Assembly: GCA_964373125.1 (NCBI GenBank)
Contig: CAYJSN010000005.1
Span: 12,958 to 76,957 of the forward strand
Length of the DNA: 64,000 nt
Direction: 5' to 3'
Source of the DNA: an uncultured Nitrosopumilales archaeon
GTDB taxonomy: Archaea > Thermoproteota > Nitrososphaeria > Nitrososphaerales > UBA213
Positions 1 through 64,000 of the stretch are shown here, piece after piece (the stretch's first letter is position 1; each line of letters starts with the position of its first letter). Under the pieces are notes generated by a model. The model was not told the DNA's origin. It was given only the letters and a program-made list of their open reading frames with translations, and made no database searches. Made by a program: the position numbers and the translations under genes.

Positions 1-186
1 CTTCCCGTCAGGATCGAAGTGATACGGAGCATCCATATGCGTCCCGGTGTGCGTGCTCATGAAGATCAGCTCCGACTCGTACCCCTGCAGGTCGGACCTG
101 GCCCAAGGTATTGTTAATGGTTTAACGCGCTTCTCGAAGGTGTGCATGTCGCTCCGTATCGTCTGCGTAAGATCGATGATCCGCAC
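1..186 (-). CDS. putative cyclase / kynurenine-formamidase family protein, N-terminal part (gene runs off the window start)
   Basis: Absent from the ORF track because it is open at the window edge. Reverse translation from GTG at 186 gives (M)RIIDLTQTIRSDMHTFEKRVKPLTIPWARSDLQGYESELIFMSTHTGTHMDAPYHFDPDGK. This carries the HxGTHxDxPxH motif of the cyclase family. Confidence 0.6.
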   Translation of the reverse strand, partial: MRIIDLTQTIRSDMHTFEKRVKPLTIPWARSDLQGYESELIFMSTHTGTHMDAPYHFDPDGK

Positions 187-264
187 AGCAGAACTCTTGC
201 ACCGCGGGCTTATCAAGTTTAAAGCGTCGAAGAGGTTAAATACCGATTAAAATCTCCTAATGCC

Positions 265-519
265 ATGCCAACCGCCTACGTGCTTGTGAACTGCGACCTC
301 GGCTCCGAGGAGGAGATAATCAAGGAGGTAAAGAAGTTGCCAGATGTCAAGGAGGTGCACGGCGTCTATGGCGTCTACGATATCGTTGCCAAGATATCTT
401 CGGACTCGATGGACCGGCTCAGGGAGACGATAACTTGGAAGATCAGGCGGATAGACAAGGTCAGGTCGACGCTGACCATGATCGTGATCGAGGGCCAGAG
501 CACGCCCAAGTCACTGTAA
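265..519 (+). CDS. stand-alone Lrp/AsnC-type ligand-binding domain protein
   Basis: 84-aa ORF. The pattern VLVNCDLGSEEEIIKEVKKLPDVKEVHGVYGVYDIVAKI matches small AsnC-type (RAM-like) domain proteins. Confidence 0.7.
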   Translation: MPTAYVLVNCDLGSEEEIIKEVKKLPDVKEVHGVYGVYDIVAKISSDSMDRLRETITWKIRRIDKVRSTLTMIVIEGQSTPKSL

Positions 520-1674
520 CTTCCTGATCACCTCAACGGCCTTCTGTATCTCGTGTTCGTGGTTGAAGAAGTGGGGCGACGCCCTCGCGATCCGCTTCTT
601 CGAGATATCCCGCTTGGCGAAGATTATGCTGTGCTCCTCCAGCCTGGCCACGACCATGCCAGGGTCGAGGCTGCCGATATTGAAGGATACTATGCTGGTC
701 CGCTCTTCCTCCTTCTCGGGGCCGTAGAGCGCAGCATTGCCCAGCCTGGAGAGCTCCTCCCTCAGCATCCCGGCTAAGCGCATGTTCCTCGTCCTTATGC
801 CGTCTATGCCCAGCCTAGTTACGTAGCGGATCGAGGCCGACAGGCCTGCTATGCCCGCCCAGTTCCTGAAGCCGGCCTGCATCCTCTGCGGCATCTCCCT
901 GTACGATATCGAACCATCTGGTAGCACGTGCGCCGACTCGCCGCCGCTCTGGAGCGGCTCCAGCTCCTCCGCTGCCTTTTTGCTGCAGTAAAACACGCCG
1001 GTGCCCTGGGGCCCGCAGAGCCACTTCGACCCGGTGAACGCTGCAAAGTCGCAGCCGATCTTCTTCACATCGACCGGCATGCAGCCGACCGTCTGCGCCG
1101 CGTCCAAGAAGAAGAGCACGCCGTTCTTCCTAGCTATCCTGGCGGCGCGCTCGACCGGCAGGATCAGGCCGGTGTTGAAGAGCGCATGGCTCACCGCTAT
1201 TAACTTGGTCTTGGGGTCGATCTTCGCCTCCAGCTCACCCAAGTCGAAGCCGCCGTTTTCGTCGATCGTTAGCTTCTTCAGCTTCGTGCCCCGCTCCCGC
1301 ATCCCCAGCCAGGGCACATAGTTGGCGGGGTGCTCGTGCTCACCGTCCCTGATGATGACGTTCTCGCCCCTCCTCATAGCCAGGCCCCTGGAGACACAGT
1401 TTATGCCCTCGGTCGTGCTCTGGGTGAATACTATCTCATCTTCCCTGCAGTTGATCAGTCTAGCAATATCCTTCCGGGCGTCGGCCACCCTCTCCTCTAT
1501 ACTCTCAAGCATCGCCCGCGAGTCCGGACCCTTCTGGGAGCACTCGACCAGAAAGTCGGTCACGGCCTTGATGCTGTAGATCGGCATCGGGGCATTGGAC
1601 GCATTGTTCATGTAGGCCACGTGCCCCGTTGCGGGAAAATCCTTCCTGACTACCTCCGGGTCAGCGATATCCAT
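511..1674 (-). CDS. class V PLP-dependent aminotransferase (cysteine desulfurase-like)
   Basis: ORF 511..1881 trimmed to the Met at 1674 (MDIADPEVVRKDF...). It has the FTGSKWLCGPQGTGVFY PLP-lysine region and a C-terminal RASPHFFNHEHEI as in the CsdA/SufS-like family. Confidence 0.8.
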   Translation of the reverse strand: MDIADPEVVRKDFPATGHVAYMNNASNAPMPIYSIKAVTDFLVECSQKGPDSRAMLESIEERVADARKDIARLINCREDEIVFTQSTTEGINCVSRGLAMRRGENVIIRDGEHEHPANYVPWLGMRERGTKLKKLTIDENGGFDLGELEAKIDPKTKLIAVSHALFNTGLILPVERAARIARKNGVLFFLDAAQTVGCMPVDVKKIGCDFAAFTGSKWLCGPQGTGVFYCSKKAAEELEPLQSGGESAHVLPDGSISYREMPQRMQAGFRNWAGIAGLSASIRYVTRLGIDGIRTRNMRLAGMLREELSRLGNAALYGPEKEEERTSIVSFNIGSLDPGMVVARLEEHSIIFAKRDISKKRIARASPHFFNHEHEIQKAVEVIRKLQ

Positions 1675-1701
1675 TATTATATCAACGAAGCTACAACCAC
1701 T

Positions 1702-2388
1702 GTGCAATTTAAGAGTAAGGACGAGCTCAGGAAGGCTCTGCTCCACTCTGGCACGCTGGAGATCGAGCCGCCGGCGCTGACGCTGATCCTGGATAGCCCG
1801 GGAATAAACTCCCTGCTCTACAACGACGCGTTCGCGAAGATCTGTTTCACCTGCGGCGTCGTGTCGGAGGCCCTGAAGCACGGCAGGGTCGTCTACCTCG
1901 ACCTAGACACGGTCTTCACCTCCTATGTGAGGAACAAGATCTACCAGCTTGAAGCGGGTTCGGGGATGCTGGACATCTTCGTACCCGGCGCCGCAGAGTT
2001 CGAGTCGGTGCTCCCCGACGTCTGCTCCAAGCTCGATTCAGATGTGCTTGTCGTCGTGGACTCGCTCAACAGCTTCTACCACCTCTACGACGGTATCAGG
2101 ACCGGGCCGCTGAACCGGCTGCTGGCCGCATACATGTCCTTGCTCCTCAGCCAATCTAGAAGAACCGGCTCCAAGCTGCTGGTCACGAGCATGATGCGCC
2201 ACAAGAAGGAGCGCGAGTGGATCCTGGCCCCCTCCAGCAGGAGGCTGCTCGAGTCCAAGAGCAGTGTTGTCCTGAGTGCCGAGATTGTAGCGGGAAACCT
2301 CCTGATAGGCATCGTCAAGCACAGGCCTTTCAGGCTCGACTCGAGGAACCTGATAATACCGGGGAGCGAGCTGCCTATCCGAGCTTGA
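1702..2388 (+). CDS. hypothetical RecA-superfamily/KaiC-like fold protein with degenerate Walker A
   Basis: This is the 3' part of ORF 1330..2388; the 5' part is antisense to the aminotransferase. An in-frame GTG lies at 1702. VLVVVDSLNSF resembles a RecA/KaiC Walker B strand. The P-loop position reads SPGINS rather than GxxGxGKT. Confidence 0.4.
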   Translation: MQFKSKDELRKALLHSGTLEIEPPALTLILDSPGINSLLYNDAFAKICFTCGVVSEALKHGRVVYLDLDTVFTSYVRNKIYQLEAGSGMLDIFVPGAAEFESVLPDVCSKLDSDVLVVVDSLNSFYHLYDGIRTGPLNRLLAAYMSLLLSQSRRTGSKLLVTSMMRHKKEREWILAPSSRRLLESKSSVVLSAEIVAGNLLIGIVKHRPFRLDSRNLIIPGSELPIRA

Positions 2389-2707
2389 AGCCCAGCAGCA
2401 GGTACATCGCTAGGAGCGATATCGCGATCACCGAGAAGCCAGTTATGAAGTATGTCTTCTGTTGCCTCTCCATCTGGGGCTTTGCCGACCTGTGCACGAA
2501 GTAAACGCCCCCGAGTCCGAGGAAGAAGACCAGCATGGTGATGACGGACTCGGAGATTGTCTGCACATCTCTCTGGGGTATCAGCAGCACCTGGGTGGGA
2601 GCCGTGCCGCTCTCTATGATCGCGCGTATTATGCCCGACGCATAGCTCAGCATGAAGATCAGGTAGGCGATGCTAGTTATCGAGACCACCCTGCTTACGG
2701 TGACCAT
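2375..2707 (-). CDS. small integral membrane protein (3 predicted TM helices)
   Basis: 110-aa ORF with hydrophobic segments VVSITSIAYLIFMLSYA, ITMLVFFLGLGGVYFV and ITGFSVIAISLLAMYLLLGF. Confidence 0.5.
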   Translation of the reverse strand: MVTVSRVVSITSIAYLIFMLSYASGIIRAIIESGTAPTQVLLIPQRDVQTISESVITMLVFFLGLGGVYFVHRSAKPQMERQQKTYFITGFSVIAISLLAMYLLLGFKLG

Positions 2708-2748
2708 AAGGCGCTAATTTTTAATGTGGCACACTAAATAAGCTTTAC

Positions 2749-3006
2749 ATGAAGTGCAGGGCCTGCAGCAGGGAAACGGATAAAGCTCTGCGCTCCAGTT
2801 CTGAGGACGGACAAGAATTCTGCGCCTACCATGCAAAGGCATACGAAAAGCTGAAGCAGGGCTACGACGAGTGGAGCAGGGCCTACGGAGCCATTTCGTG
2901 GGAAGACTACCTCAGGAGGCTGCTCGAGCGGAAGGAGCCGGGCTCTTGGGTGAAGGAACTGGCGGCACTTGAGCTCGGAACCGAAAGTAAGGACGACCGG
3001 TGCTAG
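2749..3006 (+). CDS. hypothetical small protein (N-terminal Cys pairs)
   Basis: 85-aa ORF in its own intergenic slot with host-like codon usage. CRAC...CAYH could be a zinc knuckle. Confidence 0.4.
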   Translation: MKCRACSRETDKALRSSSEDGQEFCAYHAKAYEKLKQGYDEWSRAYGAISWEDYLRRLLERKEPGSWVKELAALELGTESKDDRC

Positions 3007-3043
3007 CAGATATTTTAAATTGAGGATTCTGCAGAGGTGAGAC

Positions 3044-4369
3044 ATGAGCGACAACGCCCACAAGTCCTACGACGAGGTCTTCAGGCTTCTGAAGGAGCAC
3101 CACGCGTGGTTCAAGCGCTCCATCCCGCTTATAGCGAGTGAGAACGTTCCCAGCCCGGCCGTGAGGGAGGCCATTGTATCTGATTTTGCGAACAGGTACG
3201 CCGAGGGCTGGCCCGGCGAGCGCGTCTACGCGGGGTGCACCTACATCGACCAGGTCGAGCTGATCTGCATCGACCTCGCAAAGAAGGTCTTCGGCGCCGA
3301 GTTCGCCGATGTCAGGCCGACCTCCGGTGTTGTTGCAAACCTTTCTGTTTACGCGGCGTTTGCGCAGCCCAACGACACGATGCTTGCCCTTGCGATCCCG
3401 AGCGGCGGGCACATATCGCACGGCAAGAAGGAGAACAGCGGGACGGCCGGGCTCGTCAGGGGACTGAACATAGAGACCTTCGCCTTCAACAAGGACGAGA
3501 TGAACATCGAGGTCGACGAGACCAAGAAGAAGGTCGAGGCCTTGAAGCGGGAGGGCAAGAAGCCTGTCATCGCGATGTTCGGCGGCAGCCTCTTCCTCTT
3601 CCCCCACCCGGTGAAGGAGCTTGCCAGTTATTTGCACGAGAATGGTATCTTCGTATGCTACGACGCTGCCCACGTTGCCGGGCTAATCGCTGGTAAGCAG
3701 TTCCAAGACCCGCTCGGGGAGGGTGCCGATGCTATGACGATGAGCACCCACAAGACGCTCTTCGGCCCGCAGGGCGGTATGATCCTTGCCTTCGAGAGGC
3801 ATGCCGAGCCGATAAAGAAGGCCGTCTTTCCGGGGAACACCAGCAGCCACCATCTTCATAATGTGGCAGGCAAGGCGGTCGCGCTGGCCGAGATGCTGGA
3901 GTTCGGGCAGGAATATGCCCTGCAGGTGATAAGGAACGCAAGGGCCTTGGCGGAGGCGCTCCACGGTGCCGGCTTCGACATCCTCGGGGCGAAGAACGGT
4001 TTCACAAAATCGCACCAGATAGCCGTCGATGTGAGCAGGTACGGCAACGGGGGCACTGTTGAGCGTGACCTCGAGAAGGCTGGCGTTATCTGCAACCGGC
4101 AGCTCCTGCCCGGCGACATCAAGGCGGGCAGGCACTACATGCACCCGGGCGGCATCAGGCTGGGGACATCGGAGGTTACTAGGCTTGGGATGAGGGAGAA
4201 CGAGATGAGGGAGATCGGGCTCTTCATCAAGCGGGTCGTGATTGACAGAGAGGACTCACATAAGGTCAGCAACGACGTGGCCGACTTTAGGAGCGGGTTC
4301 CAGAAGGTGCACTATGCCTTTGACGACAGCTTGGGGGCCCACGACTACGTCCAGCTGCTCAAAAAGTAG
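3044..4369 (+). CDS. glyA: serine hydroxymethyltransferase
   Basis: 441 aa. N-terminal LIASENVPSPAVREA and the PLP-lysine motif STHKTLFGPQGG. Confidence 0.95.
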   Translation: MSDNAHKSYDEVFRLLKEHHAWFKRSIPLIASENVPSPAVREAIVSDFANRYAEGWPGERVYAGCTYIDQVELICIDLAKKVFGAEFADVRPTSGVVANLSVYAAFAQPNDTMLALAIPSGGHISHGKKENSGTAGLVRGLNIETFAFNKDEMNIEVDETKKKVEALKREGKKPVIAMFGGSLFLFPHPVKELASYLHENGIFVCYDAAHVAGLIAGKQFQDPLGEGADAMTMSTHKTLFGPQGGMILAFERHAEPIKKAVFPGNTSSHHLHNVAGKAVALAEMLEFGQEYALQVIRNARALAEALHGAGFDILGAKNGFTKSHQIAVDVSRYGNGGTVERDLEKAGVICNRQLLPGDIKAGRHYMHPGGIRLGTSEVTRLGMRENEMREIGLFIKRVVIDREDSHKVSNDVADFRSGFQKVHYAFDDSLGAHDYVQLLKK

Positions 4370-4377
4370 AACGCCGG

Positions 4378-4560
4378 TTACTCGGCGTAGTGCTCGAGCT
4401 TGACTTCCTGCTTCAGGTAGCGCTTGATGCCGTCCTTGTACTTGTCGAGGCAGACGATCATCAGGTTGAGCAGACATTCATCACATATCGGCTTGTTGCG
4501 ATAGGATACGCCCTTGCCATTCTCAAACTTGAACGGCAGGCCGCAGATCGAGCAGCGCAT
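4378..4560 (-). CDS. hypothetical zinc-ribbon-like small protein
   Basis: 60-aa ORF, MRCSICG...CDEC (CxxC...CxxC). Confidence 0.4.
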   Translation of the reverse strand: MRCSICGLPFKFENGKGVSYRNKPICDECLLNLMIVCLDKYKDGIKRYLKQEVKLEHYAE

Positions 4561-4699
4561 TCTACGCTCTCACGGTCATGGTGGTTAATAAGATTTAGGA
4601 ATCTCACGGAGCTGCCGGTGATTTGTAGTTTACCGCGCAATTTGTAAGATTCCTGATCACCGTTTACACCCAAGGCTGCAACCGTCGGCACAAACGTTT

Positions 4700-5470
4700 T
4701 CAGGATCTGGTTTTTGGCCGGCGCCTTGCCGACCTTATGCTCTTAACTATCGTCCTCAGCAGCCGGTCGGAGCCCTTCTCGAAGGCTGTGCCCACAACTA
4801 TAATATCGGCGCCGGCGCTGGCGATCGCCTTTGCCGACCTGGCGTCCCTTATGCCGCCGCCGACTATCAGCAGCCCGCCGAAGTTCTGCCTCACGGCCGA
4901 GACCATCCCGGGCCCCACACTCCTCGGGGCGCCGGAACCCGCCTCAAGATAGAGCGCCCGCATCCCCATATACTGGGCCGCAAGGGCGTGCATTACCGCG
5001 AGGCCCGGCTTCTCGAAGGGGATCCCCCTCGCCCTCCCGATGAACCAGGCGGTGGTTCCCTCCCCGATTATCAGGTAGCCCATCGGAATTGCTTCTATGC
5101 CATGCTTCTTCACTGCCAGTGCCCCCAGGGCCTGGGCCTGCGTTATGAAGTATGGGTCCTCGGAGTTGAGGAGCGAGCTGAAGAGCAGGGCGTCGGCGTT
5201 TGGCGATATACCGGTAACATTTCCCGGGAATAGTATGACCGGGATCTTCACCGCGGTCTTGATGGCGGATACGGCTTTGTCGAGCTCGATCTGGTCGATG
5301 GCCGACGAGCCGCCGACTAGTATGGCATCGGCGCCGGCGTCCTCCGCGCTCCTGGCCTTTCCCGCGGCTGCCTTGCCCGAGAGTGACTCGGAGTCGATGA
5401 GTGCGAAGCAGAGCGGCCTCTGCCTTGCCTGGCTGGCTATCTTCCTCTCGACCGGGCCCATTGCAACCAC
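4700..5470 (-). CDS. geranylgeranylglyceryl phosphate synthase (PcrB/GGGPS family)
   Basis: 256 aa. ILVGGS...FPG...LLIVGGGIRDARSAKAIASAGADIIVVGTAFE matches the GGGPS TIM-barrel phosphate-binding motifs. A start at 5461 is also possible. Confidence 0.85.
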   Translation of the reverse strand: MVAMGPVERKIASQARQRPLCFALIDSESLSGKAAAGKARSAEDAGADAILVGGSSAIDQIELDKAVSAIKTAVKIPVILFPGNVTGISPNADALLFSSLLNSEDPYFITQAQALGALAVKKHGIEAIPMGYLIIGEGTTAWFIGRARGIPFEKPGLAVMHALAAQYMGMRALYLEAGSGAPRSVGPGMVSAVRQNFGGLLIVGGGIRDARSAKAIASAGADIIVVGTAFEKGSDRLLRTIVKSIRSARRRPKTRS

Positions 5471-5531
5471 TTGATTGGTGCGCGTTATTATCTTTATTAC
5501 AGGCCGGAGCTATACAGATTTGGTAGACAAA

Positions 5532-5891
5532 ATGGGTGCCCCCAGTGTACAAAATAATGATATTCTTAGGTTCTTGCTTGAAAGATCTTTATTCACTCCC
5601 AGACAATTTGAAATGATTTCCAAAAGGCTGGCGGGGGAGCGTTCCCCGCAGGGAAGAAGCCGGGGAGCCTACTACAGGCTCCTTAAGCAGAGCAGGGATA
5701 AGATGGAAGCAATACTGTACAGCGTCCTGCTGCTGGAGGGCATCGGGTTCATCGACGAACCAAAGCGGGAGGCGCTCCAGCGCCTATCCAGGCAGGTGCT
5801 TGTGATGCGATCCGGTGACATTGATGAAGGCACGGCCCGTGATGTGACGCGCATACTGGACGAAGTGATGCGGAGAATCAGCCGGATCTGA
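5532..5891 (+). CDS. hypothetical protein (possible HTH regulator)
   Basis: ORF 5475..5891 trimmed to the ATG at 5532 (MGAPSVQNNDILRFLLERSLFTPRQFEMISKRL...). Confidence 0.4.
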   Translation: MGAPSVQNNDILRFLLERSLFTPRQFEMISKRLAGERSPQGRSRGAYYRLLKQSRDKMEAILYSVLLLEGIGFIDEPKREALQRLSRQVLVMRSGDIDEGTARDVTRILDEVMRRISRI

Positions 5892-6009
5892 GGCCGGGCG
5901 AGGCTACACTCGCACATTCGGCAGCGTGGAAGCAGGAAGAGCAAGTTATCAAAGATGTTTAGCCAACCCGGTGATATATCACAGCTCTGATGTGACCACG
6001 GATGCTGTG

Positions 6010-6525
6010 ATGCTGGACCTCGAGACGGTTCTGCTCGCGACCATGGCCTACACGGCCGGCCTGTTGGCCTTCACCCTATTGAGCAGGGCCAAGAAGCCCG
6101 ACGGGAGAGGCGCGACCGGCGAGCAGGCCAAGCGGCTGCAGGAGTATGAGGGCATGCTGGTGGATATGATGATACGCCTCGACACGCTCGAGATGCGGGG
6201 ACAGCCACAGGCAGGAACGATGTCACAACCGCCCGCAACATCACAGCCAGCCCGTGATGTCGGTCACAGCCACCCCGCAGGCCAGGCGATCCCGCCCGAT
6301 GCGAACAGCATGATAGAATACGTCCTGAAGCTCTTGCTGGACGGCCCCAAGACATCGAGGCAGATCGAGGCCGTGATCGGCAGATCCAGGGAGCACACTG
6401 CAAGGCTGATGAAGAAGCTCTTCGGGATGGGCTATGTCGCCAGAGATACGGTCACCAAGCCGTATGCTTACTCGATTACGGAAACAGGGAGATCGGCGGT
6501 CCAAGGTATAAAGGTCAGTGCCTGA
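6010..6525 (+). CDS. membrane-anchored winged-helix (MarR/ArsR-like) protein
   Basis: ORF trimmed to the ATG at 6010. It has an N-terminal TM helix (LLATMAYTAGLLAFTLL), a Pro/Gln-rich linker and a C-terminal wHTH-like segment (IEYVLKLLLDGPKTSRQIEAVIGRSREHTARLMKKLFGMGYVARD). Confidence 0.5.
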   Translation: MLDLETVLLATMAYTAGLLAFTLLSRAKKPDGRGATGEQAKRLQEYEGMLVDMMIRLDTLEMRGQPQAGTMSQPPATSQPARDVGHSHPAGQAIPPDANSMIEYVLKLLLDGPKTSRQIEAVIGRSREHTARLMKKLFGMGYVARDTVTKPYAYSITETGRSAVQGIKVSA

Positions 6526-6892
6526 GCGGGATCTTTCTGTAGAGCCACTCCCTGTTGCCCTTATTCCTTTCGAGCGCGCCGCGCCCGGCGAACCTTGCCA
6601 AGTAGGTGGAGACCACGCTCAGCTTTATCGGCTCGGCGTAGCTGTCCTCGTAGGCCTCCAGAAGCTCTGATGAGGTGAACTCGCCCAGCTGGAAGCTGTT
6701 CTCGACCAAGTTCCAGATCCTGGAGCCCACCGAGTCGGGCACCTCCCTGTCACCGACCTTCTCCATGTCCAGCAACTGCATGAGGTCGAAGAGCTTGTTG
6801 ACTTTATCTCTAGTGACACGACCCTCTAGGGAGATCGAGTATTTTCCGCCCTCGCCATCGTCCATCTGTATCCTAATCTTCCTACGGCCCAA
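6515..6892 (-). CDS. hypothetical protein with C-terminal wHTH-like region, adjacent to the origin
   Basis: 125-aa ORF. FTSSELLEAYEDSYAEPIKLSVVSTYLARFAGRGALER looks like a winged helix. Confidence 0.45.
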   Translation of the reverse strand: MGRRKIRIQMDDGEGGKYSISLEGRVTRDKVNKLFDLMQLLDMEKVGDREVPDSVGSRIWNLVENSFQLGEFTSSELLEAYEDSYAEPIKLSVVSTYLARFAGRGALERNKGNREWLYRKIPLRH

Positions 6893-7010
6893 CTTGGAAC
6901 ACGATCACCGGTGGGTTAACAAATAAACTTATGCTGGTAATTTTGTTAACCTGTTAACCAGCTCTCGTTAACACGCGTGAAATTGGGGGTTGGGGGTTAA
7001 CATCTTAACA

Positions 7011-7040
7011 TCCAGTGGAAGTAGTGGTGTGGCTTTCCGG
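7011..7040 (+). repeat. ORB (origin recognition box) repeat 1
   Basis: tccagtggaagtagtggtgtggctttccgg. Confidence 0.8.
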
Positions 7041-7049
7041 CTGAAACGG

Positions 7050-7080
7050 TTCCAGTGGAAATTGTGGTGTCCGTTTCCGG
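7050..7080 (+). repeat. ORB repeat 2
   Basis: ttccagtggaaattgtggtgtccgtttccgg, in the same orientation as repeat 1. Confidence 0.8.
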
Positions 7081-7112
7081 GCTGGTTAACAGCCTTAACA
7101 GCCAATTAACAC

Positions 7113-7140
7113 TCCAGTGGAAGGAACGGTGTGGTTTTCT
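7113..7140 (+). repeat. ORB repeat 3
   Basis: tccagtggaaggaacggtgtggttttct, in the same orientation. Confidence 0.75.
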
Positions 7141-7404
7141 TGCTATTTCGGGTCCGTCTTAACATCATGTTAACAACACGTGGAATCCTAAATGACACTG
7201 ACAGGGAGACAGACACCATCTGATCATCTGGAATGGATAAAGAGCAATGATAACAATGGATGAATGAATATAATTTGTTTTGACACCGATGATCTGATAA
7301 ATTGATTTGGCCCGTTAAAACTAACTAGAGTAACATTAAACTATTCTAGATGATGATCAATCTTATTAGCTTCGATAAGAAACTATGGTGTGCGGGTGTC
7401 ATGA

Positions 7405-8595
7405 TTGAGCTCGGACAGGATAATAGACGAAGTTTTCAACAAGGCCGCTGCCGGCAAGCCGCTCATTAAGAACAGGAGCGTCCTGAGGGCCGACTACGTT
7501 CCCGATAGATTGCTCTTCAGGGATCAAGAGATCAAGGCCTTGGCAGAGGCGCTTACTCCATTATTGAAGGGTGCTAGGGCCTCGAACCTCTTCCTGTACG
7601 GGCAGACCGGCACCGGTAAGACCGTTGTTGCGAAACACGTGCTGAAGCGGCTCCAAGAGAGGGGCACCGGCTCCAAGACGAAGATCGCGCTGGCCTACTC
7701 GAACACCAAGACGGCCGAAAGAGAATATACCGTGCTGGTGGAGCTCGGGGGCGCGATCGGGCTCAGGTTTCCCTTCACCGGCCTAGCTTCGAGCGAGGTC
7801 TTCTCCAGGATAGTGGCCCACATCGAGGCGCAGGCCATAAACACGGTCTTCGTGCTGGACGAGATCGACTTTCTGGTGAAGAAGCATGGGGACGAGACAC
7901 TCTACCAGATGACTAGGGCAAATGAGAGGCTGAAGAAGGGGTCGCTCGGCCTCATCGGGATATCAAACGACCTCAACTTCAAGGACCTCTTGGACCCGAG
8001 GGTGCTGAGCAGCCTGAGCGAGGAGGAGATAGTCTTCCATCCCTACACGGTGCAGGAGCTCAGGGAGATCCTCAGGGAGAGGCTGCGCGAGGGCTTCCAC
8101 AAGGGGTGCGTGAGCGACGCGGTGGTAAACCTCTGCGCGGCCGTCGCTGGACAAGAGCACGGCGATGCCAGGCGGGCCGTTGACCTGCTGCGGGTCGCGG
8201 GCGAGGTTGCGGAACGCGAGGGCGCAAATATTGTGGGGGAGAAGCACGTGCGGGTGGCCGAAAAGAAGATCGAGCAGGACAAGGTGAGCGAGACCCTCCG
8301 CAGCCTGCCGGTTCATCAAAAACTCGTCATACTCGGCGTGATGGGCTCGCAGAAGGGTTCGAGTGGCGACGTCTTCGAGAGCTACCTTGCCCTAAGCAGG
8401 AAGCTCGGGCTCGAGCCGGTGACCCAGCGCAGGATCGGGATGATAATAAACGAGCTCAACATGCAGGGGCTCGTCTCTGCGCCGGTGGTGAGCCAGGGCC
8501 GGTACGGCAGGACGAAGAAGACCACACTCGCGGTGCAGCCGTCGATCGTCAAGCAGGTCTTCGGGGTCGACCCTGTTATCGCGCCGCTGCTCTGA
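7405..8595 (+). CDS. cdc6: Orc1/Cdc6 replication initiator
   Basis: 396 aa. Walker A GQTGTGKT, Walker B VFVLDEIDF, and a C-terminal winged helix. TTG start as in the ORF track. Confidence 0.95.
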   Translation: MSSDRIIDEVFNKAAAGKPLIKNRSVLRADYVPDRLLFRDQEIKALAEALTPLLKGARASNLFLYGQTGTGKTVVAKHVLKRLQERGTGSKTKIALAYSNTKTAEREYTVLVELGGAIGLRFPFTGLASSEVFSRIVAHIEAQAINTVFVLDEIDFLVKKHGDETLYQMTRANERLKKGSLGLIGISNDLNFKDLLDPRVLSSLSEEEIVFHPYTVQELREILRERLREGFHKGCVSDAVVNLCAAVAGQEHGDARRAVDLLRVAGEVAEREGANIVGEKHVRVAEKKIEQDKVSETLRSLPVHQKLVILGVMGSQKGSSGDVFESYLALSRKLGLEPVTQRRIGMIINELNMQGLVSAPVVSQGRYGRTKKTTLAVQPSIVKQVFGVDPVIAPLL

Positions 8596-8667
8596 GGGCA
8601 GGAACAAAGGCAGAAATACGCTTTGCGCGCTGATCCATCCGTGGACACTCTGCGGTACATATGGTCG

Positions 8668-9210
8668 ATGGACAGGAAGAGACGGATCGCTCTGGTTGCC
8701 GCTGCGGCGGTAGCGTTTGCGGTCGCGTATGCGGTCGGTGCGGAGAGCCGGCTCAGCCAAGAGGAGGCGCATGGTATCATGGACGAGTTTGCGGAGGAGG
8801 TGAAGGGCATAGACGCGCCAGGCATCTTTCTCAACAACTTCAGGATCGCCGCAACGATGTTCATACCGGCGGTCGGGGTGCTGGTGGGGCTGGCCTCGGC
8901 CTACTCGACTGGGGTGGTCTTCAGCGCTATGGCCGAGACGATACCACAGGTGAGGGAGGTCTCGCCCCTCATGGTGCTGGCGACGCCCTTCGGCATAATG
9001 GAGGTCGTCTCCTACGGGATAGCCATGTCCCAGAGCGCGATCTTGGTGGCGGCGATAATGCGCAGGAACCTCAGGTTGATGGTGGTGCCGACGATGGTCC
9101 AGATCGGGATCGTGTGCGCCCTGCTCTTCTCGGGGGCATTCATCGAGTTTTACATGATAGACGCGCTGCCCAATGGCCCCGACTTGGTCGAGCCGGGCAG
9201 TTTCACGTAG
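8668..9210 (+). CDS. SpoIIM-like (DUF95) integral membrane protein
   Basis: ORF 8623..9210 trimmed to the ATG at 8668 (MDRKRRIALVAAAAV...). FLNNFRIAATMFIPAVG and later TM helices resemble the stage II sporulation M family. Confidence 0.55.
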   Translation: MDRKRRIALVAAAAVAFAVAYAVGAESRLSQEEAHGIMDEFAEEVKGIDAPGIFLNNFRIAATMFIPAVGVLVGLASAYSTGVVFSAMAETIPQVREVSPLMVLATPFGIMEVVSYGIAMSQSAILVAAIMRRNLRLMVVPTMVQIGIVCALLFSGAFIEFYMIDALPNGPDLVEPGSFT

Positions 9211-9214
9211 GCGG

Positions 9215-9297
9215 AACTGTCCCCAAAAAGGGACAGTTTGAGCACCACATTTGCGTGCAGACTCTGGCCAGCAAAACTGTCCCTAATTAGGACAGTT
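9215..9297. repeat. two hairpin palindromes sharing the stem AACTGTCC(C)/(G)GGACAGTT
   Basis: Copy 1 is AACTGTCCC-CAAAAA-GGGACAGTT at 9215-9238. Copy 2 is AACTGTCC-CTAATTA-GGACAGTT at 9275-9297. They lie between convergent genes, and each is followed by a short T run in the sense of the gene it follows. Confidence 0.7.
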
Positions 9298-9308
9298 GCC
9301 CGGCTCGG

Positions 9309-10376
9309 TTACGCGACGAACTGGAACCGCTGCTCGCGGGCCGACTTGCTCAGCTTGCCGATTATCGGAATGGGATAACCACAGGCATTGCAGCAGTTGT
9401 GTTCGTCCAGGTCCCACCGGCTGATGTTGTAGCCGTACCTGCCGACAACGATGTTATTGCATTCAGGGCAGTAGGTATGCTCCCACCTGTGCCCGGGGCA
9501 GTTCCCCAAGTAAACATATTTCAGGCCCGCCTCCTTTGCCACCTTGTAGTGCTTCTCCAGCGTCTCGACCGGCGTGGGCGGGAAGTCCATCATCTTGTAG
9601 TCCGGGTGGAACCGGAGGAAGTGAACCGGGGTGTCAGGGCCCAGTTCATCGTACACGAACCTTGAAAGCTTCCTTGCCGCCTCGAGATCGTCCCCCACCC
9701 GCGGCACGATGAGGTCGGTTATCTCGATGTGAATCTTCGTCCTATCCCGCATCTCCCTCAGCGTATCGAATATGGGCTGCGGGTCCGGCACCCCGATGTA
9801 CCTGCGGGTGAACTTCGGCTCCGCGCTGCCCTTAAAGTCAACCGTTATGCAGTCCAAGAATTCATCCATCATGCTCACGGTCTCGGGCGTATCATACCCA
9901 TTGGAGACGAAGATGTTGAAGATCCCGTTCTTCCTGGCAAGCACGCCGCAGTCGCGGGCGAACTCGATGAAGATCGAGGGCTGGTTGTAGGTGTAGGCGA
10001 TGCCCTCGCAGCCGTACTCCATCGTCTTATTAACAACATCCTCCGGCGTCATATCTAGCCCTTCGATCTTGCGCCTCTGGCTGATGTCGTAGTTCTGGCA
10101 GTACTGGCAGAGCCAGTTGCAACCCGTGGTAGCGATGGAGAAGATCTTACTGCCGGGCCTGTAGTGTATGACCGGCTTCTTCTCGATGGGATCGATGTGT
10201 CCAGCTATGACCTTGCCGTAAACGAAGAGGTAGAGCTTGCCGTTGATATTTCCGCGTATGCCGCAGAGCCCGATCTTGCCCTCCGGTATGGAGCAGTACC
10301 TGGCGCAGGCGGTGCACGTGACCCTGTTGCCCTCCTTGTGATAAAGGATGGCTTCCTTTCCGATAACTTCCTGCAT
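9309..10376 (-). CDS. amrS: AmmeMemoRadiSam-system radical SAM enzyme (PflA-like activase family)
   Basis: 355 aa. CNWLCQYCQN is the CxxxCxxC cluster. N-terminal CTACARYC...CG and a C-terminal Cys cluster are typical of this family. Confidence 0.8.
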   Translation of the reverse strand: MQEVIGKEAILYHKEGNRVTCTACARYCSIPEGKIGLCGIRGNINGKLYLFVYGKVIAGHIDPIEKKPVIHYRPGSKIFSIATTGCNWLCQYCQNYDISQRRKIEGLDMTPEDVVNKTMEYGCEGIAYTYNQPSIFIEFARDCGVLARKNGIFNIFVSNGYDTPETVSMMDEFLDCITVDFKGSAEPKFTRRYIGVPDPQPIFDTLREMRDRTKIHIEITDLIVPRVGDDLEAARKLSRFVYDELGPDTPVHFLRFHPDYKMMDFPPTPVETLEKHYKVAKEAGLKYVYLGNCPGHRWEHTYCPECNNIVVGRYGYNISRWDLDEHNCCNACGYPIPIIGKLSKSAREQRFQFVA

Positions 10377-10481
10377 TGAGAGTACTTGCCCGATTTTGGA
10401 TATAAGTCTTCGTCGTTGTCCCGGTTAACGATCCAAGCAATAATGTGAAGCCATTTTATACCGCACCACACAACCTAGACC

Positions 10482-11006
10482 GTGCGCGTCGCAGTCGGCT
10501 CGTCAAACACGATCAAACTCGCGGCAGCGAGGGAAGCCTTCAACCACTTTTACAAGGATGTCGTTGTGATCGGCGTCGGCATAGACGACCTCCAGGCCCA
10601 GCCGATCACGCTACACGGCACAGTGAGCGGCGCCCTCGCTAGGGCCAAGAAGGCACTGGAGAAGACCGCCGATGTCGACCTCGGGGTCGGGATCGAGGCA
10701 GGGCTGATGGAAGTACCAGAGGTCAACAGGTACCTGAACGTCCAGTTCGCGGCGGTGCTCGACCGCGCCGGCAGGGTCACGGTCGGCTCAGGCCCGGGCT
10801 TCCAGCTCCTGCCCGAGATCGAGAGGATGGTGCTGGTGGAGCGAGTCGAGCTCGACAAGGCGGTCGAGTTTCTTTACGGAATCAAGGATATAGGCGAGAA
10901 GCGCGGCATAATAGATCTGATGACGAAGGGCGCTGTCACAAGAAAGGAACTTATAGTAAACGCCCTGATAATGGCGATCGCGCCAAGGATAGGTGAGATA
11001 CGGTGA
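10482..11006 (+). CDS. inosine/xanthosine triphosphatase (YjjX/NTPase I-T family)
   Basis: 174 aa with a GTG start. N-terminal VAVGSSNTIKLAAAREAF is the family signature. A TTTTATA box lies about 25 bp upstream. Confidence 0.75.
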   Translation: MRVAVGSSNTIKLAAAREAFNHFYKDVVVIGVGIDDLQAQPITLHGTVSGALARAKKALEKTADVDLGVGIEAGLMEVPEVNRYLNVQFAAVLDRAGRVTVGSGPGFQLLPEIERMVLVERVELDKAVEFLYGIKDIGEKRGIIDLMTKGAVTRKELIVNALIMAIAPRIGEIR

Positions 11007-11506
11007 GCTCTGCCGGCAACCTATGGAGAAGGATCCACGGCGCCGTAACGAAGCGGCCCACAAACTTCTCCTGGGTGATCGACAGCCTGCTCGCAGGGAG
11101 CGGCATGCCGACGTCGGCCGAGGAGATCGGGTGGGTGAGGGAGAAGGGCATAAAGGCCATCGTGACTGTGAACGATGACCCGCTGCCGGAGAGATGGCTC
11201 GACGGTGTAGATTATCTGTATGTACCGGCGGTCGACCACGGCGCTCCCGACATCGAGGGCATCGAGCGGGCGGTCGACTTCCTGCACGAGCATATAGAGA
11301 GGAAGACGCCCACGATGGTTCACTGCGCGGCCGGGAGGGGCAGGACTGGAACTATACTGGCAGCGTACCTGATAAAGTTCATGGGGATGGATGTTGTAGG
11401 CGCGATCGAGAGGATAAGGAGCCTTCGGCCCGGCTCGATACAGTCAACTTCTCAGGAGATCGCCCTCAGCACGTTCCAGAAATACCTGAAGGGCAGATCC
11501 GCCTAG
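11003..11506 (+). CDS. dual-specificity / tyrosine protein phosphatase
   Basis: 167 aa with the CX5R active site HCAAGRGRTG. It overlaps the preceding gene by 4 nt. Confidence 0.8.
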   Translation: MSSAGNLWRRIHGAVTKRPTNFSWVIDSLLAGSGMPTSAEEIGWVREKGIKAIVTVNDDPLPERWLDGVDYLYVPAVDHGAPDIEGIERAVDFLHEHIERKTPTMVHCAAGRGRTGTILAAYLIKFMGMDVVGAIERIRSLRPGSIQSTSQEIALSTFQKYLKGRSA

Positions 11507-11510
11507 CGCC

Positions 11511-11657
11511 CTACTCGGGCACAGCTTCCGCAACCAGCTTGCCGTTCTGGACCTTGACGAACAGGTACCTGTTGTCCTTGAAGATCAGTGTCAGCTCGTT
11601 GTCCTTCTCCTCTACCTCCATGAGCTCTTGGCCCCGGACGCCGTCGAACTTGGCCAT
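11511..11657 (-). CDS. hypothetical 48-aa protein (below the ORF-track cut-off)
   Basis: Read by hand as ATG...TAG giving MAKFDGVRGQELMEVEEKDNELTLIFKDNRYLFVKVQNGKLVAEAVPE. It fills an otherwise empty 190-bp gap and has host-like codon usage. Confidence 0.3.
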   Translation of the reverse strand: MAKFDGVRGQELMEVEEKDNELTLIFKDNRYLFVKVQNGKLVAEAVPE

Positions 11658-11697
11658 GGCTGATGTGGAGAGCAGTGCGGGATATATCTTTCGCGGG

Positions 11698-12237
11698 CTA
11701 CTCGCAGACGATCTCTACCGCGTCCGACCTTCCCTCGATCTCGGTCTGCTCGGTGTAGGGGTGCCCGCTCCAGGCCGCGGTTACGTGCGCGTAGATCTTG
11801 TGCTTCCCCTTGCCTAGGCTGGAGCCCACCAGCTCGATCGGGCGCCTCACGTCGAAGATAAGTGATTTTGCATGTTCAACGCTCTCCGGCAGCAGCGGCG
11901 CATCGTCGACCACGATCAGCGCCCAGATCTTCTTTGCCGGCGGCTTTGGCTCCAGCTTCGGGTTCCTGCTCCAGTAGAAGGATGCCTTGCGAACAAACGC
12001 GACCGGGTCCACAACGTCGTGCTTGCTCAACGATCCGCTCCGGAGCCTGATGCTATATTCTATCCTGAAGATCGTGTCGTGCCTGTCGTAGGCCTCGGTC
12101 CAGACCTGCTGGTTGAACGCCCCTCTCATCTTTCCGTCCACGCTGAACCGCACCTCGAGCGTGAGGGGCTGATCCATCCTTACCTTGGTCGCGGAAGGGA
12201 TCAGCTTAAGCCCGCTGATGTAGCTGGCCCCGGCCAT
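11698..12237 (-). CDS. hypothetical protein
   Basis: ORF 11698..12246 with its first ATG at 12237 (MAGASYISGLKL...). No family recognised. Confidence 0.5.
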   Translation of the reverse strand: MAGASYISGLKLIPSATKVRMDQPLTLEVRFSVDGKMRGAFNQQVWTEAYDRHDTIFRIEYSIRLRSGSLSKHDVVDPVAFVRKASFYWSRNPKLEPKPPAKKIWALIVVDDAPLLPESVEHAKSLIFDVRRPIELVGSSLGKGKHKIYAHVTAAWSGHPYTEQTEIEGRSDAVEIVCE

Positions 12238-12289
12238 ACCACACAATAGTTTATAACCTCCAATAAAAACTAGTTAGCTGCTGAACAGG

Positions 12290-12568
12290 ATGGAGATCAG
12301 TGTAAGCGAGGCAAAGGCAAGCGAGGTTCTCCTCAACATCAAGGAGGAGGACATCTCCGTGATGTACATACTCCAGCACGAGCTCCTCTCCAGCAAGAAG
12401 GTCGGCTACGCTGGCTTTGCGCTGAGGCACCCGCTCACAATGGAGTACGAGATGAGGATCGTTGCCGAGAGCGGCAACCCCCTGGACGCGCTGGTCGAAT
12501 CCACCAAGTCTGCCGGCAAGTACATAGAGGACCTGTCGAAACTCGTCAAGTCAAAGCTGAGGGATTAA
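12290..12568 (+). CDS. rpoL: DNA-directed RNA polymerase subunit L (Rpo11)
   Basis: 92 aa. IKEEDISVMYILQHELLSSKKVGYAGFALRHPL matches the RpoL/Rpb11 fold signature. Confidence 0.8.
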   Translation: MEISVSEAKASEVLLNIKEEDISVMYILQHELLSSKKVGYAGFALRHPLTMEYEMRIVAESGNPLDALVESTKSAGKYIEDLSKLVKSKLRD

Positions 12569-12572
12569 TGGA

Positions 12573-12908
12573 ATGCGCTTCTGCCCGAAGTGCGGCACGC
12601 GCCTGAGGTTGAAGCAGGAAGAGGGCAAGAAGCAGCCCAAGCTTACCTGCGAAAGGTGCGGCTACTCCACATCCATGGGCGAGGGGCGAAAGCCCGAGGG
12701 AGCAAAGTCTGCAAAGACAAAACCATCGATCAAGGTTCTTGAGGAAGGCGCAGAGCTCGGCGCGCTCCCCACAACAAAGGCGGAGTGCCCGAAGTGCGGC
12801 CACGACACAGCGTACTGGTGGATGCTCCAGACAAGGAGCGCCGACGAAGCTACGACGCAGTTTTACCGCTGTGCAAAGTGCAACCACACCTGGCGGCACT
12901 ATGCATAA
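12573..12908 (+). CDS. tfs: transcription factor S (TFS, TFIIS/Rpb9-like)
   Basis: 111 aa with two zinc ribbons (CPKCG...CERCG and CPKCG...CAKCNHTW) and the acidic loop QTRSADEATTQFY. Confidence 0.85.
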   Translation: MRFCPKCGTRLRLKQEEGKKQPKLTCERCGYSTSMGEGRKPEGAKSAKTKPSIKVLEEGAELGALPTTKAECPKCGHDTAYWWMLQTRSADEATTQFYRCAKCNHTWRHYA

Positions 12909-12937
12909 ATACGGTGCTCTGTTATTCCTAACCCGCT

Positions 12938-13687
12938 TTGCTGGTTGCCAAGACAAAAGGTTCTGAGGAGTGGAAGGCCGTGGCCTCCGCAATATCCACG
13001 CTCGTAGAGGAGGCCACCTTCGAGGCGACCAGCGAGAGCATAAGCTTCAGGGGGATGGACCCCAGCCACGTTGCGCTCATCGACATCCTCTGGCCCAACT
13101 CGGCCTTCGAGAAGTTCGAGTGCAACTCGGACATCAAGTTCGGAGTCAGGGTAGATGAATTCTCCAAGCTCCTGAAGCGCGCAGAGAAGAACGACAGCGT
13201 GGAGATAAGCATAACCGACGAGAATATGCTGCTGGTGAAGATCTTCAACGGCTACAAGAAGCAGTACAAGATGCGCCTGATAGAGAGCACCGCCGGCTCG
13301 ACCCCCCTGCCGAAGATCAGCTTCAACAGCAGGATCGTGTTGTCGACCGGCGCCCTCGACAAGATGCTGAGCGACATCGCGGTTATCTCCGACTACATAT
13401 CGGTCGAGTCCAGCGCCGCCAAGGCAGTTTTCTCGGGCCGCGGCGATGCCGGCGATGCCGAGATCACGCTGGAGCCCGGAAGCGAGGGGTTGGAGGAGAT
13501 CAACGTGAAGGAGGAGAGCAAGGCCACCTACAGCCTCGAGTACCTCAGCAGCATAGTGAAGGCGATCGGGGCCAGCGCGGGCAGCGTAGTATGCGAGTAC
13601 TCGACCAAGATGCCCCTCAGGCTGGAGTTCAAGGTCTCGAACATAGGCAGGCTCTACTTCTATCTCGCCCCGCGAGTCGAGGGCTGA
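12938..13687 (+). CDS. pcn: DNA polymerase sliding clamp (PCNA)
   Basis: 249 aa with a TTG start. ISFRGMDPSHVALIDILWP and C-terminal PLRLEFKV...LYFYLAPRVE are PCNA hallmarks. Confidence 0.9.
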   Translation: MLVAKTKGSEEWKAVASAISTLVEEATFEATSESISFRGMDPSHVALIDILWPNSAFEKFECNSDIKFGVRVDEFSKLLKRAEKNDSVEISITDENMLLVKIFNGYKKQYKMRLIESTAGSTPLPKISFNSRIVLSTGALDKMLSDIAVISDYISVESSAAKAVFSGRGDAGDAEITLEPGSEGLEEINVKEESKATYSLEYLSSIVKAIGASAGSVVCEYSTKMPLRLEFKVSNIGRLYFYLAPRVEG

Positions 13688-13753
13688 GACGGCAGGATCC
13701 GGCCGTTGGCAAAGAATTTATGATCAATGCAGTTAGGGATGCCTTGATTCGGT

Positions 13754-15160
13754 TTGAAGATCGTGATGAAGTTCGGCGGCACCTCGCTCTCCAGCGGGGA
13801 GAAGGTCAGGCACGTCGCGAATCTGGTGGCATCGCACGCAAAGGAGAACAGCGTGATAGCGGTAGCCTCGGCCGTCAGGGGAATGACCGACGGGTTACTA
13901 CAGACCTCCGAGAGCGTGCGGAAGGGCAACAGGGCCGAGATCGAGAAGTTCATCGACAATGCGGCAAAGACACACATGGAGATCGCGGATCAGGCAATAG
14001 AGAAGAAAAAGATTGCCGACGAGCTGAAAAACATCGAGCGCTCGCTCATCAAGGAGCTGGAAGACATACTCGGCGGGATGGTCCTGATGGGAGAGGTGAC
14101 GCCGAAATCTCAGGATTACCTGTTATCCTTCGGGGAGAGGCTCGCGGCCCCGATACTCTGCTACGCGCTGCGGGACACCGGTGTCAAGTCAGAGTTCCTC
14201 ACCGGCAAGGACGCAGGCATACTTACTGATTCCAATTACGGCGAGGCCAAGCCGCTGATGGACACCACGCGGCTCAGGGTCGCCCACAAGCTGGAGCCGA
14301 TGCTGAAGGGCGGCGCAGTGCCCGTAATAACAGGGTTCATAGCCGCCGACCAGAACGGCAACATAACCACGCTGGGCAGGGGCGGCTCCGATTACACTGC
14401 CACGATAATAGCGTCCTGCCTGAATGCGGACGAGGTCTGGCTCTGGACCGATGTAGACGGGTTGATGACGGCCGACCCGAAGTTCGTCAAGGACGCAAAG
14501 GTGCTCAAGGAGGTCTCCTACAACGAGGCGATGGAGATGTCGCTCTTCGGGGCCAAGTACATGCACCCGCGGGCGCTGGAGCCGATATTCGACACCAGCA
14601 TACCGACCCGGATAAGGAACACCTTCAAGCCCGAGAACCCCGGCACCCTAGCCCTGAAGGACCCAAGGGCAGACTCGAGGCAGATAGTGAAGGCGGTCAG
14701 CGCGATCCGCAACAACGCCCTCATCGATGTGAGGGGCGGGAGCATGGTCGGAGCTCCGGGGACAGCCGCGAAGATCTTCAGCGTCCTAGGGGAGAGCGGC
14801 GTGAACATCATAATGATATCGCAGGGCCCATCGGAGTCGAGCATATCGATGGTGGTGCGGAAGAACGACCTGGATAAAGCAGTGAACTCGCTGGAGCTGA
14901 ACCTGCTGGGCAAGATGATAAAGAGCGTGGACGTCACCGACAATGTTGCCATAGTTGCAGCAGTAGGCTCGGGCATGCGCGGCACAAAGGGCGTCGCCTC
15001 TAGGATCTTCGGCGCGCTGGCCAAGCGCGGCATAAATGTGATAATGATCGCCCAGGGCTCCTCCGAGCTGAACCTTGCCTTTGTCGTTGACGACAAGGAC
15101 TGCGAGGAGGCGGTGAGGGCGGTACACGACGAGTTCGAACTCGGCAAGCTCGCACAGTAA
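13754..15160 (+). CDS. lysC: aspartate kinase
   Basis: 468 aa. N-terminal VMKFGGTSL, TLGRGGSDYTA, and two C-terminal ACT-like regions. Confidence 0.9.
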   Translation: MKIVMKFGGTSLSSGEKVRHVANLVASHAKENSVIAVASAVRGMTDGLLQTSESVRKGNRAEIEKFIDNAAKTHMEIADQAIEKKKIADELKNIERSLIKELEDILGGMVLMGEVTPKSQDYLLSFGERLAAPILCYALRDTGVKSEFLTGKDAGILTDSNYGEAKPLMDTTRLRVAHKLEPMLKGGAVPVITGFIAADQNGNITTLGRGGSDYTATIIASCLNADEVWLWTDVDGLMTADPKFVKDAKVLKEVSYNEAMEMSLFGAKYMHPRALEPIFDTSIPTRIRNTFKPENPGTLALKDPRADSRQIVKAVSAIRNNALIDVRGGSMVGAPGTAAKIFSVLGESGVNIIMISQGPSESSISMVVRKNDLDKAVNSLELNLLGKMIKSVDVTDNVAIVAAVGSGMRGTKGVASRIFGALAKRGINVIMIAQGSSELNLAFVVDDKDCEEAVRAVHDEFELGKLAQ

Positions 15161-15198
15161 TAAACACGCACGGCAGGTTTCAGGAAAGAATAAAAGAT

Positions 15199-16014
15199 AT
15201 GGCGTTTGGATCTAGCAGGACGGAGATGTCAGGCAAAGGCAGGCTGTACGTTGTGGGCATAGGCCCAGGCTACGAGGAACACATGACGCCCAGGGCAAAG
15301 CAGTGCATCGGGGAGAGCGATGTCATTATCGGATATGAAACTTACATAGCGCTCATCGAGCCCCTGATCAAGGGCAAGGAGGTTTATTCATATCCAATGA
15401 CGCAGGAGGTCGAGCGCGCCAACCAGGCCATACAGTTTGCCGAGCAGGGCAGGACAGTATCATTAGTGTCGAGCGGCGACCCCGGGATCTATGGCATGGC
15501 CGGCCTTGTTTATGAGGTACTGGCCGAGAAGGGCTGGATCAGGGAGAAAGGCATCTACGTTGAGATCGTGCCGGGAGTCTCGGCCCTCAATGCGTGCGCC
15601 GCGCTCATAGGCTCCCCACTGATGACCGATTTCGCGGTCGTGAGCATGAGCGATCTGCTGGTCCCGTGGGAGATCATAGTGCAGCGGGTCGAGGCAGCAG
15701 CGAGGGGCGATTACGTCATCGTGATCTACAACCCGCAGAGCAAGAAGCGCATCCACCAGCTCAGGGATACCAGAGATATGCTGCTGAAGTACAGGCGCCC
15801 CGACACACCGGTGGCCATAATCAAGGCCGCGTACAGGGACTCGCAGAACATCGTGATGACGGACCTGGAGCATATGCTGGACTACCAGGACAGCCTTGGG
15901 ATGCTGAGCACGATAATCGTCGGGAACTCCTCCACCTTCATGCACGACGGCCTGATGGTGAACCCGCGCGGCTACAGGTCGAAGTACACACTGGTGAAGG
16001 AAGAGCAGGCATAA
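15199..16014 (+). CDS. cbiH: precorrin-3B / cobalt-factor III C17-methyltransferase (CobJ/CbiH)
   Basis: 271 aa. LYVVGIGPG...VSLVSSGDPGIYGMAGL...VPGVSALNA are tetrapyrrole methylase motifs. A start at 15226 is possible. Confidence 0.8.
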   Translation: MAFGSSRTEMSGKGRLYVVGIGPGYEEHMTPRAKQCIGESDVIIGYETYIALIEPLIKGKEVYSYPMTQEVERANQAIQFAEQGRTVSLVSSGDPGIYGMAGLVYEVLAEKGWIREKGIYVEIVPGVSALNACAALIGSPLMTDFAVVSMSDLLVPWEIIVQRVEAAARGDYVIVIYNPQSKKRIHQLRDTRDMLLKYRRPDTPVAIIKAAYRDSQNIVMTDLEHMLDYQDSLGMLSTIIVGNSSTFMHDGLMVNPRGYRSKYTLVKEEQA

Positions 16015-16045
16015 CAGGATAACGGCTTTCTGAAAAATTTTCGGA

Positions 16046-17107
16046 CTACATCTTTGTCAGCTGTTCTATGAGCGACCGCTGGCTTTCAAAGTGCGACCTG
16101 ACCGGCGCAATTATCTTGTCTAGGTACCTGCCGACTGCCTGCTTCAGGTCCTGCGGGTGGAGTTTCTTGTTCACGAAGGCCTGCTCCAGTTCGTTATAGC
16201 TGCCGAAGGCAGTTGTTCCGCCAAACTTGGCCGGCCGCTCGACCGTAAATTCTTTATGCTCGTGGAATATCAGGTACTTGGCTATCTCCAGGACCGGGTT
16301 GTTCTCGGAGACGCCCTCGGGGCACCACGCCTTCCCGAGCTTATCGGAGATCGTCTTCTCATCGTCGTGCACGAAGATGCTCGTCCAAGGCTTCGACTTG
16401 CTCATCTTGCTCGAGATTCTTCTGTCCATCCCGGCCTCCTCGTCCAGCCCTAGGCTCTCCGGCTCCGCCAAGCCCGGCAAGAGGTGGTGATGAACGGCAA
16501 CGGGAACCTTCCACCCGAGCTTGGGAAACACCTCTCTAACCAGCATGTGGACCTTCCTCTGGTCTATGCCGGCATGAACGATGTCAAGGTCGAGTGCCCA
16601 GATATCGGTGGCCTGCATCGACGGGTAGAGCAGCTGCGCAAAGTCCAGCTTGTCCTTCTCGCTCCTACCCATTATCGTGAGGGCGCGCATGGCCCTTGCG
16701 AGCGTAATCTGCTTGCTGAACTTTACCAAGTTCGCCCAGTAGTCCGGGGTGCGCCTGTACAGGTCGGTTCCCAGCACCACCTCAACGCCGGGGCAGAAGA
16801 ACCGAAAGGCATCCTCGTAGTAGTGCGCAGCCTTTTTGATCATCTGCCAGTCCCCGCCGAGCTTGTCGTTGATGTAGGTGTGCCAGTCGGCAAGGAATAC
16901 CGTACATTTTACGCCGGCCCTGACGAAATCGTTTATCTTGTAGCCCGTCAGCACTAGGCTGCCGAGGTGGAGCAGGCCGGAGATCTCGATCCCAATGTAG
17001 TGCCTCGGGCTCGGGTTTGTGCTGAAGACGTTTGTTAGCTCTTCCCTTGTGATTACTTCTTCCGTAGGCTCCCTGAGGACGAGCTCGACCTTGCTGGTTA
17101 CGTCCAT
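16046..17107 (-). CDS. tyrS: tyrosine--tRNA ligase (class I, TyrRS/TrpRS subfamily)
   Basis: 353 aa. HIGH-like LLHLGS, KMSKS present, and YPSMQATDI typical of TyrRS. TrpRS is not fully excluded. Confidence 0.75.
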   Translation of the reverse strand: MDVTSKVELVLREPTEEVITREELTNVFSTNPSPRHYIGIEISGLLHLGSLVLTGYKINDFVRAGVKCTVFLADWHTYINDKLGGDWQMIKKAAHYYEDAFRFFCPGVEVVLGTDLYRRTPDYWANLVKFSKQITLARAMRALTIMGRSEKDKLDFAQLLYPSMQATDIWALDLDIVHAGIDQRKVHMLVREVFPKLGWKVPVAVHHHLLPGLAEPESLGLDEEAGMDRRISSKMSKSKPWTSIFVHDDEKTISDKLGKAWCPEGVSENNPVLEIAKYLIFHEHKEFTVERPAKFGGTTAFGSYNELEQAFVNKKLHPQDLKQAVGRYLDKIIAPVRSHFESQRSLIEQLTKM

Positions 17108-17327
17108 CTGCAGTGAATTTGGAACGTTGGGCTATAAACGTATACTGAAGTGCAAACGCTGTTGCCTGACGAAACGGCTTACTCCATGATCCTTCGCACG
17201 TCGCCCTCCAGGGCTCCGGCGCCTTGAGGATCAGCACATCGGTGCTCAGGATGCGCTGCAGCTCCATGCCGAGCATCGAGCTTACGTTCTCCGACTCTGA
17301 CATGCAGAAAAGGACCTTTCGGTTTAT

Positions 17328-17894
17328 TTAAACCTGCTCGGGCGCTGACCTCTGGTCGATCCTTGCCATCACATAGAAGGCGTGCGCGCTTATAACAAAT
17401 GCAGCAAGGAACATCTTGGTTGCAAAGACCAAGCTCCAAGGCGTCTGCGGGTTCGGATACGGAATGTTGAGCACGTCGATCCTTACTATCCCGCTTATCG
17501 CATCCGCCGTCATCAGGGCATTCCAGACGACGAAGTTGTAGATCACCTCGTAGAAGGTTACTATAGCAATCATCAGCGCGACAAGCTTCAGGACCGCCCG
17601 GGCGGTCCTGCTCGTCTTCGCGGTCTTGCTCCTGCCTATCTTCGTAACGCAGTACCAGCCCGCAACCGATGATATCATCAGGTAGGTGACAAGCTTGGCG
17701 AAGCCCGGAAACGGAACCTCGGTGTCAACGAGCACCTCGCCTATCACGACCCTCCCAGTAGAGAGGTACTCCATCACGCTGGTCGCCAGCGCGTATATCG
17801 TGATGGATAGCATGATGGCGGCGCAGGCGTAGAAGATCATCTTGTAGAAACGCATACTCCGCCGCTCGTCCCGCTCAACGCTGGTTGGCTGCAT
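17328..17894 (-). CDS. integral membrane protein (4-5 TM helices), unknown function
   Basis: ORF 17328..18059 trimmed to the ATG at 17894 (MQPTSVERDERRSMRFYKMIFYACAAIML...). The upstream part overlaps the degT start region. Confidence 0.5.
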   Translation of the reverse strand: MQPTSVERDERRSMRFYKMIFYACAAIMLSITIYALATSVMEYLSTGRVVIGEVLVDTEVPFPGFAKLVTYLMISSVAGWYCVTKIGRSKTAKTSRTARAVLKLVALMIAIVTFYEVIYNFVVWNALMTADAISGIVRIDVLNIPYPNPQTPWSLVFATKMFLAAFVISAHAFYVMARIDQRSAPEQV

Positions 17895-17968
17895 TTCTTG
17901 ATGCCTATTGTCGAGCCCGAGATAAAAAATTTCCGTTAAGTTGATCCGCGCCGCTACAGATTTATCTT

Positions 17969-19114
17969 GTGGCAGGGATGAACCTCTGGGCGGTGAATGC
18001 CCTGAGAGAGATCCCCATAAACAAGCCGTTCTTCGGCCGGGAGGAGCTAGCCGAAGCAATGAAAGTCATCCGTGAAGGCAGCCTGACAGGCCCGGCCCTG
18101 GAGGGAGGAAAGAGGGCGCGGGAGTTCGAGACGATGCTCGGCAGATTTCTCGGCACAAGGTACGCCCTAGCGCTCAACTCTGGCACCTCATCGCTCCATG
18201 CAGCCATGCTGGCACTCGGCATAGGCAGGGGCGACGAGGTCCTGATTCCTTCATTTACATTTGTGGCAACAGCAAACGCGGTCGCTGCAACCGGCGCCAG
18301 GCCGGTCTTCGTTGACATCAGGCGGAGCGATTACACGATGGATCCCGGCGACTTGGAGAGCAAGGTGACCCGCAGGTCGAAGGCGATAATCCCCGTCCAC
18401 CTCTACGGCCACACCGCCGATATGGACCGGATAAGCGAGGTCGCCGAGAGGCGTTCGTTACACGTTGTGGAGGACTGCGCCCAGTCGCTCGGCTCGGTAT
18501 ATAAAGGGAGGCAGACGGGCTCGATCGGCGATATCGGGTGCTTCAGCTTTTACGCCAGCAAGGTCCTGACGACCGGCGAGGGCGGCGCCGCCGTCACCCG
18601 GAGCAGGGAGCTCGCCGGTCGCATCAGGATGATAAGGAGCCGCGACCTGCCCGGGAAAGGCCGGTCTGTTATAAAGCGGCTCGGCCTGGGGATGCCGGAG
18701 CCCAGCGCTGCAATCGCAAAGGCCCAGATGCGGAAGCTCCCAAGGATACTGCGGCTCAGGAGGAGGAACGCGACCATGCTGACGGAGATGCTCCAAGATC
18801 TCGGGGTTGATCGCGACCTTCGCCTGCCCCTAGAACCGCGGGGCTCCAAGTACAACTGGTTCCTCTACACCGTGTCGTTCAGGGACGGAGATCTAAGGAA
18901 CACGGTCCTGCGGAGGCTGAGCTCCAGCGGCATACACGCGACAGTATACTACGACCCGCCGGTGCACCGGACGCCCTTTTACGATAACAACGCTTCGCTG
19001 CCCAACACCGAATGGGCAGCCAGCCACGTGCTGTCCCTGCCGGTGCACCCGCACCTGAACTCGAAAGATATGGAACATATGGCAAGCAGCCTGAAGAAGG
19101 CCTTGCGAGCTTAG
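17969..19114 (+). CDS. DegT/DnrJ/EryC1/StrS family sugar aminotransferase
   Basis: 381 aa. LNSGTSSLHAAMLALGIGRGDEV, FSFYASKVLTTGEGG (PLP lysine) and PVHPHL. An ATG at 17978 is an alternative start. Confidence 0.85.
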   Translation: MAGMNLWAVNALREIPINKPFFGREELAEAMKVIREGSLTGPALEGGKRAREFETMLGRFLGTRYALALNSGTSSLHAAMLALGIGRGDEVLIPSFTFVATANAVAATGARPVFVDIRRSDYTMDPGDLESKVTRRSKAIIPVHLYGHTADMDRISEVAERRSLHVVEDCAQSLGSVYKGRQTGSIGDIGCFSFYASKVLTTGEGGAAVTRSRELAGRIRMIRSRDLPGKGRSVIKRLGLGMPEPSAAIAKAQMRKLPRILRLRRRNATMLTEMLQDLGVDRDLRLPLEPRGSKYNWFLYTVSFRDGDLRNTVLRRLSSSGIHATVYYDPPVHRTPFYDNNASLPNTEWAASHVLSLPVHPHLNSKDMEHMASSLKKALRA

Positions 19115-19188
19115 ACGCCTGCCGGCGATGCAAGATCTACTGGCATCTTCGCGAGGCGGCCGAAAACCTTTTAATATCACTAGCGATA

Positions 19189-20373
19189 ATGGTGGGTGTG
19201 CGGTTGATCCTTTACACCGGCAAGGGAGGAACCGGCAAGACCGTGACCTCCTGCGCGTCTGCGCTCAGGTGCGCCGAGCATGGTCACAAAACTCTGCTGA
19301 TATCGGCAGATCCCGCGCATACGCTCAGCGATGCCTTCTCGCAGAGCATAGGGAACGAGCCGACCCGCCTTGCCGACAACTTGGAGGCGCTGCAGATAGA
19401 TCCCGTCGCGGAGATGAGCAAGCAGTATGAACAACTGCTATCCTACATGGCGTCGCTCTTCTCTGCCAGGGGAGTCGACGAGACCCTTGCCTACGAGATC
19501 GCGATGCTGCCCGGCATGACGCAGCTCTTCTCTATGGTGAAGGCGGAGGATATCAGCGAGCAGGGGGACTACGATGTAGTGCTGCTCGATATGGTGGCAT
19601 CCGGCGAGGCGCTGCGCTATCTTTACTTCCCGAAGCTGATCGGGAGCCTGAACAAGAGGCTGGCAGGTCTAACAGGTCTGCTCAGCGGCATTGCAAGGAT
19701 CTTCGAGCCTATAGCAAGGATACCCGCGCCGACCTCCCAGATACTGAAGATCGAGGTGCAGCTTGTGGAGAAGCTGGAGCGGCTCGCAGACCTGATCATG
19801 GACCACAAGCGAACCAGCATAAGGCTGGTGGCGAACCCCGACACCTTCAGCATAGAGAACGCAAAGCGGGCGCTGATGTCCGCAAACCTGTACGGGATAA
19901 ACGTTGACATGGCGATAATCAACAAGATAATGCCGAGGGTGGACGAGCCCTACTTCTCCAGATGGGCCGACTTTCAGGAGGAAAAGGTGAGGGAGGCCGA
20001 GGCAAACTTCTACCCGCTGCCGGTGCGGAGGATGAGACTATTCGAGACCGAGATGCAGGGCAGAGAGATGCTTCTCAGGTACGGCGAGGAGCTCTTCGGC
20101 ACCGAGGACCCGGCTGGAGTATTCTACCAAGGAACGCCGTTCTCATTCGAGGCCTCCGATACCACGTTCAACATGAAGGTCCGGGTGCCCTTCACGGAGA
20201 AGGACAACTTCGACATCGAGCGCTTCGGGGATCAGCTCACCATAAAGGTGCGGAACAAGGTCGGGAGCTTGGTGAACATAGTGCCCCTGCCAGCGGCCAC
20301 GATAGGCATGAAGCTATCGAAGGCGAAGCTGCGGGGCGACGAGCTTAACATCCAGTTCGACAGGTCGGCTTAG
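19189..20373 (+). CDS. ArsA/GET3-type ATPase with C-terminal HSP20-like domain
   Basis: ORF 19012..20373 trimmed to the ATG at 19189. P-loop GKGGTGKT, then ISADPAHTLSDAF. The C-terminal roughly 90 aa form a beta-rich alpha-crystallin-like domain (NMKVRVPF...LTIKVRN...LNIQF). Confidence 0.85.
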   Translation: MVGVRLILYTGKGGTGKTVTSCASALRCAEHGHKTLLISADPAHTLSDAFSQSIGNEPTRLADNLEALQIDPVAEMSKQYEQLLSYMASLFSARGVDETLAYEIAMLPGMTQLFSMVKAEDISEQGDYDVVLLDMVASGEALRYLYFPKLIGSLNKRLAGLTGLLSGIARIFEPIARIPAPTSQILKIEVQLVEKLERLADLIMDHKRTSIRLVANPDTFSIENAKRALMSANLYGINVDMAIINKIMPRVDEPYFSRWADFQEEKVREAEANFYPLPVRRMRLFETEMQGREMLLRYGEELFGTEDPAGVFYQGTPFSFEASDTTFNMKVRVPFTEKDNFDIERFGDQLTIKVRNKVGSLVNIVPLPAATIGMKLSKAKLRGDELNIQFDRSA

Positions 20374-20396
20374 CATTCCGGTTCGGCAGGCAGGTT

Positions 20397-20603
20397 TTAC
20401 TCCACCTTTATGCGCTCTTTGGAAGGCTTCATCTCTGCCTCCATGAGCTCGATGTACTTGTCGATCCCTGCCTCCATCGACTTGTTGGCTATCTTCGCGA
20501 CCCTGGCCATCGCCAGCAGGAAGGCAAGGCTGGAATCGAAGGCGACCTGTGTGATGACGAGGGGCAGCTCGAACATCGAGGCTTCCTTCTTGCTCTCGCT
20601 CAT
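20397..20603 (-). CDS. hypothetical 68-aa protein
   Basis: ORF with a central hydrophobic/amphipathic segment. No family recognised. Confidence 0.35.
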   Translation of the reverse strand: MSESKKEASMFELPLVITQVAFDSSLAFLLAMARVAKIANKSMEAGIDKYIELMEAEMKPSKERIKVE

Positions 20604-20655
20604 GAACTAGAAGTGGCGAAAGCTGCTGATAAATATTGCTCGCCGCTCTATAGGG

Positions 20656-21045
20656 TTGTTGAAGTTCACAAAGAAGGAGGCAGATTTCATAGACGCCCGC
20701 GAGGTGTGCAGGCTGGCGACCTCCTCCGACAACAAGCCACATGTCGTACCTGTTTGTTACATCTTCATGGACGGGCACTTTTACATCGCGACCGACTACG
20801 GCACGAAGAAGTACCATAATATCATGAAGAACGTGTCCGTCTCCCTAGTCGTGGACACCTACCAGCCGAACAAGGCCGTGATGGTGGAGGGCGAGGCCGA
20901 GCTGATAGAGCGGGGGAGCGAGTTCAAGATGATATACGAGAAGTTTAACAAAAAGTTCGCCTGGGTGAGGGCCACGCCTTGGAAGGAGGGCGAGGCACCA
21001 TTCATAAAGGTGAAGCCCTTGAGGAAGGCCAGCTGGGGGCTGTGA
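20656..21045 (+). CDS. pyridoxamine 5'-phosphate oxidase-like (PPOX / F420-FMN-binding split barrel) protein
   Basis: 129 aa with a TTG start. REVCRLATSSDNKPHVVPVCYIFMDGHFYIATD...VSLVVD is the PPOX-class pattern. Confidence 0.7.
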   Translation: MLKFTKKEADFIDAREVCRLATSSDNKPHVVPVCYIFMDGHFYIATDYGTKKYHNIMKNVSVSLVVDTYQPNKAVMVEGEAELIERGSEFKMIYEKFNKKFAWVRATPWKEGEAPFIKVKPLRKASWGL

Positions 21046-21048
21046 GAG

Positions 21049-21549
21049 ATGGCCAACATATTTGCGAGGTTTGCGGGCAGGCTCTGCGAGGCGCTGCGCC
21101 CCATAAAACATGATCTGTTCTTGGGCAACGCTGGGTCCAGCACTGCAATATGCACACTCTCCAGCATGGACCTGCTCGAGCAGGTCGCCAGGTCCGAGCT
21201 GATAAAGAGCGTGGCGCTCGTAGGGAGGCTCCTCTCCGAGAACAAGGGGATCGAGAAGCTGATCGGGTATGTCCTTGCGCACGGAAACCTGAAGTACATT
21301 GTCCTCTGCGGCAAGGACACAAAGGGGCACTTCCCCGGCCAGGCGCTGCTAGCCCTTCACAAAAATGGAATCGATGCAGGCAGGATCGTCGGAGCTCTCG
21401 GCAGCGACCCTGTCCTCGAGGATGTAAGCACGGAGGAGGTCGAGGAGTTCAGGAAGCGCATAACCCTCATCGATGCGATAGGCACCAGCGACATCGGGGA
21501 GATATCTGCCAGGGTGACGGGCCTCACCGGTAGATCGCAGCACAGATGA
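21049..21549 (+). CDS. MtrA-like corrinoid-binding domain protein (soluble, no C-terminal TM helix)
   Basis: 166 aa. TAICTLSS...ENKGIEKLIGYVLAHGNLKYIVLCGKDTKGHFPGQALLALHKNGID..RIVGALG...VEEFRKRITLIDAIG is collinear with tetrahydromethanopterin S-methyltransferase subunit A, including the GH(x)xGQ cobalt-ligand region. Confidence 0.7.
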   Translation: MANIFARFAGRLCEALRPIKHDLFLGNAGSSTAICTLSSMDLLEQVARSELIKSVALVGRLLSENKGIEKLIGYVLAHGNLKYIVLCGKDTKGHFPGQALLALHKNGIDAGRIVGALGSDPVLEDVSTEEVEEFRKRITLIDAIGTSDIGEISARVTGLTGRSQHR

Positions 21550-21945
21550 TCATAGATGTCGTATCTTCACCGGCGTGCTGTCCCTGACCAGCGCCAGCAC
21601 ATCCTTGCCGCCGAGAACCTTTCCAATAACGTTGACCGGTGAATACGGTTTTATCTCGTTTGGCCCGCTCACCGGGGTGGGACCGAAGAAGAGGCAGAGC
21701 GCCTGTCCGTCCGGCCAGTAGGCAACATCCATCAGCTCCACCAGCGATTTCGAGTTCTCCCGCTCCTTGACCTGGACCGGCATCGGATCGGTGTAGAGCT
21801 CCTCGCCCCAGCGGTTTATCTCCACCTTGATCGGCAGCTTCTCCAAGATCGCGCGCACGGTTTTGGGGGCTGCCGCATCGTCCAGCTCCACGTCCGCGCC
21901 GACGCCCATCTTGGGGAACTCGACGCGAAGCTTGTGCTTGGCCAC
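21550..21945 (-). CDS. cyclophilin-like fold protein (TM1367-like family)
   Basis: 131 aa. APKTVRAILEKLP...NRWGEELY...VAYWPDGQALCLFFGPTP...VNVIGKV fits the cyclophilin-like superfamily pattern. Confidence 0.6.
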   Translation of the reverse strand: MAKHKLRVEFPKMGVGADVELDDAAAPKTVRAILEKLPIKVEINRWGEELYTDPMPVQVKERENSKSLVELMDVAYWPDGQALCLFFGPTPVSGPNEIKPYSPVNVIGKVLGGKDVLALVRDSTPVKIRHL

Positions 21946-22039
21946 AGCCGGGTGCCGCCTCCGGACTATAATAACCTATGAGATTGAGGCGGCCCGCTCT
22001 CACGCAATCCAAAAGGAATAAAAAATCACCAGCGTCTAA

Positions 22040-23704
22040 GTGATCCCGTTAATGGCGCTGGACATCTCACTGATTCTTGGCATAGCGGGCGTCTTCATCC
22101 TCTCGGGCTACGTTAGTGACTACATATTCAGGCGGTTCGGTTTCCCAGACATAATCATTCTTCTGGCCATCGGGGTTCTGATCGGCCCGGCCTCTGGCCT
22201 GGTGAAGCGGTCCGATATGATCGAGTTCGCACCCATACTGGCGGCGCTGGTGATGACGATCCTCCTCTACAATGGCGGCCTGAAGATGACCTACGACCGC
22301 GTGATACGGGGCAGCGGCAGATCGATAATCCTCGCGGGCACGGCCTTCGCCCTGACCGTGATTGCAACCATGCTGGTAACCATGCCGATGCTGGGCTGGG
22401 ATCCCCTGACGGGGCTGCTGCTGGGAGTGATACTGGGCGGGATGACCTCCGCGGTGGTGGTGCCGCTGGCAAAGAAGGTCAGCTCGAACCAGAGGATTCC
22501 GGCGCTGCTCGAACTCGAGTCGTCCTACACTGACGTGATGGTCATACTCGCATCGATTGCTGTGATCTTGTTCATAGCGTTCCAGGCGAACCCTAGCGCC
22601 CTCACCTTCGGCTTTGGCGCCGGGGGACTGACTGTTGCGATACCCATCGGAATCGCGATCGGGATCGGTGGAGGGTTTGCGTGGTCTCGGATGATGATAT
22701 CGATGAGGTCGGCGTACGAGGACGTGATCACGCTCGCGATCGCCTTTGCGCTGTACGGCCTTGCCGAGTACGTCGGGGGCAGCGGCCCCATCGCAGCGCT
22801 GGCGTTCGGCATCACCTTCGGCAACGCGCCGGGGCTGATCAGGTCGCTCAGGAACGAGCTGCCACTGGTGAAGGACTCGGAGATCGAGGTCTCCGCAAGG
22901 AAGTTCGAGTCCCAGATCGCCTTCATGGTGCGCGCCATACTCTTCATCCTGCTGGGCTCTCTTCTCGCTATGAGCGGGACCGGAATGGTGCTCGCCGGCA
23001 TCGTCATAGCGCTCGTGCTCTTCTTCCCCAGGATGGGCGCCACGTGGATAACCTCTCAGGGCGACCGGGAACTGAGGAGGAACGCATGGCTGATCAGCTT
23101 CATGCTCCCGAGGGGGCTTGCCGTCGGAACGGCAGCGCTGCTCCCGACACTCTTCAAGCTGGATAATGCCTCGACCTTCATCAACTTGGCCTTTGTGGTC
23201 ATAGTCTCAACGGTCGCAATAACCACCATCGGGGTCAGCTCCCTGCGGCTCTCCAAGGCCGTGATGATGCCGGCCCAGAAAGGCGTTGCCGGCGGGTCCG
23301 TGGCGGAGACCGACGCGCTGCGGAAGACCATGATCTTCGTTGCGATAGCCTTTGCTGCTGCTGCGGGAAGCATGATCGCGGTGAACAGCTCAACCGGTGG
23401 CCAGCTCTTCGGCGTGCAGTTCGCTTTTGAAAAGGGCGACATTCAGGAGCTATCGATAAAACCGCTGGGCGAGCCGAGAGCCTACTTCTTTGACGGCACC
23501 GGAGCCGAGAGGAGCCTGACCAAGCAGTACGGCCCCAGCAAGGTCGTGTCGTACAGGTGGGATTTCGGGGACGGGACAACCAGCAAGGAACCCCAGGTGG
23601 TGCACATGTACGGTAGCACGGGCGAGTTCGTTGTGAAGTTCACCATCGTGAGGGAGGACAGCGTCGCGCACAGCGGCAGCACGGTCCTGAAAGTTTCAGA
23701 GTGA
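22040..23704 (+). CDS. cation/proton antiporter (CPA1, Na+/H+ exchanger family) fused to a C-terminal PKD-like domain
   Basis: 554 aa with a GTG start. About 12 TM helices with the NhaP-like layout. The C-terminus carries YRWDFGDGTTSKEPQVVHMYGSTGEFVVKFTIV, a PKD signature (WDFGDG). Confidence 0.8.
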   Translation: MIPLMALDISLILGIAGVFILSGYVSDYIFRRFGFPDIIILLAIGVLIGPASGLVKRSDMIEFAPILAALVMTILLYNGGLKMTYDRVIRGSGRSIILAGTAFALTVIATMLVTMPMLGWDPLTGLLLGVILGGMTSAVVVPLAKKVSSNQRIPALLELESSYTDVMVILASIAVILFIAFQANPSALTFGFGAGGLTVAIPIGIAIGIGGGFAWSRMMISMRSAYEDVITLAIAFALYGLAEYVGGSGPIAALAFGITFGNAPGLIRSLRNELPLVKDSEIEVSARKFESQIAFMVRAILFILLGSLLAMSGTGMVLAGIVIALVLFFPRMGATWITSQGDRELRRNAWLISFMLPRGLAVGTAALLPTLFKLDNASTFINLAFVVIVSTVAITTIGVSSLRLSKAVMMPAQKGVAGGSVAETDALRKTMIFVAIAFAAAAGSMIAVNSSTGGQLFGVQFAFEKGDIQELSIKPLGEPRAYFFDGTGAERSLTKQYGPSKVVSYRWDFGDGTTSKEPQVVHMYGSTGEFVVKFTIVREDSVAHSGSTVLKVSE

Positions 23705-23810
23705 GAGTAAAACCCTGATCCTATGCGGATCATTTCAAGGACGCTTAAATAACCGGTGATCGCGCCGGCGAGGAAACGTTAATTAAAGAACAATATCGAT
23801 CTAGTGTGAT

Positions 23811-24047
23811 ATGTCCAAGGAAGAGAGAACCGGCCGAGGAACGAGCAAGAACAGGGCCGCCAAGTTGAAGGAGATCGCACTCTCGGAGACGAACACCTTC
23901 AGCGAGAGGATGAGAGCCATAGACCTCCTGGGCGAGCTGGGCGACGAGGCTTTTGACGACTTGGCAGACATAGCATCGAAGGGTCTTACGTACAGCGAGA
24001 GGATGAACTCGCTGGACATGCTGGAAAAGATCGTCAAGCGAGGCTAA
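23811..24047 (+). CDS. hypothetical small alpha-helical (HEAT-like repeat) protein
   Basis: 78 aa. Two similar segments (SERMRAIDLLGELG and SERMNSLDMLEKI) suggest repeat helices. Confidence 0.4.
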   Translation: MSKEERTGRGTSKNRAAKLKEIALSETNTFSERMRAIDLLGELGDEAFDDLADIASKGLTYSERMNSLDMLEKIVKRG

Positions 24048-24073
24048 CTTTCACACTTTTTCTTCGAGCATTC

Positions 24074-25219
24074 CTATGCTGAGGGAGTCAATCCCGTTTT
24101 GTTTAGCTGCTCCAGCACAAAGAGTTCGCCGGCAACCTCCACGATCGGCCTAACCAGGACTCCCGTCGCGTTGATCAGGTCGCCCGTCCTGCCTGACCAG
24201 AGGGCCGCGAATGACAGCATTGCATCGGAGTACGCGGCAAGTGCATCCTGCGGCATGGACGGCGGCACATTGGACTTTCCCGCGGCATAGAGGTCCTTCC
24301 AGCCGTTGTCGATGTACCAGTTCCTGAGGAACTGCTTGCTGACATCCTGGTAGCGCTTGGGCATCTTCCTGACCTGATCGAGCAGGGCAGAGACCTTTGC
24401 CTGATCCAAGTTCCACCTCCTCTGGTAGAAGTAGAGGAACCGCTCGATCACACTCAGGTCTTTTATCTCAAGCAGATAGCGATCCTCCTCGGGGTTTCCA
24501 AAGCTGTCCGCAAGTCCGACGTGGCCCTCCGAGTCCACGAAGAGCTCGTACTTGCCGTCCGCGCGGAGCAGGTTCTTCTGCTCCGCATACTTGGAGATGA
24601 GCGGTATGCACCTCCGTATCGCGTCCTGCCCCTCCTGCCACTGCCCGTCGGTGAGCCTTGACCTAGTTTTTGCTTCTTCCTCGCTCAGCGGGATGTCGCC
24701 GCGCTTGTCGTACTTCGTCGTGTAGAGGAGCTTGAACTCGCCCCCCGCTGCGCTGAGGATCACCTCCCCGCCCTGCGGCATCTCCGTGAAACCGTAATCC
24801 CGGAAGTCCTTCTTCCCGGACCTCAGGTCCCTCAGTAGCGACGACCTAGGGTGCAGGTAGTAGTTGAATATGACCTCGAGATCCACGACCCTGTTCTTGG
24901 TGCCTATCTCAACCTTGTCGGGCTCCAGCGGGAACCCATCCCTGCCGGGAACCCTCACCACGTGTATCTTGATGCGGTCCTCCCCGGCCCCGATGAAGCA
25001 GGTCCGTATGCCGCTGGCCTGGGCGATCTCAAAGCTCTTGTTGATTATGTAGGCCATGGCTATGCCCTTGTGGGGGATATCGAAGGGCCACTTGCCCCTG
25101 GTCTTGTAGTCGAAGATCGAGAATGAGTCCTTCGGTATGAAGTATCCTGCGCCCATCCTGTCGCCCTCCGGCATACTCTCTACAAGAATATCCTTTGCAG
25201 AACCTTCGAAAGTGGTCAT
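24074..25219 (-). CDS. SAICAR synthase-family protein (long PurC-like form)
   Basis: ORF trimmed to the ATG at 25219 (MTTFEGSAKDILVE...). It is PurC-like at both ends (GKGIAMAYI..., ...DGKYELFVD..., SKQFLRNWYIDNGW) but is about 380 aa, whereas typical PurC is about 240 aa. Confidence 0.6.
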   Translation of the reverse strand: MTTFEGSAKDILVESMPEGDRMGAGYFIPKDSFSIFDYKTRGKWPFDIPHKGIAMAYIINKSFEIAQASGIRTCFIGAGEDRIKIHVVRVPGRDGFPLEPDKVEIGTKNRVVDLEVIFNYYLHPRSSLLRDLRSGKKDFRDYGFTEMPQGGEVILSAAGGEFKLLYTTKYDKRGDIPLSEEEAKTRSRLTDGQWQEGQDAIRRCIPLISKYAEQKNLLRADGKYELFVDSEGHVGLADSFGNPEEDRYLLEIKDLSVIERFLYFYQRRWNLDQAKVSALLDQVRKMPKRYQDVSKQFLRNWYIDNGWKDLYAAGKSNVPPSMPQDALAAYSDAMLSFAALWSGRTGDLINATGVLVRPIVEVAGELFVLEQLNKTGLTPSA

Positions 25220-25350
25220 CTGTTTTGGGATAAGGTTAACCCTGTAAGCGTTAAAAAGTTTAATGAATCTGGCAGACAGTGCGAATCCAACTTGCAAGTT
25301 ACCGGGCCGGAGTTGAAAGTTTATAACTGCTTCCCGTAGACCAAGCCTCC

Positions 25351-25632
25351 ATGCCGATGCCGGGACCGGAGTTCGACTCGGTCGAGGACCCCGTGGTTGT
25401 GATACGGGATTTTCTGAAGCGCAACAGCAAGGACGGCTGGTCGCCGGAGGAGATCAGCGAGCACACCGGGCTCGATATGAATACAGTATTCCAGCTCTGC
25501 CAGATGCTCAGGGCGCAGTACGTCGAGGCTGCAGCGAAGGGCGATCACTTCCCGGTCAGATCGATCGAGAGGCTGGGCCAGATGTACTTCAAGTGGACCC
25601 CGAAGAGCAGGAAAACCAAGGCCGCTGAGTAA
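25351..25632 (+). CDS. hypothetical small winged-helix-like protein
   Basis: 93-aa ORF. VIRDFLKRNSKDGWSPEEISEHTGLDMNTVFQLCQML looks like an HTH. Confidence 0.4.
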   Translation: MPMPGPEFDSVEDPVVVIRDFLKRNSKDGWSPEEISEHTGLDMNTVFQLCQMLRAQYVEAAAKGDHFPVRSIERLGQMYFKWTPKSRKTKAAE

Positions 25633-25668
25633 AGAATCAATTTAAGTGGCTCCGAACCCCGCCTGACG

Positions 25669-26349
25669 GTGGGAATGCGCAGGCTCTTCATCTTCGACCT
25701 GCATAACACGCTGGTGAAGGACAACGACCTCACGGTAACCGAGGCGATCAACTCGGTGCTCGCGGAGCGCAAAAAGAACACCAGGGTGGATGTCGAGTAC
25801 GTGAGAAATTACCAGGCCAGGCTGAGGCCCTTCTCGCAGTACTTCCGCGACATGCTGCCGAGCGCCACCCAGCAGGAGGTGGAGGAGATGACACTCGCGA
25901 CCAAGGAGAAGTGCGAGCGATTCCTGATACGCAAGCATGTGAAGAAGATGGATCATGCCGACAAGGTGCTCCAGGAGATAAAGAGCAGGGGCGACGAGGT
26001 GCTGGTGCTCTCCTTCAGCACCGCGGCCTCGATCGATATCTATCTTAGAATAGCAGGGTTGGAGGAGCTTATCGACCGGCGGCTCGGGATCGAGACCAGG
26101 CAGGAGGTCCTCAGCGACGAGGATCCCGGCAGGGTCAAGGCCGGGCTGCTCGAGGAGCACCTGGGCGCAGAGAAGAGCAAGTATGACAGCATGTTCATGA
26201 TCGGCGACTCGGCCTCGGATATGAAGGCCGGCAGGGCTGTTGGAGCTACAAACATCTACTTCACAAAGACGAAGGAAATCCTGGACATAGCGGACCACCG
26301 CATAGACGACCTGCGTGACGTCCTCAGGATAGCTTACGGCTCCATGTGA
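25669..26349 (+). CDS. HAD-superfamily hydrolase
   Basis: 226 aa. Motif I reads FIFDLHNTL, so the second Asp is replaced by His. Motif III/IV is MFMIGDSASDMKAGRAVGA. An ATG at 25675 is an alternative start. Confidence 0.7.
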   Translation: MGMRRLFIFDLHNTLVKDNDLTVTEAINSVLAERKKNTRVDVEYVRNYQARLRPFSQYFRDMLPSATQQEVEEMTLATKEKCERFLIRKHVKKMDHADKVLQEIKSRGDEVLVLSFSTAASIDIYLRIAGLEELIDRRLGIETRQEVLSDEDPGRVKAGLLEEHLGAEKSKYDSMFMIGDSASDMKAGRAVGATNIYFTKTKEILDIADHRIDDLRDVLRIAYGSM

Positions 26350-26359
26350 GGAAGGGCAG

Positions 26360-26448
26360 CGGGCTCGGTGGGATTCGAACCCACGACCTACAGCTATCTC
26401 CGATTATCTTAGGAGGCTGCCGCGCTGTCCGTACTGCGCCACGAGCCC
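26360..26448 (-). tRNA. tRNA-Arg (anticodon CCT) with a 14-nt intron at the canonical 37/38 site
   Basis: Hand-folded cloverleaf: GGGCTCG/CGAGCCC acceptor, GCGC D-stem, GCAGC/GCTGT anticodon stem, loop CTCCTAA, GTGGG-TTCGAAT-CCCAC T-arm. The intron AGATAATCGGAGAT has GGAG pairing to the anticodon region. A TATA-like cttaaattta lies about 26 bp upstream. Confidence 0.85.
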
Positions 26449-26465
26449 GACTACCGTCCACCCAT

Positions 26466-26482
26466 CCTAAATTTAAGAATTG
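26466..26482 (-). promoter_or_regulatory. TATA-like promoter element for tRNA-Arg
   Basis: The reverse strand reads caattcttaaatttagg, centred about 26 nt upstream of the tRNA 5' end. Confidence 0.45.
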
Positions 26483-26519
26483 GCAGCGGGGCTCGATAAG
26501 CAACGCACTTTCTTCAAAG

Positions 26520-27218
26520 TCATGAGCCGTTCAGCTTTGCGCGCAGCTTGTTCCAGCCGTTGCCCTCGCCCGCGCCCCACCTCTCAAAGTAGATGACGTC
26601 GTTCAGCGGGAGCCTCGGGAGCCACCCGGCGCGTTCCAAGTCGGGCTTTGCCTCAAAGTGCGTCACGTAGCCCAGGCACAAATATGCTATCGGTATGATG
26701 TGTTCTGGTATCTGCAGGATCTCCCTCAGGTCGCCGTTGTCCAGTATGCTGACCCAGCCGACGCCGATCCCCTCGGCCCTGGCGGCAAGCCACAGGTTCT
26801 GGATCGCGCAGCAGACGCTGTACACGCCGGTCTCGGGTATGCTCGTCCGGCCGATGACGAACGGGCCGAACCTTGTCGGGTCGTAGGTGATGCACAGGTT
26901 GACCGGCGCGTCCATTATTCCTTCAAGCTTCAGGGAGAGGTAGGCCGAACGCTTCGGGTCGTCGATCAGCTGCGAGGACCGCTGGCGCTCCCTCTCGAAT
27001 GACTCCCTGACCTTGCTTTTTGTTTCCGCATCCTTGATCAGCACGAAGTTCCAGGGCTGCGAAAAGCCCACCGACGGCGCGTGGTGCGCCGCGTCCAGCA
27101 TGCGCAGCAGGACATCGTCGGGTATGCTATCCTGCCTGAACTGGGCCCGCACGTCCCGCCTCGAGTGGATGGCCCTGTACAGGCCGTCCCTTTCTTCCTG
27201 CGAGAAATCGTCCTGCAT
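26520..27218 (-). CDS. bluB: BluB-like nitroreductase-family protein (5,6-dimethylbenzimidazole synthase-like)
   Basis: 232 aa. LYRAIHSRRDVRAQF...PDDVLLRMLDAAHHAPSVGFSQPWNFVLI resembles the BluB subgroup of the nitroreductase fold. Subfamily assignment needs an HMM. Confidence 0.6.
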   Translation of the reverse strand: MQDDFSQEERDGLYRAIHSRRDVRAQFRQDSIPDDVLLRMLDAAHHAPSVGFSQPWNFVLIKDAETKSKVRESFERERQRSSQLIDDPKRSAYLSLKLEGIMDAPVNLCITYDPTRFGPFVIGRTSIPETGVYSVCCAIQNLWLAARAEGIGVGWVSILDNGDLREILQIPEHIIPIAYLCLGYVTHFEAKPDLERAGWLPRLPLNDVIYFERWGAGEGNGWNKLRAKLNGS

Positions 27219-27464
27219 GGTGAACTCTTCTTTGGGAACCGATTTTATTTAACTATTATTCAGGGAGACGGCTGTTCCTTAATGATACCAAGACACGCCC
27301 GCGCTTGCGCCGGGTATAGGGGGGTCTTCAAATACTCTGCAGAATTTGCAATTCACTCCTTGGGCTCAGGATAAATTCATACTTGTGAGGTGAAGACATC
27401 CGAGGAATTGCATGAGCAGTTGCTGAAAGCTAAAACTCAGAATCAGGATTCGCGCCCTTGAACC

Positions 27465-28328
27465 TCAGGGAAGCCATTCCTTGTATAGAGATGCCCTTCT
27501 GATCCTGTCCCTGTGCGACCGCGTAGCACCCTTCTCCCTGGTTTCATTGATGGCATCGATGTCTACGTCTGCGGTTACAACCATCTCTTTGTTCATCGTG
27601 CCGTCCGCAAGCACGCCGCTGCTGGGCCAGGGGCGGTCGCAGGGCGAGAGTATCGCCGATTTGCCGATGCCCTGAATCTTCATCGGGGCGAGGTCTCCGA
27701 CTGTGCTGCTGAGCACGGTGATGAGCTGGTTCTCGATGCTCCTCGCCTCGCAGGAGTGTCTTATCCTGTTATAACCAGCTTCGGTGAGCGTGAAGGACGG
27801 GCAGAATATTATCTCAGCACCGTTGAGGGCAAGCGAGCGCGCGCATTCTGGAATCTGTGACTCGTAGCATATGCAGACCCCGACCTTTGCCTTGCCCGCA
27901 TCCGTAACTTTTACGACATTGTCCTCGGACATCCCCCACTCCTCCCTCTCCAGCGGGAAGAGATGCGTCTTCCTGTGCTTGTATTCTCTTCCATCGGGGT
28001 CGAACATGAAGCAGGTGTCGTAGTAGAGGCCGTTCTGCTCCTCGACGGTGGTGCCGGCAACTATGAACTGTTGTCGCTCTCTGGCTAATTTGCCGAATAG
28101 CTCCAGATAGTCGTTGGTGAATTCAGCTACCCTCTTTATGTCCGACGGTCCTGCGCTCTTCAGGTCTGTATCGGCAGCGAGCAAACCCAAGGTGAACCAC
28201 TCGCCGAAGACAACGATATCCGCACCTTTCGCTTGATTCAGCATCTTCACAACACTCGTCCCAAAGTCGGAAAATCGTTTGAACGGCCTGAGGGCGAACT
28301 GTGTTGCGCAGATCTTCAGGTTGCGCAT
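27465..28328 (-). CDS. carbon-nitrogen hydrolase (nitrilase superfamily)
   Basis: 287 aa. FGEW (Glu), HRKTHLF (Lys) and VGVCICYESQIPE (Cys) form the E-K-C catalytic triad. Confidence 0.85.
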   Translation of the reverse strand: MRNLKICATQFALRPFKRFSDFGTSVVKMLNQAKGADIVVFGEWFTLGLLAADTDLKSAGPSDIKRVAEFTNDYLELFGKLARERQQFIVAGTTVEEQNGLYYDTCFMFDPDGREYKHRKTHLFPLEREEWGMSEDNVVKVTDAGKAKVGVCICYESQIPECARSLALNGAEIIFCPSFTLTEAGYNRIRHSCEARSIENQLITVLSSTVGDLAPMKIQGIGKSAILSPCDRPWPSSGVLADGTMNKEMVVTADVDIDAINETREKGATRSHRDRIRRASLYKEWLP

Positions 28329-28478
28329 GCGATCTGGGCGTCAGCTTTGAAAATTAAATCTTCTGTACCCTAGAGATCCGGTATATTATCAGCGGTGAGA
28401 AAGGTGCTTAGAAATATAAGCCTGATGAGACGTTATTGTATTGTAGGCTGAAGAAGGCCTTACTTCAGGTGAGAAATT

Positions 28479-28667
28479 TTGAGCCAGTGTTCCCTCTGCC
28501 ACAAACCAAAGGACAGGAGCAACCCCCTAACATGGATACTGATGTGTGATTTGCACGAGCGCGAGGAGTGCTACGGTTGCTTCAGGCAGTCACACTATCC
28601 CATCCCCTACTTCGAGGATGAGCTGAGGAAGAGACGGCCGTCCAAGAGTGCGGACAATTACAATTAG
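28479..28667 (+). CDS. hypothetical Cys-rich 62-aa protein
   Basis: TTG-start ORF (CSLC...C...CYGC) in a lower-GC stretch. Coding status is uncertain. Confidence 0.3.
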   Translation: MSQCSLCHKPKDRSNPLTWILMCDLHEREECYGCFRQSHYPIPYFEDELRKRRPSKSADNYN

Positions 28668-28702
28668 TTGCAACAGACCCGGAATATTCTGGCAGCTCGT
28701 GT

Positions 28703-28716
28703 TAAATATAATAAAG
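28703..28716 (+). promoter_or_regulatory. TATA-like promoter element for tRNA-Val
   Basis: taaatataataaag lies about 25-30 nt upstream of the tRNA 5' end. Confidence 0.45.
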
Positions 28717-28739
28717 ACTTGATCTTGTGTTCTGTGCAT

Positions 28740-28832
28740 GGGCCGGTCGTCTAGCTGGTTAGGATGCCGCTCTGACTCGCGCCAGCGCGAAGAAAACGGC
28801 GGAGGTCGAGAGTTCAAATCTCTCCCGGCCCA
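28740..28832 (+). tRNA. tRNA-Val (anticodon GAC) with a 19-nt anticodon-loop intron
   Basis: Hand fold: GGGCCGG/CCGGCCC acceptor, A73, GTCT/GGAT D-stem, CCGCT/GGCGG anticodon stem, GAGAG-TTCAAAT-CTCTC T-arm. There are 26 nt between the anticodon-stem strands, a 7-nt loop (CTGAC..) plus a 19-nt intron holding the hairpin CGCG-CCAG-CGCG. The anticodon reads GAC under either splice placement. Confidence 0.8.
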
Positions 28833-28839
28833 TTAAATA

Positions 28840-29028
28840 TCACTCGAGAAGTTCGATGAATTCTTCCTTTGTAAGACCTGCCTGCTCTATTATATCCAGC
28901 AACGTTCCGGGCTTAATCTCATCATGTCTTGGAATAATTGTTCGTTTTTTGCCGTCTGCACTACCCATAGAGATGTGACTGCCACGCTGTCGTAGAACAA
29001 CAAAACCCTTCTTGTTCAGAGTTTTCAC
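28840..29028 (-). CDS. hicA: HicA-family mRNA interferase toxin (copy 1)
   Basis: 62 aa from GTG. KKGFVVLRQRGSHISM...IPRHDEIKPGTLLDIIEQAGL is the HicA pattern. Similarity to copy 2 continues about 14 codons upstream (LSDKKLPVLSWRKV), where the only start-like codon is CTG at 29070. Confidence 0.75.
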   Translation of the reverse strand: MKTLNKKGFVVLRQRGSHISMGSADGKKRTIIPRHDEIKPGTLLDIIEQAGLTKEEFIELLE

Positions 29029-29062
29029 GACTTTTCTCCAAGAAAGTACGGGCAGCTTTTTG

Positions 29063-29296
29063 TCAGACAGTGATCTCCATCACTTCTCTTTTTTGCTTAA
29101 GGCGCTTAAGTTCGTCAGGCCACGTTTCTATGTAAAGCTCGATGGCCTCCTTGATGTTCTTCAGGGCCTCTTTTTTTGTATCTCCTTCACTGATGGCTCC
29201 GGGAAGTTCAACGCACCTGATCGAGTATCCACCAACAGCTTCTTTTCTTAGAATAACTGTGAATTTCATGCCACGAACACGGGTCTTGCTCATCAT
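29063..29296 (-). CDS. hicB: HicB-family antitoxin (UPF0150-type, copy 1)
   Basis: 77 aa. KFTVILRKEAVGGYSIRCVELPGAISEGDTKKEALKNIKEAIELYIE is the HicB N-terminal domain pattern. Confidence 0.75.
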   Translation of the reverse strand: MMSKTRVRGMKFTVILRKEAVGGYSIRCVELPGAISEGDTKKEALKNIKEAIELYIETWPDELKRLKQKREVMEITV

Positions 29297-29346
29297 CTTA
29301 TCTCCTTCTATCTGCTAAATAAGCATACTGGAAACTCTGTTAATTT

Positions 29347-29365
29347 AAATCTCTCCCGGCCCATT
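29347..29365 (+). repeat. 19-bp exact duplicate of the tRNA-Val 3' end (att-like)
   Basis: aaatctctcccggcccatt is identical to 28816-28834. Confidence 0.85.
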
Positions 29366-29374
29366 GATTTTATT

Positions 29375-29402
29375 GGTCCGGGGATCAAATCCCCGCAGCC
29401 CA
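29375..29402 (+). pseudogene. orphan tRNA 3'-half-like fragment (different tRNA)
   Basis: GGTCCGGGGATCAAATCCCCGCAGCCCA aligns position-for-position with the variable loop, T-arm and acceptor 3' strand of tRNA-Val (GGTCGAGAGTTCAAATCTCTCCCGGCCCA) but has different stems. No 5' half is present. Confidence 0.5.
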
Positions 29403-29505
29403 TTACGATAGCGGTTCTTAAATTGGAACCACACGTATAATATGGTGGAAGAGATTGAAGGAGCATTTGAATCGAATTATTGTAGGATTGAAAGAAAATA
29501 TGACC

Positions 29506-29604
29506 TAGTTGAGCTATGTGGCTACCTTTCTGTCTGACGGGTACAAAACCAATCTTATGTAATACCTTAAGAATATCTCTCCAGCCAACAGGAGGCAGGC
29601 TCAA
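29506..29604 (-). pseudogene. hicA: truncated hicA (copy 2)
   Basis: ORF 29308..29604 starts (TTG, overlapping the hicB stop as TTGA) with MSLPPVGWRDILKVLHKIGFVPVRQKGSHI, which is HicA-like. After about residue 30 all similarity is lost and the reading frame runs into the tRNA-fragment region. Confidence 0.6.
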
Positions 29605-29822
29605 ATACTTACCTCTACCACTTCTGACCTTTTAGCTCTCTTGGTTTTCGATTCCACGTGTTCCAGCACCAATCCGATCGCTTCCTTGACATTCCTCAAT
29701 GCCTCTTTCTTTGTATTGCCCTCGCTGCGCGCTTGAGGGATCTCGAGACATTGCGCAGTGTACTTCCATTCATGACCTGGCTGTAGAACGATCGTAAACT
29801 TCCTTCTCTTCATATTTGCCAA
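29601..29822 (-). CDS. hicB: HicB-family antitoxin (copy 2)
   Basis: 73 aa. KFTIVLQPGHEWKYTAQCLEIPQARSEGNTKKEALRNVKEAIGLVLEH is a paralogue of copy 1. Confidence 0.7.
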   Translation of the reverse strand: MANMKRRKFTIVLQPGHEWKYTAQCLEIPQARSEGNTKKEALRNVKEAIGLVLEHVESKTKRAKRSEVVEVSI

Positions 29823-29950
29823 AATATCCGCTAATTGATATAAAGATATCGTGCTTACTACGGCTACAAGAAACCAGCTGGCTTGTATCTAACACGTCAC
29901 ATCGGGCCCGAATTTCGCTCGTTTTTGATGCGGAACAATAGCACGACTTA

Positions 29951-31432
29951 TCATCTTCGTTTCTGCTTGCTCTCGGCGAAATAATCGGCCGGCAGCGTCG
30001 CTATGCCGAAGATATCCGGATACATATCATGTATTATCTCAAGTTCGCGGAAGTTCTGGATAGCCTCCGTCGATACCTTCCTAGCCTCATCGGGCTCCAC
30101 GCCCGTTATCTCCGCACGGTCAGGGTGATACCTGATCATTATCTTCCTGAACCTCCGAACGGCATCATCCCAGCGCGTGTCCGGTGGTAATCCCTGCCCC
30201 TCCCAGCTGAGGAGCGAGAGCATCTTGTTCTTCCTGCCGAAGACCTCCTCTAGGCTCATCGCCTCCAAGGTCTTCATCTTCTCCCTCGCGCGCTCCGACT
30301 TTTTCAGCTCGAAGATGAAGTGCCACCGTCCCAGCGTGGCCCTGTCCTTCTCGGCTATCTTCTGCTCCAGCTCCTGACCAGATAGATGGACGCGCATCAG
30401 GTCCCAGATCTCCTCGTAGTATGTTTCTTCAAGCTGCTTCCAGGTCATCCGCCGCCTGTTCTTTTCCCAGACCGACCTGACGACCTCCTTCTCCCGAGGA
30501 TAAAGGATGCCGAGAGCGATGCGGAACATCGTCCAGTCCATCTGTTTCTCGCGCCGCTCCCTCTCCCGCCTCTCCATCTCCTCCGCGCCGAAGGTCTCTT
30601 TGACGAGCTCCTCGAGTATTATCCCCCTGGCGGTCTCGCTGATCTCGGTCGTCGCCGTATCGAGGAAGCTCTGCTCCCTCTCCGCCACCTTCGTGTCAAT
30701 CAGGGTATGATGAATTTCCAGCCAGCTCGATTTCTCCATAAAGTCGAACCACGCGTTCATGTAACCTCTTAGTGCTATCGCGGCCTTCCGCTGCACCCCG
30801 GGCGACCCCTGCCACACCTGCTTCCTGCTGAGCTTCACCATCTCCTCTAGGCTCTTCTGCAGCACGCCCTCCGGGTCAAAGACCCTCTGCACCTCCTTGG
30901 CCGCGGGCAGGCCCGCCCCTATGTAAAGCGTGATCAGGTATGCAAGGCTCGAGCCGAAGAGCATCCCGAAGGCATCGACCCCGCTCCCCCTGAAGAAGTG
31001 GACACGCGGGTCAGCCCTCCACGCTTCCATCATACCGTAGCCGTAGACGATGGTGTCGCGCGAGGCGTCGCTCGCCCCCACCACATAATTTTGCTCGTCG
31101 GCGAAGAGCACGAAGGGATGCTCCAGGCGCGGCCCGGCCAGGACGATCGAGACCCTGCCCTTGCGGACGTCGTCGAAGCACCCGTAAAAGTCCTTTGCCT
31201 TATTGCCCAGGACAGCCTCGACGGGGCCATGTTTTTTGCGCAGGGAGAAGCGCCCGCGCCAGCCCATCCTCACATTCATGGTCTCGAGGGCCGCGCGGAT
31301 CACCTCCCCGAAGGTATGATCCTCGCTTTCGGCATACTTGCTGCCGCGGCCCCACGCAAGCGCCGCTGCGCGGTCCTGGATCGCTCGCTCGAGCTTCTCC
31401 CGCGGTATGTCGCCCTCGCCCAGATAGAACAA
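29951..31432 (-). CDS. 493-aa protein of unknown function with a C-terminal J-domain (HPD motif)
   Basis: The C-terminus WDDAVRRFRKIMIRYHPDRAEITGVEPDEARKVSTEAIQNFRELEIIHDMY has the helix II-HPD-helix III layout of DnaJ J-domains. The N-terminal roughly 400 aa match no family I recognise and include a charged coiled-coil-like middle (EEMERRERERREKQ). Confidence 0.65.
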   Translation of the reverse strand: MFYLGEGDIPREKLERAIQDRAAALAWGRGSKYAESEDHTFGEVIRAALETMNVRMGWRGRFSLRKKHGPVEAVLGNKAKDFYGCFDDVRKGRVSIVLAGPRLEHPFVLFADEQNYVVGASDASRDTIVYGYGMMEAWRADPRVHFFRGSGVDAFGMLFGSSLAYLITLYIGAGLPAAKEVQRVFDPEGVLQKSLEEMVKLSRKQVWQGSPGVQRKAAIALRGYMNAWFDFMEKSSWLEIHHTLIDTKVAEREQSFLDTATTEISETARGIILEELVKETFGAEEMERRERERREKQMDWTMFRIALGILYPREKEVVRSVWEKNRRRMTWKQLEETYYEEIWDLMRVHLSGQELEQKIAEKDRATLGRWHFIFELKKSERAREKMKTLEAMSLEEVFGRKNKMLSLLSWEGQGLPPDTRWDDAVRRFRKIMIRYHPDRAEITGVEPDEARKVSTEAIQNFRELEIIHDMYPDIFGIATLPADYFAESKQKRR

Positions 31433-31596
31433 TCTGTCTACAGGTGATCGAGGCGCCGCACAGGCAAATATACATTACAGCGCGCGCCAGCCTTCCTCTC
31501 TGCAGAGGTGTTTTACAAAACTCTCTCTATTTGGTTCCGGTGCAAGACTGCTAACTTTATAAGAGCTGATCCCCGTACGGTACTGAGAATCTTGGC

Positions 31597-32736
31597 ATGA
31601 GGTCAATAATGGCTTTGGGGCTAGCTATGATACTCCTCGCAAGCATACTTGCAAATAATATCGCTGCCGAGGAGGAGCAGGCCGTAAGTATCACCGGGCA
31701 CAAAATCTACATCGACGACTCCGGCCTAGTGCACTTGACAGGCATAATCGAGAATACGGGCTTGATCCCTGTGGGGTTCCTGCGTGTTACCGCAACCCTG
31801 AAGGATGAGAACGGAGGCAAGCTTCCCACGTTCAATACCTTTGCCCTAGTCAAGACGCTCCAGCCCGGCCAGATCGCCCCCTTTGACATACCGATAAGCG
31901 ACAGGTACGTCAGCGGCAGGGTGGCATCATATGATCTATCTCTGAACTGGAACGTGGTTGATCCAAAGCCGCCAATGCTCGAGTTCTCCGGCATAAGCGC
32001 GTATACCGTAACGCACATGCCCGGCACGGAAGGCTACATGGGCAAGCAGCGCTCCGCCCAGTTCGCGCACAGCCACGAGGCGCACGCGCACTCGGAGGCC
32101 AGCGGCTACGTGACCAACACCAGCGAGCTGGAGGCCAAGTCCGTCAAGACAATGGTGGTCTGGTACGACAAGGACGGGCAGTTCGCCGGGCTCGACTGGC
32201 AGACAATCAGCAAGAAACTTGCGCCGGGAGAGCGCGCCAGGTTCGTCTTCATGTCGCACCCGAGCGCAATGAGCTACTATTCTGTAATCGCGGAGAGCGA
32301 CACCGGAATTGCGATGCTGGAGCAGGACGGCAAGACGAAGATCCCGATCTACGAGTCCGCGAAGCCCGACTTCCAGTTTGCATACCTTGCCAACGCCATA
32401 AGCATCTCTTCGGTGAGGCTGGTGGACGAGAGCAGCCAGCCTGTCTCCAAGGTCGAGGCTGGCAAGATGGTGCTGCTACAATCAGTGATGAAGAACAACA
32501 TGGACGCGAAGCAGAGGTTCATCAGCATCTACCAGATCAAGGACGCGGGCGACTCGACCGTGATGCTCTTCTGGATGGCCAGCCAGATCCCCCCAAGGGA
32601 GTCGCTGGACGCCGCAATCTCATGGATTCCGGAGGCCGAGGGCACCTACACCCTGCAGATATTCATCTGGGAGAGCATGCTGAACCCGGTCCCGCTGGGC
32701 GAGTTTTCGGAATCCACGATAACGGTCTCCAAGTAA
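31597..32736 (+). CDS. secreted/membrane-anchored protein with repeated beta-sandwich-like modules
   Basis: 379 aa with an N-terminal signal/anchor (MALGLAMILLASILANNIAA). The internal modules resemble FxLYD/CARDB-type domains (..HLTGIIENTG..V.V.A.L.DENG.. and ..ASGYVTNTS...VVWYDKDG..). Confidence 0.55.
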   Translation: MRSIMALGLAMILLASILANNIAAEEEQAVSITGHKIYIDDSGLVHLTGIIENTGLIPVGFLRVTATLKDENGGKLPTFNTFALVKTLQPGQIAPFDIPISDRYVSGRVASYDLSLNWNVVDPKPPMLEFSGISAYTVTHMPGTEGYMGKQRSAQFAHSHEAHAHSEASGYVTNTSELEAKSVKTMVVWYDKDGQFAGLDWQTISKKLAPGERARFVFMSHPSAMSYYSVIAESDTGIAMLEQDGKTKIPIYESAKPDFQFAYLANAISISSVRLVDESSQPVSKVEAGKMVLLQSVMKNNMDAKQRFISIYQIKDAGDSTVMLFWMASQIPPRESLDAAISWIPEAEGTYTLQIFIWESMLNPVPLGEFSESTITVSK

Positions 32737-32808
32737 CCGGAGATCTTTTTCATTTTCAGATCGTTAACAGTCATCAAAATTTAATAACCATCGTAGGGAA
32801 GAATCGGC

Positions 32809-33141
32809 GTGGAGGACACGCTGGAGGCCATCTTCAAGATGCAGAAGGAGTACGCATCGATGATAAAGCACGGCCGGTTTCCGGTGACGACCGAGGAGCG
32901 AATTTCCAGCCTCTGCACGGCGATGATCCACGAGGCGGTGGAGCTGCAACGCCTGACGAACTGGAAGTGGTGGAAGGCTCCCGCCGAGTTCGATCCGGAG
33001 AAGGCCAGGGAGGAGCTGATCGATATATGGCACTTCGTGGTGCACGCGTCGATCGAGCTGGGCATGGAGCCGGGGGACGTGTTGCGCGAGTACCAGAAGA
33101 AGAACCTGATCAACAGGCAGCGGCAGACGGACGGCTACTAG
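32809..33141 (+). CDS. all-alpha NTP pyrophosphohydrolase (dimeric dUTPase / MazG-like family)
   Basis: 110 aa with a GTG start. MIHEAVELQRLTNWKWWK...EELIDIWHFVVHASIELG fits the dimeric dUTPase-like pattern. Confidence 0.6.
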   Translation: MEDTLEAIFKMQKEYASMIKHGRFPVTTEERISSLCTAMIHEAVELQRLTNWKWWKAPAEFDPEKAREELIDIWHFVVHASIELGMEPGDVLREYQKKNLINRQRQTDGY

Positions 33142-33644
33142 AGCGAGGACTCGAACTCGATCGGGATTATGCTGAAGGCAGACTCGATCTCGGCAGAGCC
33201 CTTTGCCCTCCAGGCTACCTGGCCGGCCTCGCCGGAAGCAAGCATGTCCCAGATATTCGAGACATCGTCCGAGTACTTCAGCCTGAACTCGGACGGTATC
33301 GTGGTGCCGGAGCCGGAGAAGAGCTGCGGCCTTCCACCGAGAGGAATATCCTCGAGCGAGATGAAGCCGCGTCCCACCGATATCTCGTCCGCAAACAACT
33401 CATATTCCAGCTTTGAGATTGTCAGGGTCTTATCAGATTGGTTCTCGATATTGAAATCGACTACCACCATCATCACGTTCTTCTCCTCGTCGATCTGTTT
33501 CATCCTTACGTCCTGCAGGTGGACGCCCATCTGGGGCGCAATGACCTGCGACTCGAGGCTGCTGAACTGGATCAACCCCGCAAGCCCGCCAACTATGCCG
33601 GCTGCAACAGCTATGATCACGATCTTTCCGCGCGTGAACGGCAT
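33138..33644 (-). CDS. membrane-anchored LEA type-2 / WHy-domain protein
   Basis: 168 aa. An N-terminal TM helix is followed by VVVDFNIENQSDKTLTISKLEYELFADEISVGRG, typical of the LEA_2 fold. It is a paralogue of 61270..61842. Confidence 0.55.
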   Translation of the reverse strand: MPFTRGKIVIIAVAAGIVGGLAGLIQFSSLESQVIAPQMGVHLQDVRMKQIDEEKNVMMVVVDFNIENQSDKTLTISKLEYELFADEISVGRGFISLEDIPLGGRPQLFSGSGTTIPSEFRLKYSDDVSNIWDMLASGEAGQVAWRAKGSAEIESAFSIIPIEFESSL

Positions 33645-33816
33645 CGACCTTACCTAAGGACGGTTTGCATTAAAACCTTACCTTGCCCGCAAACTACACA
33701 TAAATAGCCGGTTCATTCGCACTCCACTACGCGATGCCGCTTGTAGATCTCTAATAACTTGGATTCATCTGGTTGCCGCGAGCATCTGGGTCGGGGGCTC
33801 GATCTTCATCGGGATA

Positions 33817-34221
33817 GTGATCGACCCGATGCTGAAGAACCTGACAAACAGCTTAGAGGAGAGGACGGTGCTGATGATCAAGATTGGAAGAAGGTTCAAC
33901 AAGATAGCCGTGCCAGCGCTTGGCGTCCTGGCCGCGACCGGGATCTACAACACCCAGCCGCGCCTTGCGTCGCCCGAGCTGCTGGGCTCGACCTACGGCA
34001 CCATACTGACAGTCAAGATAGCACTGGTCGCCTCGATGATCGCGGTCTTTGCCGTGCACGTCAGGGTCTCCGGAACCAGGATCGAGGAGCCGGCCAACGC
34101 GAGTTCGGCATCGCTCCGCGTCAGCCAGCTCCGGACCAGGATGATCTGGCTGGGAAGGGTCATCGTGGGGCAGTCTGTAGCTGTATTGCTGCTAGCGGCC
34201 ATGCTGGACGCCGGAATCTAG
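33817..34221 (+). CDS. CopD-like membrane protein (N-terminus unresolved)
   Basis: 134 aa from GTG. The same frame stays open upstream and encodes LITWIHLVAASIWVGGSIFIGIV, a typical first CopD helix, with no in-frame start. An ATG at 33734 lies in another frame (see findings). Confidence 0.55.
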   Translation: MIDPMLKNLTNSLEERTVLMIKIGRRFNKIAVPALGVLAATGIYNTQPRLASPELLGSTYGTILTVKIALVASMIAVFAVHVRVSGTRIEEPANASSASLRVSQLRTRMIWLGRVIVGQSVAVLLLAAMLDAGI

Positions 34222-34224
34222 GAT

Positions 34225-35265
34225 TCACATTCCTACACCGTGAACGGTCACGAGGTGGTTGCCGTTGTACTCGCTTATCTCGTACCTGCAGCCTACGAAC
34301 CTGCCCGTGATGTACAGGTTCGTGCTGAGGTGCTGGGAGACCCTGCTCACCACGAACCTGGAGGTGCCGCCGGCCAGGCTGAGGGGCAGGGCCAGCATGT
34401 CCGCAAGGTACGGATCGACCGGCGCGCTGCTCAGGTAGGGCTGGAGGAACTTCTCCGCAGCCTCCGCGCCGACCTGCTCGGCCGGCCTGCCCCGCTCGCC
34501 GATCGAGTCGCCCCCTATGAATGGCCCGTACTCGCTCACAGCATAGACCAGGATCGAGGAGCCCGGCGAGTACGATTGTTCCAGCGATGCGGAGTAGGAG
34601 CCGCACTTGACGCCCTCCTTCTCCAGCCGGGAGAGCGCCGCCGCGACCTGCCGCTCTGCCACGTGCTTTGGCAGCATCGCGCAGACGCTGACGATCCTGG
34701 GCTCGATCCTCGGCGCGCCGACCATCTCCAAGTTTTGCAGCTTGCTGCAGGGTTCGATCCTTGCCCTGACGAGCCCGCCGCCGGAAGGATAATAACCCCT
34801 GCGCTTCGCGTCCAGCTCGAAGTTCATCCCTAGCATCCGGTACATGGGTTGCACGACATAGCGCATGTAGTCGAGCGTGGGGCTCCACCTGACGTCGGTA
34901 CCGCCCACCAGCTCGATCTCGGCGCTCTTCTGCGCTATGCTCACTGCTGGAATAACTGCCTGCAGCACCATCGTTATGCTTCCGGCTGTGCCAATGTCCA
35001 TCTTCATCGAGCCGCCATGCATCTCCTTGGGCAGGAACCTGACCATGCTGGAGCCCACGCTGAGGTTCTCGACCTCGGCGTTGCAGAGCGAGGCAACGGT
35101 CTTTATAGCCACCATGTGCTGTGGCCTGAGGCCCGGGTTATCCCGCTTCGCGCGGATGTTGAATACCTCGATCGGCTTTCCGGTGATCGCGGAGAGCGCG
35201 ACCGATGTTCTGAGGATCTGCCCGCCGCCCTCGCCGTACGACCCGTCGATCCTGATGAGCTCCAC
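34225..35265 (-). CDS. rtcA: RNA 3'-terminal phosphate cyclase
   Basis: ORF 34225..35496 trimmed to the GTG at 35265, giving (M)ELIRIDGSYGEGGGQILRTSVALSAITGKP, the canonical RtcA N-terminus at about 346 aa. Confidence 0.85.
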   Translation of the reverse strand: MELIRIDGSYGEGGGQILRTSVALSAITGKPIEVFNIRAKRDNPGLRPQHMVAIKTVASLCNAEVENLSVGSSMVRFLPKEMHGGSMKMDIGTAGSITMVLQAVIPAVSIAQKSAEIELVGGTDVRWSPTLDYMRYVVQPMYRMLGMNFELDAKRRGYYPSGGGLVRARIEPCSKLQNLEMVGAPRIEPRIVSVCAMLPKHVAERQVAAALSRLEKEGVKCGSYSASLEQSYSPGSSILVYAVSEYGPFIGGDSIGERGRPAEQVGAEAAEKFLQPYLSSAPVDPYLADMLALPLSLAGGTSRFVVSRVSQHLSTNLYITGRFVGCRYEISEYNGNHLVTVHGVGM

Positions 35266-35287
35266 GGCAGTCCTACTGGCGGATTTG

Positions 35288-35296
35288 TTTAAATAA
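35288..35296. promoter_or_regulatory. shared TATA-like element for divergent rtcA and nadM
   Basis: TTTAAATAA is centred about 27 nt from the rtcA GTG (35265) and about 26 nt from the nadM ATG (35318). This is consistent with two leaderless divergent transcripts. Confidence 0.45.
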
Positions 35297-35317
35297 TCTT
35301 CTAGGCGATCGATCCGC

Positions 35318-35827
35318 ATGAGATACGGAATCCTCGTCGGCAGGTTCCAGCCGTTCCACCTCGGGCACCTGAAGGCCGTGTGCTTTGCGCTCAGCAAGGT
35401 CGATATCCTCTGGATAATCATTGGCTCCGCACAGAAGAGCCACGAGCCGAGAAACCCCTTCACGGCGGGGGAGAGGCTCGCGATGATCAAGGCCACACTC
35501 GATACAAGCAGTGTCGATGCGAGGAAGTGGCACGCGATCCCGGTTCAGGACGTCGAGGTGCACTCGCTCTGGACAGGATTGATAGATATGCTCGTTCCCC
35601 GCTACGACGTTGTCTTCACCAACGATGCCTTCACCAAGACGCTCTTCAGGCAGCATGGGAAGCGCATCATCGAGGTACCGCTGCTCAAACGCAGGATAAT
35701 GTCGGGAACCGAGATCCGGAGGAGGATGGCTAGCGGCGAAAACTGGAAGGAGCTGGTGCCAAGACAGGTGGCGGAGATAATAATGAAGATAGGCGGCGTC
35801 GAAAGAATCAAGCTGTTATCGAAGTAG
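35318..35827 (+). CDS. nadM: nicotinamide-nucleotide adenylyltransferase (archaeal NadM type)
   Basis: 169 aa with GRFQPFHLGH at the N-terminus and ...ISGTEIRRRM. Confidence 0.85.
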   Translation: MRYGILVGRFQPFHLGHLKAVCFALSKVDILWIIIGSAQKSHEPRNPFTAGERLAMIKATLDTSSVDARKWHAIPVQDVEVHSLWTGLIDMLVPRYDVVFTNDAFTKTLFRQHGKRIIEVPLLKRRIMSGTEIRRRMASGENWKELVPRQVAEIIMKIGGVERIKLLSK

Positions 35828-35868
35828 GTTTGTATAAATAACGGTTAGGAGAGGTTAGTGCGAGAGAA

Positions 35869-37020
35869 ATGGAATCACCCCCGAACTATCTGGTGATGAT
35901 ACCCGGGTCAACAAACGTACCTCATCGAGTAATGCAGGCAATGACAGCCCCGATAATAAACCACAGGAGCGACGATTTCAGGAAGCTCTACAGGCGCATA
36001 CAGGAGAAGACAAAGAAGGTCTTCGGGACCGAGAACGATCTTGTAGTACTTACAACCTCCGGCACCGGCGGCGTCGAAGCCTCGGTCGTTAACCTCGTAA
36101 GGAAGGGCGACAAGGTGGTAATCCCGGTCAACGGCGAGTTCAGCAGCAGGCTGGCCACGATGATCGAGCTTGCGGGCGGCCAGGCGATTCGGGTGAGCGC
36201 GCCCTACGGCGATACGGCCAGATTCGACCAGGTGAAGGAGGCCTTCGACAACAACAAGGACGTGAAGGCGCTGTATGTAGTGTACAACGAGACCTCCACG
36301 GGTACGAGATTGACATGGCTAGACAGGGCCAAGGACCTCACATCCAAGAATGATTCATACTTTGTGGTGGACGCTGTATCCAACCTCGGCGGCGACGAGC
36401 TACCGGCCGACAGGTGGAACGTGGACATATGCGTCACCGCCAGCCAGAAATGCCTCGCGGCGCCGCCCGGACTCGCACCTATATCTGTTAGCAAGCGGGC
36501 AAGGAAGTTCATGACTGATAACCCGCCGCCGACGCTCTACCTGAACCTGCCCAGGTACTTCAAGTACTACGACGAGAACGCCGAGACTCCGTTCACACCG
36601 GCGCTGCCGCTCTACTTCGCGTTTGACGAGGCCCTGGACATGATAACCGAGGAAGGGATGGATGCCAGGATAGCACGGCACAGAAAGTGTGCCGACGCAT
36701 TCTACTCCGCGCTGAGCAGCATGGGCTTCGCACCCTTCGCCAAAACAGATGTCAGGTCCAACACCGTTATAGCATTGAACTACCGCGACGGCATGGAGGA
36801 CAAGAAGTTCAGGACGCTCCTTGCAAACGAGTTCAAGGTCTTGGTTGCGGGAGGCTTTGGCGAGCTGAAGGGCAAGGTCTGGAGGGTCGGATCGATGGGC
36901 GAGGTCAGCAAGTACCACGTGATGCGGACTCTCTCGGCAATATCCTCTGCGATGAACATAATGGGAATGAAGACGAACTCGGACGCACTTTCTGTCGCGG
37001 CGGAAAAACTCAACCACTAA
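35869..37020 (+). CDS. class V aminotransferase (serine-pyruvate / alanine-glyoxylate type)
   Basis: 383 aa. MIPGSTNVPHRVMQAM, the TASQKCLAAPPG PLP-lysine motif, and WRVGSMG. Confidence 0.85.
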   Translation: MESPPNYLVMIPGSTNVPHRVMQAMTAPIINHRSDDFRKLYRRIQEKTKKVFGTENDLVVLTTSGTGGVEASVVNLVRKGDKVVIPVNGEFSSRLATMIELAGGQAIRVSAPYGDTARFDQVKEAFDNNKDVKALYVVYNETSTGTRLTWLDRAKDLTSKNDSYFVVDAVSNLGGDELPADRWNVDICVTASQKCLAAPPGLAPISVSKRARKFMTDNPPPTLYLNLPRYFKYYDENAETPFTPALPLYFAFDEALDMITEEGMDARIARHRKCADAFYSALSSMGFAPFAKTDVRSNTVIALNYRDGMEDKKFRTLLANEFKVLVAGGFGELKGKVWRVGSMGEVSKYHVMRTLSAISSAMNIMGMKTNSDALSVAAEKLNH

Positions 37021-37066
37021 AATTTTCTTGCAAGGTTAATATAAGGTCGGCTGATAGGCGAGTCTC

Positions 37067-37813
37067 ATGACTCTCGAGAAAGGCTCTCTTGTGCTGGTAA
37101 ATTATACAGCAAAGATAAAGGACACCGACGAGGTCATCGAGACCACGCAGGAGGAAGAGGCGAAGAAGTACAACATCCACGATCCCACCAGGATCTACGA
37201 GCCCAGGCTGATATCGGTGGGAGACGGCTGGGTCCTGAAGGGACTGGACGAGGCGCTGGCCAACGCGAATGTAGGGGAGAGCCTGAATATCGATATTCCG
37301 CCTGAGAAGGCGTTCGGCGAGCGTGACCCGAACAAGGTCAGGATGATCCCGCTGCGAAAGCTCGGCGACAAGGCCGACGAGGTGAAGGTGGGCGATGCCA
37401 TCGAGATCGACGACAAGATCGGCATCATCAGGCTCATAGGCTCCGGCCGGGTCCAGATCGACTACAACCACAGGCTGGCCGGCAAGACCATAACGTACGC
37501 GCTGCAGGTATTGAATAAGCTGGAGAAGGACGAGGAGAAGATAGCCGCCCTGATAAGGCGTCGGGTACCGGTTCCGGCCGAGCAGCTGAAGATATCGCTC
37601 ACCGACGGCAATCTTGACATCGAGCTTCCGGGCGAGACCTACCTACAGGAGGGTCTGCAGATAATCAAGCGCGCCGTTGCCAATGACATCTTCAAGTACA
37701 TCGGCAGCGTGAAGAAGCTCAGGTTCATCGAGACCCACGAATCGCCCGAGCAGGCGAAGCCGCAGGAAGAGCAGAAGCCCCAAGAAGAGCAGATCGAGCA
37801 GAAGACTGCCTGA
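37067..37813 (+). CDS. FKBP-type peptidyl-prolyl cis-trans isomerase (long archaeal form)
   Basis: 248 aa. VLVNYTAKI...VGDGWVLKGLDEALANANVGES...PPEKAFGERDP, plus an IF-insert and a C-terminal domain. Confidence 0.85.
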   Translation: MTLEKGSLVLVNYTAKIKDTDEVIETTQEEEAKKYNIHDPTRIYEPRLISVGDGWVLKGLDEALANANVGESLNIDIPPEKAFGERDPNKVRMIPLRKLGDKADEVKVGDAIEIDDKIGIIRLIGSGRVQIDYNHRLAGKTITYALQVLNKLEKDEEKIAALIRRRVPVPAEQLKISLTDGNLDIELPGETYLQEGLQIIKRAVANDIFKYIGSVKKLRFIETHESPEQAKPQEEQKPQEEQIEQKTA

Positions 37814-37826
37814 TTCTATACGTTTG

Positions 37827-38867
37827 TCAGATTACTCCGGTTGACTTGGCCAGCTCGAAGGCCTTCCGCTCATCCAGCTTTACTTTGTTGAGGATTGTGT
37901 ATCTTTCCGGCCTGAGCGAGGCCGCCCTCAGGAGCGCACCAACAACCGTATCTGCATCAAGGCCGATCTCGCCTGCTGTTGTAGGGGCTCCGACATCCCT
38001 CAGCGTTCCCGCTATCCGCTCCCACTCGATGCCGTGAAGCTTGGCGATCATGATCGTCCCTATGCCGCACTTCTCGCCGTGCAGTCCCTTGTTGGACGCG
38101 ATAAAGTCGAGGGCGTGGCTGAATAGGTGCTCCGCACCAGAGCAGGGCCTGCTGCTGCCCGCGATGCATGACGCCACGCCCGCGCTGATGAGCGCCTCCA
38201 CGACCGTCCGGGTGCCTGATTGATCGCCAGGGACTATCGACTTGGATTGGCGCATGATGATCTCCGCGCTCATCGAAGCAAGGTTTGCGGAGTAGCTGCC
38301 GAAGTATTCACCAATTTCGTCCCTCGCCAGCTCCCAGTCCTTCACGGCCGTTACCTTTGCCATCAGGTCGCCGCAGCCGCTGGAGAGCAGCCGCTTGGGC
38401 GCCCTTGCGATTATGCTGGTATCTGCGAGCACGCCTATCGGGGTCCTGGTCTTCATAGAGTAGGGCCGCTGCTCCTCCCGGATCGAGGAGAAAGGGCTGG
38501 ATATGCCGTCGTGCGATGCCGAGGTGGGCACGCTCACGAATGGCTTTCCGAGGTTGTACGCCACTGTCTTGGCTATGTCGACCGACTTGCCGCCCCCAAA
38601 GCCGACTATTATGTCGAACCCGTTCGGCTCCTTCGAGATCTGGCTCTGCACCGTCCTCACAGTCTCCATGCTGGCAACATGAGCCAAGAACCATGTATCC
38701 TCGATGCCGCACGATCTGAGGGCCTTCTCGCAGAGATCGCCCACACTGGACCGCACGTTCGGGCCCGTGATCACGGCCACGCTCTTGACGCGGCCGAGAT
38801 CCGAGATAAAGTCGCCAAGCTCCTTGATCACTCCCTCCCCGATGAGGATCTTTCTCGGCAACTCCAT
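37827..38867 (-). CDS. egsA: sn-glycerol-1-phosphate dehydrogenase
   Basis: Member of the iron-ADH/DHQS-like family. MELPRKILIGEGV..., GFGGGKSVDIAK, and HGEKCGIGT metal ligands. First ATG is at 38867. Confidence 0.8.
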   Translation of the reverse strand: MELPRKILIGEGVIKELGDFISDLGRVKSVAVITGPNVRSSVGDLCEKALRSCGIEDTWFLAHVASMETVRTVQSQISKEPNGFDIIVGFGGGKSVDIAKTVAYNLGKPFVSVPTSASHDGISSPFSSIREEQRPYSMKTRTPIGVLADTSIIARAPKRLLSSGCGDLMAKVTAVKDWELARDEIGEYFGSYSANLASMSAEIIMRQSKSIVPGDQSGTRTVVEALISAGVASCIAGSSRPCSGAEHLFSHALDFIASNKGLHGEKCGIGTIMIAKLHGIEWERIAGTLRDVGAPTTAGEIGLDADTVVGALLRAASLRPERYTILNKVKLDERKAFELAKSTGVI

Positions 38868-39000
38868 CAGGTGAGTTGACAAGTCATCCGATCTAGCGTG
38901 GGCTTTTATTTAATTCTGCCTTGCTAGCTGTTATGCCCAAAGCGAAAGCTTATTTAGGTGGTGGAATGTTAATTGTTCCGTTCCTCCAGAAGGTGTAATT

Positions 39001-39642
39001 TTGTCCGACTACGCAAACATGCATAGGCTACACGGGACTACAACTGTCGGCCTTCAGTGCTCCGACGGCGTAGTCCTGGCTACGGACACGAGGGCCACGG
39101 CCGGCTTTCTCTACATAGCGCACAGGCACGTGAAGAAGCTGGCAAAGATCGACGAGCACATCGCAATGACGATCGCAGGGAGCGTCGCCGATGCGCAGAA
39201 CATCGTGGACATACTGCGCTACCACGCCAACATCTACAGGCTGGAGAACAGGGTTCCGATGCCAGTAAGGGCATGCGCAAGGCTGACGTCGAACATCTTC
39301 TTCTCCCAGCGGTACTACCCCTACATTGCGGAGGTGCTGGTGGGAGGCCACGACAATGACGGATCCGCGGTCTACAACATAGATCTCTTCGGTTCCCTGA
39401 ACAAGGAGGTTTTCGTATCTACCGGGAGCGGTTCGCCTGTGGCCTACGGAATCTTGGAGAGCGAGTTCAAGGAAGGCATGAGTGTCGAGCAGGGCTCCAG
39501 GATAGCGGCAAGGGCGATAGCAGCCGCGATAAAGCGCAATGCCGGCACCGGCGATGGCATCGACGTGGCCGTAATCGACAAGAAGGGCTACAGGGAGCTC
39601 ACCAAGGAAGAAAAGGCTGCCATCGTAACGCTTAGTGAATAA
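39001..39642 (+). CDS. psmB: proteasome subunit beta
   Basis: 213 aa. The propeptide is followed by the HGTTTVGL active-site Thr. TTG start in the track, with an ATG a few codons in. Confidence 0.9.
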   Translation: MSDYANMHRLHGTTTVGLQCSDGVVLATDTRATAGFLYIAHRHVKKLAKIDEHIAMTIAGSVADAQNIVDILRYHANIYRLENRVPMPVRACARLTSNIFFSQRYYPYIAEVLVGGHDNDGSAVYNIDLFGSLNKEVFVSTGSGSPVAYGILESEFKEGMSVEQGSRIAARAIAAAIKRNAGTGDGIDVAVIDKKGYRELTKEEKAAIVTLSE

Positions 39643-39644
39643 TA

Positions 39645-41585
39645 ATGCAAGAAAAAGAGAAGGTCAATGGGCAGAACCTGAGTATAATGAACATCATATT
39701 GCAAAATATACCCGGCGAGGCCGCCGTAACCAAGATCGAGTACGAGGGCCCCAGGATCGCGCTCTACACCAAGAACCCGCGGTACCTGCTGGAGAACAGC
39801 CACATAATCTCCAACATGGTCAACACGATAAAGAAGCGCATCGTTGTGAGGACAGACGAGTCGGTCAGGAAGAACGAGGAGGACGCCAGGAACATCCTGC
39901 TGGAGTTCCTGCCCAAGGAAGCCGAGGTGGTGAGCACCTTCTTCGATACCATGCTGGGCGAGGTGGTGGTGGAGGTGAAGAAGCCCTGGATAATCAACGT
40001 GCCGCAGGAGGACGGCGCGGAGGCGATAAGCATGATCGACTTGGTGGAGAAGACCGGCTGGAAGATTCGGGTGCGCAAGGCCGCACATATACCGTCCGAG
40101 ATGATGAAGCAGGTCAACTACACGCTGAAGACCTCGATGCAGGACAGGGGGAGGTTCTACAAGCAGGTCGGGGAGAAGATCTTCAGGCCTAGGCTCGACG
40201 GAACGACGGAGGCAAGCCTGCTCACGCTGGGCGGCTTCAGCGAGGTCGGCAGGTCCTGCATGCTGCTGACAACGCATGACAGCAAGATCCTGCTGGACTG
40301 CGGCATAAACCCGGGCGCCAGAGACCCACAGAATGCTTTCCCGAGGCTCGACTGGGCAAACATAGACCTGGACGAGCTGGACGCGGTGGTGATAGGCCAC
40401 GCGCACCTTGACCACACCGGGTTCCTGCCGGTGCTCTTCAAGTACGGCTACAACGGCCCCGTCTATTGTTCAGAACCAACGCTGCCGCTGATGACCCTGA
40501 TCCAGATCGACATGATAAAGGTCGCGATGAGCGAGGGCGCCATACCGTTGTACACGGAGCGCGACGTGAAGGAGGTCATACGCCACGCAATCACGCTGCC
40601 GTACGGCATGGTTACCGACATAGCGCCCGACGTCAAGCTGGTGCTCTCCAACGCCGGGCACATTCTTGGTTCCTCGACCGTGCATTTGCACATTGGAAAC
40701 GGCGACCACAACATCGTTTACACGGGGGACCTGAAGTACGGGAAGAGCCAGCTCTTCGAGAGTGCGTCCTGGAACTACCCGAGGGTCGAGACGCTGATCA
40801 TAGAGAGCACCTACGGCGCAAAGGAGGACATAATGCCCCCCAGAGAAGAGGTGGAGGCCAACTTCGTGCGCACAATAAACAAGACGCTCTCGGACGGCGG
40901 CAAGGTGCTCATGCCTGTGCCGGCTGTCGGGAGGGCCCAGGAGATCCTGATGGTGATAGACTCCTACATGAAGGCCGGAAAGCTCATCGAGGCGCCGGTC
41001 TTCATCGAGGGCATGATCTCCGAGGCAAGCGCGATGCACGTGGCGCATCCTGAATACCTGTCGCGGGAGCTGCGGCAGAGGATACTCAATTCTGATGATA
41101 ACCCGTTCACCTCGGAGTACTTTACCACGATCGAGCACCCGGACGGGCGCTCGGAGGCGCTCAGGGACCAGCCTGCGATAATAATGGCAACATCGGGCAT
41201 GCTGGAGGGCGGGCCGGTGATCGAGTACTTCAAGACCATAGCCACCAACCCGAAGAACAAGATCCTCTTCGTTTCGTACCAGGTCAACGGGACACTGGGC
41301 AGGAGGGTGCTGGACGGCTCCAAGGAGGTATCGATAATGGGCAGGGACGGCAAGATCGAGGTGGTGAGCATAAACTGCCAGGTGGAGAAGATCGAGGGCT
41401 TCAGCGGCCACAGCGACTACAACCAGCTCATATCCTACATCAACAAGCTAAGGCCGAAGCTGAAGCGTGTCATAGTCAACCACGGCGAGCGGAGAAAGAT
41501 CGAGAACATGTCGAGCGCGGTGGGAAGGATATTCAGGCTCCAGACCGTGCGCCCCTATGTGCAGGAAGCGGTAAGGTTACTTTAG
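39645..41585 (+). CDS. aCPSF1 / FttA beta-CASP ribonuclease with N-terminal KH domains
   Basis: 646 aa. Metallo-beta-lactamase motif IGHAHLDHTG, beta-CASP region, and C-terminal GFSGHSD...VNHGE. Confidence 0.9.
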   Translation: MQEKEKVNGQNLSIMNIILQNIPGEAAVTKIEYEGPRIALYTKNPRYLLENSHIISNMVNTIKKRIVVRTDESVRKNEEDARNILLEFLPKEAEVVSTFFDTMLGEVVVEVKKPWIINVPQEDGAEAISMIDLVEKTGWKIRVRKAAHIPSEMMKQVNYTLKTSMQDRGRFYKQVGEKIFRPRLDGTTEASLLTLGGFSEVGRSCMLLTTHDSKILLDCGINPGARDPQNAFPRLDWANIDLDELDAVVIGHAHLDHTGFLPVLFKYGYNGPVYCSEPTLPLMTLIQIDMIKVAMSEGAIPLYTERDVKEVIRHAITLPYGMVTDIAPDVKLVLSNAGHILGSSTVHLHIGNGDHNIVYTGDLKYGKSQLFESASWNYPRVETLIIESTYGAKEDIMPPREEVEANFVRTINKTLSDGGKVLMPVPAVGRAQEILMVIDSYMKAGKLIEAPVFIEGMISEASAMHVAHPEYLSRELRQRILNSDDNPFTSEYFTTIEHPDGRSEALRDQPAIIMATSGMLEGGPVIEYFKTIATNPKNKILFVSYQVNGTLGRRVLDGSKEVSIMGRDGKIEVVSINCQVEKIEGFSGHSDYNQLISYINKLRPKLKRVIVNHGERRKIENMSSAVGRIFRLQTVRPYVQEAVRLL

Positions 41586-41669
41586 AGAGCGATCGTTCGC
41601 GCTAGCCCCGGTTCCGGATATACGTGCCCGCTGCGGATAGACATTCAAGCCGCGCCCCGGCGCAACGGC

Positions 41670-41885
41670 CTAGTTCTTGGTCTGCTGGGCGGTGACCTCG
41701 GCGCTGTACCAGGTGTACTTGTGCTTGATTCCGTACCTCGCCAGCGCGTTCAGGATTATGTTCTGGACCTCGTCCACGGATGCGCTGTCGAAGACGCTTA
41801 TATTCCTCGAGGTGGTCCTGCGGTACTTGCCCTTGTCCAGCTCGTGAATGACTATCCTTATTCTCTTCTCACTGGCGTCGCTCAT
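41670..41885 (-). CDS. hypothetical 71-aa protein
   Basis: An ORF with its own intergenic slot. No family recognised. Confidence 0.4.
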   Translation of the reverse strand: MSDASEKRIRIVIHELDKGKYRRTTSRNISVFDSASVDEVQNIILNALARYGIKHKYTWYSAEVTAQQTKN

Positions 41886-42010
41886 ACCACACTATTGGCA
41901 GCACCAGTATATTGATCTTATGCTTCCGCCCGGTTTCGACGGAGCTGGGAAAAACGGTGAGATCGCTAAATGGGGGGTCTAACAAATTTTGTTGTTAGTT
42001 AAGTTAGCCT

Positions 42011-42982
42011 ATGCTAGCGGTTTTTCAATCCAGCGCGCAAGCTGCTGGCGTGCAGAGGGCATCATCCACCAGGGAGCTGGAGCAGGCGTATTCCGGCATG
42101 ACCCTGGTTACCGAAAAGGACTACCTCCGCTTCGTGAGGAGCCACAAGTCCGTCAGGATTGAAAATGTCATGATACCGCTGGGCAGCGCGCACGGGGCGA
42201 AGCGGCTGGCCCCGCCCGAGGATTACAAGCACGAGTCCTCGACCGTCTGGTCCTTCCCGGAGCGGGGGGACTGGTCCACGCACGACGGCAAGTACAGGGG
42301 GAACTGGAGCCCGTACATCCCCAGGAACCTGATATGGAAGTACACCGCCGAGGGCGACTTGGTCCTGGACCAGATGATGGGCAGCGGCACCACGCTCGTG
42401 GAGTGCAGGCTCCTGAACAGGAACGCTATCGGCATAGATGTCAACCCCGATTCTGTGATGGTGGCCTTGGACAGGCTCGGCTTCGCCCACAGGGGAGGCG
42501 CCAGGATAAGGACATACCTGGGGGACGCGCGCAACCTGAACGAGGTAGAGGACGACAGCATAGACCTGATCGCCACGCACCCGCCCTACGCAGGGATAGT
42601 ATCGTACTCCTCGGCCCGGATCAAAGCAGACCTCTCGGCGCTGCCGATCTCTGCCTACCTGAGGGAGATGCGGATCGTTGCCGAAGAATGCTTCAGGGTC
42701 CTGAAGCCCGGAAAGCACTGCGCGATCCTGATCGGCGACACCAGGAAGCACAGGCACTACATCCCGATCGCGCACAACGTGCTGCACGTCTTCCTTGACG
42801 CTGGCTTCATCCTGAAGGAGAACGTGATCAAGATCCAGCACAAGACGAAGCGCACAAGGGAGGCCTGGCGCGGCTCCAACTATGATTTCTACAAGATCGC
42901 CCACGAGAACCTCTTTGTGTTCAGAAAGCCTGCTAGGGGAGAGAAGACGACCCAGTTCAAGCACAGCATGCAGCTATTCTAG
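42011..42982 (+). CDS. N4/N6 DNA methyltransferase, orphan (no adjacent nuclease)
   Basis: 323 aa. SAM-binding GDLVLDQMMGSGTTLVEC precedes the catalytic DLIATHPPYAG. The C-terminal ...HENLFVFRKP resembles the end of the beta-class catalytic half. Confidence 0.8.
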   Translation: MLAVFQSSAQAAGVQRASSTRELEQAYSGMTLVTEKDYLRFVRSHKSVRIENVMIPLGSAHGAKRLAPPEDYKHESSTVWSFPERGDWSTHDGKYRGNWSPYIPRNLIWKYTAEGDLVLDQMMGSGTTLVECRLLNRNAIGIDVNPDSVMVALDRLGFAHRGGARIRTYLGDARNLNEVEDDSIDLIATHPPYAGIVSYSSARIKADLSALPISAYLREMRIVAEECFRVLKPGKHCAILIGDTRKHRHYIPIAHNVLHVFLDAGFILKENVIKIQHKTKRTREAWRGSNYDFYKIAHENLFVFRKPARGEKTTQFKHSMQLF

Positions 42983-43013
42983 CTTAAAACTTGAGATCGC
43001 AGAATCCTGACGA

Positions 43014-43292
43014 TCACTTCATGTCGTAGGCCCCTTTCCAGATCTTAACACCTGGCGGGGTTACCACGACCCGTTCTTCTCCGAGCCTTGCGATGTCGCC
43101 CTCGACCGACTGCGCGAACTTGTAAAGCTCCTCAACAACATTGCGCAATTCATCGATGTTCTTCTGCGCGAGCGGGGTCACCCTGATTATCACGATCATG
43201 TTCTTCTTCACATCCTGCCTTATCGCATCCAGGTCGCTCGGATCCCGCAGCGTTATCGCCTTTACGTAAGTTTGCGGCTTGTGGGTTTGCAT
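43014..43292 (-). CDS. sepF: SepF-like cell-division protein (DUF552)
   Basis: 92 aa. IVIIRVTPLAQKNIDELRNVVEELYKFAQSVEGDIARLGEERVVVTPPGVKI fits the archaeal SepF core. Confidence 0.65.
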   Translation of the reverse strand: MQTHKPQTYVKAITLRDPSDLDAIRQDVKKNMIVIIRVTPLAQKNIDELRNVVEELYKFAQSVEGDIARLGEERVVVTPPGVKIWKGAYDMK

Positions 43293-43364
43293 AAGTGGCT
43301 ACGCACACCTCCGTGGTTGATATCCTTCGCTATCAACGGTGGTTAACACGGTGCTAAAGGAGCA

Positions 43365-44378
43365 CTAGATTCTATATGAATTTAGCTGTGCATCGTCTAT
43401 CGGTGAGACGGAAATCTCATTCGAATCGTTGTTACCCCTCACAGTAACGACGCATTCTGTATCCTTCGGGGCGTCGGAGTACCTGTGCACGACCGATGCC
43501 GCCAGCGCAACCATATCAGCATCATATTTGCCGCGCAGGAGCCCGACCGGGCCCTTCTGGTCCCTGGCCTCCAGCAGCAGGTCGCCGGGAAGTGCGAGCG
43601 AGGTTATCACCGAGTTTTCGTCCTTGTTCCTCCCGATCACGAGCTTCGCGGCCTTGCTTATCCTGAAGTGCCGGCCGCTCTTCAGGAGCTCGGCGTCGTT
43701 CAGCGTCGGTCTCTCCGTATGCTCGAAGAGGTCCCTTACTCTACTTGCGAACTGGGGATCGGTGAGCAGGCAGCCGCCGGCGGAGTTGGGATAATCCGTT
43801 ATGCCAAACTTTTTCGCGAGCCCGATCTGCGCCTTCCTGGACCTGCCCCTTATCGCGAGCAGCTCCTCCCGCCTGATGATGCCGGTCTTCTCCGCGTCGG
43901 TGGGCTCTAGGTGCTTTGCGGATAGCGGCCTTAGAACCTTGCCTTCCAGACCCGATTCCTGCTCGATTATCTTCAGCGCCCTCCGGTTCTGGCTCATCGG
44001 CCTCTGCTCCAGAACCTCGCCCGTTATTACGACCTCGGCGCCTATCTGCTCCATGTAATCCTTCGCAACCCTGAACATCATCTCCCTGCAGTCTATGCAG
44101 GGGTTCATGCCCGAGCCATAACCATGTTTGGGGTTCTTCAGCATCTCCAAATATTCTTCGCCCAGGTAGAAGGTCTTCAGCTCGACCCCGAGCTTGTCGG
44201 CGACCTCCTTCACCCTGAAGCCGCATCCGTGCCCGCAGTCGAAATCGCAGAAGGGCGTCTTGATGGCTACGGCCTTCACATCGACCCCCTGCTCCATCAT
44301 CAGCTTTACGGCCAGGGTGCTGTCCAGCCCGCCCGAGAGGAGGGCCACCGCCTTGGGCTTCTCATTATTCTCATCCAT
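43365..44378 (-). CDS. PP-loop ATP pyrophosphatase (ThiI/MnmA-like tRNA sulfurtransferase family)
   Basis: 337 aa. The SGGLDS PP-loop at the N-terminus, conserved Cys residues (CDFDCGHGC, NPCIDC), and ...AGGCLLTDP. Confidence 0.75.
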   Translation of the reverse strand: MDENNEKPKAVALLSGGLDSTLAVKLMMEQGVDVKAVAIKTPFCDFDCGHGCGFRVKEVADKLGVELKTFYLGEEYLEMLKNPKHGYGSGMNPCIDCREMMFRVAKDYMEQIGAEVVITGEVLEQRPMSQNRRALKIIEQESGLEGKVLRPLSAKHLEPTDAEKTGIIRREELLAIRGRSRKAQIGLAKKFGITDYPNSAGGCLLTDPQFASRVRDLFEHTERPTLNDAELLKSGRHFRISKAAKLVIGRNKDENSVITSLALPGDLLLEARDQKGPVGLLRGKYDADMVALAASVVHRYSDAPKDTECVVTVRGNNDSNEISVSPIDDAQLNSYRI

Positions 44379-44483
44379 AGGACATATTCCCAGACCGAAC
44401 CGCTATAAATGTTATAACTGGCGCGTGTTCGCTGATGCGAAGATCAAGCAAAGCTAAAAAGCAGTCGAGGAGAAACTCCCGGT

Positions 44484-45548
44484 ATGCCGCGTAACAAGGT
44501 CCTGCTTGAGGCCGCCTCGGAGATCAACTGCAAGAACCTGCTCGCCTTCGAGCCTGAGAACGTATTCTACATCACCGGCTTCTGGGGCGAGGCCATAGCG
44601 GTGCTGAAGCACGGCGGCACGGTACTGGTAACGCCAAAGCTCGAGGCCGGGCGGGCAAGGAGCGCCAGCAGGAACTGCGAGATCATAGAATCTGAACGCG
44701 GGAGCGATATGCTCACGGCAGCCCTTTTGCACCTTGGCGGTGGCAACGTCTGCACCGACTGCAACAGCTACGCAGCCATCGAGAGCATGAGGCGGAAGCT
44801 GGGGAAGCGACTCGTGCACAGCGCCGGGCCATTCTACAGGTCGAGGCGGGTCAAGGACACGAAGGAGATCGCCACCATTGCGCAGGCAAGCAGGATCCTT
44901 GACAGGCTCTTTGCGCTCTGCGAAGAGGAGATCAAACCCGGAGTCAGCGAGCGCGAGCTGCAGGTCACGCTGCTCCGCGCAGGTATGATGATGGGAGCCT
45001 ACCCCCCCTCCTACAGGTTCACGCTATCGCCCCTGATAATAGCATCCGGCAGCAATTCATCGCTGCCGCACGCCGAGCCGACCGGCCGGCGGGTAAGGAG
45101 GGGTGACCTTGTCACCGTGGACCTGACGCTGAGGTACAACGGATACATCGCAGACGCGACAAGGACATTCGCTGTCGGGAACATCGATCCCGAGAAGAGG
45201 CACATCTATGAGATAGTGAGAGAGGCCCAGGCGGCCGGACTTGACGCTCTCAGAGCTGGTGCAAAATGCAAGTCCGTTGACAACGCCTGCCGCTCACTGA
45301 TCAAGAAAAAAGGATACGGGAAATATTTCATCCACTCGACGGGACACGGCATCGGACTGGAGGTGCACGAGCCGCCGCTGCTGGGCGCAAAGAGCAGCGA
45401 AATCATTTCAAAGAATATGACTGTGACCGTCGAGCCGGGCATCTACATCCCGGGCAAGCACGGGGTAAGGATCGAGGACAGCGTGCTGATCGAAGGCAAA
45501 CATGTCAGGGTTCTTAACAGGTACACCAAGGATCTGGTCACGCTTTGA
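44484..45548 (+). CDS. pepQ: M24 family Xaa-Pro dipeptidase / aminopeptidase P
   Basis: 354 aa. Metal ligands are in DLTLRYNGYIADATRT, HSTGHGIGLEVHEPP and TVEPGIY...GVRIED. Confidence 0.85.
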   Translation: MPRNKVLLEAASEINCKNLLAFEPENVFYITGFWGEAIAVLKHGGTVLVTPKLEAGRARSASRNCEIIESERGSDMLTAALLHLGGGNVCTDCNSYAAIESMRRKLGKRLVHSAGPFYRSRRVKDTKEIATIAQASRILDRLFALCEEEIKPGVSERELQVTLLRAGMMMGAYPPSYRFTLSPLIIASGSNSSLPHAEPTGRRVRRGDLVTVDLTLRYNGYIADATRTFAVGNIDPEKRHIYEIVREAQAAGLDALRAGAKCKSVDNACRSLIKKKGYGKYFIHSTGHGIGLEVHEPPLLGAKSSEIISKNMTVTVEPGIYIPGKHGVRIEDSVLIEGKHVRVLNRYTKDLVTL

Positions 45549-45561
45549 AACTTTAATCTTA

Positions 45562-46806
45562 TTACGGGCGCGAGTCGAGCCTCTCCGCGACCTCCTCCAG
45601 CAACTTCCTAGCTATGGCGTGCTTGCTCTGCACCGGAAGATGCTGCACATTCCTCTCCCTGTCGACCAGGAAGACCTCGAGCGTGTCCGAGCCCATCTCC
45701 GAGCCTGCCCTGCAGACATCGTTCGCAACCATCAGGTCGGCATCGCACTCGAGCATCTTTGCCTGCGCGCTTTTCACCAACTGTTCGTCGCTCAGGTTGC
45801 AGTCTGCCTTGAACGCTACTAGAAACGTTCCTTGGCTGGTCTTCTTGACCTTGTCAACGATCTTCTCGGTTGTCTTCAGCCTCAGCGTCAGGTCGCCCTC
45901 CTTCCTGGTCTCGATCTTCACGCCCCTGGCGCTCTCTGGCTTAAAGTCCGATACGGCCGCCGTCATTATCAACACGTGGTATTTGTCGCTTCTCAGCTCG
46001 CCGAGGACGGCGTTCATCATCTCCTCTGTGGTACTCACTCTCATCACTTTGGCGCCGCCCGGCACGGTGGCGCTGCCGTAGCCAAAGACCAGCGTGACAT
46101 CGGCGCCCATCATCATAGCCTGCCTCGCGATCGCGGCGCCGAGCTTGCCCGACGCGGGGTTGGTCACGACCCTTATCGGGTCTATGTGCTCGGCCGTAGC
46201 CCCGGCCGTGACAAGGATCTTCCTTCCTTTTAGCTTTGTATCGCTCATTTTCGCAAGCACGGCGCTCAATACTACCTCCGGCTCCGCGATCTTGGCTTTT
46301 CCCTCCACGATGTTCGGCTCGACGAACTCGACCAGGTTCTTCAGCGACTCGACGTTGCGCTGCAGCACGGGGTTATCGTACATGGCCTCGTGCATCGCCG
46401 GGGCGATCATCACCGGGATCTTTGATCCCAGCGCCACGCTCACCACCGAGGTCACGGGCGTGTCGTCGATGCCGTTCGCTATCTTGCTTATCGTGTTCCC
46501 GGTGCACGGATAGATCAGCACAAGGTCCGACCTGCCGTAATCTGCGAGCTGTACGTGCTCGAGCTTCCAGGTGAGCTCGGTGACGACATCATTACCTGTT
46601 GCCCACCGCATCAGGTCAGGCGCCAGCAGCATCTTCGAGGACTTGCTCATCACCACGTAAACGTCGGCGCCGTGCCGCATCAGGAGCCTTGCAAGATCTA
46701 CAGCTTTGTATGCTGCTACACTTGCGGTAACGCAGAGGACGATCTTATTTCCCTGCAGTTCCCTTCCTTCTGAACCAACAATGTCCTTCGATGGGTGCTC
46801 ACTCAT
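45562..46806 (-). CDS. coaBC: bifunctional phosphopantothenoylcysteine decarboxylase / phosphopantothenate-cysteine ligase
   Basis: 414 aa. An N-terminal flavoprotein domain (VTASVAAYK...PCTGNTISKIANGIDDTPV) and a C-terminal DFP ligase domain (ILVTAGATAEHIDPIRVVTNPASGKLG). Confidence 0.9.
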   Translation of the reverse strand: MSEHPSKDIVGSEGRELQGNKIVLCVTASVAAYKAVDLARLLMRHGADVYVVMSKSSKMLLAPDLMRWATGNDVVTELTWKLEHVQLADYGRSDLVLIYPCTGNTISKIANGIDDTPVTSVVSVALGSKIPVMIAPAMHEAMYDNPVLQRNVESLKNLVEFVEPNIVEGKAKIAEPEVVLSAVLAKMSDTKLKGRKILVTAGATAEHIDPIRVVTNPASGKLGAAIARQAMMMGADVTLVFGYGSATVPGGAKVMRVSTTEEMMNAVLGELRSDKYHVLIMTAAVSDFKPESARGVKIETRKEGDLTLRLKTTEKIVDKVKKTSQGTFLVAFKADCNLSDEQLVKSAQAKMLECDADLMVANDVCRAGSEMGSDTLEVFLVDRERNVQHLPVQSKHAIARKLLEEVAERLDSRP

Positions 46807-47671
46807 TTCTGACCAGCTCCTTCATCAGGGCGTCGAGCTCCTCCCTCTCCATGTGGAAGACGTTCTCTTCCGAGGGGAACTTCTGGGCGGCAACGTCCTC
46901 CCTGAAGGCTGTGAGCGCCCGGGTCATCTCCCTCGCGAGCTCGGCGTACCGCCTTGCGAATTTTGGTTTCAGCTGCTCATAGAGGCCCAGCATATCGTGT
47001 ATGACGAGGACCTGACCGTCGCATGTGCTGCCGGAGCCTATGCCGAAGGTCGGCACCCTGGCGCTGTCGGTGATTATCTTCGCCACCTCGGCAACTACCT
47101 GCTCTAGGACTATGCTGTAGACACCGGCCTGCTCCAGCGCCCTCGCGTCCCTGATCAGCTGTAGCGCCGATTCCTTACTACGTCCCTGCACCTTGTAGCC
47201 CTGCCAGAACATCGCGGTCTGCGGCTTCAGGCCGATGTGGCCCATCACCGGCACGCCGGCCCTGACGATCGCCCTGGCGGTCTCGGCCATCTCTGCCCCT
47301 CCCTCGATCTTCACCGCATCCACGCCGGATTCCTTCACGAACCTGCAGGCATTCCTGACAGCCTCGGTGGCATCGACCTGGTACGACATGAACGGCATAT
47401 CGGCGACTATCATAGCCCGTCTGGTGCCCCTCGAAACTGCCTTGCAGAAGAGCAGCATCTCCTCCATCGTGACGGGCGTGGTTGTTTCGTACCCAAGCAT
47501 CACCATCCCCGCGCTGTCCCCCACCAGCAGGATGTCGATGCCCGCCTTGTCGCAGATCGCCGCTGTCGTAAAATCGTATGCTGTGAGCATCGTTATCTTC
47601 TTCCCAGCTCTCTTCATCGAGAGCAGCTCCTCGACCGTTATCTTCGCCCTACCGTTTGCCATTGTTATCAC
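46799..47671 (-). CDS. panB: 3-methyl-2-oxobutanoate hydroxymethyltransferase
   Basis: 290 aa. MLTAYD...ILVGDSAGMVMLG...VKIEGG. Overlaps coaBC by 8 nt. Confidence 0.9.
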   Translation of the reverse strand: MITMANGRAKITVEELLSMKRAGKKITMLTAYDFTTAAICDKAGIDILLVGDSAGMVMLGYETTTPVTMEEMLLFCKAVSRGTRRAMIVADMPFMSYQVDATEAVRNACRFVKESGVDAVKIEGGAEMAETARAIVRAGVPVMGHIGLKPQTAMFWQGYKVQGRSKESALQLIRDARALEQAGVYSIVLEQVVAEVAKIITDSARVPTFGIGSGSTCDGQVLVIHDMLGLYEQLKPKFARRYAELAREMTRALTAFREDVAAQKFPSEENVFHMEREELDALMKELVRNE

Positions 47672-48423
47672 CCAGTGGAAGTACCGGCTCTCATGAGGAT
47701 GTGCTCCAGCACGCCCTCAAGATTTTGCGCGTTGTCAAAATTGTTCGCAATATCTTCGAGCTCGGCTTTCCGCATCTTCGACATCGCTCCGGCAAGCTCG
47801 ACCATCTTCGGCATCGCGCGGACGATGTTGTCCACCACGGTTATCGTGGCGCTCCGCGCCGTCCTGGACAATGGATTCAGGTCTATAGCGATAACCTTCT
47901 TGCCCATCCTTACCAGAGCCTCGGTCCTGTCGCCGTCCTCCAGCGGCACCAGCACTACATCGGCGGCGTAGATGCCGTCGGGATCGACGCGCCTCCGCTC
48001 GCTCATCAGTTCAGGGATGGTCTTCGACGCCCTCCTCCCGACGCCGTAGATTTTTTCTGCGCCACTGGTTCTTAGGACCTGCTCGATCGCCGCTTCCCGC
48101 TCGGGCGTCCTGTAGAAGAGGTTGACCTCGATCCTGGCGCTGGCGAGCCTAGCAAGTTCCACGACCTCGCGCGCGCAGAGGCAGGCTGTGTTGCCGTTCA
48201 CGGAGATGGCCAGCCTCCCGGCGGCCAGCATCAGGGCAACGGCAGACCTCATTGCTCTGCTAGTGTGCTCGATGGTTTGCTCGCCGATCAGATAGTCGAA
48301 CGTCTCTCCCCTGCCGTGGGCTATGAGGCCCTCCTCCACGACTAGGCCATTCCTGAAGCCTTCCACCAGTTTCTCGCGTACCCGGAGCGATTCTGCCCTG
48401 GGATGGCTGTCCGGTATCAGCAT
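47668..48423 (-). CDS. 4-phosphopantoate--beta-alanine ligase (archaeal phosphopantothenate synthetase)
   Basis: 251 aa. HPRAESLRVREKLVEGFRNGLV..GLIAHGRGETFDYLIGE is the COG1701-type signature. Overlaps panB by 4 nt. Confidence 0.8.
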   Translation of the reverse strand: MLIPDSHPRAESLRVREKLVEGFRNGLVVEEGLIAHGRGETFDYLIGEQTIEHTSRAMRSAVALMLAAGRLAISVNGNTACLCAREVVELARLASARIEVNLFYRTPEREAAIEQVLRTSGAEKIYGVGRRASKTIPELMSERRRVDPDGIYAADVVLVPLEDGDRTEALVRMGKKVIAIDLNPLSRTARSATITVVDNIVRAMPKMVELAGAMSKMRKAELEDIANNFDNAQNLEGVLEHILMRAGTSTG

Positions 48424-49313
48424 TCGATCATCCTTGCTCCCTGGTGGTCGATGTCGCAGACGAGAATCTTGCTGCCGTGTCCGTTGAGAATCCTGCGCGC
48501 ATCCCCGACCTCGCCGCCTCTCACCAGCGAGAAGACTGTCTCGCCGAACATGGCCACGGAGGCCCTGAACCCGCTGGCGTTCATCTCTGCTATGATCTTG
48601 GCTGTGCTTTCGCTTACAAAGCCGATCGATCTGGCAAAGTCCAGCGACATGCCCATAAAGTCGTCGACCGATCTGGTCTTTACAAGTTCATGTAGCATCT
48701 TGCCGCCCAGACCGTTGATGAGCGACATCTTCTTGGTAAGAAATTCCTTCGTCGATACCGGGGCCAGGCAGAGTATGACTGCGCTGCGGTCGGCGGCATC
48801 GATCTGCTCTACTGTTCCAATGCCAGGAGCGCCGGCCCTTAGCCGCATCTCGAAGCCGCCGTGGTACTCGGCAAGGACGGTTCCAACACCGCACCTGCAG
48901 GCAAGGTCACTCCTGTGGGCTATCTGCGCGGCGCCCAGATCGCTAAGACCAGTTTCAAGGGCGCGGTTCAGCGCAAGGGAGAGGCTCAGCGCCGCGGCCC
49001 CGCTGGAGCCCAGCCCGTAGCCGACCGGGATCTGGAGATCGTGCTCGACCCTGACCCTGAAGTTCCTGCCCGCGAGCTTCAGGTATTCTTCCACAACATA
49101 GAGCGATACTTCGGCATCGTCGGCCCGGCTGCCGTTGATAATGATAACAACTTCACTGCCGTCGGATCGCTCCGCAGAAACTGTCGTCTTGACTCCCCTC
49201 TGGATGCAGAAGCCAGCCCCGCGCGAACCGATGAGCAGCGGGTCCTCTGGGAGGACAGGAAACTCCACGAAGCCTGTGATGTGACCCGGGGAGAAGGCGC
49301 CGGCCCTACGCAT
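48417..49313 (-). CDS. pantoate kinase (GHMP-kinase family, archaeal)
   Basis: 298 aa. PGHITGFVEF..., with the GHMP motif PVGYGLGSSGAAALS. Overlaps the next gene by 7 nt. Confidence 0.8.
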   Translation of the reverse strand: MRRAGAFSPGHITGFVEFPVLPEDPLLIGSRGAGFCIQRGVKTTVSAERSDGSEVVIIINGSRADDAEVSLYVVEEYLKLAGRNFRVRVEHDLQIPVGYGLGSSGAAALSLSLALNRALETGLSDLGAAQIAHRSDLACRCGVGTVLAEYHGGFEMRLRAGAPGIGTVEQIDAADRSAVILCLAPVSTKEFLTKKMSLINGLGGKMLHELVKTRSVDDFMGMSLDFARSIGFVSESTAKIIAEMNASGFRASVAMFGETVFSLVRGGEVGDARRILNGHGSKILVCDIDHQGARMIEC

Positions 49314-49337
49314 CGTTCGATCGGAGGCTGCACCGAA

Positions 49338-49348
49338 TATATATAAAT
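49338..49348 (-). promoter_or_regulatory. TATA-like element for the CoA operon
   Basis: The reverse strand reads atttatatat, centred about 28-30 nt upstream of the pantoate kinase ATG (49313). Confidence 0.4.
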
Positions 49349-49378
49349 GGCGTATAAAAAGTATAAATCAGTATAAAC

Positions 49379-50344
49379 ATGGCTAGATACGCGAGGCGGC
49401 TTCAGAGGATCGGCAGCAGCATCCTAGTATCGCTCCCGAAGGACTGGATAACACAGAACAAGCTCCAGAAGGGCACCACTGTCCTGTTGGAGGTTGGAAA
49501 CGACAACACAATGACGGTCTATCCGTCGGGCTCGGAGCAGGAGGAGGCAAAGGACGTTGTCATCCCGTACCCATCGCCCTACGCAGAGGCGATAGTGAAC
49601 GAGATCACGGGCGCCTATCTTCTTGGCTACGACCTGATCAGGCTGAAGGGCAGCTCACCGATATCCTACGACGACAGGGAGAAGATCAAGGAAATGATCG
49701 GGAAGATGGTCGGCCTGGAGATAGTCGACGAGGACACATCGAACATAACCGCGCAGTTCCTGCTCGACACCACGACGCTGGACCCGGAGAAGATACTCTT
49801 CAGGATGAGCTCGATCGTCTCCGGCATGTACAGGGACACACTTGCGTCGCTCACGAGCAGGGATCCCAACACGGTGAAGATGATCGCAAGGCGTGACGAC
49901 GAGGTCGACCGCCAGTACTTCCTCCTGGTGAGGCTGATCAGGAGCGCAGTGATGGACCAGAGGCTCGCCAGCAAGCTGAACCTCAGCAACATCGAGATCC
50001 TGGACTACAGGATCGCGGCAAACCTCTTCGAGAGCGCGGGCGATTCGATCGTAGAACTCGCGAAGGCCGTCACCGATGCGGGCCAGCTGAAGCGACCCGA
50101 CGAGCTGGTGAAAGCGGGGAAGATGATCGAGGCCATACAGGACACGGCAGTAAGAGCATTCACGAAGAAGAACAGGGCTGATTCTATAAAGACGATCAAG
50201 CAGTACGCAAAGCTGAGAGAGACGCTGGACGCGGCGAAGCAGAGCGCGCCGGCCAACATCCTCAGCATAATCTACACGATGGACAAGATCGCGAGATGCT
50301 GGGTCGATGTCGTAGATCTCGTGAAGCCGATTCCTGCCAGATAG
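49379..50344 (+). CDS. AbrB/SpoVT-domain + PhoU-domain regulator
   Basis: 321 aa. N-terminal RLQRIGSSILVSLPKDWI (a swapped-hairpin AbrB-like motif) followed by two PhoU-like helical repeats. Confidence 0.7.
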   Translation: MARYARRLQRIGSSILVSLPKDWITQNKLQKGTTVLLEVGNDNTMTVYPSGSEQEEAKDVVIPYPSPYAEAIVNEITGAYLLGYDLIRLKGSSPISYDDREKIKEMIGKMVGLEIVDEDTSNITAQFLLDTTTLDPEKILFRMSSIVSGMYRDTLASLTSRDPNTVKMIARRDDEVDRQYFLLVRLIRSAVMDQRLASKLNLSNIEILDYRIAANLFESAGDSIVELAKAVTDAGQLKRPDELVKAGKMIEAIQDTAVRAFTKKNRADSIKTIKQYAKLRETLDAAKQSAPANILSIIYTMDKIARCWVDVVDLVKPIPAR

Positions 50345-50388
50345 CAGCACTCAATCGCACGTGGAGGCTGTGCCTACCGTCCGGGCTG

Positions 50389-52899
<2,511 letters not shown>

Positions 52900-52932
52900 G
52901 CAGAATATCCATAATAAAGATTTGGAAAATAA

Positions 52933-53010
52933 TGATTGATGAGATCAGTAGAGATGCATCTCTTCATACCCCGGTGTCCTGGGGTCAGCGCAGGTTAGTC
53001 TCATCAATCA
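52933..53010 (-). ncRNA. candidate structured RNA (C/D-box-like motif spacing) or complex terminator
   Basis: A perfect 12-bp inverted repeat, TGATTGATGAGA (52933-44) and TCTCATCAATCA (52999-53010), encloses two hairpins. Minus-strand reading is TGATGA-12nt-CTGA-17nt-ATGAAGA-12nt-CTGA. No canonical terminal stem flanks the boxes. Confidence 0.3.
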
Positions 53011-53081
53011 AAGATAAAAGAATCGGACGCAGATTTAATCCTTTCATGCGTGGGGGAAGCGCGCAAACGCTTACACCGTCC

Positions 53082-53606
53082 CTACTTTCTTGCCTTCTGC
53101 AGGTACGCGAGGATGGCGTAGACCGTCTTTGCGTCCTCGATCTCGTTGCCAAGTATCATCCGCACGGCGTCGTCGAGCCTTACCCTGACGAGCTCGATCT
53201 GCTCGTCCTCATCCAGCTCGCGATGCTCCGCTGTTGCGAGATCTTTCGCAACGAAGAAGTGGATCATCTCAGTGCAGTATCCCGGGGTCACGTAGCACCT
53301 GCCGAGAAACTCGAGGCTTCCCGCCCTGTACCCGGTCTCCTCGATGAGTTCCCTCGCAGCGCAGTCCTCTGGGCTCTCGCCCTTCTCCAGCGTTCCGGCG
53401 GGAACCTCCAGCAGCTCCTTGCCCACCGCGTGCCTGTACTGCCGCTCCAAGATTATCTCGTTCCCGATCAGGGGGAGTATGGCCGCCGAGCCGTTGTGCT
53501 CGACGATCTCTCTTATCGATATCCTCCCGTCGGTCCTGATCTTGTCGACCCTGACCGAGATTATCTTCCCGTTGTAAATCTGCTGGCTCTCTATCATCGA
53601 GGTCAC
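53082..53606 (-). CDS. NUDIX hydrolase (ADP-ribose pyrophosphatase-like)
   Basis: 174 aa with the Nudix box GTLEKGESPEDCAARELIEETG. Confidence 0.85.
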   Translation of the reverse strand: MTSMIESQQIYNGKIISVRVDKIRTDGRISIREIVEHNGSAAILPLIGNEIILERQYRHAVGKELLEVPAGTLEKGESPEDCAARELIEETGYRAGSLEFLGRCYVTPGYCTEMIHFFVAKDLATAEHRELDEDEQIELVRVRLDDAVRMILGNEIEDAKTVYAILAYLQKARK

Positions 53607-53651
53607 TCCCGGGACATTACCCTTAAACGTATCTACAGGCGCAGGAAGCCC

Positions 53652-54065
53652 ATGGCCGTGGTTACAAAAACGATACGGCTACGAACGAAGGGCGAGCAGC
53701 ACATGATAAACATCACCGACGATGTCTCGAGGGCAGTGAGGGAGAGCAGCCTCAGTGATGGCATAGCGACCGTCTTCGTGCCGGGTTCCACAGCTGCTGT
53801 GACTACGATCGAGTACGAGCCGGGCCTGCTGAAGGACTTTCCCGATATGCTGGAGCGCGTGGCGCCCAAAGATATTGAATATCAACACGAGCAGATGTGG
53901 CACGACGGCAACGGGCACTCGCATGTCAGGGCCTCACTGATCGGGCCGTCGCTGACCGTGCCATTCGCGAACAAGGAACTTGTCCTCGGCACCTGGCAGC
54001 AGATCGTGCTTGTCGAGCTCGATGTCAGGGGCAGGGACCTAGTTGTGCAGATGGTTGGCGAGTAA
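53652..54065 (+). CDS. YjbQ/UPF0047 family protein (secondary thiamine-phosphate synthase-like)
   Basis: This is the C-terminal part of ORF 52932..54065, from the ATG at 53652. INITDDV...GIATVFVPGSTAAVTTIEYEPGL...HDGNGHSHVRASLIGPS...LGTWQQIVLVELD is the family pattern. Confidence 0.8.
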   Translation: MAVVTKTIRLRTKGEQHMINITDDVSRAVRESSLSDGIATVFVPGSTAAVTTIEYEPGLLKDFPDMLERVAPKDIEYQHEQMWHDGNGHSHVRASLIGPSLTVPFANKELVLGTWQQIVLVELDVRGRDLVVQMVGE

Positions 54066-54769
54066 TGATGCTGGACAGCATATTGCTGGGAGCTATCGCG
54101 TTCGGCTTACTGCATGGGATAAACCCGTCGCATGGCTGGATAGTGGCATCGCTGTATTCAGCGCGCAGCACGAAGCCGATGCTCAGCGGCTTCACAAGTT
54201 CGGGAATAATCGCAGGCGCGCACTTTGTATCTTCGATCGCCGTTGTGATAGCATACGTCGTACTTACCATGTTTATAGAAATACCCCAGCTTTACCTGCA
54301 GTACGGCGCGGCAATTGGGCTGGGAATATTGGCGTACATTTTCTGGCGAGAAAAGACCGAAGGTCTGGTTGAAACTCAGCACGGACACCTTCATGACAAC
54401 ATGGAAGAGGTTGAGCACGAACACCTGCACTGGCACAGGGACGTCGGCTATCACTCGCACAAGCATCTGCATCAGAGTAGAGCACTGCCAAGTTTGAGGG
54501 CGATAGCTGCTTTCGCATTCGTGCTGGGCTTTGCGCACGAAGAGGAGTTCGTAATCCTTGCGCTAGCAGCAGGCGGAGCCGATCCTTGGATGTTAATCAC
54601 TGCGTATGCAAGTTCGGTAACAGCAGCACTAATCGGGATAACCATGCTATCTGTGAAAGTATACACGCAGATTCATCACAGAATCATCCATTATAGCAAA
54701 TACCTTCCAAAGATCACCGCGCTGGTGCTGGCCGTCATGGCAGCCGGTTTTGCGGCCGGGATATTCTGA
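54064..54769 (+). CDS. NicO/UreH-like nickel-cobalt transporter family membrane protein
   Basis: From the ATG at 54064, overlapping the yjbQ stop. LLHGINPSHGW in TM1, a His-rich loop (HGHLHDNMEEVEHEHLHWHRDVGYHSHKHLH) and FAHEEEF are typical of the family. Confidence 0.6.
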
Positions 54770-54854
54770 GCGGCTCGGCACACCGTCCCAGCCTAATCTA
54801 TCTCTAGCCTCAGGCCCGCTATAGTTATATTGTTTCTTCGGCATATCAGATAAT

Positions 54855-55265
54855 ATGCATGGGGATGGTGGCAACGAGATCGAGGTTCCCAAGTCGGTGC
54901 GGCCGATAATGCTCGATGCGGCGGAGGAGACCTCGCTGGGAGAAAAACGGGGCGCAAAGAAGCAGTATCGCTACGGGAACCTGCACATCAGGGAGTATGA
55001 TGATAAATATCTTCTTCACCTCGACCGGGTTGATCCGCGAAAAGATCCTCTGGGCCACTTGGTGAGAGACTCTCCCGAGACTTTGCTGGGGATGGTCTCG
55101 GCGCTCTACCTCGGCAAGAGAGTTGCAAACGAGGTTTACAGGAGGAAGGCAGGATCGCGCGGCGCCGTGATCGAGAGCCTGATCCTCGGCGTGCTGGCAT
55201 CTGTTGCTGGCAGCTACCTGGGCTACAGGTTCGGCAGGAGCCTGAAGGGAAAGCTCGCCCGATAA
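54855..55265 (+). CDS. hypothetical protein with C-terminal hydrophobic helices
   Basis: 136-aa ORF. No family recognised. Confidence 0.4.
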   Translation: MHGDGGNEIEVPKSVRPIMLDAAEETSLGEKRGAKKQYRYGNLHIREYDDKYLLHLDRVDPRKDPLGHLVRDSPETLLGMVSALYLGKRVANEVYRRKAGSRGAVIESLILGVLASVAGSYLGYRFGRSLKGKLAR

Positions 55266-55271
55266 TCAAAG

Positions 55272-56852
55272 GTGATAATTCTGGCAACCAAGGGCATAAG
55301 GGTCCGGGCCATCGCGGTCGCGCTCAGGCTGCTGCCCGTTGTTATACACTTCAAGCGGGACAGGCGGGAGTGGGTAAGGAAGGAAGGCAAGAACATCGAC
55401 GAAGCCAAGTTCCGAAAGCACGCAAGGAAGGCCGTCAACACCTTCATCGGGCTCGGTCCGTCTTTCGTGAAGCTCGGCCAGTGGCTCTCGACGAGGGCCG
55501 ACCTGCTGCCGGAGCCGTACCTGGAGGAGTTTGCAAAGCTGCAGGACGATGTGCCGCCGGCGCCGTTCGAGGAGGTCAGGCAGATCATCGAGCAGGAGCT
55601 GGGTCCCATCGGGCAAGCATTCGATCACTTCGATCCTAGTTGCATATCCGGCGCGAGCCTCGGCCAGGTCTACAGGGCGAGGCACAACGGCAAGGAGGTT
55701 ATCGTCAAGGTCAACAGGCCCAAGATACACGAGATGGTCGAGCGCGACATCGAGGTGCTGAAGCGGCTGCTCCCTATTGGGGTACGATTCGTGGATCCCA
55801 ACATCGGGTTCTCGGCCGAGTCGATGTTTGCGCAGTTCAGGGAGACCGTCCACGAGGAGATGGACTACAAGGTCGAGGCCGAGAACCTGCTCAGGATAAA
55901 GCGGAACCTGCGCGGCGAGCCGAGGGTGATAATTCCCAACCTGATACCGGAAAGGAGCACCGGCAGGGTTCTCACACTCGAATACGTGCCGGGGGTGAAG
56001 GTGACCGACGGGAAGCGGCTCGACGAGATTGGGGTGGACAGGGCCAAACTCGTAGTCAGGGTGCACAGGCTCTTCTTCAAGATGCTCCTTCAGCATGACA
56101 TATTCCACGCCGACCCGCACCCGGGCAACATCTCCGTGGCCGACGACGGTTCAATCATACTCTACGACTTTGGGATGGTGGGCCGTCTCGACAACGAGAC
56201 ACGGCTCAGGCTGGTGAGGCTCTACCTATCGCTGGTGGAGAAGGACCCGGCCAAGACTGTAAACGTGCTCCAGAGCCTCGGCACCCTGGCGCCGGAGGCC
56301 AACCGCTACGTCATAGAGAAGGGGATCGGGCTCTCCATACAGGGCATGCACGGAAAGAAGGTCGACGAGATGGAGGTCAAGGCGCTGATGGAGCTCGCCA
56401 ACAGGACGATGTCGCGGTTTCCATTCCGGCTGCCGAAGGAGCTGGCGCTCTACATGCGGATGGCCTCGATAATGGAGGGCATCTACATGTCGCTGAAGGT
56501 GGAGTTCCGGTTCGTGAAGATCCTAAGGTCGCTGCTGGAGGAGGAAGGCCTGATGAGGGAAGCGTACGTTGAGGAAATGAAGGACACCTTCAACAGGGTA
56601 GCGAAGGGACTGAGCGACTCGATAACGATCGCCCCGATGCTCAAGACCTTTCTGGAGAACGCGAACAACCACGGCACGATGCTGAACGGCAAGTCGGGCA
56701 GGAACACGATAGTGGCCGGCAGCATACTTTCTTCGTCGGTCATAATCGGCTCCTCGATCGTGATGCAGTCCAACCCGGTGCTGGGACAGATCGGCTTGGC
56801 GGCTGCTGCGGCGATAATGGGCGCATCCCTCCTGATGAACAGAAAGCACTAG
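55272..56852 (+). CDS. ABC1/UbiB-family atypical protein kinase
   Basis: 526 aa with a GTG start. FIGLGPSFVKLGQWLSTRADLLP, ASLGQVYRA, HADPHPGN, DFGMVG, and C-terminal TM helices. Confidence 0.85.
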   Translation: MIILATKGIRVRAIAVALRLLPVVIHFKRDRREWVRKEGKNIDEAKFRKHARKAVNTFIGLGPSFVKLGQWLSTRADLLPEPYLEEFAKLQDDVPPAPFEEVRQIIEQELGPIGQAFDHFDPSCISGASLGQVYRARHNGKEVIVKVNRPKIHEMVERDIEVLKRLLPIGVRFVDPNIGFSAESMFAQFRETVHEEMDYKVEAENLLRIKRNLRGEPRVIIPNLIPERSTGRVLTLEYVPGVKVTDGKRLDEIGVDRAKLVVRVHRLFFKMLLQHDIFHADPHPGNISVADDGSIILYDFGMVGRLDNETRLRLVRLYLSLVEKDPAKTVNVLQSLGTLAPEANRYVIEKGIGLSIQGMHGKKVDEMEVKALMELANRTMSRFPFRLPKELALYMRMASIMEGIYMSLKVEFRFVKILRSLLEEEGLMREAYVEEMKDTFNRVAKGLSDSITIAPMLKTFLENANNHGTMLNGKSGRNTIVAGSILSSSVIIGSSIVMQSNPVLGQIGLAAAAAIMGASLLMNRKH

Positions 56853-56882
56853 CCGCCACTAGATTCCCTTGATATAGAATTA

Positions 56883-57272
56883 CTACTCGATCTTGATCTC
56901 GCTTACGCCGGTGATCGGGATCCGTATCTCGAGGACACCCTGCCTGTAGGTCGCCTTTGCCGCTGCCTCCTTTCCCTCCTCGCCCACCTTCATCGGGAGC
57001 GGGATCTTCTTCTCTGCCCTGAGCGGCCTCTGCTGCCAGTAGGAAGAGCCGGCATGTTCGACCGGTTCGCGCTTTGCGCTTATCGTCAGCACCCTATCGG
57101 ATATCCTCACGCTGATATCGTCCTTCGAGAAGCCTGCCATGTCCGCAAGTATGACAAGCTCGTTGCCGTCCTCGACTATATCGACCGGGGGCATCACGAA
57201 CTCGAAGAACTCCCTCGACTTGTTGCCTATCTCCCTGATCAACTCGCGTGCCATGTACCTACCTAGGCCCAT
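56883..57272 (-). CDS. Hsp20/alpha-crystallin small heat-shock protein
   Basis: ORF trimmed to the ATG at 57272. PPVDIVEDGNELVILADMAGFSKDDISVRI...ATYRQGVLEIRIP. Confidence 0.85.
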   Translation of the reverse strand: MGLGRYMARELIREIGNKSREFFEFVMPPVDIVEDGNELVILADMAGFSKDDISVRISDRVLTISAKREPVEHAGSSYWQQRPLRAEKKIPLPMKVGEEGKEAAAKATYRQGVLEIRIPITGVSEIKIE

Positions 57273-57334
57273 GCCAAGTATTTGAGCATTTGTTGATATA
57301 AGTTTTTTATTCGATTTCACGCTAGATAGATGGT

Positions 57335-58240
57335 TTGCTTGACAAGCTGATCGATTCCGCAACCTCCGCCGATGACAAGAGTTTCTTCCAGCTCATCAGG
57401 AGAGCAGCCGACTTGCAAGGACAGGAAAGGAAGGACGGTGTTGTTGGAAGCGCCGCTGTCAGCGGCGGCCTCGTCAAAATCAGGCCCGGCGGCAGGTTGA
57501 TTCTTGTGGGAGACCTGCACGGCGACCTGCAGAGCCTTGCCACTATACTAAAGGGTAGTAAATTTCTCGACGACCCTGCAGGCATGATTGTTTTTCTCGG
57601 CGACTACGGCGACAGGGGCGCGGAGTCGGTCGAAATTTATCATGTCGTGCTGAGCCTTAAAGCAAAGTTTCCTGAGCGCGTCATACTGATGCGCGGCAAC
57701 CACGAGGGACCAAAGGACATGGCATTTTTTCCGCACGACCTGCCAGACCAGATAATGGAAAGGTTCGGCCGCGCCGGCGATTCGATCTACGGATACCTCA
57801 GGATACTGTTCGACCTCATGCACCACGGTGTCTTGGTCGAGGGCTCTTACCTGATCCTGCACGGCGGCGTGCCAACAAATTTCAGTGCGGTCGACGACAT
57901 CGCCAACGCGCACAGGACGCATCCGGAAACAACCTACCTGGAGGAGATACTCTGGAACGACCCGAAGGAGATGAAGGGTACATCGCCGTCAGCGCGGGGC
58001 TACGGAAGATACTTCGGCAAGGATATCACGGAGCGGGCGCTGCAGGTAACGGATACCAATGCTCTGATCAGGGCCCACGAGCCCTGCAACGGGTACAGGC
58101 TGAACCATGACGGGCTGGTGCTGACTTTGTTCTCCTGCAAGGCGCCCTACGGCAACACCAATGCATCCTATCTGAAGCTGGGCGAGAAGGACTACAGCCT
58201 AGACGGAGAGGGGCTCGCTAAGATCGTAGAATTAATCTGA
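57335..58240 (+). CDS. PPP-family serine/threonine protein phosphatase (metallophosphoesterase)
   Basis: 301 aa with a TTG start. Motifs GDLHGD, GDYGDRG and RGNHE. Confidence 0.8.
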   Translation: MLDKLIDSATSADDKSFFQLIRRAADLQGQERKDGVVGSAAVSGGLVKIRPGGRLILVGDLHGDLQSLATILKGSKFLDDPAGMIVFLGDYGDRGAESVEIYHVVLSLKAKFPERVILMRGNHEGPKDMAFFPHDLPDQIMERFGRAGDSIYGYLRILFDLMHHGVLVEGSYLILHGGVPTNFSAVDDIANAHRTHPETTYLEEILWNDPKEMKGTSPSARGYGRYFGKDITERALQVTDTNALIRAHEPCNGYRLNHDGLVLTLFSCKAPYGNTNASYLKLGEKDYSLDGEGLAKIVELI

Positions 58241-58268
58241 TACGCATTGGAATGGTCTGGAGAGATAG

Positions 58269-58859
58269 ATGCTAGTTGTAATAGAGGGAAGCGACAAGGC
58301 CGGAAAGGCCACCCAGTCCACGATGCTCGCCGAGAGGCTCTCCAAGGAAGGCTTCACCGTAGCGGTGATGAGCTTTCCCGATTATTCTACTCCGATCGGC
58401 AATGAGATAAGGGCCTTCTTGAAAGAGGAAAAGAACTGCCCTCTACCGGTCAGGCATATGCTGCTCGCCGCCAACAGGTGGGAGCGCAAGGCCGAGATCG
58501 AGCGCATGCTCAAGGAGAAAGATGTCCTGATACTGAACAGGTATTATCAATCTAACCTCGTCTACGGCCTCGCGAGCGGCCTTGAACTGGAGTGGCTCGA
58601 GTCGCTTGACTCCGGCCTGCCGAAAGCCGATGTGGTAATAGTGCTGGACGTCCCGCCCGAGGTCTCTTTGGCCAGGATGGATGATGGGGCCGACCTCTTC
58701 GAAAAGGACAGAGAGATGATGAGCAAAGTCCCCAGACTCTATAGGGAGCTTGCCAGCAAGTATGGCTGGCACATCATCAACGGCGCCCGCGGCAGGGAGG
58801 AAGTGCACGGCGATCTCGCAAAGATAGTGTGCGAAAGGATGAAACAGCAAAAGCATTAA
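58269..58859 (+). CDS. tmk: thymidylate kinase
   Basis: 196 aa. P-loop IEGSDKAGKATQ and the DRY-like LNRYYQSNLVY. Confidence 0.85.
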   Translation: MLVVIEGSDKAGKATQSTMLAERLSKEGFTVAVMSFPDYSTPIGNEIRAFLKEEKNCPLPVRHMLLAANRWERKAEIERMLKEKDVLILNRYYQSNLVYGLASGLELEWLESLDSGLPKADVVIVLDVPPEVSLARMDDGADLFEKDREMMSKVPRLYRELASKYGWHIINGARGREEVHGDLAKIVCERMKQQKH

Positions 58860-58886
58860 GCAGGTTCTTGGTCTCACCCCTCGGAA

Positions 58887-60179
58887 ATGGCATTCAGGCC
58901 CGTGGCCGAGATAAGCGATCCGATTCACGGCTACGTCTATCTTTCAAAGGTGGAGCGCGACCTTGTCGACACGCCGATCTGCCAGCGCCTCCGGCGGATA
59001 AGACAGCTCGCCGGTGCGCACCTGACCTACCCGAGCGCGCAGCACTCTAGGTTTGAGCATTCGCTGGGAACGATGCACCTGGCCGGGCGCGCAGGTGAAG
59101 TACTTCACGACAAGAACTACATCAGCGAGGACGAGATCGAGATGCTGAGGCTCGCGGCGTTGCTCCATGATATCGGGCATGGGCCATTCTCCCACCTCTT
59201 CGAGGAGGTAATGGCTGCAAGGACGAACCTGACGCACGAGGATGTGGGTGGGCGCATAATCGAGAAGACCGAGATCAAGGACATCCTGGGCAGGCACGGC
59301 TACAGCGCCAAGTCCGTGAGCAAGCTGTCCTTTGGAAAGTCGAAGACCTCCTTCCTCAACGAGGTGATCGCGGGCGGGCTCAGCGCCGACCTGATGGATT
59401 ACCTGCAGCGCGATTCATATTTTACTGGCACAGAATATGGCAAGGTCGACGCGGAGCGGCTGATAAGCTCCTTCGAGGTCCACGGCAAGCGGTTGGCCCT
59501 CGACAAGGCTGCGCTCTACTCCTTCGAGTCGCTCATGATCTCCAGGTACGAGATGTTCAAGGCTGTTTACTTCCACAAGACAGTTAGAGCGGCCGAGGTG
59601 ATGCTACTGCGCTCGATGATACTCGCAGATGAAGAATTGGGACTAACCAACCCGTCGCTCTCCAGCTACTTGGAGCTCACGGACGATGCCACGATGGTCA
59701 GGCTGGTCGAGCTGCAGCCGAAGAACGCCGACCTCAAACTGGCCGCAAGGCTGGCGAGGGACTACAGGGACAGACGGCTCTGGAAGTGCGTCTTCGAGCG
59801 CATAATTCACAAGAGCGACCGACTGGTGACGCGGGTCTTCAGCCCGAAGTACCTGCAGGCGCTTAGTGAGGAGATCGCCGCCAAAGCAGGCGTAGACCCG
59901 AACAGCATCTACGTCGATGCGTCCAAGGCACCATCGGTGCCGCTCACCCCCACAAAGGAGGAGCCGAGCTCGATATTCCTGGTGGGCAAGGGCCCCGGCG
60001 GGAGGAAGACGCACTACACGCTGAGGATCGACGAGATCCCGCTCATAAGCTCGATAGCCGGCTTCATGGACATGATCCGGGTCTACACGACCAGCGGGAA
60101 CCGCAACAGGGTGGCAAAGGCAGTGAAAAAGGTTTTAGGCGAAGAGGTTGAATCATGGTACGAAAAGGTGTCGATGTGA
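58887..60179 (+). CDS. HD-domain phosphohydrolase (SAMHD1/dNTPase-like, COG1078 type)
   Basis: 430 aa. RFEHSLGT...LLHDIGHGPFSH...DLMDYLQRDSYFTG. Confidence 0.8.
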   Translation: MAFRPVAEISDPIHGYVYLSKVERDLVDTPICQRLRRIRQLAGAHLTYPSAQHSRFEHSLGTMHLAGRAGEVLHDKNYISEDEIEMLRLAALLHDIGHGPFSHLFEEVMAARTNLTHEDVGGRIIEKTEIKDILGRHGYSAKSVSKLSFGKSKTSFLNEVIAGGLSADLMDYLQRDSYFTGTEYGKVDAERLISSFEVHGKRLALDKAALYSFESLMISRYEMFKAVYFHKTVRAAEVMLLRSMILADEELGLTNPSLSSYLELTDDATMVRLVELQPKNADLKLAARLARDYRDRRLWKCVFERIIHKSDRLVTRVFSPKYLQALSEEIAAKAGVDPNSIYVDASKAPSVPLTPTKEEPSSIFLVGKGPGGRKTHYTLRIDEIPLISSIAGFMDMIRVYTTSGNRNRVAKAVKKVLGEEVESWYEKVSM

Positions 60180-60853
60180 TGGAGCGGGTGGTCATAAAGC
60201 TCAGCGGGAGCGTCTTCACGAACGCGACCAAAGGCTCGCTGCGGCGCTACGCCAGGATGCTACGCGAGATCGGCCGCAAGGTCCAGCCCATCGCGGTCGC
60301 CGGCGGCGGCAAGCCCGCCAGGGACTATATCGAGCTGGCGCGCCAGCTCGGGGCAGACGAATCCAGCCTTGACCAGATCGGGATCGAGATCTCCAGGCTC
60401 AACGCGATGATGCTGATATTCGCCCTGGGTGACAAGGCCTACCCCTGCGCGCCCAGGAACTTGGAGGAGGTCAGCATGGCAGCCGAGACCGGCAAGATCG
60501 TCGTCACCGGCGGGCTGCACCCGGGGCAGAGCACCAACGCGACCTCGGCGCTCATAGCTGAGAAGGTGAAGGCAAGGAGCTTCATCAACGCGACCGATGT
60601 CGACGGCATCTACGACTCTGATCCAAAGAAGAACAGGAAGGCCAGGCTGATGAAGCGGGTGAGCGCAAGGGAGCTCCTGAAGATGCTCTCCAGCGGGAGC
60701 TCGGTGGCAGGAACCTACGACCTGATGGACATAGTCGCGCTCAAGGTCATCGACAGGTCGAAGATACCCACGCGGGTCATCAGGGCCGAGATCGGCACGA
60801 TAAAGCGTGCGGTCGCCGGCTCATCGGTAGGCAGCGAGATAACACTCACTTGA
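60179..60853 (+). CDS. pyrH: UMP kinase (archaeal type)
   Basis: From the ATG at 60179, which overlaps the HD gene stop (GTGATG). VVIKLSGSVF...VAGGGKPARDY...VTGGLHPGQSTNA. Confidence 0.85.
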   Translation: MERVVIKLSGSVFTNATKGSLRRYARMLREIGRKVQPIAVAGGGKPARDYIELARQLGADESSLDQIGIEISRLNAMMLIFALGDKAYPCAPRNLEEVSMAAETGKIVVTGGLHPGQSTNATSALIAEKVKARSFINATDVDGIYDSDPKKNRKARLMKRVSARELLKMLSSGSSVAGTYDLMDIVALKVIDRSKIPTRVIRAEIGTIKRAVAGSSVGSEITLT

Positions 60854-61178
60854 CCGGCTTCGTCTCGCCCCTGAACTCCCTGAAGCCGTCCTTGAGCATC
60901 TTCTCAAATATCTTCCTAGCCTGTTCCGGCTCCAGGGGCTTTGTCTGGGCCTTCGAGTATCCGTCGGCATCGCATATCAGCACCAGCATTTTGTCACCGG
61001 CGGGCTCCAGCACCACCAGCTCCTCCTCGCCGACCGGCTCGAAGTTTTCTCCCTGCTGCTTCACCGTCCTTGTAAGGAAGGCAAAGCCGGAGTACTCGAA
61101 GAGCCTGTGCTGCGCCTTCCTTGCACGATCCCTCCCCAGCAGCGATGCCTCGTGGTACTGCACAAAGAATTCTTTCAT
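60846..61178 (-). CDS. hypothetical protein
   Basis: 110-aa ORF that converges on pyrH with an 8-nt overlap. No family recognised. Confidence 0.45.
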   Translation of the reverse strand: MKEFFVQYHEASLLGRDRARKAQHRLFEYSGFAFLTRTVKQQGENFEPVGEEELVVLEPAGDKMLVLICDADGYSKAQTKPLEPEQARKIFEKMLKDGFREFRGETKPVK

Positions 61179-61269
61179 GCACGGCGTATAAGCATTTCAG
61201 TGAAGATCAAGGGTAAGCTCACCGGCCGGTCGCCCGATCAGCCGCGACGATCGGCAGTTAAAGATTTAA

Positions 61270-61842
61270 ATGATTAACAGCGCAAAGTTGGCCGTGGTTA
61301 ACAAGGCCCTAGCTGGCGCAGTGGCTGGCGCCGTCGGCATCGCGATCGCAGCAGTGGTCATCTTTGTAACAGGACCGTTCCAGCTGCCTGGACAGACAGG
61401 AACCGGGGGCGGCATGGCGCCATCACAGCAGATCATGCAGGACGTGGTCCTCTCGGTTAACAGCCTCAGCATCAAGGAGGTAAGCGACGACAGCGCGACA
61501 ATCGAGGTGGCGTTCGACCTGGTCAACCCCAACAGGAACACCCTGATCCTGGAGGAGATACAGTACGACCTGCTGGCAGACGGCGTCAGGCTTGTCAGGT
61601 CAAAGATCGGGGAAAGGCTGGAGGGCATGATAGCCGGCACCGGCCAGACATACTACGTTGTGCCAGGTACCATCCTGACGCTGAAGGACACGGTCCAGGT
61701 CAGCAAGATAAAGATCTTCGAGGAGGTCTGGGCAGGCCTCAGGAGCAACGACGTCGACTGGCGGATAACCGGCGTCTACGTGATCACCGACCCGGTAAGG
61801 AGCGGCGGCCAGGAGAAGGCCTTCGATTTCACGCTGCAGTGA
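61270..61842 (+). CDS. membrane-anchored LEA type-2 / WHy-domain protein (second copy)
   Basis: 190 aa. A TM helix is followed by SATIEVAFDLVNPNRNTLILEEIQYDLLADGVRL, the same architecture as 33138..33644. Confidence 0.55.
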   Translation: MINSAKLAVVNKALAGAVAGAVGIAIAAVVIFVTGPFQLPGQTGTGGGMAPSQQIMQDVVLSVNSLSIKEVSDDSATIEVAFDLVNPNRNTLILEEIQYDLLADGVRLVRSKIGERLEGMIAGTGQTYYVVPGTILTLKDTVQVSKIKIFEEVWAGLRSNDVDWRITGVYVITDPVRSGGQEKAFDFTLQ

Positions 61843-62023
61843 CACCCCGACCGCTCGGCCAAGACTCCAAGTTAGGAATATTTTCATCCAGTCGAAGAGC
61901 CAGTTACTCTTCCCGGGCAGCCCTGCTGTACTAATATGCAGCCTGTGCAGGATTACGTTATATTGTAATAACATCAACACATAAAAATATGATAATTTCA
62001 CACCAAGGGGGCTACGTGGTAAT

Positions 62024-62701
62024 TTGCAAACCAAGGGTCTGCCGAAACCAAACCTGGCAATCTTTGATACCTTCAAGACCAAGAGCGGCAAGTTCACCGG
62101 AGAGGCGAGGCGCCAGAGGGGGATAATCGCCCACTTGGCAACCGAGGCGAGCCCGGAGATGAAGACCAGGACGTCGATAGCGCACACGATAGCAGATAAG
62201 AGCGGCATGCTCTGGCAGAACATCTACTCCGGCATATTCCGCGACCTCGAAGAGATCCTGATCCCGCTCGGGGTGGTGAGGGAGGGCGGGCGCCTGCCGC
62301 TCAGGCGGGGACCGAAGGCGCTGCAGCAGGAGGGCGTCCCGTACTACGAGCTTACTGATGCAGGATTGTTAGTGGCTTCCTCCCTGGAGGATCTCGGCGA
62401 ATCAAGAACAAAGATCCTAGAACGATACCTGACCGGCGGAGCTCCCGATCAGGAGGAGTTCAGGAAGGGCATGCTGGTGCTCCTGAAGACGACGCCCTCG
62501 CTGGCCCTGAAGATCGTGAAAGAGTGCATACTGGCCTACGGCCAAGGCTCGCTGGAAGAGCTGGTGCCGCTCGATGCAGAGAAGATGCGCTCGGTCGTGG
62601 CCGACAAGATAAGCGTCGAGAAGGAGCTGATCGAGGCACTGATCACCCTTTCCGATGATAATAAGGAAGTCATTTCCAAGTTCATCAAGTTAATAGGTTA
62701 G
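62024..62701 (+). CDS. hypothetical protein (possible wHTH N-terminal region)
   Basis: 225-aa ORF with a TTG start. No family recognised. Confidence 0.45.
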   Translation: MQTKGLPKPNLAIFDTFKTKSGKFTGEARRQRGIIAHLATEASPEMKTRTSIAHTIADKSGMLWQNIYSGIFRDLEEILIPLGVVREGGRLPLRRGPKALQQEGVPYYELTDAGLLVASSLEDLGESRTKILERYLTGGAPDQEEFRKGMLVLLKTTPSLALKIVKECILAYGQGSLEELVPLDAEKMRSVVADKISVEKELIEALITLSDDNKEVISKFIKLIG

Positions 62702-62798
62702 GTCCGGCAGTACCGCCAACTTTGGCATTGAACTGATAAGACATTCAGTACCTTCCGCCCTAGTAAGGTTAAAATCCCTTGGCTGGTGCTTGCCCCGT

Positions 62799-63404
62799 AT
62801 GGATACGAATTCTGCCCTGGAGCGGACGATAACCAAGGTCTTAACCCAGGCCGAGGGCGACATGATCGCCCAGCTCGATTCGGCCTACGAGCAGGCCGTC
62901 AATAAATTACAATCATCTAGGGGCGAGGTCGATTCCGACTATGCCAAGATAATCGACGTCGCCAGGAAGCAGGCGGAGAACCTGAAGCGCCAGATGATCG
63001 GCAGCAGCAGGCTCTCAGCCAGGAACAGGCAGCTCCTGGCGATCGAGGACGCCGTCTCAAGGGCCTTCGAGAAGGCCAGGTCCGAGATTGACTCGGTCAG
63101 GAACACCGAAAAATATGCATCGATGACGAAGAAGCTGCTGCAAGAATCTGTCAGCGCGGTCGGCGGCGACACCGTCGTCGAGTGCAACGAGAAGGACAGG
63201 AGCCTGGTGAGCAAGCTCGTGCAGGAGCTGGAGCACAGCCTGAAGGTAAGGATGAGCATTAGCAAGGAACCGATAAACGTCCTCGGGGGCGTCAGGGTAA
63301 GGTCGAAGGACGGCTCGATGGTCTTCGAGAATACGCTCGACTCCAGGATCGAGCGGCTCAAGCCGCTAATAAAGAAAGATATAGCCAAGCTGTTCATCGG
63401 GTGA
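62799..63404 (+). CDS. atpE: A/V-type ATP synthase subunit E
   Basis: About 201 aa from the ATG at 62799. A long N-terminal helix (..[21 protein letters not shown]..) is followed by a C-terminal globular part ..[25 protein letters not shown]. Confidence 0.7.
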
Positions 63405-63409
63405 TGTCG

Positions 63410-64000
63410 ATGGTAGCGAAAGGCAGGATAGTCTGGATAAGCGGGCCGGCGATCAAGGCCGATGGCATGTCGGAGGCGAAGATGTACGAGACTGTCCAGG
63501 TCGGCGAGTCCAAGCTCATCGGCGAGGTCATCAGACTTACCGGCGACGTAGCATTTGTCCAAGTTTATGAATCAACGTCCGGGCTGAGGCCCGGCGAGCC
63601 CGTCACCGGCACGGGCCGGCCGCTCAGCGTGACGCTGGGGCCCGGCGTGATCGGAAAGATCTACGACGGCATCCAGAGGCCGCTCGACGACATCGCAAAG
63701 CGCTCCGGCGCCTTCATCGGCAGGGGCATAAGCACCGAGCCGATCGACCTGCACAAGAAGTATCAGTTCACGCCTACGGTGAAGGCTGGCGACGAGCTCC
63801 AGCCGGGCAGCAAGTTCGGGGAGGTCGAGGAGACCCCGCTGCTCATGCACTCCGTCATGCTCCCGCCGGATCATCCCGGCGGCAAGGTAGTCGCTATTGA
63901 GAAGGAGGGCAGCTACGACCTCGAGCACGGGCTTGTGACGGTCCAGCACGACGGCAGGAAGCTCGAGGCAAAGATGTACCACTACTGGCCCGTGAGAAGG
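63410..64000 (+). CDS. atpA: A/V-type ATP synthase catalytic subunit A, N-terminal part (runs off the window end)
   Basis: Absent from the ORF track because no stop falls in the window. Translation is [92 protein letters not shown]... Confidence 0.9.

Follow-up and report, generated by a model that had tools for sequence, protein, structure and literature searches.

A hicBA toxin-antitoxin cassette bracketed by copies of a tRNA-Val 3' end in a thaumarchaeon: a candidate integrase-less insertion

Introduction

The integrated elements described in thaumarchaea have att repeats with a median length of 17 bp, and 39 of 68 such elements reside in tRNA genes, mostly at the 3' ends (PMC6563490). CIMEs are by definition decayed elements that have kept both attL and attR (PMC5704250). 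hicBA pairs have been described from ANME-1 structural-variant hotspots in a study that makes no mention of direct repeats or integrases and in which the word "tRNA" occurs once in the text (PMC13385816).

Here, we analyze a 64,000-nucleotide stretch of DNA (the window), in which a hicBA toxin-antitoxin (TA) pair lies between a tRNA-Val gene and a copy of the 3' end of that gene. The host is a thaumarchaeon, an archaeon of the ammonia-oxidizing type. Chromosomal TA pairs are plainly mobile and usually harbor no mobility gene, and the route by which they pass between genomes is a long-standing loose end. The TA pair examined here displays clean borders, att-like duplications of a tRNA end, and presence or absence among strains, and the mobility of TA pairs thereby becomes testable.

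Results

The features of the locus are listed in Table 1; loci fetched from other genomes are cited by their L numbers. The exons of the tRNA gene at the left edge are identical, without the intron, to the syntenic tRNA-Val(GAC) of a relative (L004). ARAGORN labels the gene Gln(ctg) because of the 19-nt intron, and the exon identity therefore indicates that the designation Val is right and that an intron is present. ARAGORN mislabels both of the intron-containing tRNAs of the window.

Table 1. Coordinates of the features at the tRNA-Val locus, as positions in the window
Feature	Position	Strand	Remarks
tRNA-Val(GAC), with 19-nt intron (28777-28795)	28740-28832	+	Insertion target; Rfam tRNA 51.4 bits, E 3.8e-9
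Left direct repeat, attL-like	28813-28834	+	T-loop, 3' T-stem, 3' acceptor strand, A73 and two T
Cassette 1, conserved hicBA module including hicB promoter region	28835-29343	-	~0.51 kb
hicA1, toxin gene	28840-29070	-	PF07927 E 1.9e-16, 60.3 bits (cut-off 27)
hicB1, antitoxin gene, 76-77 aa	29063-29296	-	PF15919 E 4.1e-8, 33.9 bits (cut-off 27)
Right direct repeat, attR-like copy of tRNA-Val 3' end	29344-29365	+	19 nt exact, 22 nt with one mismatch, against left repeat
Fragment 2, 3' half (T-arm and acceptor strand) of another tRNA	29375-29402	+	Compensatory T-stem
Cassette 2 indel (filler, truncated hicA2, hicB2, upstream region)	29400-29946	-	GC 43.8%
Orphan CRISPR-repeat-like sequence in filler	29465-29495	+	Filler replaces 3' two thirds of hicA2
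hicA2 remnant, first ~30 codons	29512-29604	-	PF07927 profile positions 1-23 of 58 only
hicB2, intact 73-aa HicB-like ORF	29601-29822	-	PF15919 E 0.005, under curated cut-off
J493, host gene, right edge of variable region	29951-31432	-	GC 59.9%

The 19-mer AAATCTCTCCCGGCCCATT is present at 28816-28834, as the 3' part of the intact tRNA-Val gene, and again at 29347-29365 in direct orientation. When one mismatch is allowed, the repeat extends to 22 nt, with a spacing of 531. This 19-nt tRNA-end repeat is exact, unique in the window, and beyond chance: with up to 3 mismatches allowed, no further copies of AAATCTCTCCCGGCCCATT were found in the window, and a 19-mer match arose in 0 of 100 dinucleotide-preserving shuffles. 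A reading made earlier from the letters of the window (the sequence-only reading) had named the tRNA as Val, reported exact copies of its 3' end on both sides of hicBA, likened these to attL and attR, and set a common dispersed repeat against that view. The name is supported by the exon identity to the L004 tRNA-Val(GAC) and both copies are confirmed; the repeat length of 19-22 nt and the start in the T-loop fit thaumarchaeal integrated elements, and the 19-mer has two copies only in the window.

Between the repeats, only hicA and hicB are found, with no integrase gene, and the order is hicB followed by hicA, convergent with tRNA-Val. The Pfam profile matches thus agree with the claim that the bracketed stretch holds these two genes alone. 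The HicA1 translation contains the GSH motif with the conserved His (RQRGSHISM), and the cognate hicB is adjacent, in one operon. The hicA1 ORF that begins with GTG at 29028 encodes 62 aa; the full-length frame opens at a conserved CTG (29070) that overlaps the hicB stop. A canonical hicA start codon is absent family-wide and the ACTGTCTGA overlap is conserved, and expression of full-length hicA is therefore uncertain. For HicB1, 478 homologues were retrieved, the closest of which are from Nitrososphaerales and Nitrosomirales MAGs. The GC content of cassette 1 is 42.8%, about 14 points under that of the window (57.5%; flanking host genes, 55-62%), and the AT richness that had been judged by eye is borne out. 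The intergenic DNA upstream of the tRNA is also low in GC (46%), and the composition by itself therefore does not settle the matter.

Fragment 2 follows the right repeat after 9 nt, rather than the 10 nt counted previously. Its T-stem is fully paired (CGGGG/CCCCG, versus GAGAG/CTCTC in tRNA-Val) through compensatory changes, and in L020, a strain with 98% identity, the corresponding sequence, GGTCCGGGGTTCAAATCCCCGCGGCCCCA, is a perfect tRNA 3' half. It had been taken for the 3' half of a different tRNA with a parent outside the window, and this stands: the parent tRNA was found neither in the window nor in any of the 114 fetched loci, and J493 orthologues in other genera have no adjoining tRNA. 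Fragment 2 is likely an att remnant.

In cassette 2, hicA is broken and hicB is intact, as had also been noticed. The mechanical ORF at 29308-29604 extends past the hicA2 homology; hicA2 shares 55% identity with HicA1 over 29 aa, and hicB2 shares 46% with HicB1 over 67 aa. The CRISPR-like sequence matches the 30-nt repeat of a mini-array (3 repeats, period of 66 nt) that adjoins another hicBA copy in L027/L026, with 93% identity across 28-30 aligned nt. No flanking repeat of cassette 2 was detected, and illegitimate recombination may therefore explain its arrival, or its loss in L020. A sequence common to both left junctions, GCCCATTA, was considered as a cassette-2 repeat; it partly reflects ordinary similarity among tRNA ends, and nothing is claimed for it. 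J493 has one orthologue per genome (49-66% identity) in Nitrososphaerales and Nitrosocaldus, with conserved upstream synteny. Its vertical inheritance, thaumarchaeal conservation, and host-like GC content rule it out as a part of the island.

In strain L020, cassette 1 and its repeats are present (18 nt exact; spacing, 528), hicA is frameshifted, and cassette 2 is absent. L020 diverges from the window at the 3' end of fragment 2, which in L020 is followed by 10 nt and then by the J493 stop region. The syntenic loci of other relatives (L003, L004, L006-L009, and L011) contain the tRNA, with its 3' end in single copy, and lack hicBA, and the right repeat is absent from the loci of all relatives except L020. 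In L004, the host gene that comes next, the homologue of the window ORF at 31597-32736, starts ~90 bp past the tRNA. These relatives without hicBA are more distant than L020, with a neighboring gene that is 59-76% identical in protein. The sequence-only reading had proposed an integration hotspot with two or more successive integration or decay events. L020, without cassette 2, and the distant relatives, without both cassettes, bear out a hotspot at which two or more events took place separately. Of the alignment to relatives that had been suggested, one part was realized, in that the tRNA without hicBA is found in distant relatives; a precise empty site of cassette 1 was not recovered in a same-species genome. 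Exact-protein look-ups with the CN-hydrolase, a 62-aa ORF, HicB1, and J493 yielded no contigs other than ones 100% identical to the window. Logan contig breaks inside the tRNA (28766 and 28805) were rejected as evidence for an alternative allele because a 31-mer over the tRNA end is identical in the tRNA-Val of another species (L006), and DNA common to two species can therefore cause such a break. The predicted empty tRNA-Val site would read tRNA...CCCATT followed directly by GATTTTATTGG, and also ...GAGAGTTCAAATCTCTCCCGGCCCATT joined to GATTTTATTGGTCC; the predicted junction of a circular cassette would read ...GGAAACTCTGTTAA-TTTAAATCTCTCCCGGCCCATT-AAATATCACTCGAG.

Copies of cassette 1 with 80-84% DNA identity are found in L012-L019 and L021-L029, within unrelated flanks. 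The homology spans positions ~28832/28838 to 29304/29333 of the window and leaves 3 nt up to the left repeat and 10-40 nt up to the right one, a distance also summarized as 3-13 nt from the repeats. Among named genomes, the nearest is Ca. Nitrosomirales DSS1, which harbors a tRNA-Val site without hicBA (L003) and a cassette copy just downstream of another, multi-intron tRNA (L016), where the brackets are a 34-nt repeat of the 3' flank of that tRNA. In L024, a copy is found in a tRNA-Arg(CCT) array, behind a one-ORF element that is itself bracketed by a ~65-nt repeat of tRNA-Arg(CCT). Among 70 usable loci with a related HicB, a convergent tRNA T-arm lies no more than 80 nt from the hicA stop in 21 (~0.6 expected). 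Because many tRNA-Thr(GGT) loci are probable orthologues, independent insertions number ~6-8 rather than 21. Repeats of tRNA 3' parts, 528-672 nt apart, bracket hicBA in many related loci, and six or more different tRNAs have such loci. This arrangement is seen at Thr(GGT), Cys(GCA), and one unidentified tRNA; at Thr(CGT), hicA is directly adjoined by a copy of a tRNA end. In some arrays, vapBC-like cassettes stand in tandem with hicBA, and the recurrence of hicBA spans two distant archaeal groups.

Repeats begin in the T-loop at Val and in the anticodon stem-loop at Thr, positions that Williams reportedly described in 2002 as the two usual integrase crossover sublocations in tRNA genes. Directly next to the distal repeat, cassettes at different tRNAs share the conserved motif AAGAAAAAA..GCGGGAGAAAACGTTTG, which suggests a recognized element end. 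The bracketing repeats differ by context (Val T-arm, Arg 3' half, tRNA 3' flank, or a 20-nt AT-rich sequence that adjoins a CRISPR array), and the orientation of the cassette relative to the tRNA varies. Such varied repeats and orientations are hard to explain by a single site-specific recombinase. At the close copies L012-L015 and L021-L023, no flanking repeat of at least 12 nt was found.

No integrase domain was detected in the proteins of the window within ~10 kb on either side of the cassettes, in agreement with the sequence-only reading, which had seen no integrase left at the site. Cassette 1 itself lacks the internal integrase of tRNA-integrated elements. Within 8-10 kb of L104-L113, no integrase was present. 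Two pseudo-alignment censuses, which include 86 representative neighbor proteins of other loci, likewise showed no integrase among the top 25 families listed, a supportive rather than exhaustive result in which a weak hit may have been missed. Viral contigs contained no relatives of either HicB query, and neither the ~110 related loci nor viral contigs contained a helper element or integrase of the same att specificity. Neither a partner autonomous element nor a circular junction was found. IS elements, MITEs, and casposons were rejected, as there is no inverted repeat at the cassette ends, no transposase or Cas1, and no target duplication of fixed length (19-22 nt here, 18-77 nt elsewhere).

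Discussion

The repeats, the borders of the cassette, the polymorphism between strains, the recurrence at other tRNAs, and the lack of a nearby integrase are direct observations. The explanation that we favor, with moderate confidence, is that a non-autonomous hicBA mini-cassette was inserted by att-type recombination, with the recombinase provided in trans. The DNA just past tRNA-Val(GAC) is an insertion hotspot that has received two small hicBA cassettes, neither of which harbors a recombinase gene. For the circular intermediate, the enzyme, the order of events, and the integrase origin of the junctions, we infer the following course. Cassette 1 would arrive as a circle with the terminal ~20 nt of the tRNA in a second copy, and this copy would recombine with the chromosomal tRNA 3' end by a crossover in or after the T-loop. 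An intact tRNA would be rebuilt at attL, and a 19-22-nt copy would be left at attR. A tyrosine-type integrase may serve as the recombinase, supplied by a co-resident element or by another part of the genome, and the cassette would therefore act as a cis/trans-mobilizable, "CIME-like" mini-element. Cassette 2 represents a separate event, starting at the 3' end of the foreign tRNA 3' half (fragment 2), with its toxin gene truncated and replaced by filler with the orphan CRISPR repeat and its antitoxin gene kept. In the HicAB family, HicB neutralizes the HicA RNase, and because of this an inserted pair is predicted, by analogy, to be hard to lose through addiction.

Other archaea have this hicBA family next to several further tRNA genes, and it therefore has the look of a small mobile element without an integrase. 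The conserved block of cassette 1, together with the narrow spacing of the repeats, points to a discrete integrase-less cassette. The earlier view of TA modules as the only surviving cargo is not upheld, since the ~0.5-kb inter-repeat stretch is itself the conserved unit.

That view corresponds to an alternative that is less likely than a non-autonomous mini-cassette and that we regard as unlikely, in which full-size integrase-encoding elements at the tRNA were stripped down to hicBA with its att sites, deletion being resisted by the addictive TA pair. Decay is indeed visible here in the truncated hicA2 and in the frameshifted hicA of L020, TA modules are a classic stabilizing cargo, and the definition of CIMEs as decayed elements with attL and attR kept matches (PMC5704250). 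However, independent deletions would not repeatedly leave the same ~0.5- to 0.67-kb unit with a narrow repeat spacing, nor a hicA that repeatedly ends 5-30 nt from a tRNA. The inter-repeat stretch is moreover kept as a block in unrelated contexts, no larger integrase-bearing relative was present in ~110 loci or in viral contigs, and the known thaumarchaeal cryptic elements are at least 2.6 kb and carry an integrase by definition.

We rank next, and also consider improbable, an integrase-independent route by which a circle with hicBA and captured host DNA inserts through a single Campbell-type homologous crossover that duplicates the shared segment; the captured piece would mostly be part of a tRNA because tRNA genes are conserved between species. 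Such a route is consistent with the lack of an integrase nearby and with repeats that range from 18 to 77 nt, sometimes comprise a whole tRNA (L058 and L066), differ in sequence and orientation, and lie either inside the tRNA or in its 3' flank. On the other hand, 18-22 nt is very short for homologous recombination, the clustering of repeat starts at the T-loop and the anticodon stem-loop resembles that of integrase att sites, and the motif next to the distal repeat at different tRNAs suggests a recognized element end. Local tandem duplication of the tRNA 3' end with hicBA followed by divergence, without a mobile element, would account for the similar unit lengths (531- and 535-nt register) and the same gene order, but it is highly improbable and effectively refuted by the identity contrast, as the cassettes are 46-55% identical in protein and at most 77% in DNA yet the 19-mer is 100% identical, fragment 2 derives from a different tRNA with compensatory stem changes, cassette 1 is nearer to the copies of other genomes (80-84%) than to cassette 2, and L020 has one unit only.

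Returning to the non-autonomous mini-cassette, the results raise a broader possibility, which we put forward tentatively. The hicBA clade and the vapBC-like cassettes found in its arrays may constitute an undescribed archaeal class of TA-only integrative mini-cassettes of ~0.5-0.7 kb that lack a recombinase, have copies of a tRNA 3' part at their borders, accumulate in arrays behind tRNA genes, and depend on a hijacked integrase or on short-homology recombination, the latter exploiting tRNA genes because these are conserved between species. In the full-text literature searched, from journals free of subscription, we found no account of TA cassettes that lie between repeats of tRNA ends, and the bracketing of hicBA by tRNA repeats appears unreported within that literature. 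For genome annotation, this means that integrase-anchored searches would miss short tRNA-fragment repeats that lie <1 kb apart.

The locus shares features with several known systems. Like the elements of Krupovic et al. 2019 (PMC6563490), cassette 1 has a tRNA 3'-distal target, short att repeats, lower GC content, and tandem accumulation, and the likeness in target extends to an intron-containing tRNA. Those elements measure 2.6-98 kb, whereas the hicBA unit measures 0.5 kb and, unlike them, harbors no integrase, replication gene, or other gene. With CIMEs (Guedon et al. 2017, PMC5704250), cassette 1 shares the retention of attL and attR, the absence of recombination and transfer genes, tandem accretions at a tRNA 3' end, and a presumed helper integrase; CIMEs are decay products of ICEs or IMEs in Firmicutes, whereas here a uniform, TA-only archaeal cassette is found. 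The hicBA pairs of the ANME-1 hotspots (PMC13385816) likewise combine HicA (PF07927) with a short HicB (PF15919) in overlapping genes and are strain polymorphic, in TA-rich islands. The TA cassettes of chromosomal integrons are also promoter-bearing pairs of ~0.5 kb that are arranged in arrays without a recombinase of their own. In contrast to these, the brackets here are copies of tRNAs or their flanks rather than attC hairpins, with no inverted-repeat site at the cassette ends, no integrase nearby, and no IntI or attI seen, and the orientation of the hicBA cassettes varies. If the mini-cassette class proves true, it would be the tRNA-anchored counterpart of the TA arrays of integrons.

A duplicated tRNA-Val end brackets hicBA

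The sequence-only reading had placed the first hicBA pair (cassette 1) between two copies of a tRNA-Val 3' end, and our results support this. The 19-mer AAATCTCTCCCGGCCCATT occurs in exactly two perfect copies in the window, the left one within a tRNA gene scored by Rfam, and no such match arose in shuffled sequences (0/100). No third copy was found in the window with up to three mismatches; with one mismatch allowed, the repeat grows to 22 nt, with copies spaced 531 nt apart. An intron of 19 nt (28777-28795) leads ARAGORN to label the tRNA Gln(ctg). Without this intron, the gene equals, at every base, the intron-less tRNA-Val(GAC) of relative L004 (the same site, judged by the CN-hydrolase gene), and Val(GAC) is also the syntenic tRNA in L006-L009 and L011, which confirms the Val assignment. 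By comparison with the intron-less orthologue, the intron lies between positions 36 and 37, the canonical site being 37/38. A second tRNA is likewise mislabelled: ARAGORN's Gly(gcc) at 26359-26448 (-) is a tRNA-Arg(CCT) with an intron of ~14-16 nt, the orthologous genes in L008, L009 and L011 being Arg(cct) without an intron.

GC content is 42.8% between the repeats and 43.8% in the stretch that follows, as far as the host gene J493, versus 57.5% for the window and 55-62% for neighbouring genes; both the low GC proposed for the insert and the identity of its genes as HicA and HicB (by profile matches) are thus established. Many hicA family members (window junction 29063-29070; L012-L059) have a full-length frame with no ATG, GTG or TTG start, and a hicA1 ORF called mechanically from GTG 29028 would be short by ~14 N-terminal residues. 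Because the canonical start is missing while the hicB stop and the CTG are both conserved in the hicB/hicA overlap ACTGTCTGA, the sequences suggest that hicA would be translated by CTG initiation or by termination-reinitiation coupling.

The best genome matches of the CN-hydrolase are Nitrososphaeria MAGs, the closest being Ca. Nitrosomirales DSS1 (76% amino-acid identity). Neither hicBA nor a second tRNA-end copy was found at the tRNA-Val site of the relatives (L003, L004, L006-L009, L011). In L004, a homologue of window gene 31597-32736 comes ~90 bp after the tRNA; the DSS1 locus (L003) has an unrelated acidic ORF between the tRNA and the next host gene. J493 was considered as a mobile gene and rejected: its GC resembles that of the host, gene order upstream of it is conserved, and genomes across Nitrososphaerales and Nitrosocaldus each have a single orthologue. 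Synteny is lost at the 3' end of this host gene in every relative examined, and the variable region is therefore 28835-29950. The J493 C-terminus resembles a J-domain (..IRYHPDR..).

Features of the window and of hicBA loci compared with it (positions in the window unless a locus is named)
Feature	Position	Strand	Repeat (nt)	Spacing (nt)	Remark
tRNA-Val(GAC)	28740-28832	+			Rfam 51.4 bits; 3' end is left repeat copy
19-mer copies	28816-28834, 29347-29365		19
hicA1	between repeats	-			PF07927, E 1.9e-16
hicB1	between repeats	-			PF15919, E 4.1e-8
Fragment 2 (tRNA 3' half)	29375-29402				T-stem fully paired
Orphan CRISPR-repeat-like sequence	29465-29495				ATTTGAATCGAATTATTGTAGGATTGAAAG; in filler replacing 3' part of hicA2
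J493	29951-31432	-			493 aa; host gene, no Pfam match
L020 cassette			18	528	Val; arranged as in window
L034 cassette			33	580	Thr(GGT)
L037 cassette			49	631	exact
L050 cassette			25	575
L051, L052 cassettes			40	614
L058 cassette	tRNAs 1864-1940, 2537-2613		52	672	two full-length tRNA-Thr copies
L059 cassette			19	625	Cys
L063 cassette			24	652	tRNA without assigned type
L066 cassette	tRNAs 2780-2856, 3443-3519		44	663	two full-length tRNA-Thr copies
vapBC-like, L045	3498-4170
vapBC-like, L054	693-1332
vapBC-like, L064	3244-3884
vapBC-like, L031	1698-2340
vapBC-like, L071	1516-2175
vapBC-like, L051	2139-2779

Cassette 1 recurs as a discrete unit at several tRNAs

Thaumarchaeal MAGs encode many HicB1 relatives (83-92% identity), and window positions ~28837-29333 share 80-84% DNA identity with copies in L012-L019 and L021-L029, whose flanks are unrelated to the window and among themselves. 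Homology comes to within 3 nt of the left repeat and within 10-40 nt of the right repeat; the inter-repeat stretch is therefore exactly the shared part. In DSS1 (L016), a tRNA with several introns is followed closely by a hicBA copy in the same direction, and an imperfect 34-nt repeat of the tRNA 3' flank lies on both sides of this copy. The thaumarchaeal tRNA (4690-4825, +), possibly Asp(GTC), appears to be interrupted by introns in its D-loop and again after the T-arm; ARAGORN and Rfam detect only its T-arm, and its divergent neighbour (4485-4585, -) is a second intron-containing tRNA. In L024 (36-767), hicBA belongs to an array behind an intron-containing tRNA-Arg(CCT): the first member is a ~0.55-kb element with one ORF, lies between direct repeats of ~65 nt that copy the tRNA 3' half with its anticodon-loop intron, and is followed by the hicBA cassette and a partial T-arm. 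The L026/L027 copy has a 20-nt exact bracketing repeat beside a CRISPR mini-array. No flanking repeat of at least 12 nt was found at the copies in L012-L015 and L021-L023; hicBA in L013, and also in L012, has an inverted repeat of 10 nt around it (GATAAGAAGT / ACTTCTTATC; L013 ~4930-4975 and ~5457-5475), with no direct repeat.

A metagenome scan yielded 80 loci encoding HicB relatives (57-100% identity), 70 with enough flank. In 21 of these 70, a T-arm, whether of a complete tRNA gene or of a fragment, is convergent with hicA and no more than 80 nt from its stop, against ~0.6 loci expected from T-arm motif density in the same loci. The intact tRNAs by hicA are Thr(GGT), Thr(CGT) and Cys(GCA), archaeal-looking and with CCA encoded. 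Repeats of tRNA 3' parts around hicBA show a narrow spacing (528-672 nt); wider spacings (1033-1471 nt) enclose extra small ORFs. At the vapBC-like loci in the table, a PIN-toxin/antitoxin pair is the tandem partner of hicBA, its cassettes (~0.65-0.75 kb) occupying slots in tRNA-Thr arrays either between tRNA and tRNA-end copy or distal to hicBA. A conserved motif, AAGAAAAAA..GCGGGAGAAAACGTTTG (also written AAGAAAAAA..(G)CGGGAGAAAACGTTTG), adjoins the distal repeat of cassettes at different tRNAs (L037, L066, L058, L059, L063) and could be an element-end or arm-type site. The paired tRNA-Thr(GGT) genes around hicBA have identical 5' halves and differing T-arms in L066, and are identical from D-arm to 3' end in L058; some insertions therefore duplicated an entire tRNA gene or brought one in. 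Orthology is probable for many of the Thr(GGT) loci, and counting by distinct targets (Val, Arg, the L016 tRNA flank, Thr-GGT, Thr-CGT, Cys and the L063 tRNA) gives about 6-8 independent associations.

Cassette 2 differs between strains

Fragment 2 shows compensatory differences from the Val T-stem and therefore derives from another real tRNA, as had been proposed. In L020, a metagenome contig 98% identical to the window across 28700-29401, it is a flawless tRNA 3' half (GGTCCGGGGTTCAAATCCCCGCGGCCCCA), relative to which the window copy has decayed, with ATCAAAT in its loop and CAGCCCATT as its end. Cassette 2 was rightly described as broken in its toxin gene: hicA2 retains no more than ~30 codons from its start, matching positions 1-23 of the 58 in the profile, and hicB2 is an intact ORF, its product 46% identical to HicB1. 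Aligned over 28-30 nt, the orphan repeat shares 93% identity with the repeat unit (30 nt) of the L027 mini-array (213-374; 3 repeats, period 66 nt), just upstream of another hicBA copy; no CRISPR array was found in the window.

In the search for an empty site, the relatives' tRNA-Val sites had neither hicBA nor repeat and L020 had no cassette 2; L020 retains cassette 1 with exact repeats, and no exact empty site for cassette 1 turned up. In L020, divergence from the window begins at the tRNA-like 3' end of fragment 2, and the J493 stop region follows within 10 nt, cassette 2 (about 29400-29946) being missing. No repeat flanking cassette 2 was found when looked for, and the polymorphism may reflect gain in the window or loss in L020. 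L020 HicB is 100% identical to that of the window, and its hicA (~523-696, corresponding to window ~28965) carries a 1-nt deletion (GAGATTGACTGCC vs GAGATGTGACTGCC); on this sequence evidence, the toxin is decaying with the antitoxin retained.

Possible mechanism of insertion

Intact tRNA, insert and displaced tRNA-end copy together form a Campbell-type insertion structure. At Val the repeat begins in the T-loop, at Thr in the anticodon stem-loop; both are reportedly classic crossover sublocations (Williams 2002). The median length of thaumarchaeal att sites is 17 bp, and tRNA genes contain 39 of 68 of them, nearly all in the 3' part, intron-containing genes included (PMC6563490); judged by length and sublocation, our repeats fit integrase att sites. 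As the sequence-only reading had held, no integrase was found by Pfam within ~10 kb either side in the window, where the domains are all housekeeping, nor among the best 25 PHROGs families for 56 window ORFs. Among 86 representative neighbour proteins (at least 170 aa, within 3 kb either side at the other hicBA loci), the best 25 families listed include no integrase family, and one DDE transposase was present. No integrases were found in L104-L113, TA-rich islands with 8-10-kb flanks, and no HicB relatives in viral contigs. Because the unit has no recombinase, we propose a non-autonomous hicBA element that would be mobilised by a recombinase supplied in trans, through a postulated circular intermediate and a postulated acting enzyme; the tandem order would stem from accretion where the tRNA end is regenerated.

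Integrase-free recombination at short homologies is still a live rival to mobilisation in trans, because one conserved cassette is found with varied bracketing repeats and in varying orientation relative to the tRNA. Decay of larger elements with hicBA left over, as first proposed, is less likely, because units are uniform in size and the stretch is conserved as a block. Simple tandem duplication of one unit is excluded, because the 19-mer copies are 100% identical whereas the proteins are 46-55% identical.

Comparison with known systems

Integrative elements reduced to a TA pair and att sites, recurring at several archaeal tRNAs, appear to be undescribed in the literature searched. An ANME-1 study describes hicAB as strain-variable hotspots and says nothing of direct repeats or integrases, nor of any link to tRNAs (PMC13385816); tRNA-end bracketing is not described in the Gerdes survey of HicA contexts or in a 2026 study of TA acquisition. 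Thaumarchaeal cryptic integrated elements span 2.6-98 kb and encode an integrase by definition (PMC6563490), whereas the hicBA unit has none. In being non-autonomous and mobilised in trans, the proposed element would resemble a CIME in function (PMC5704250).
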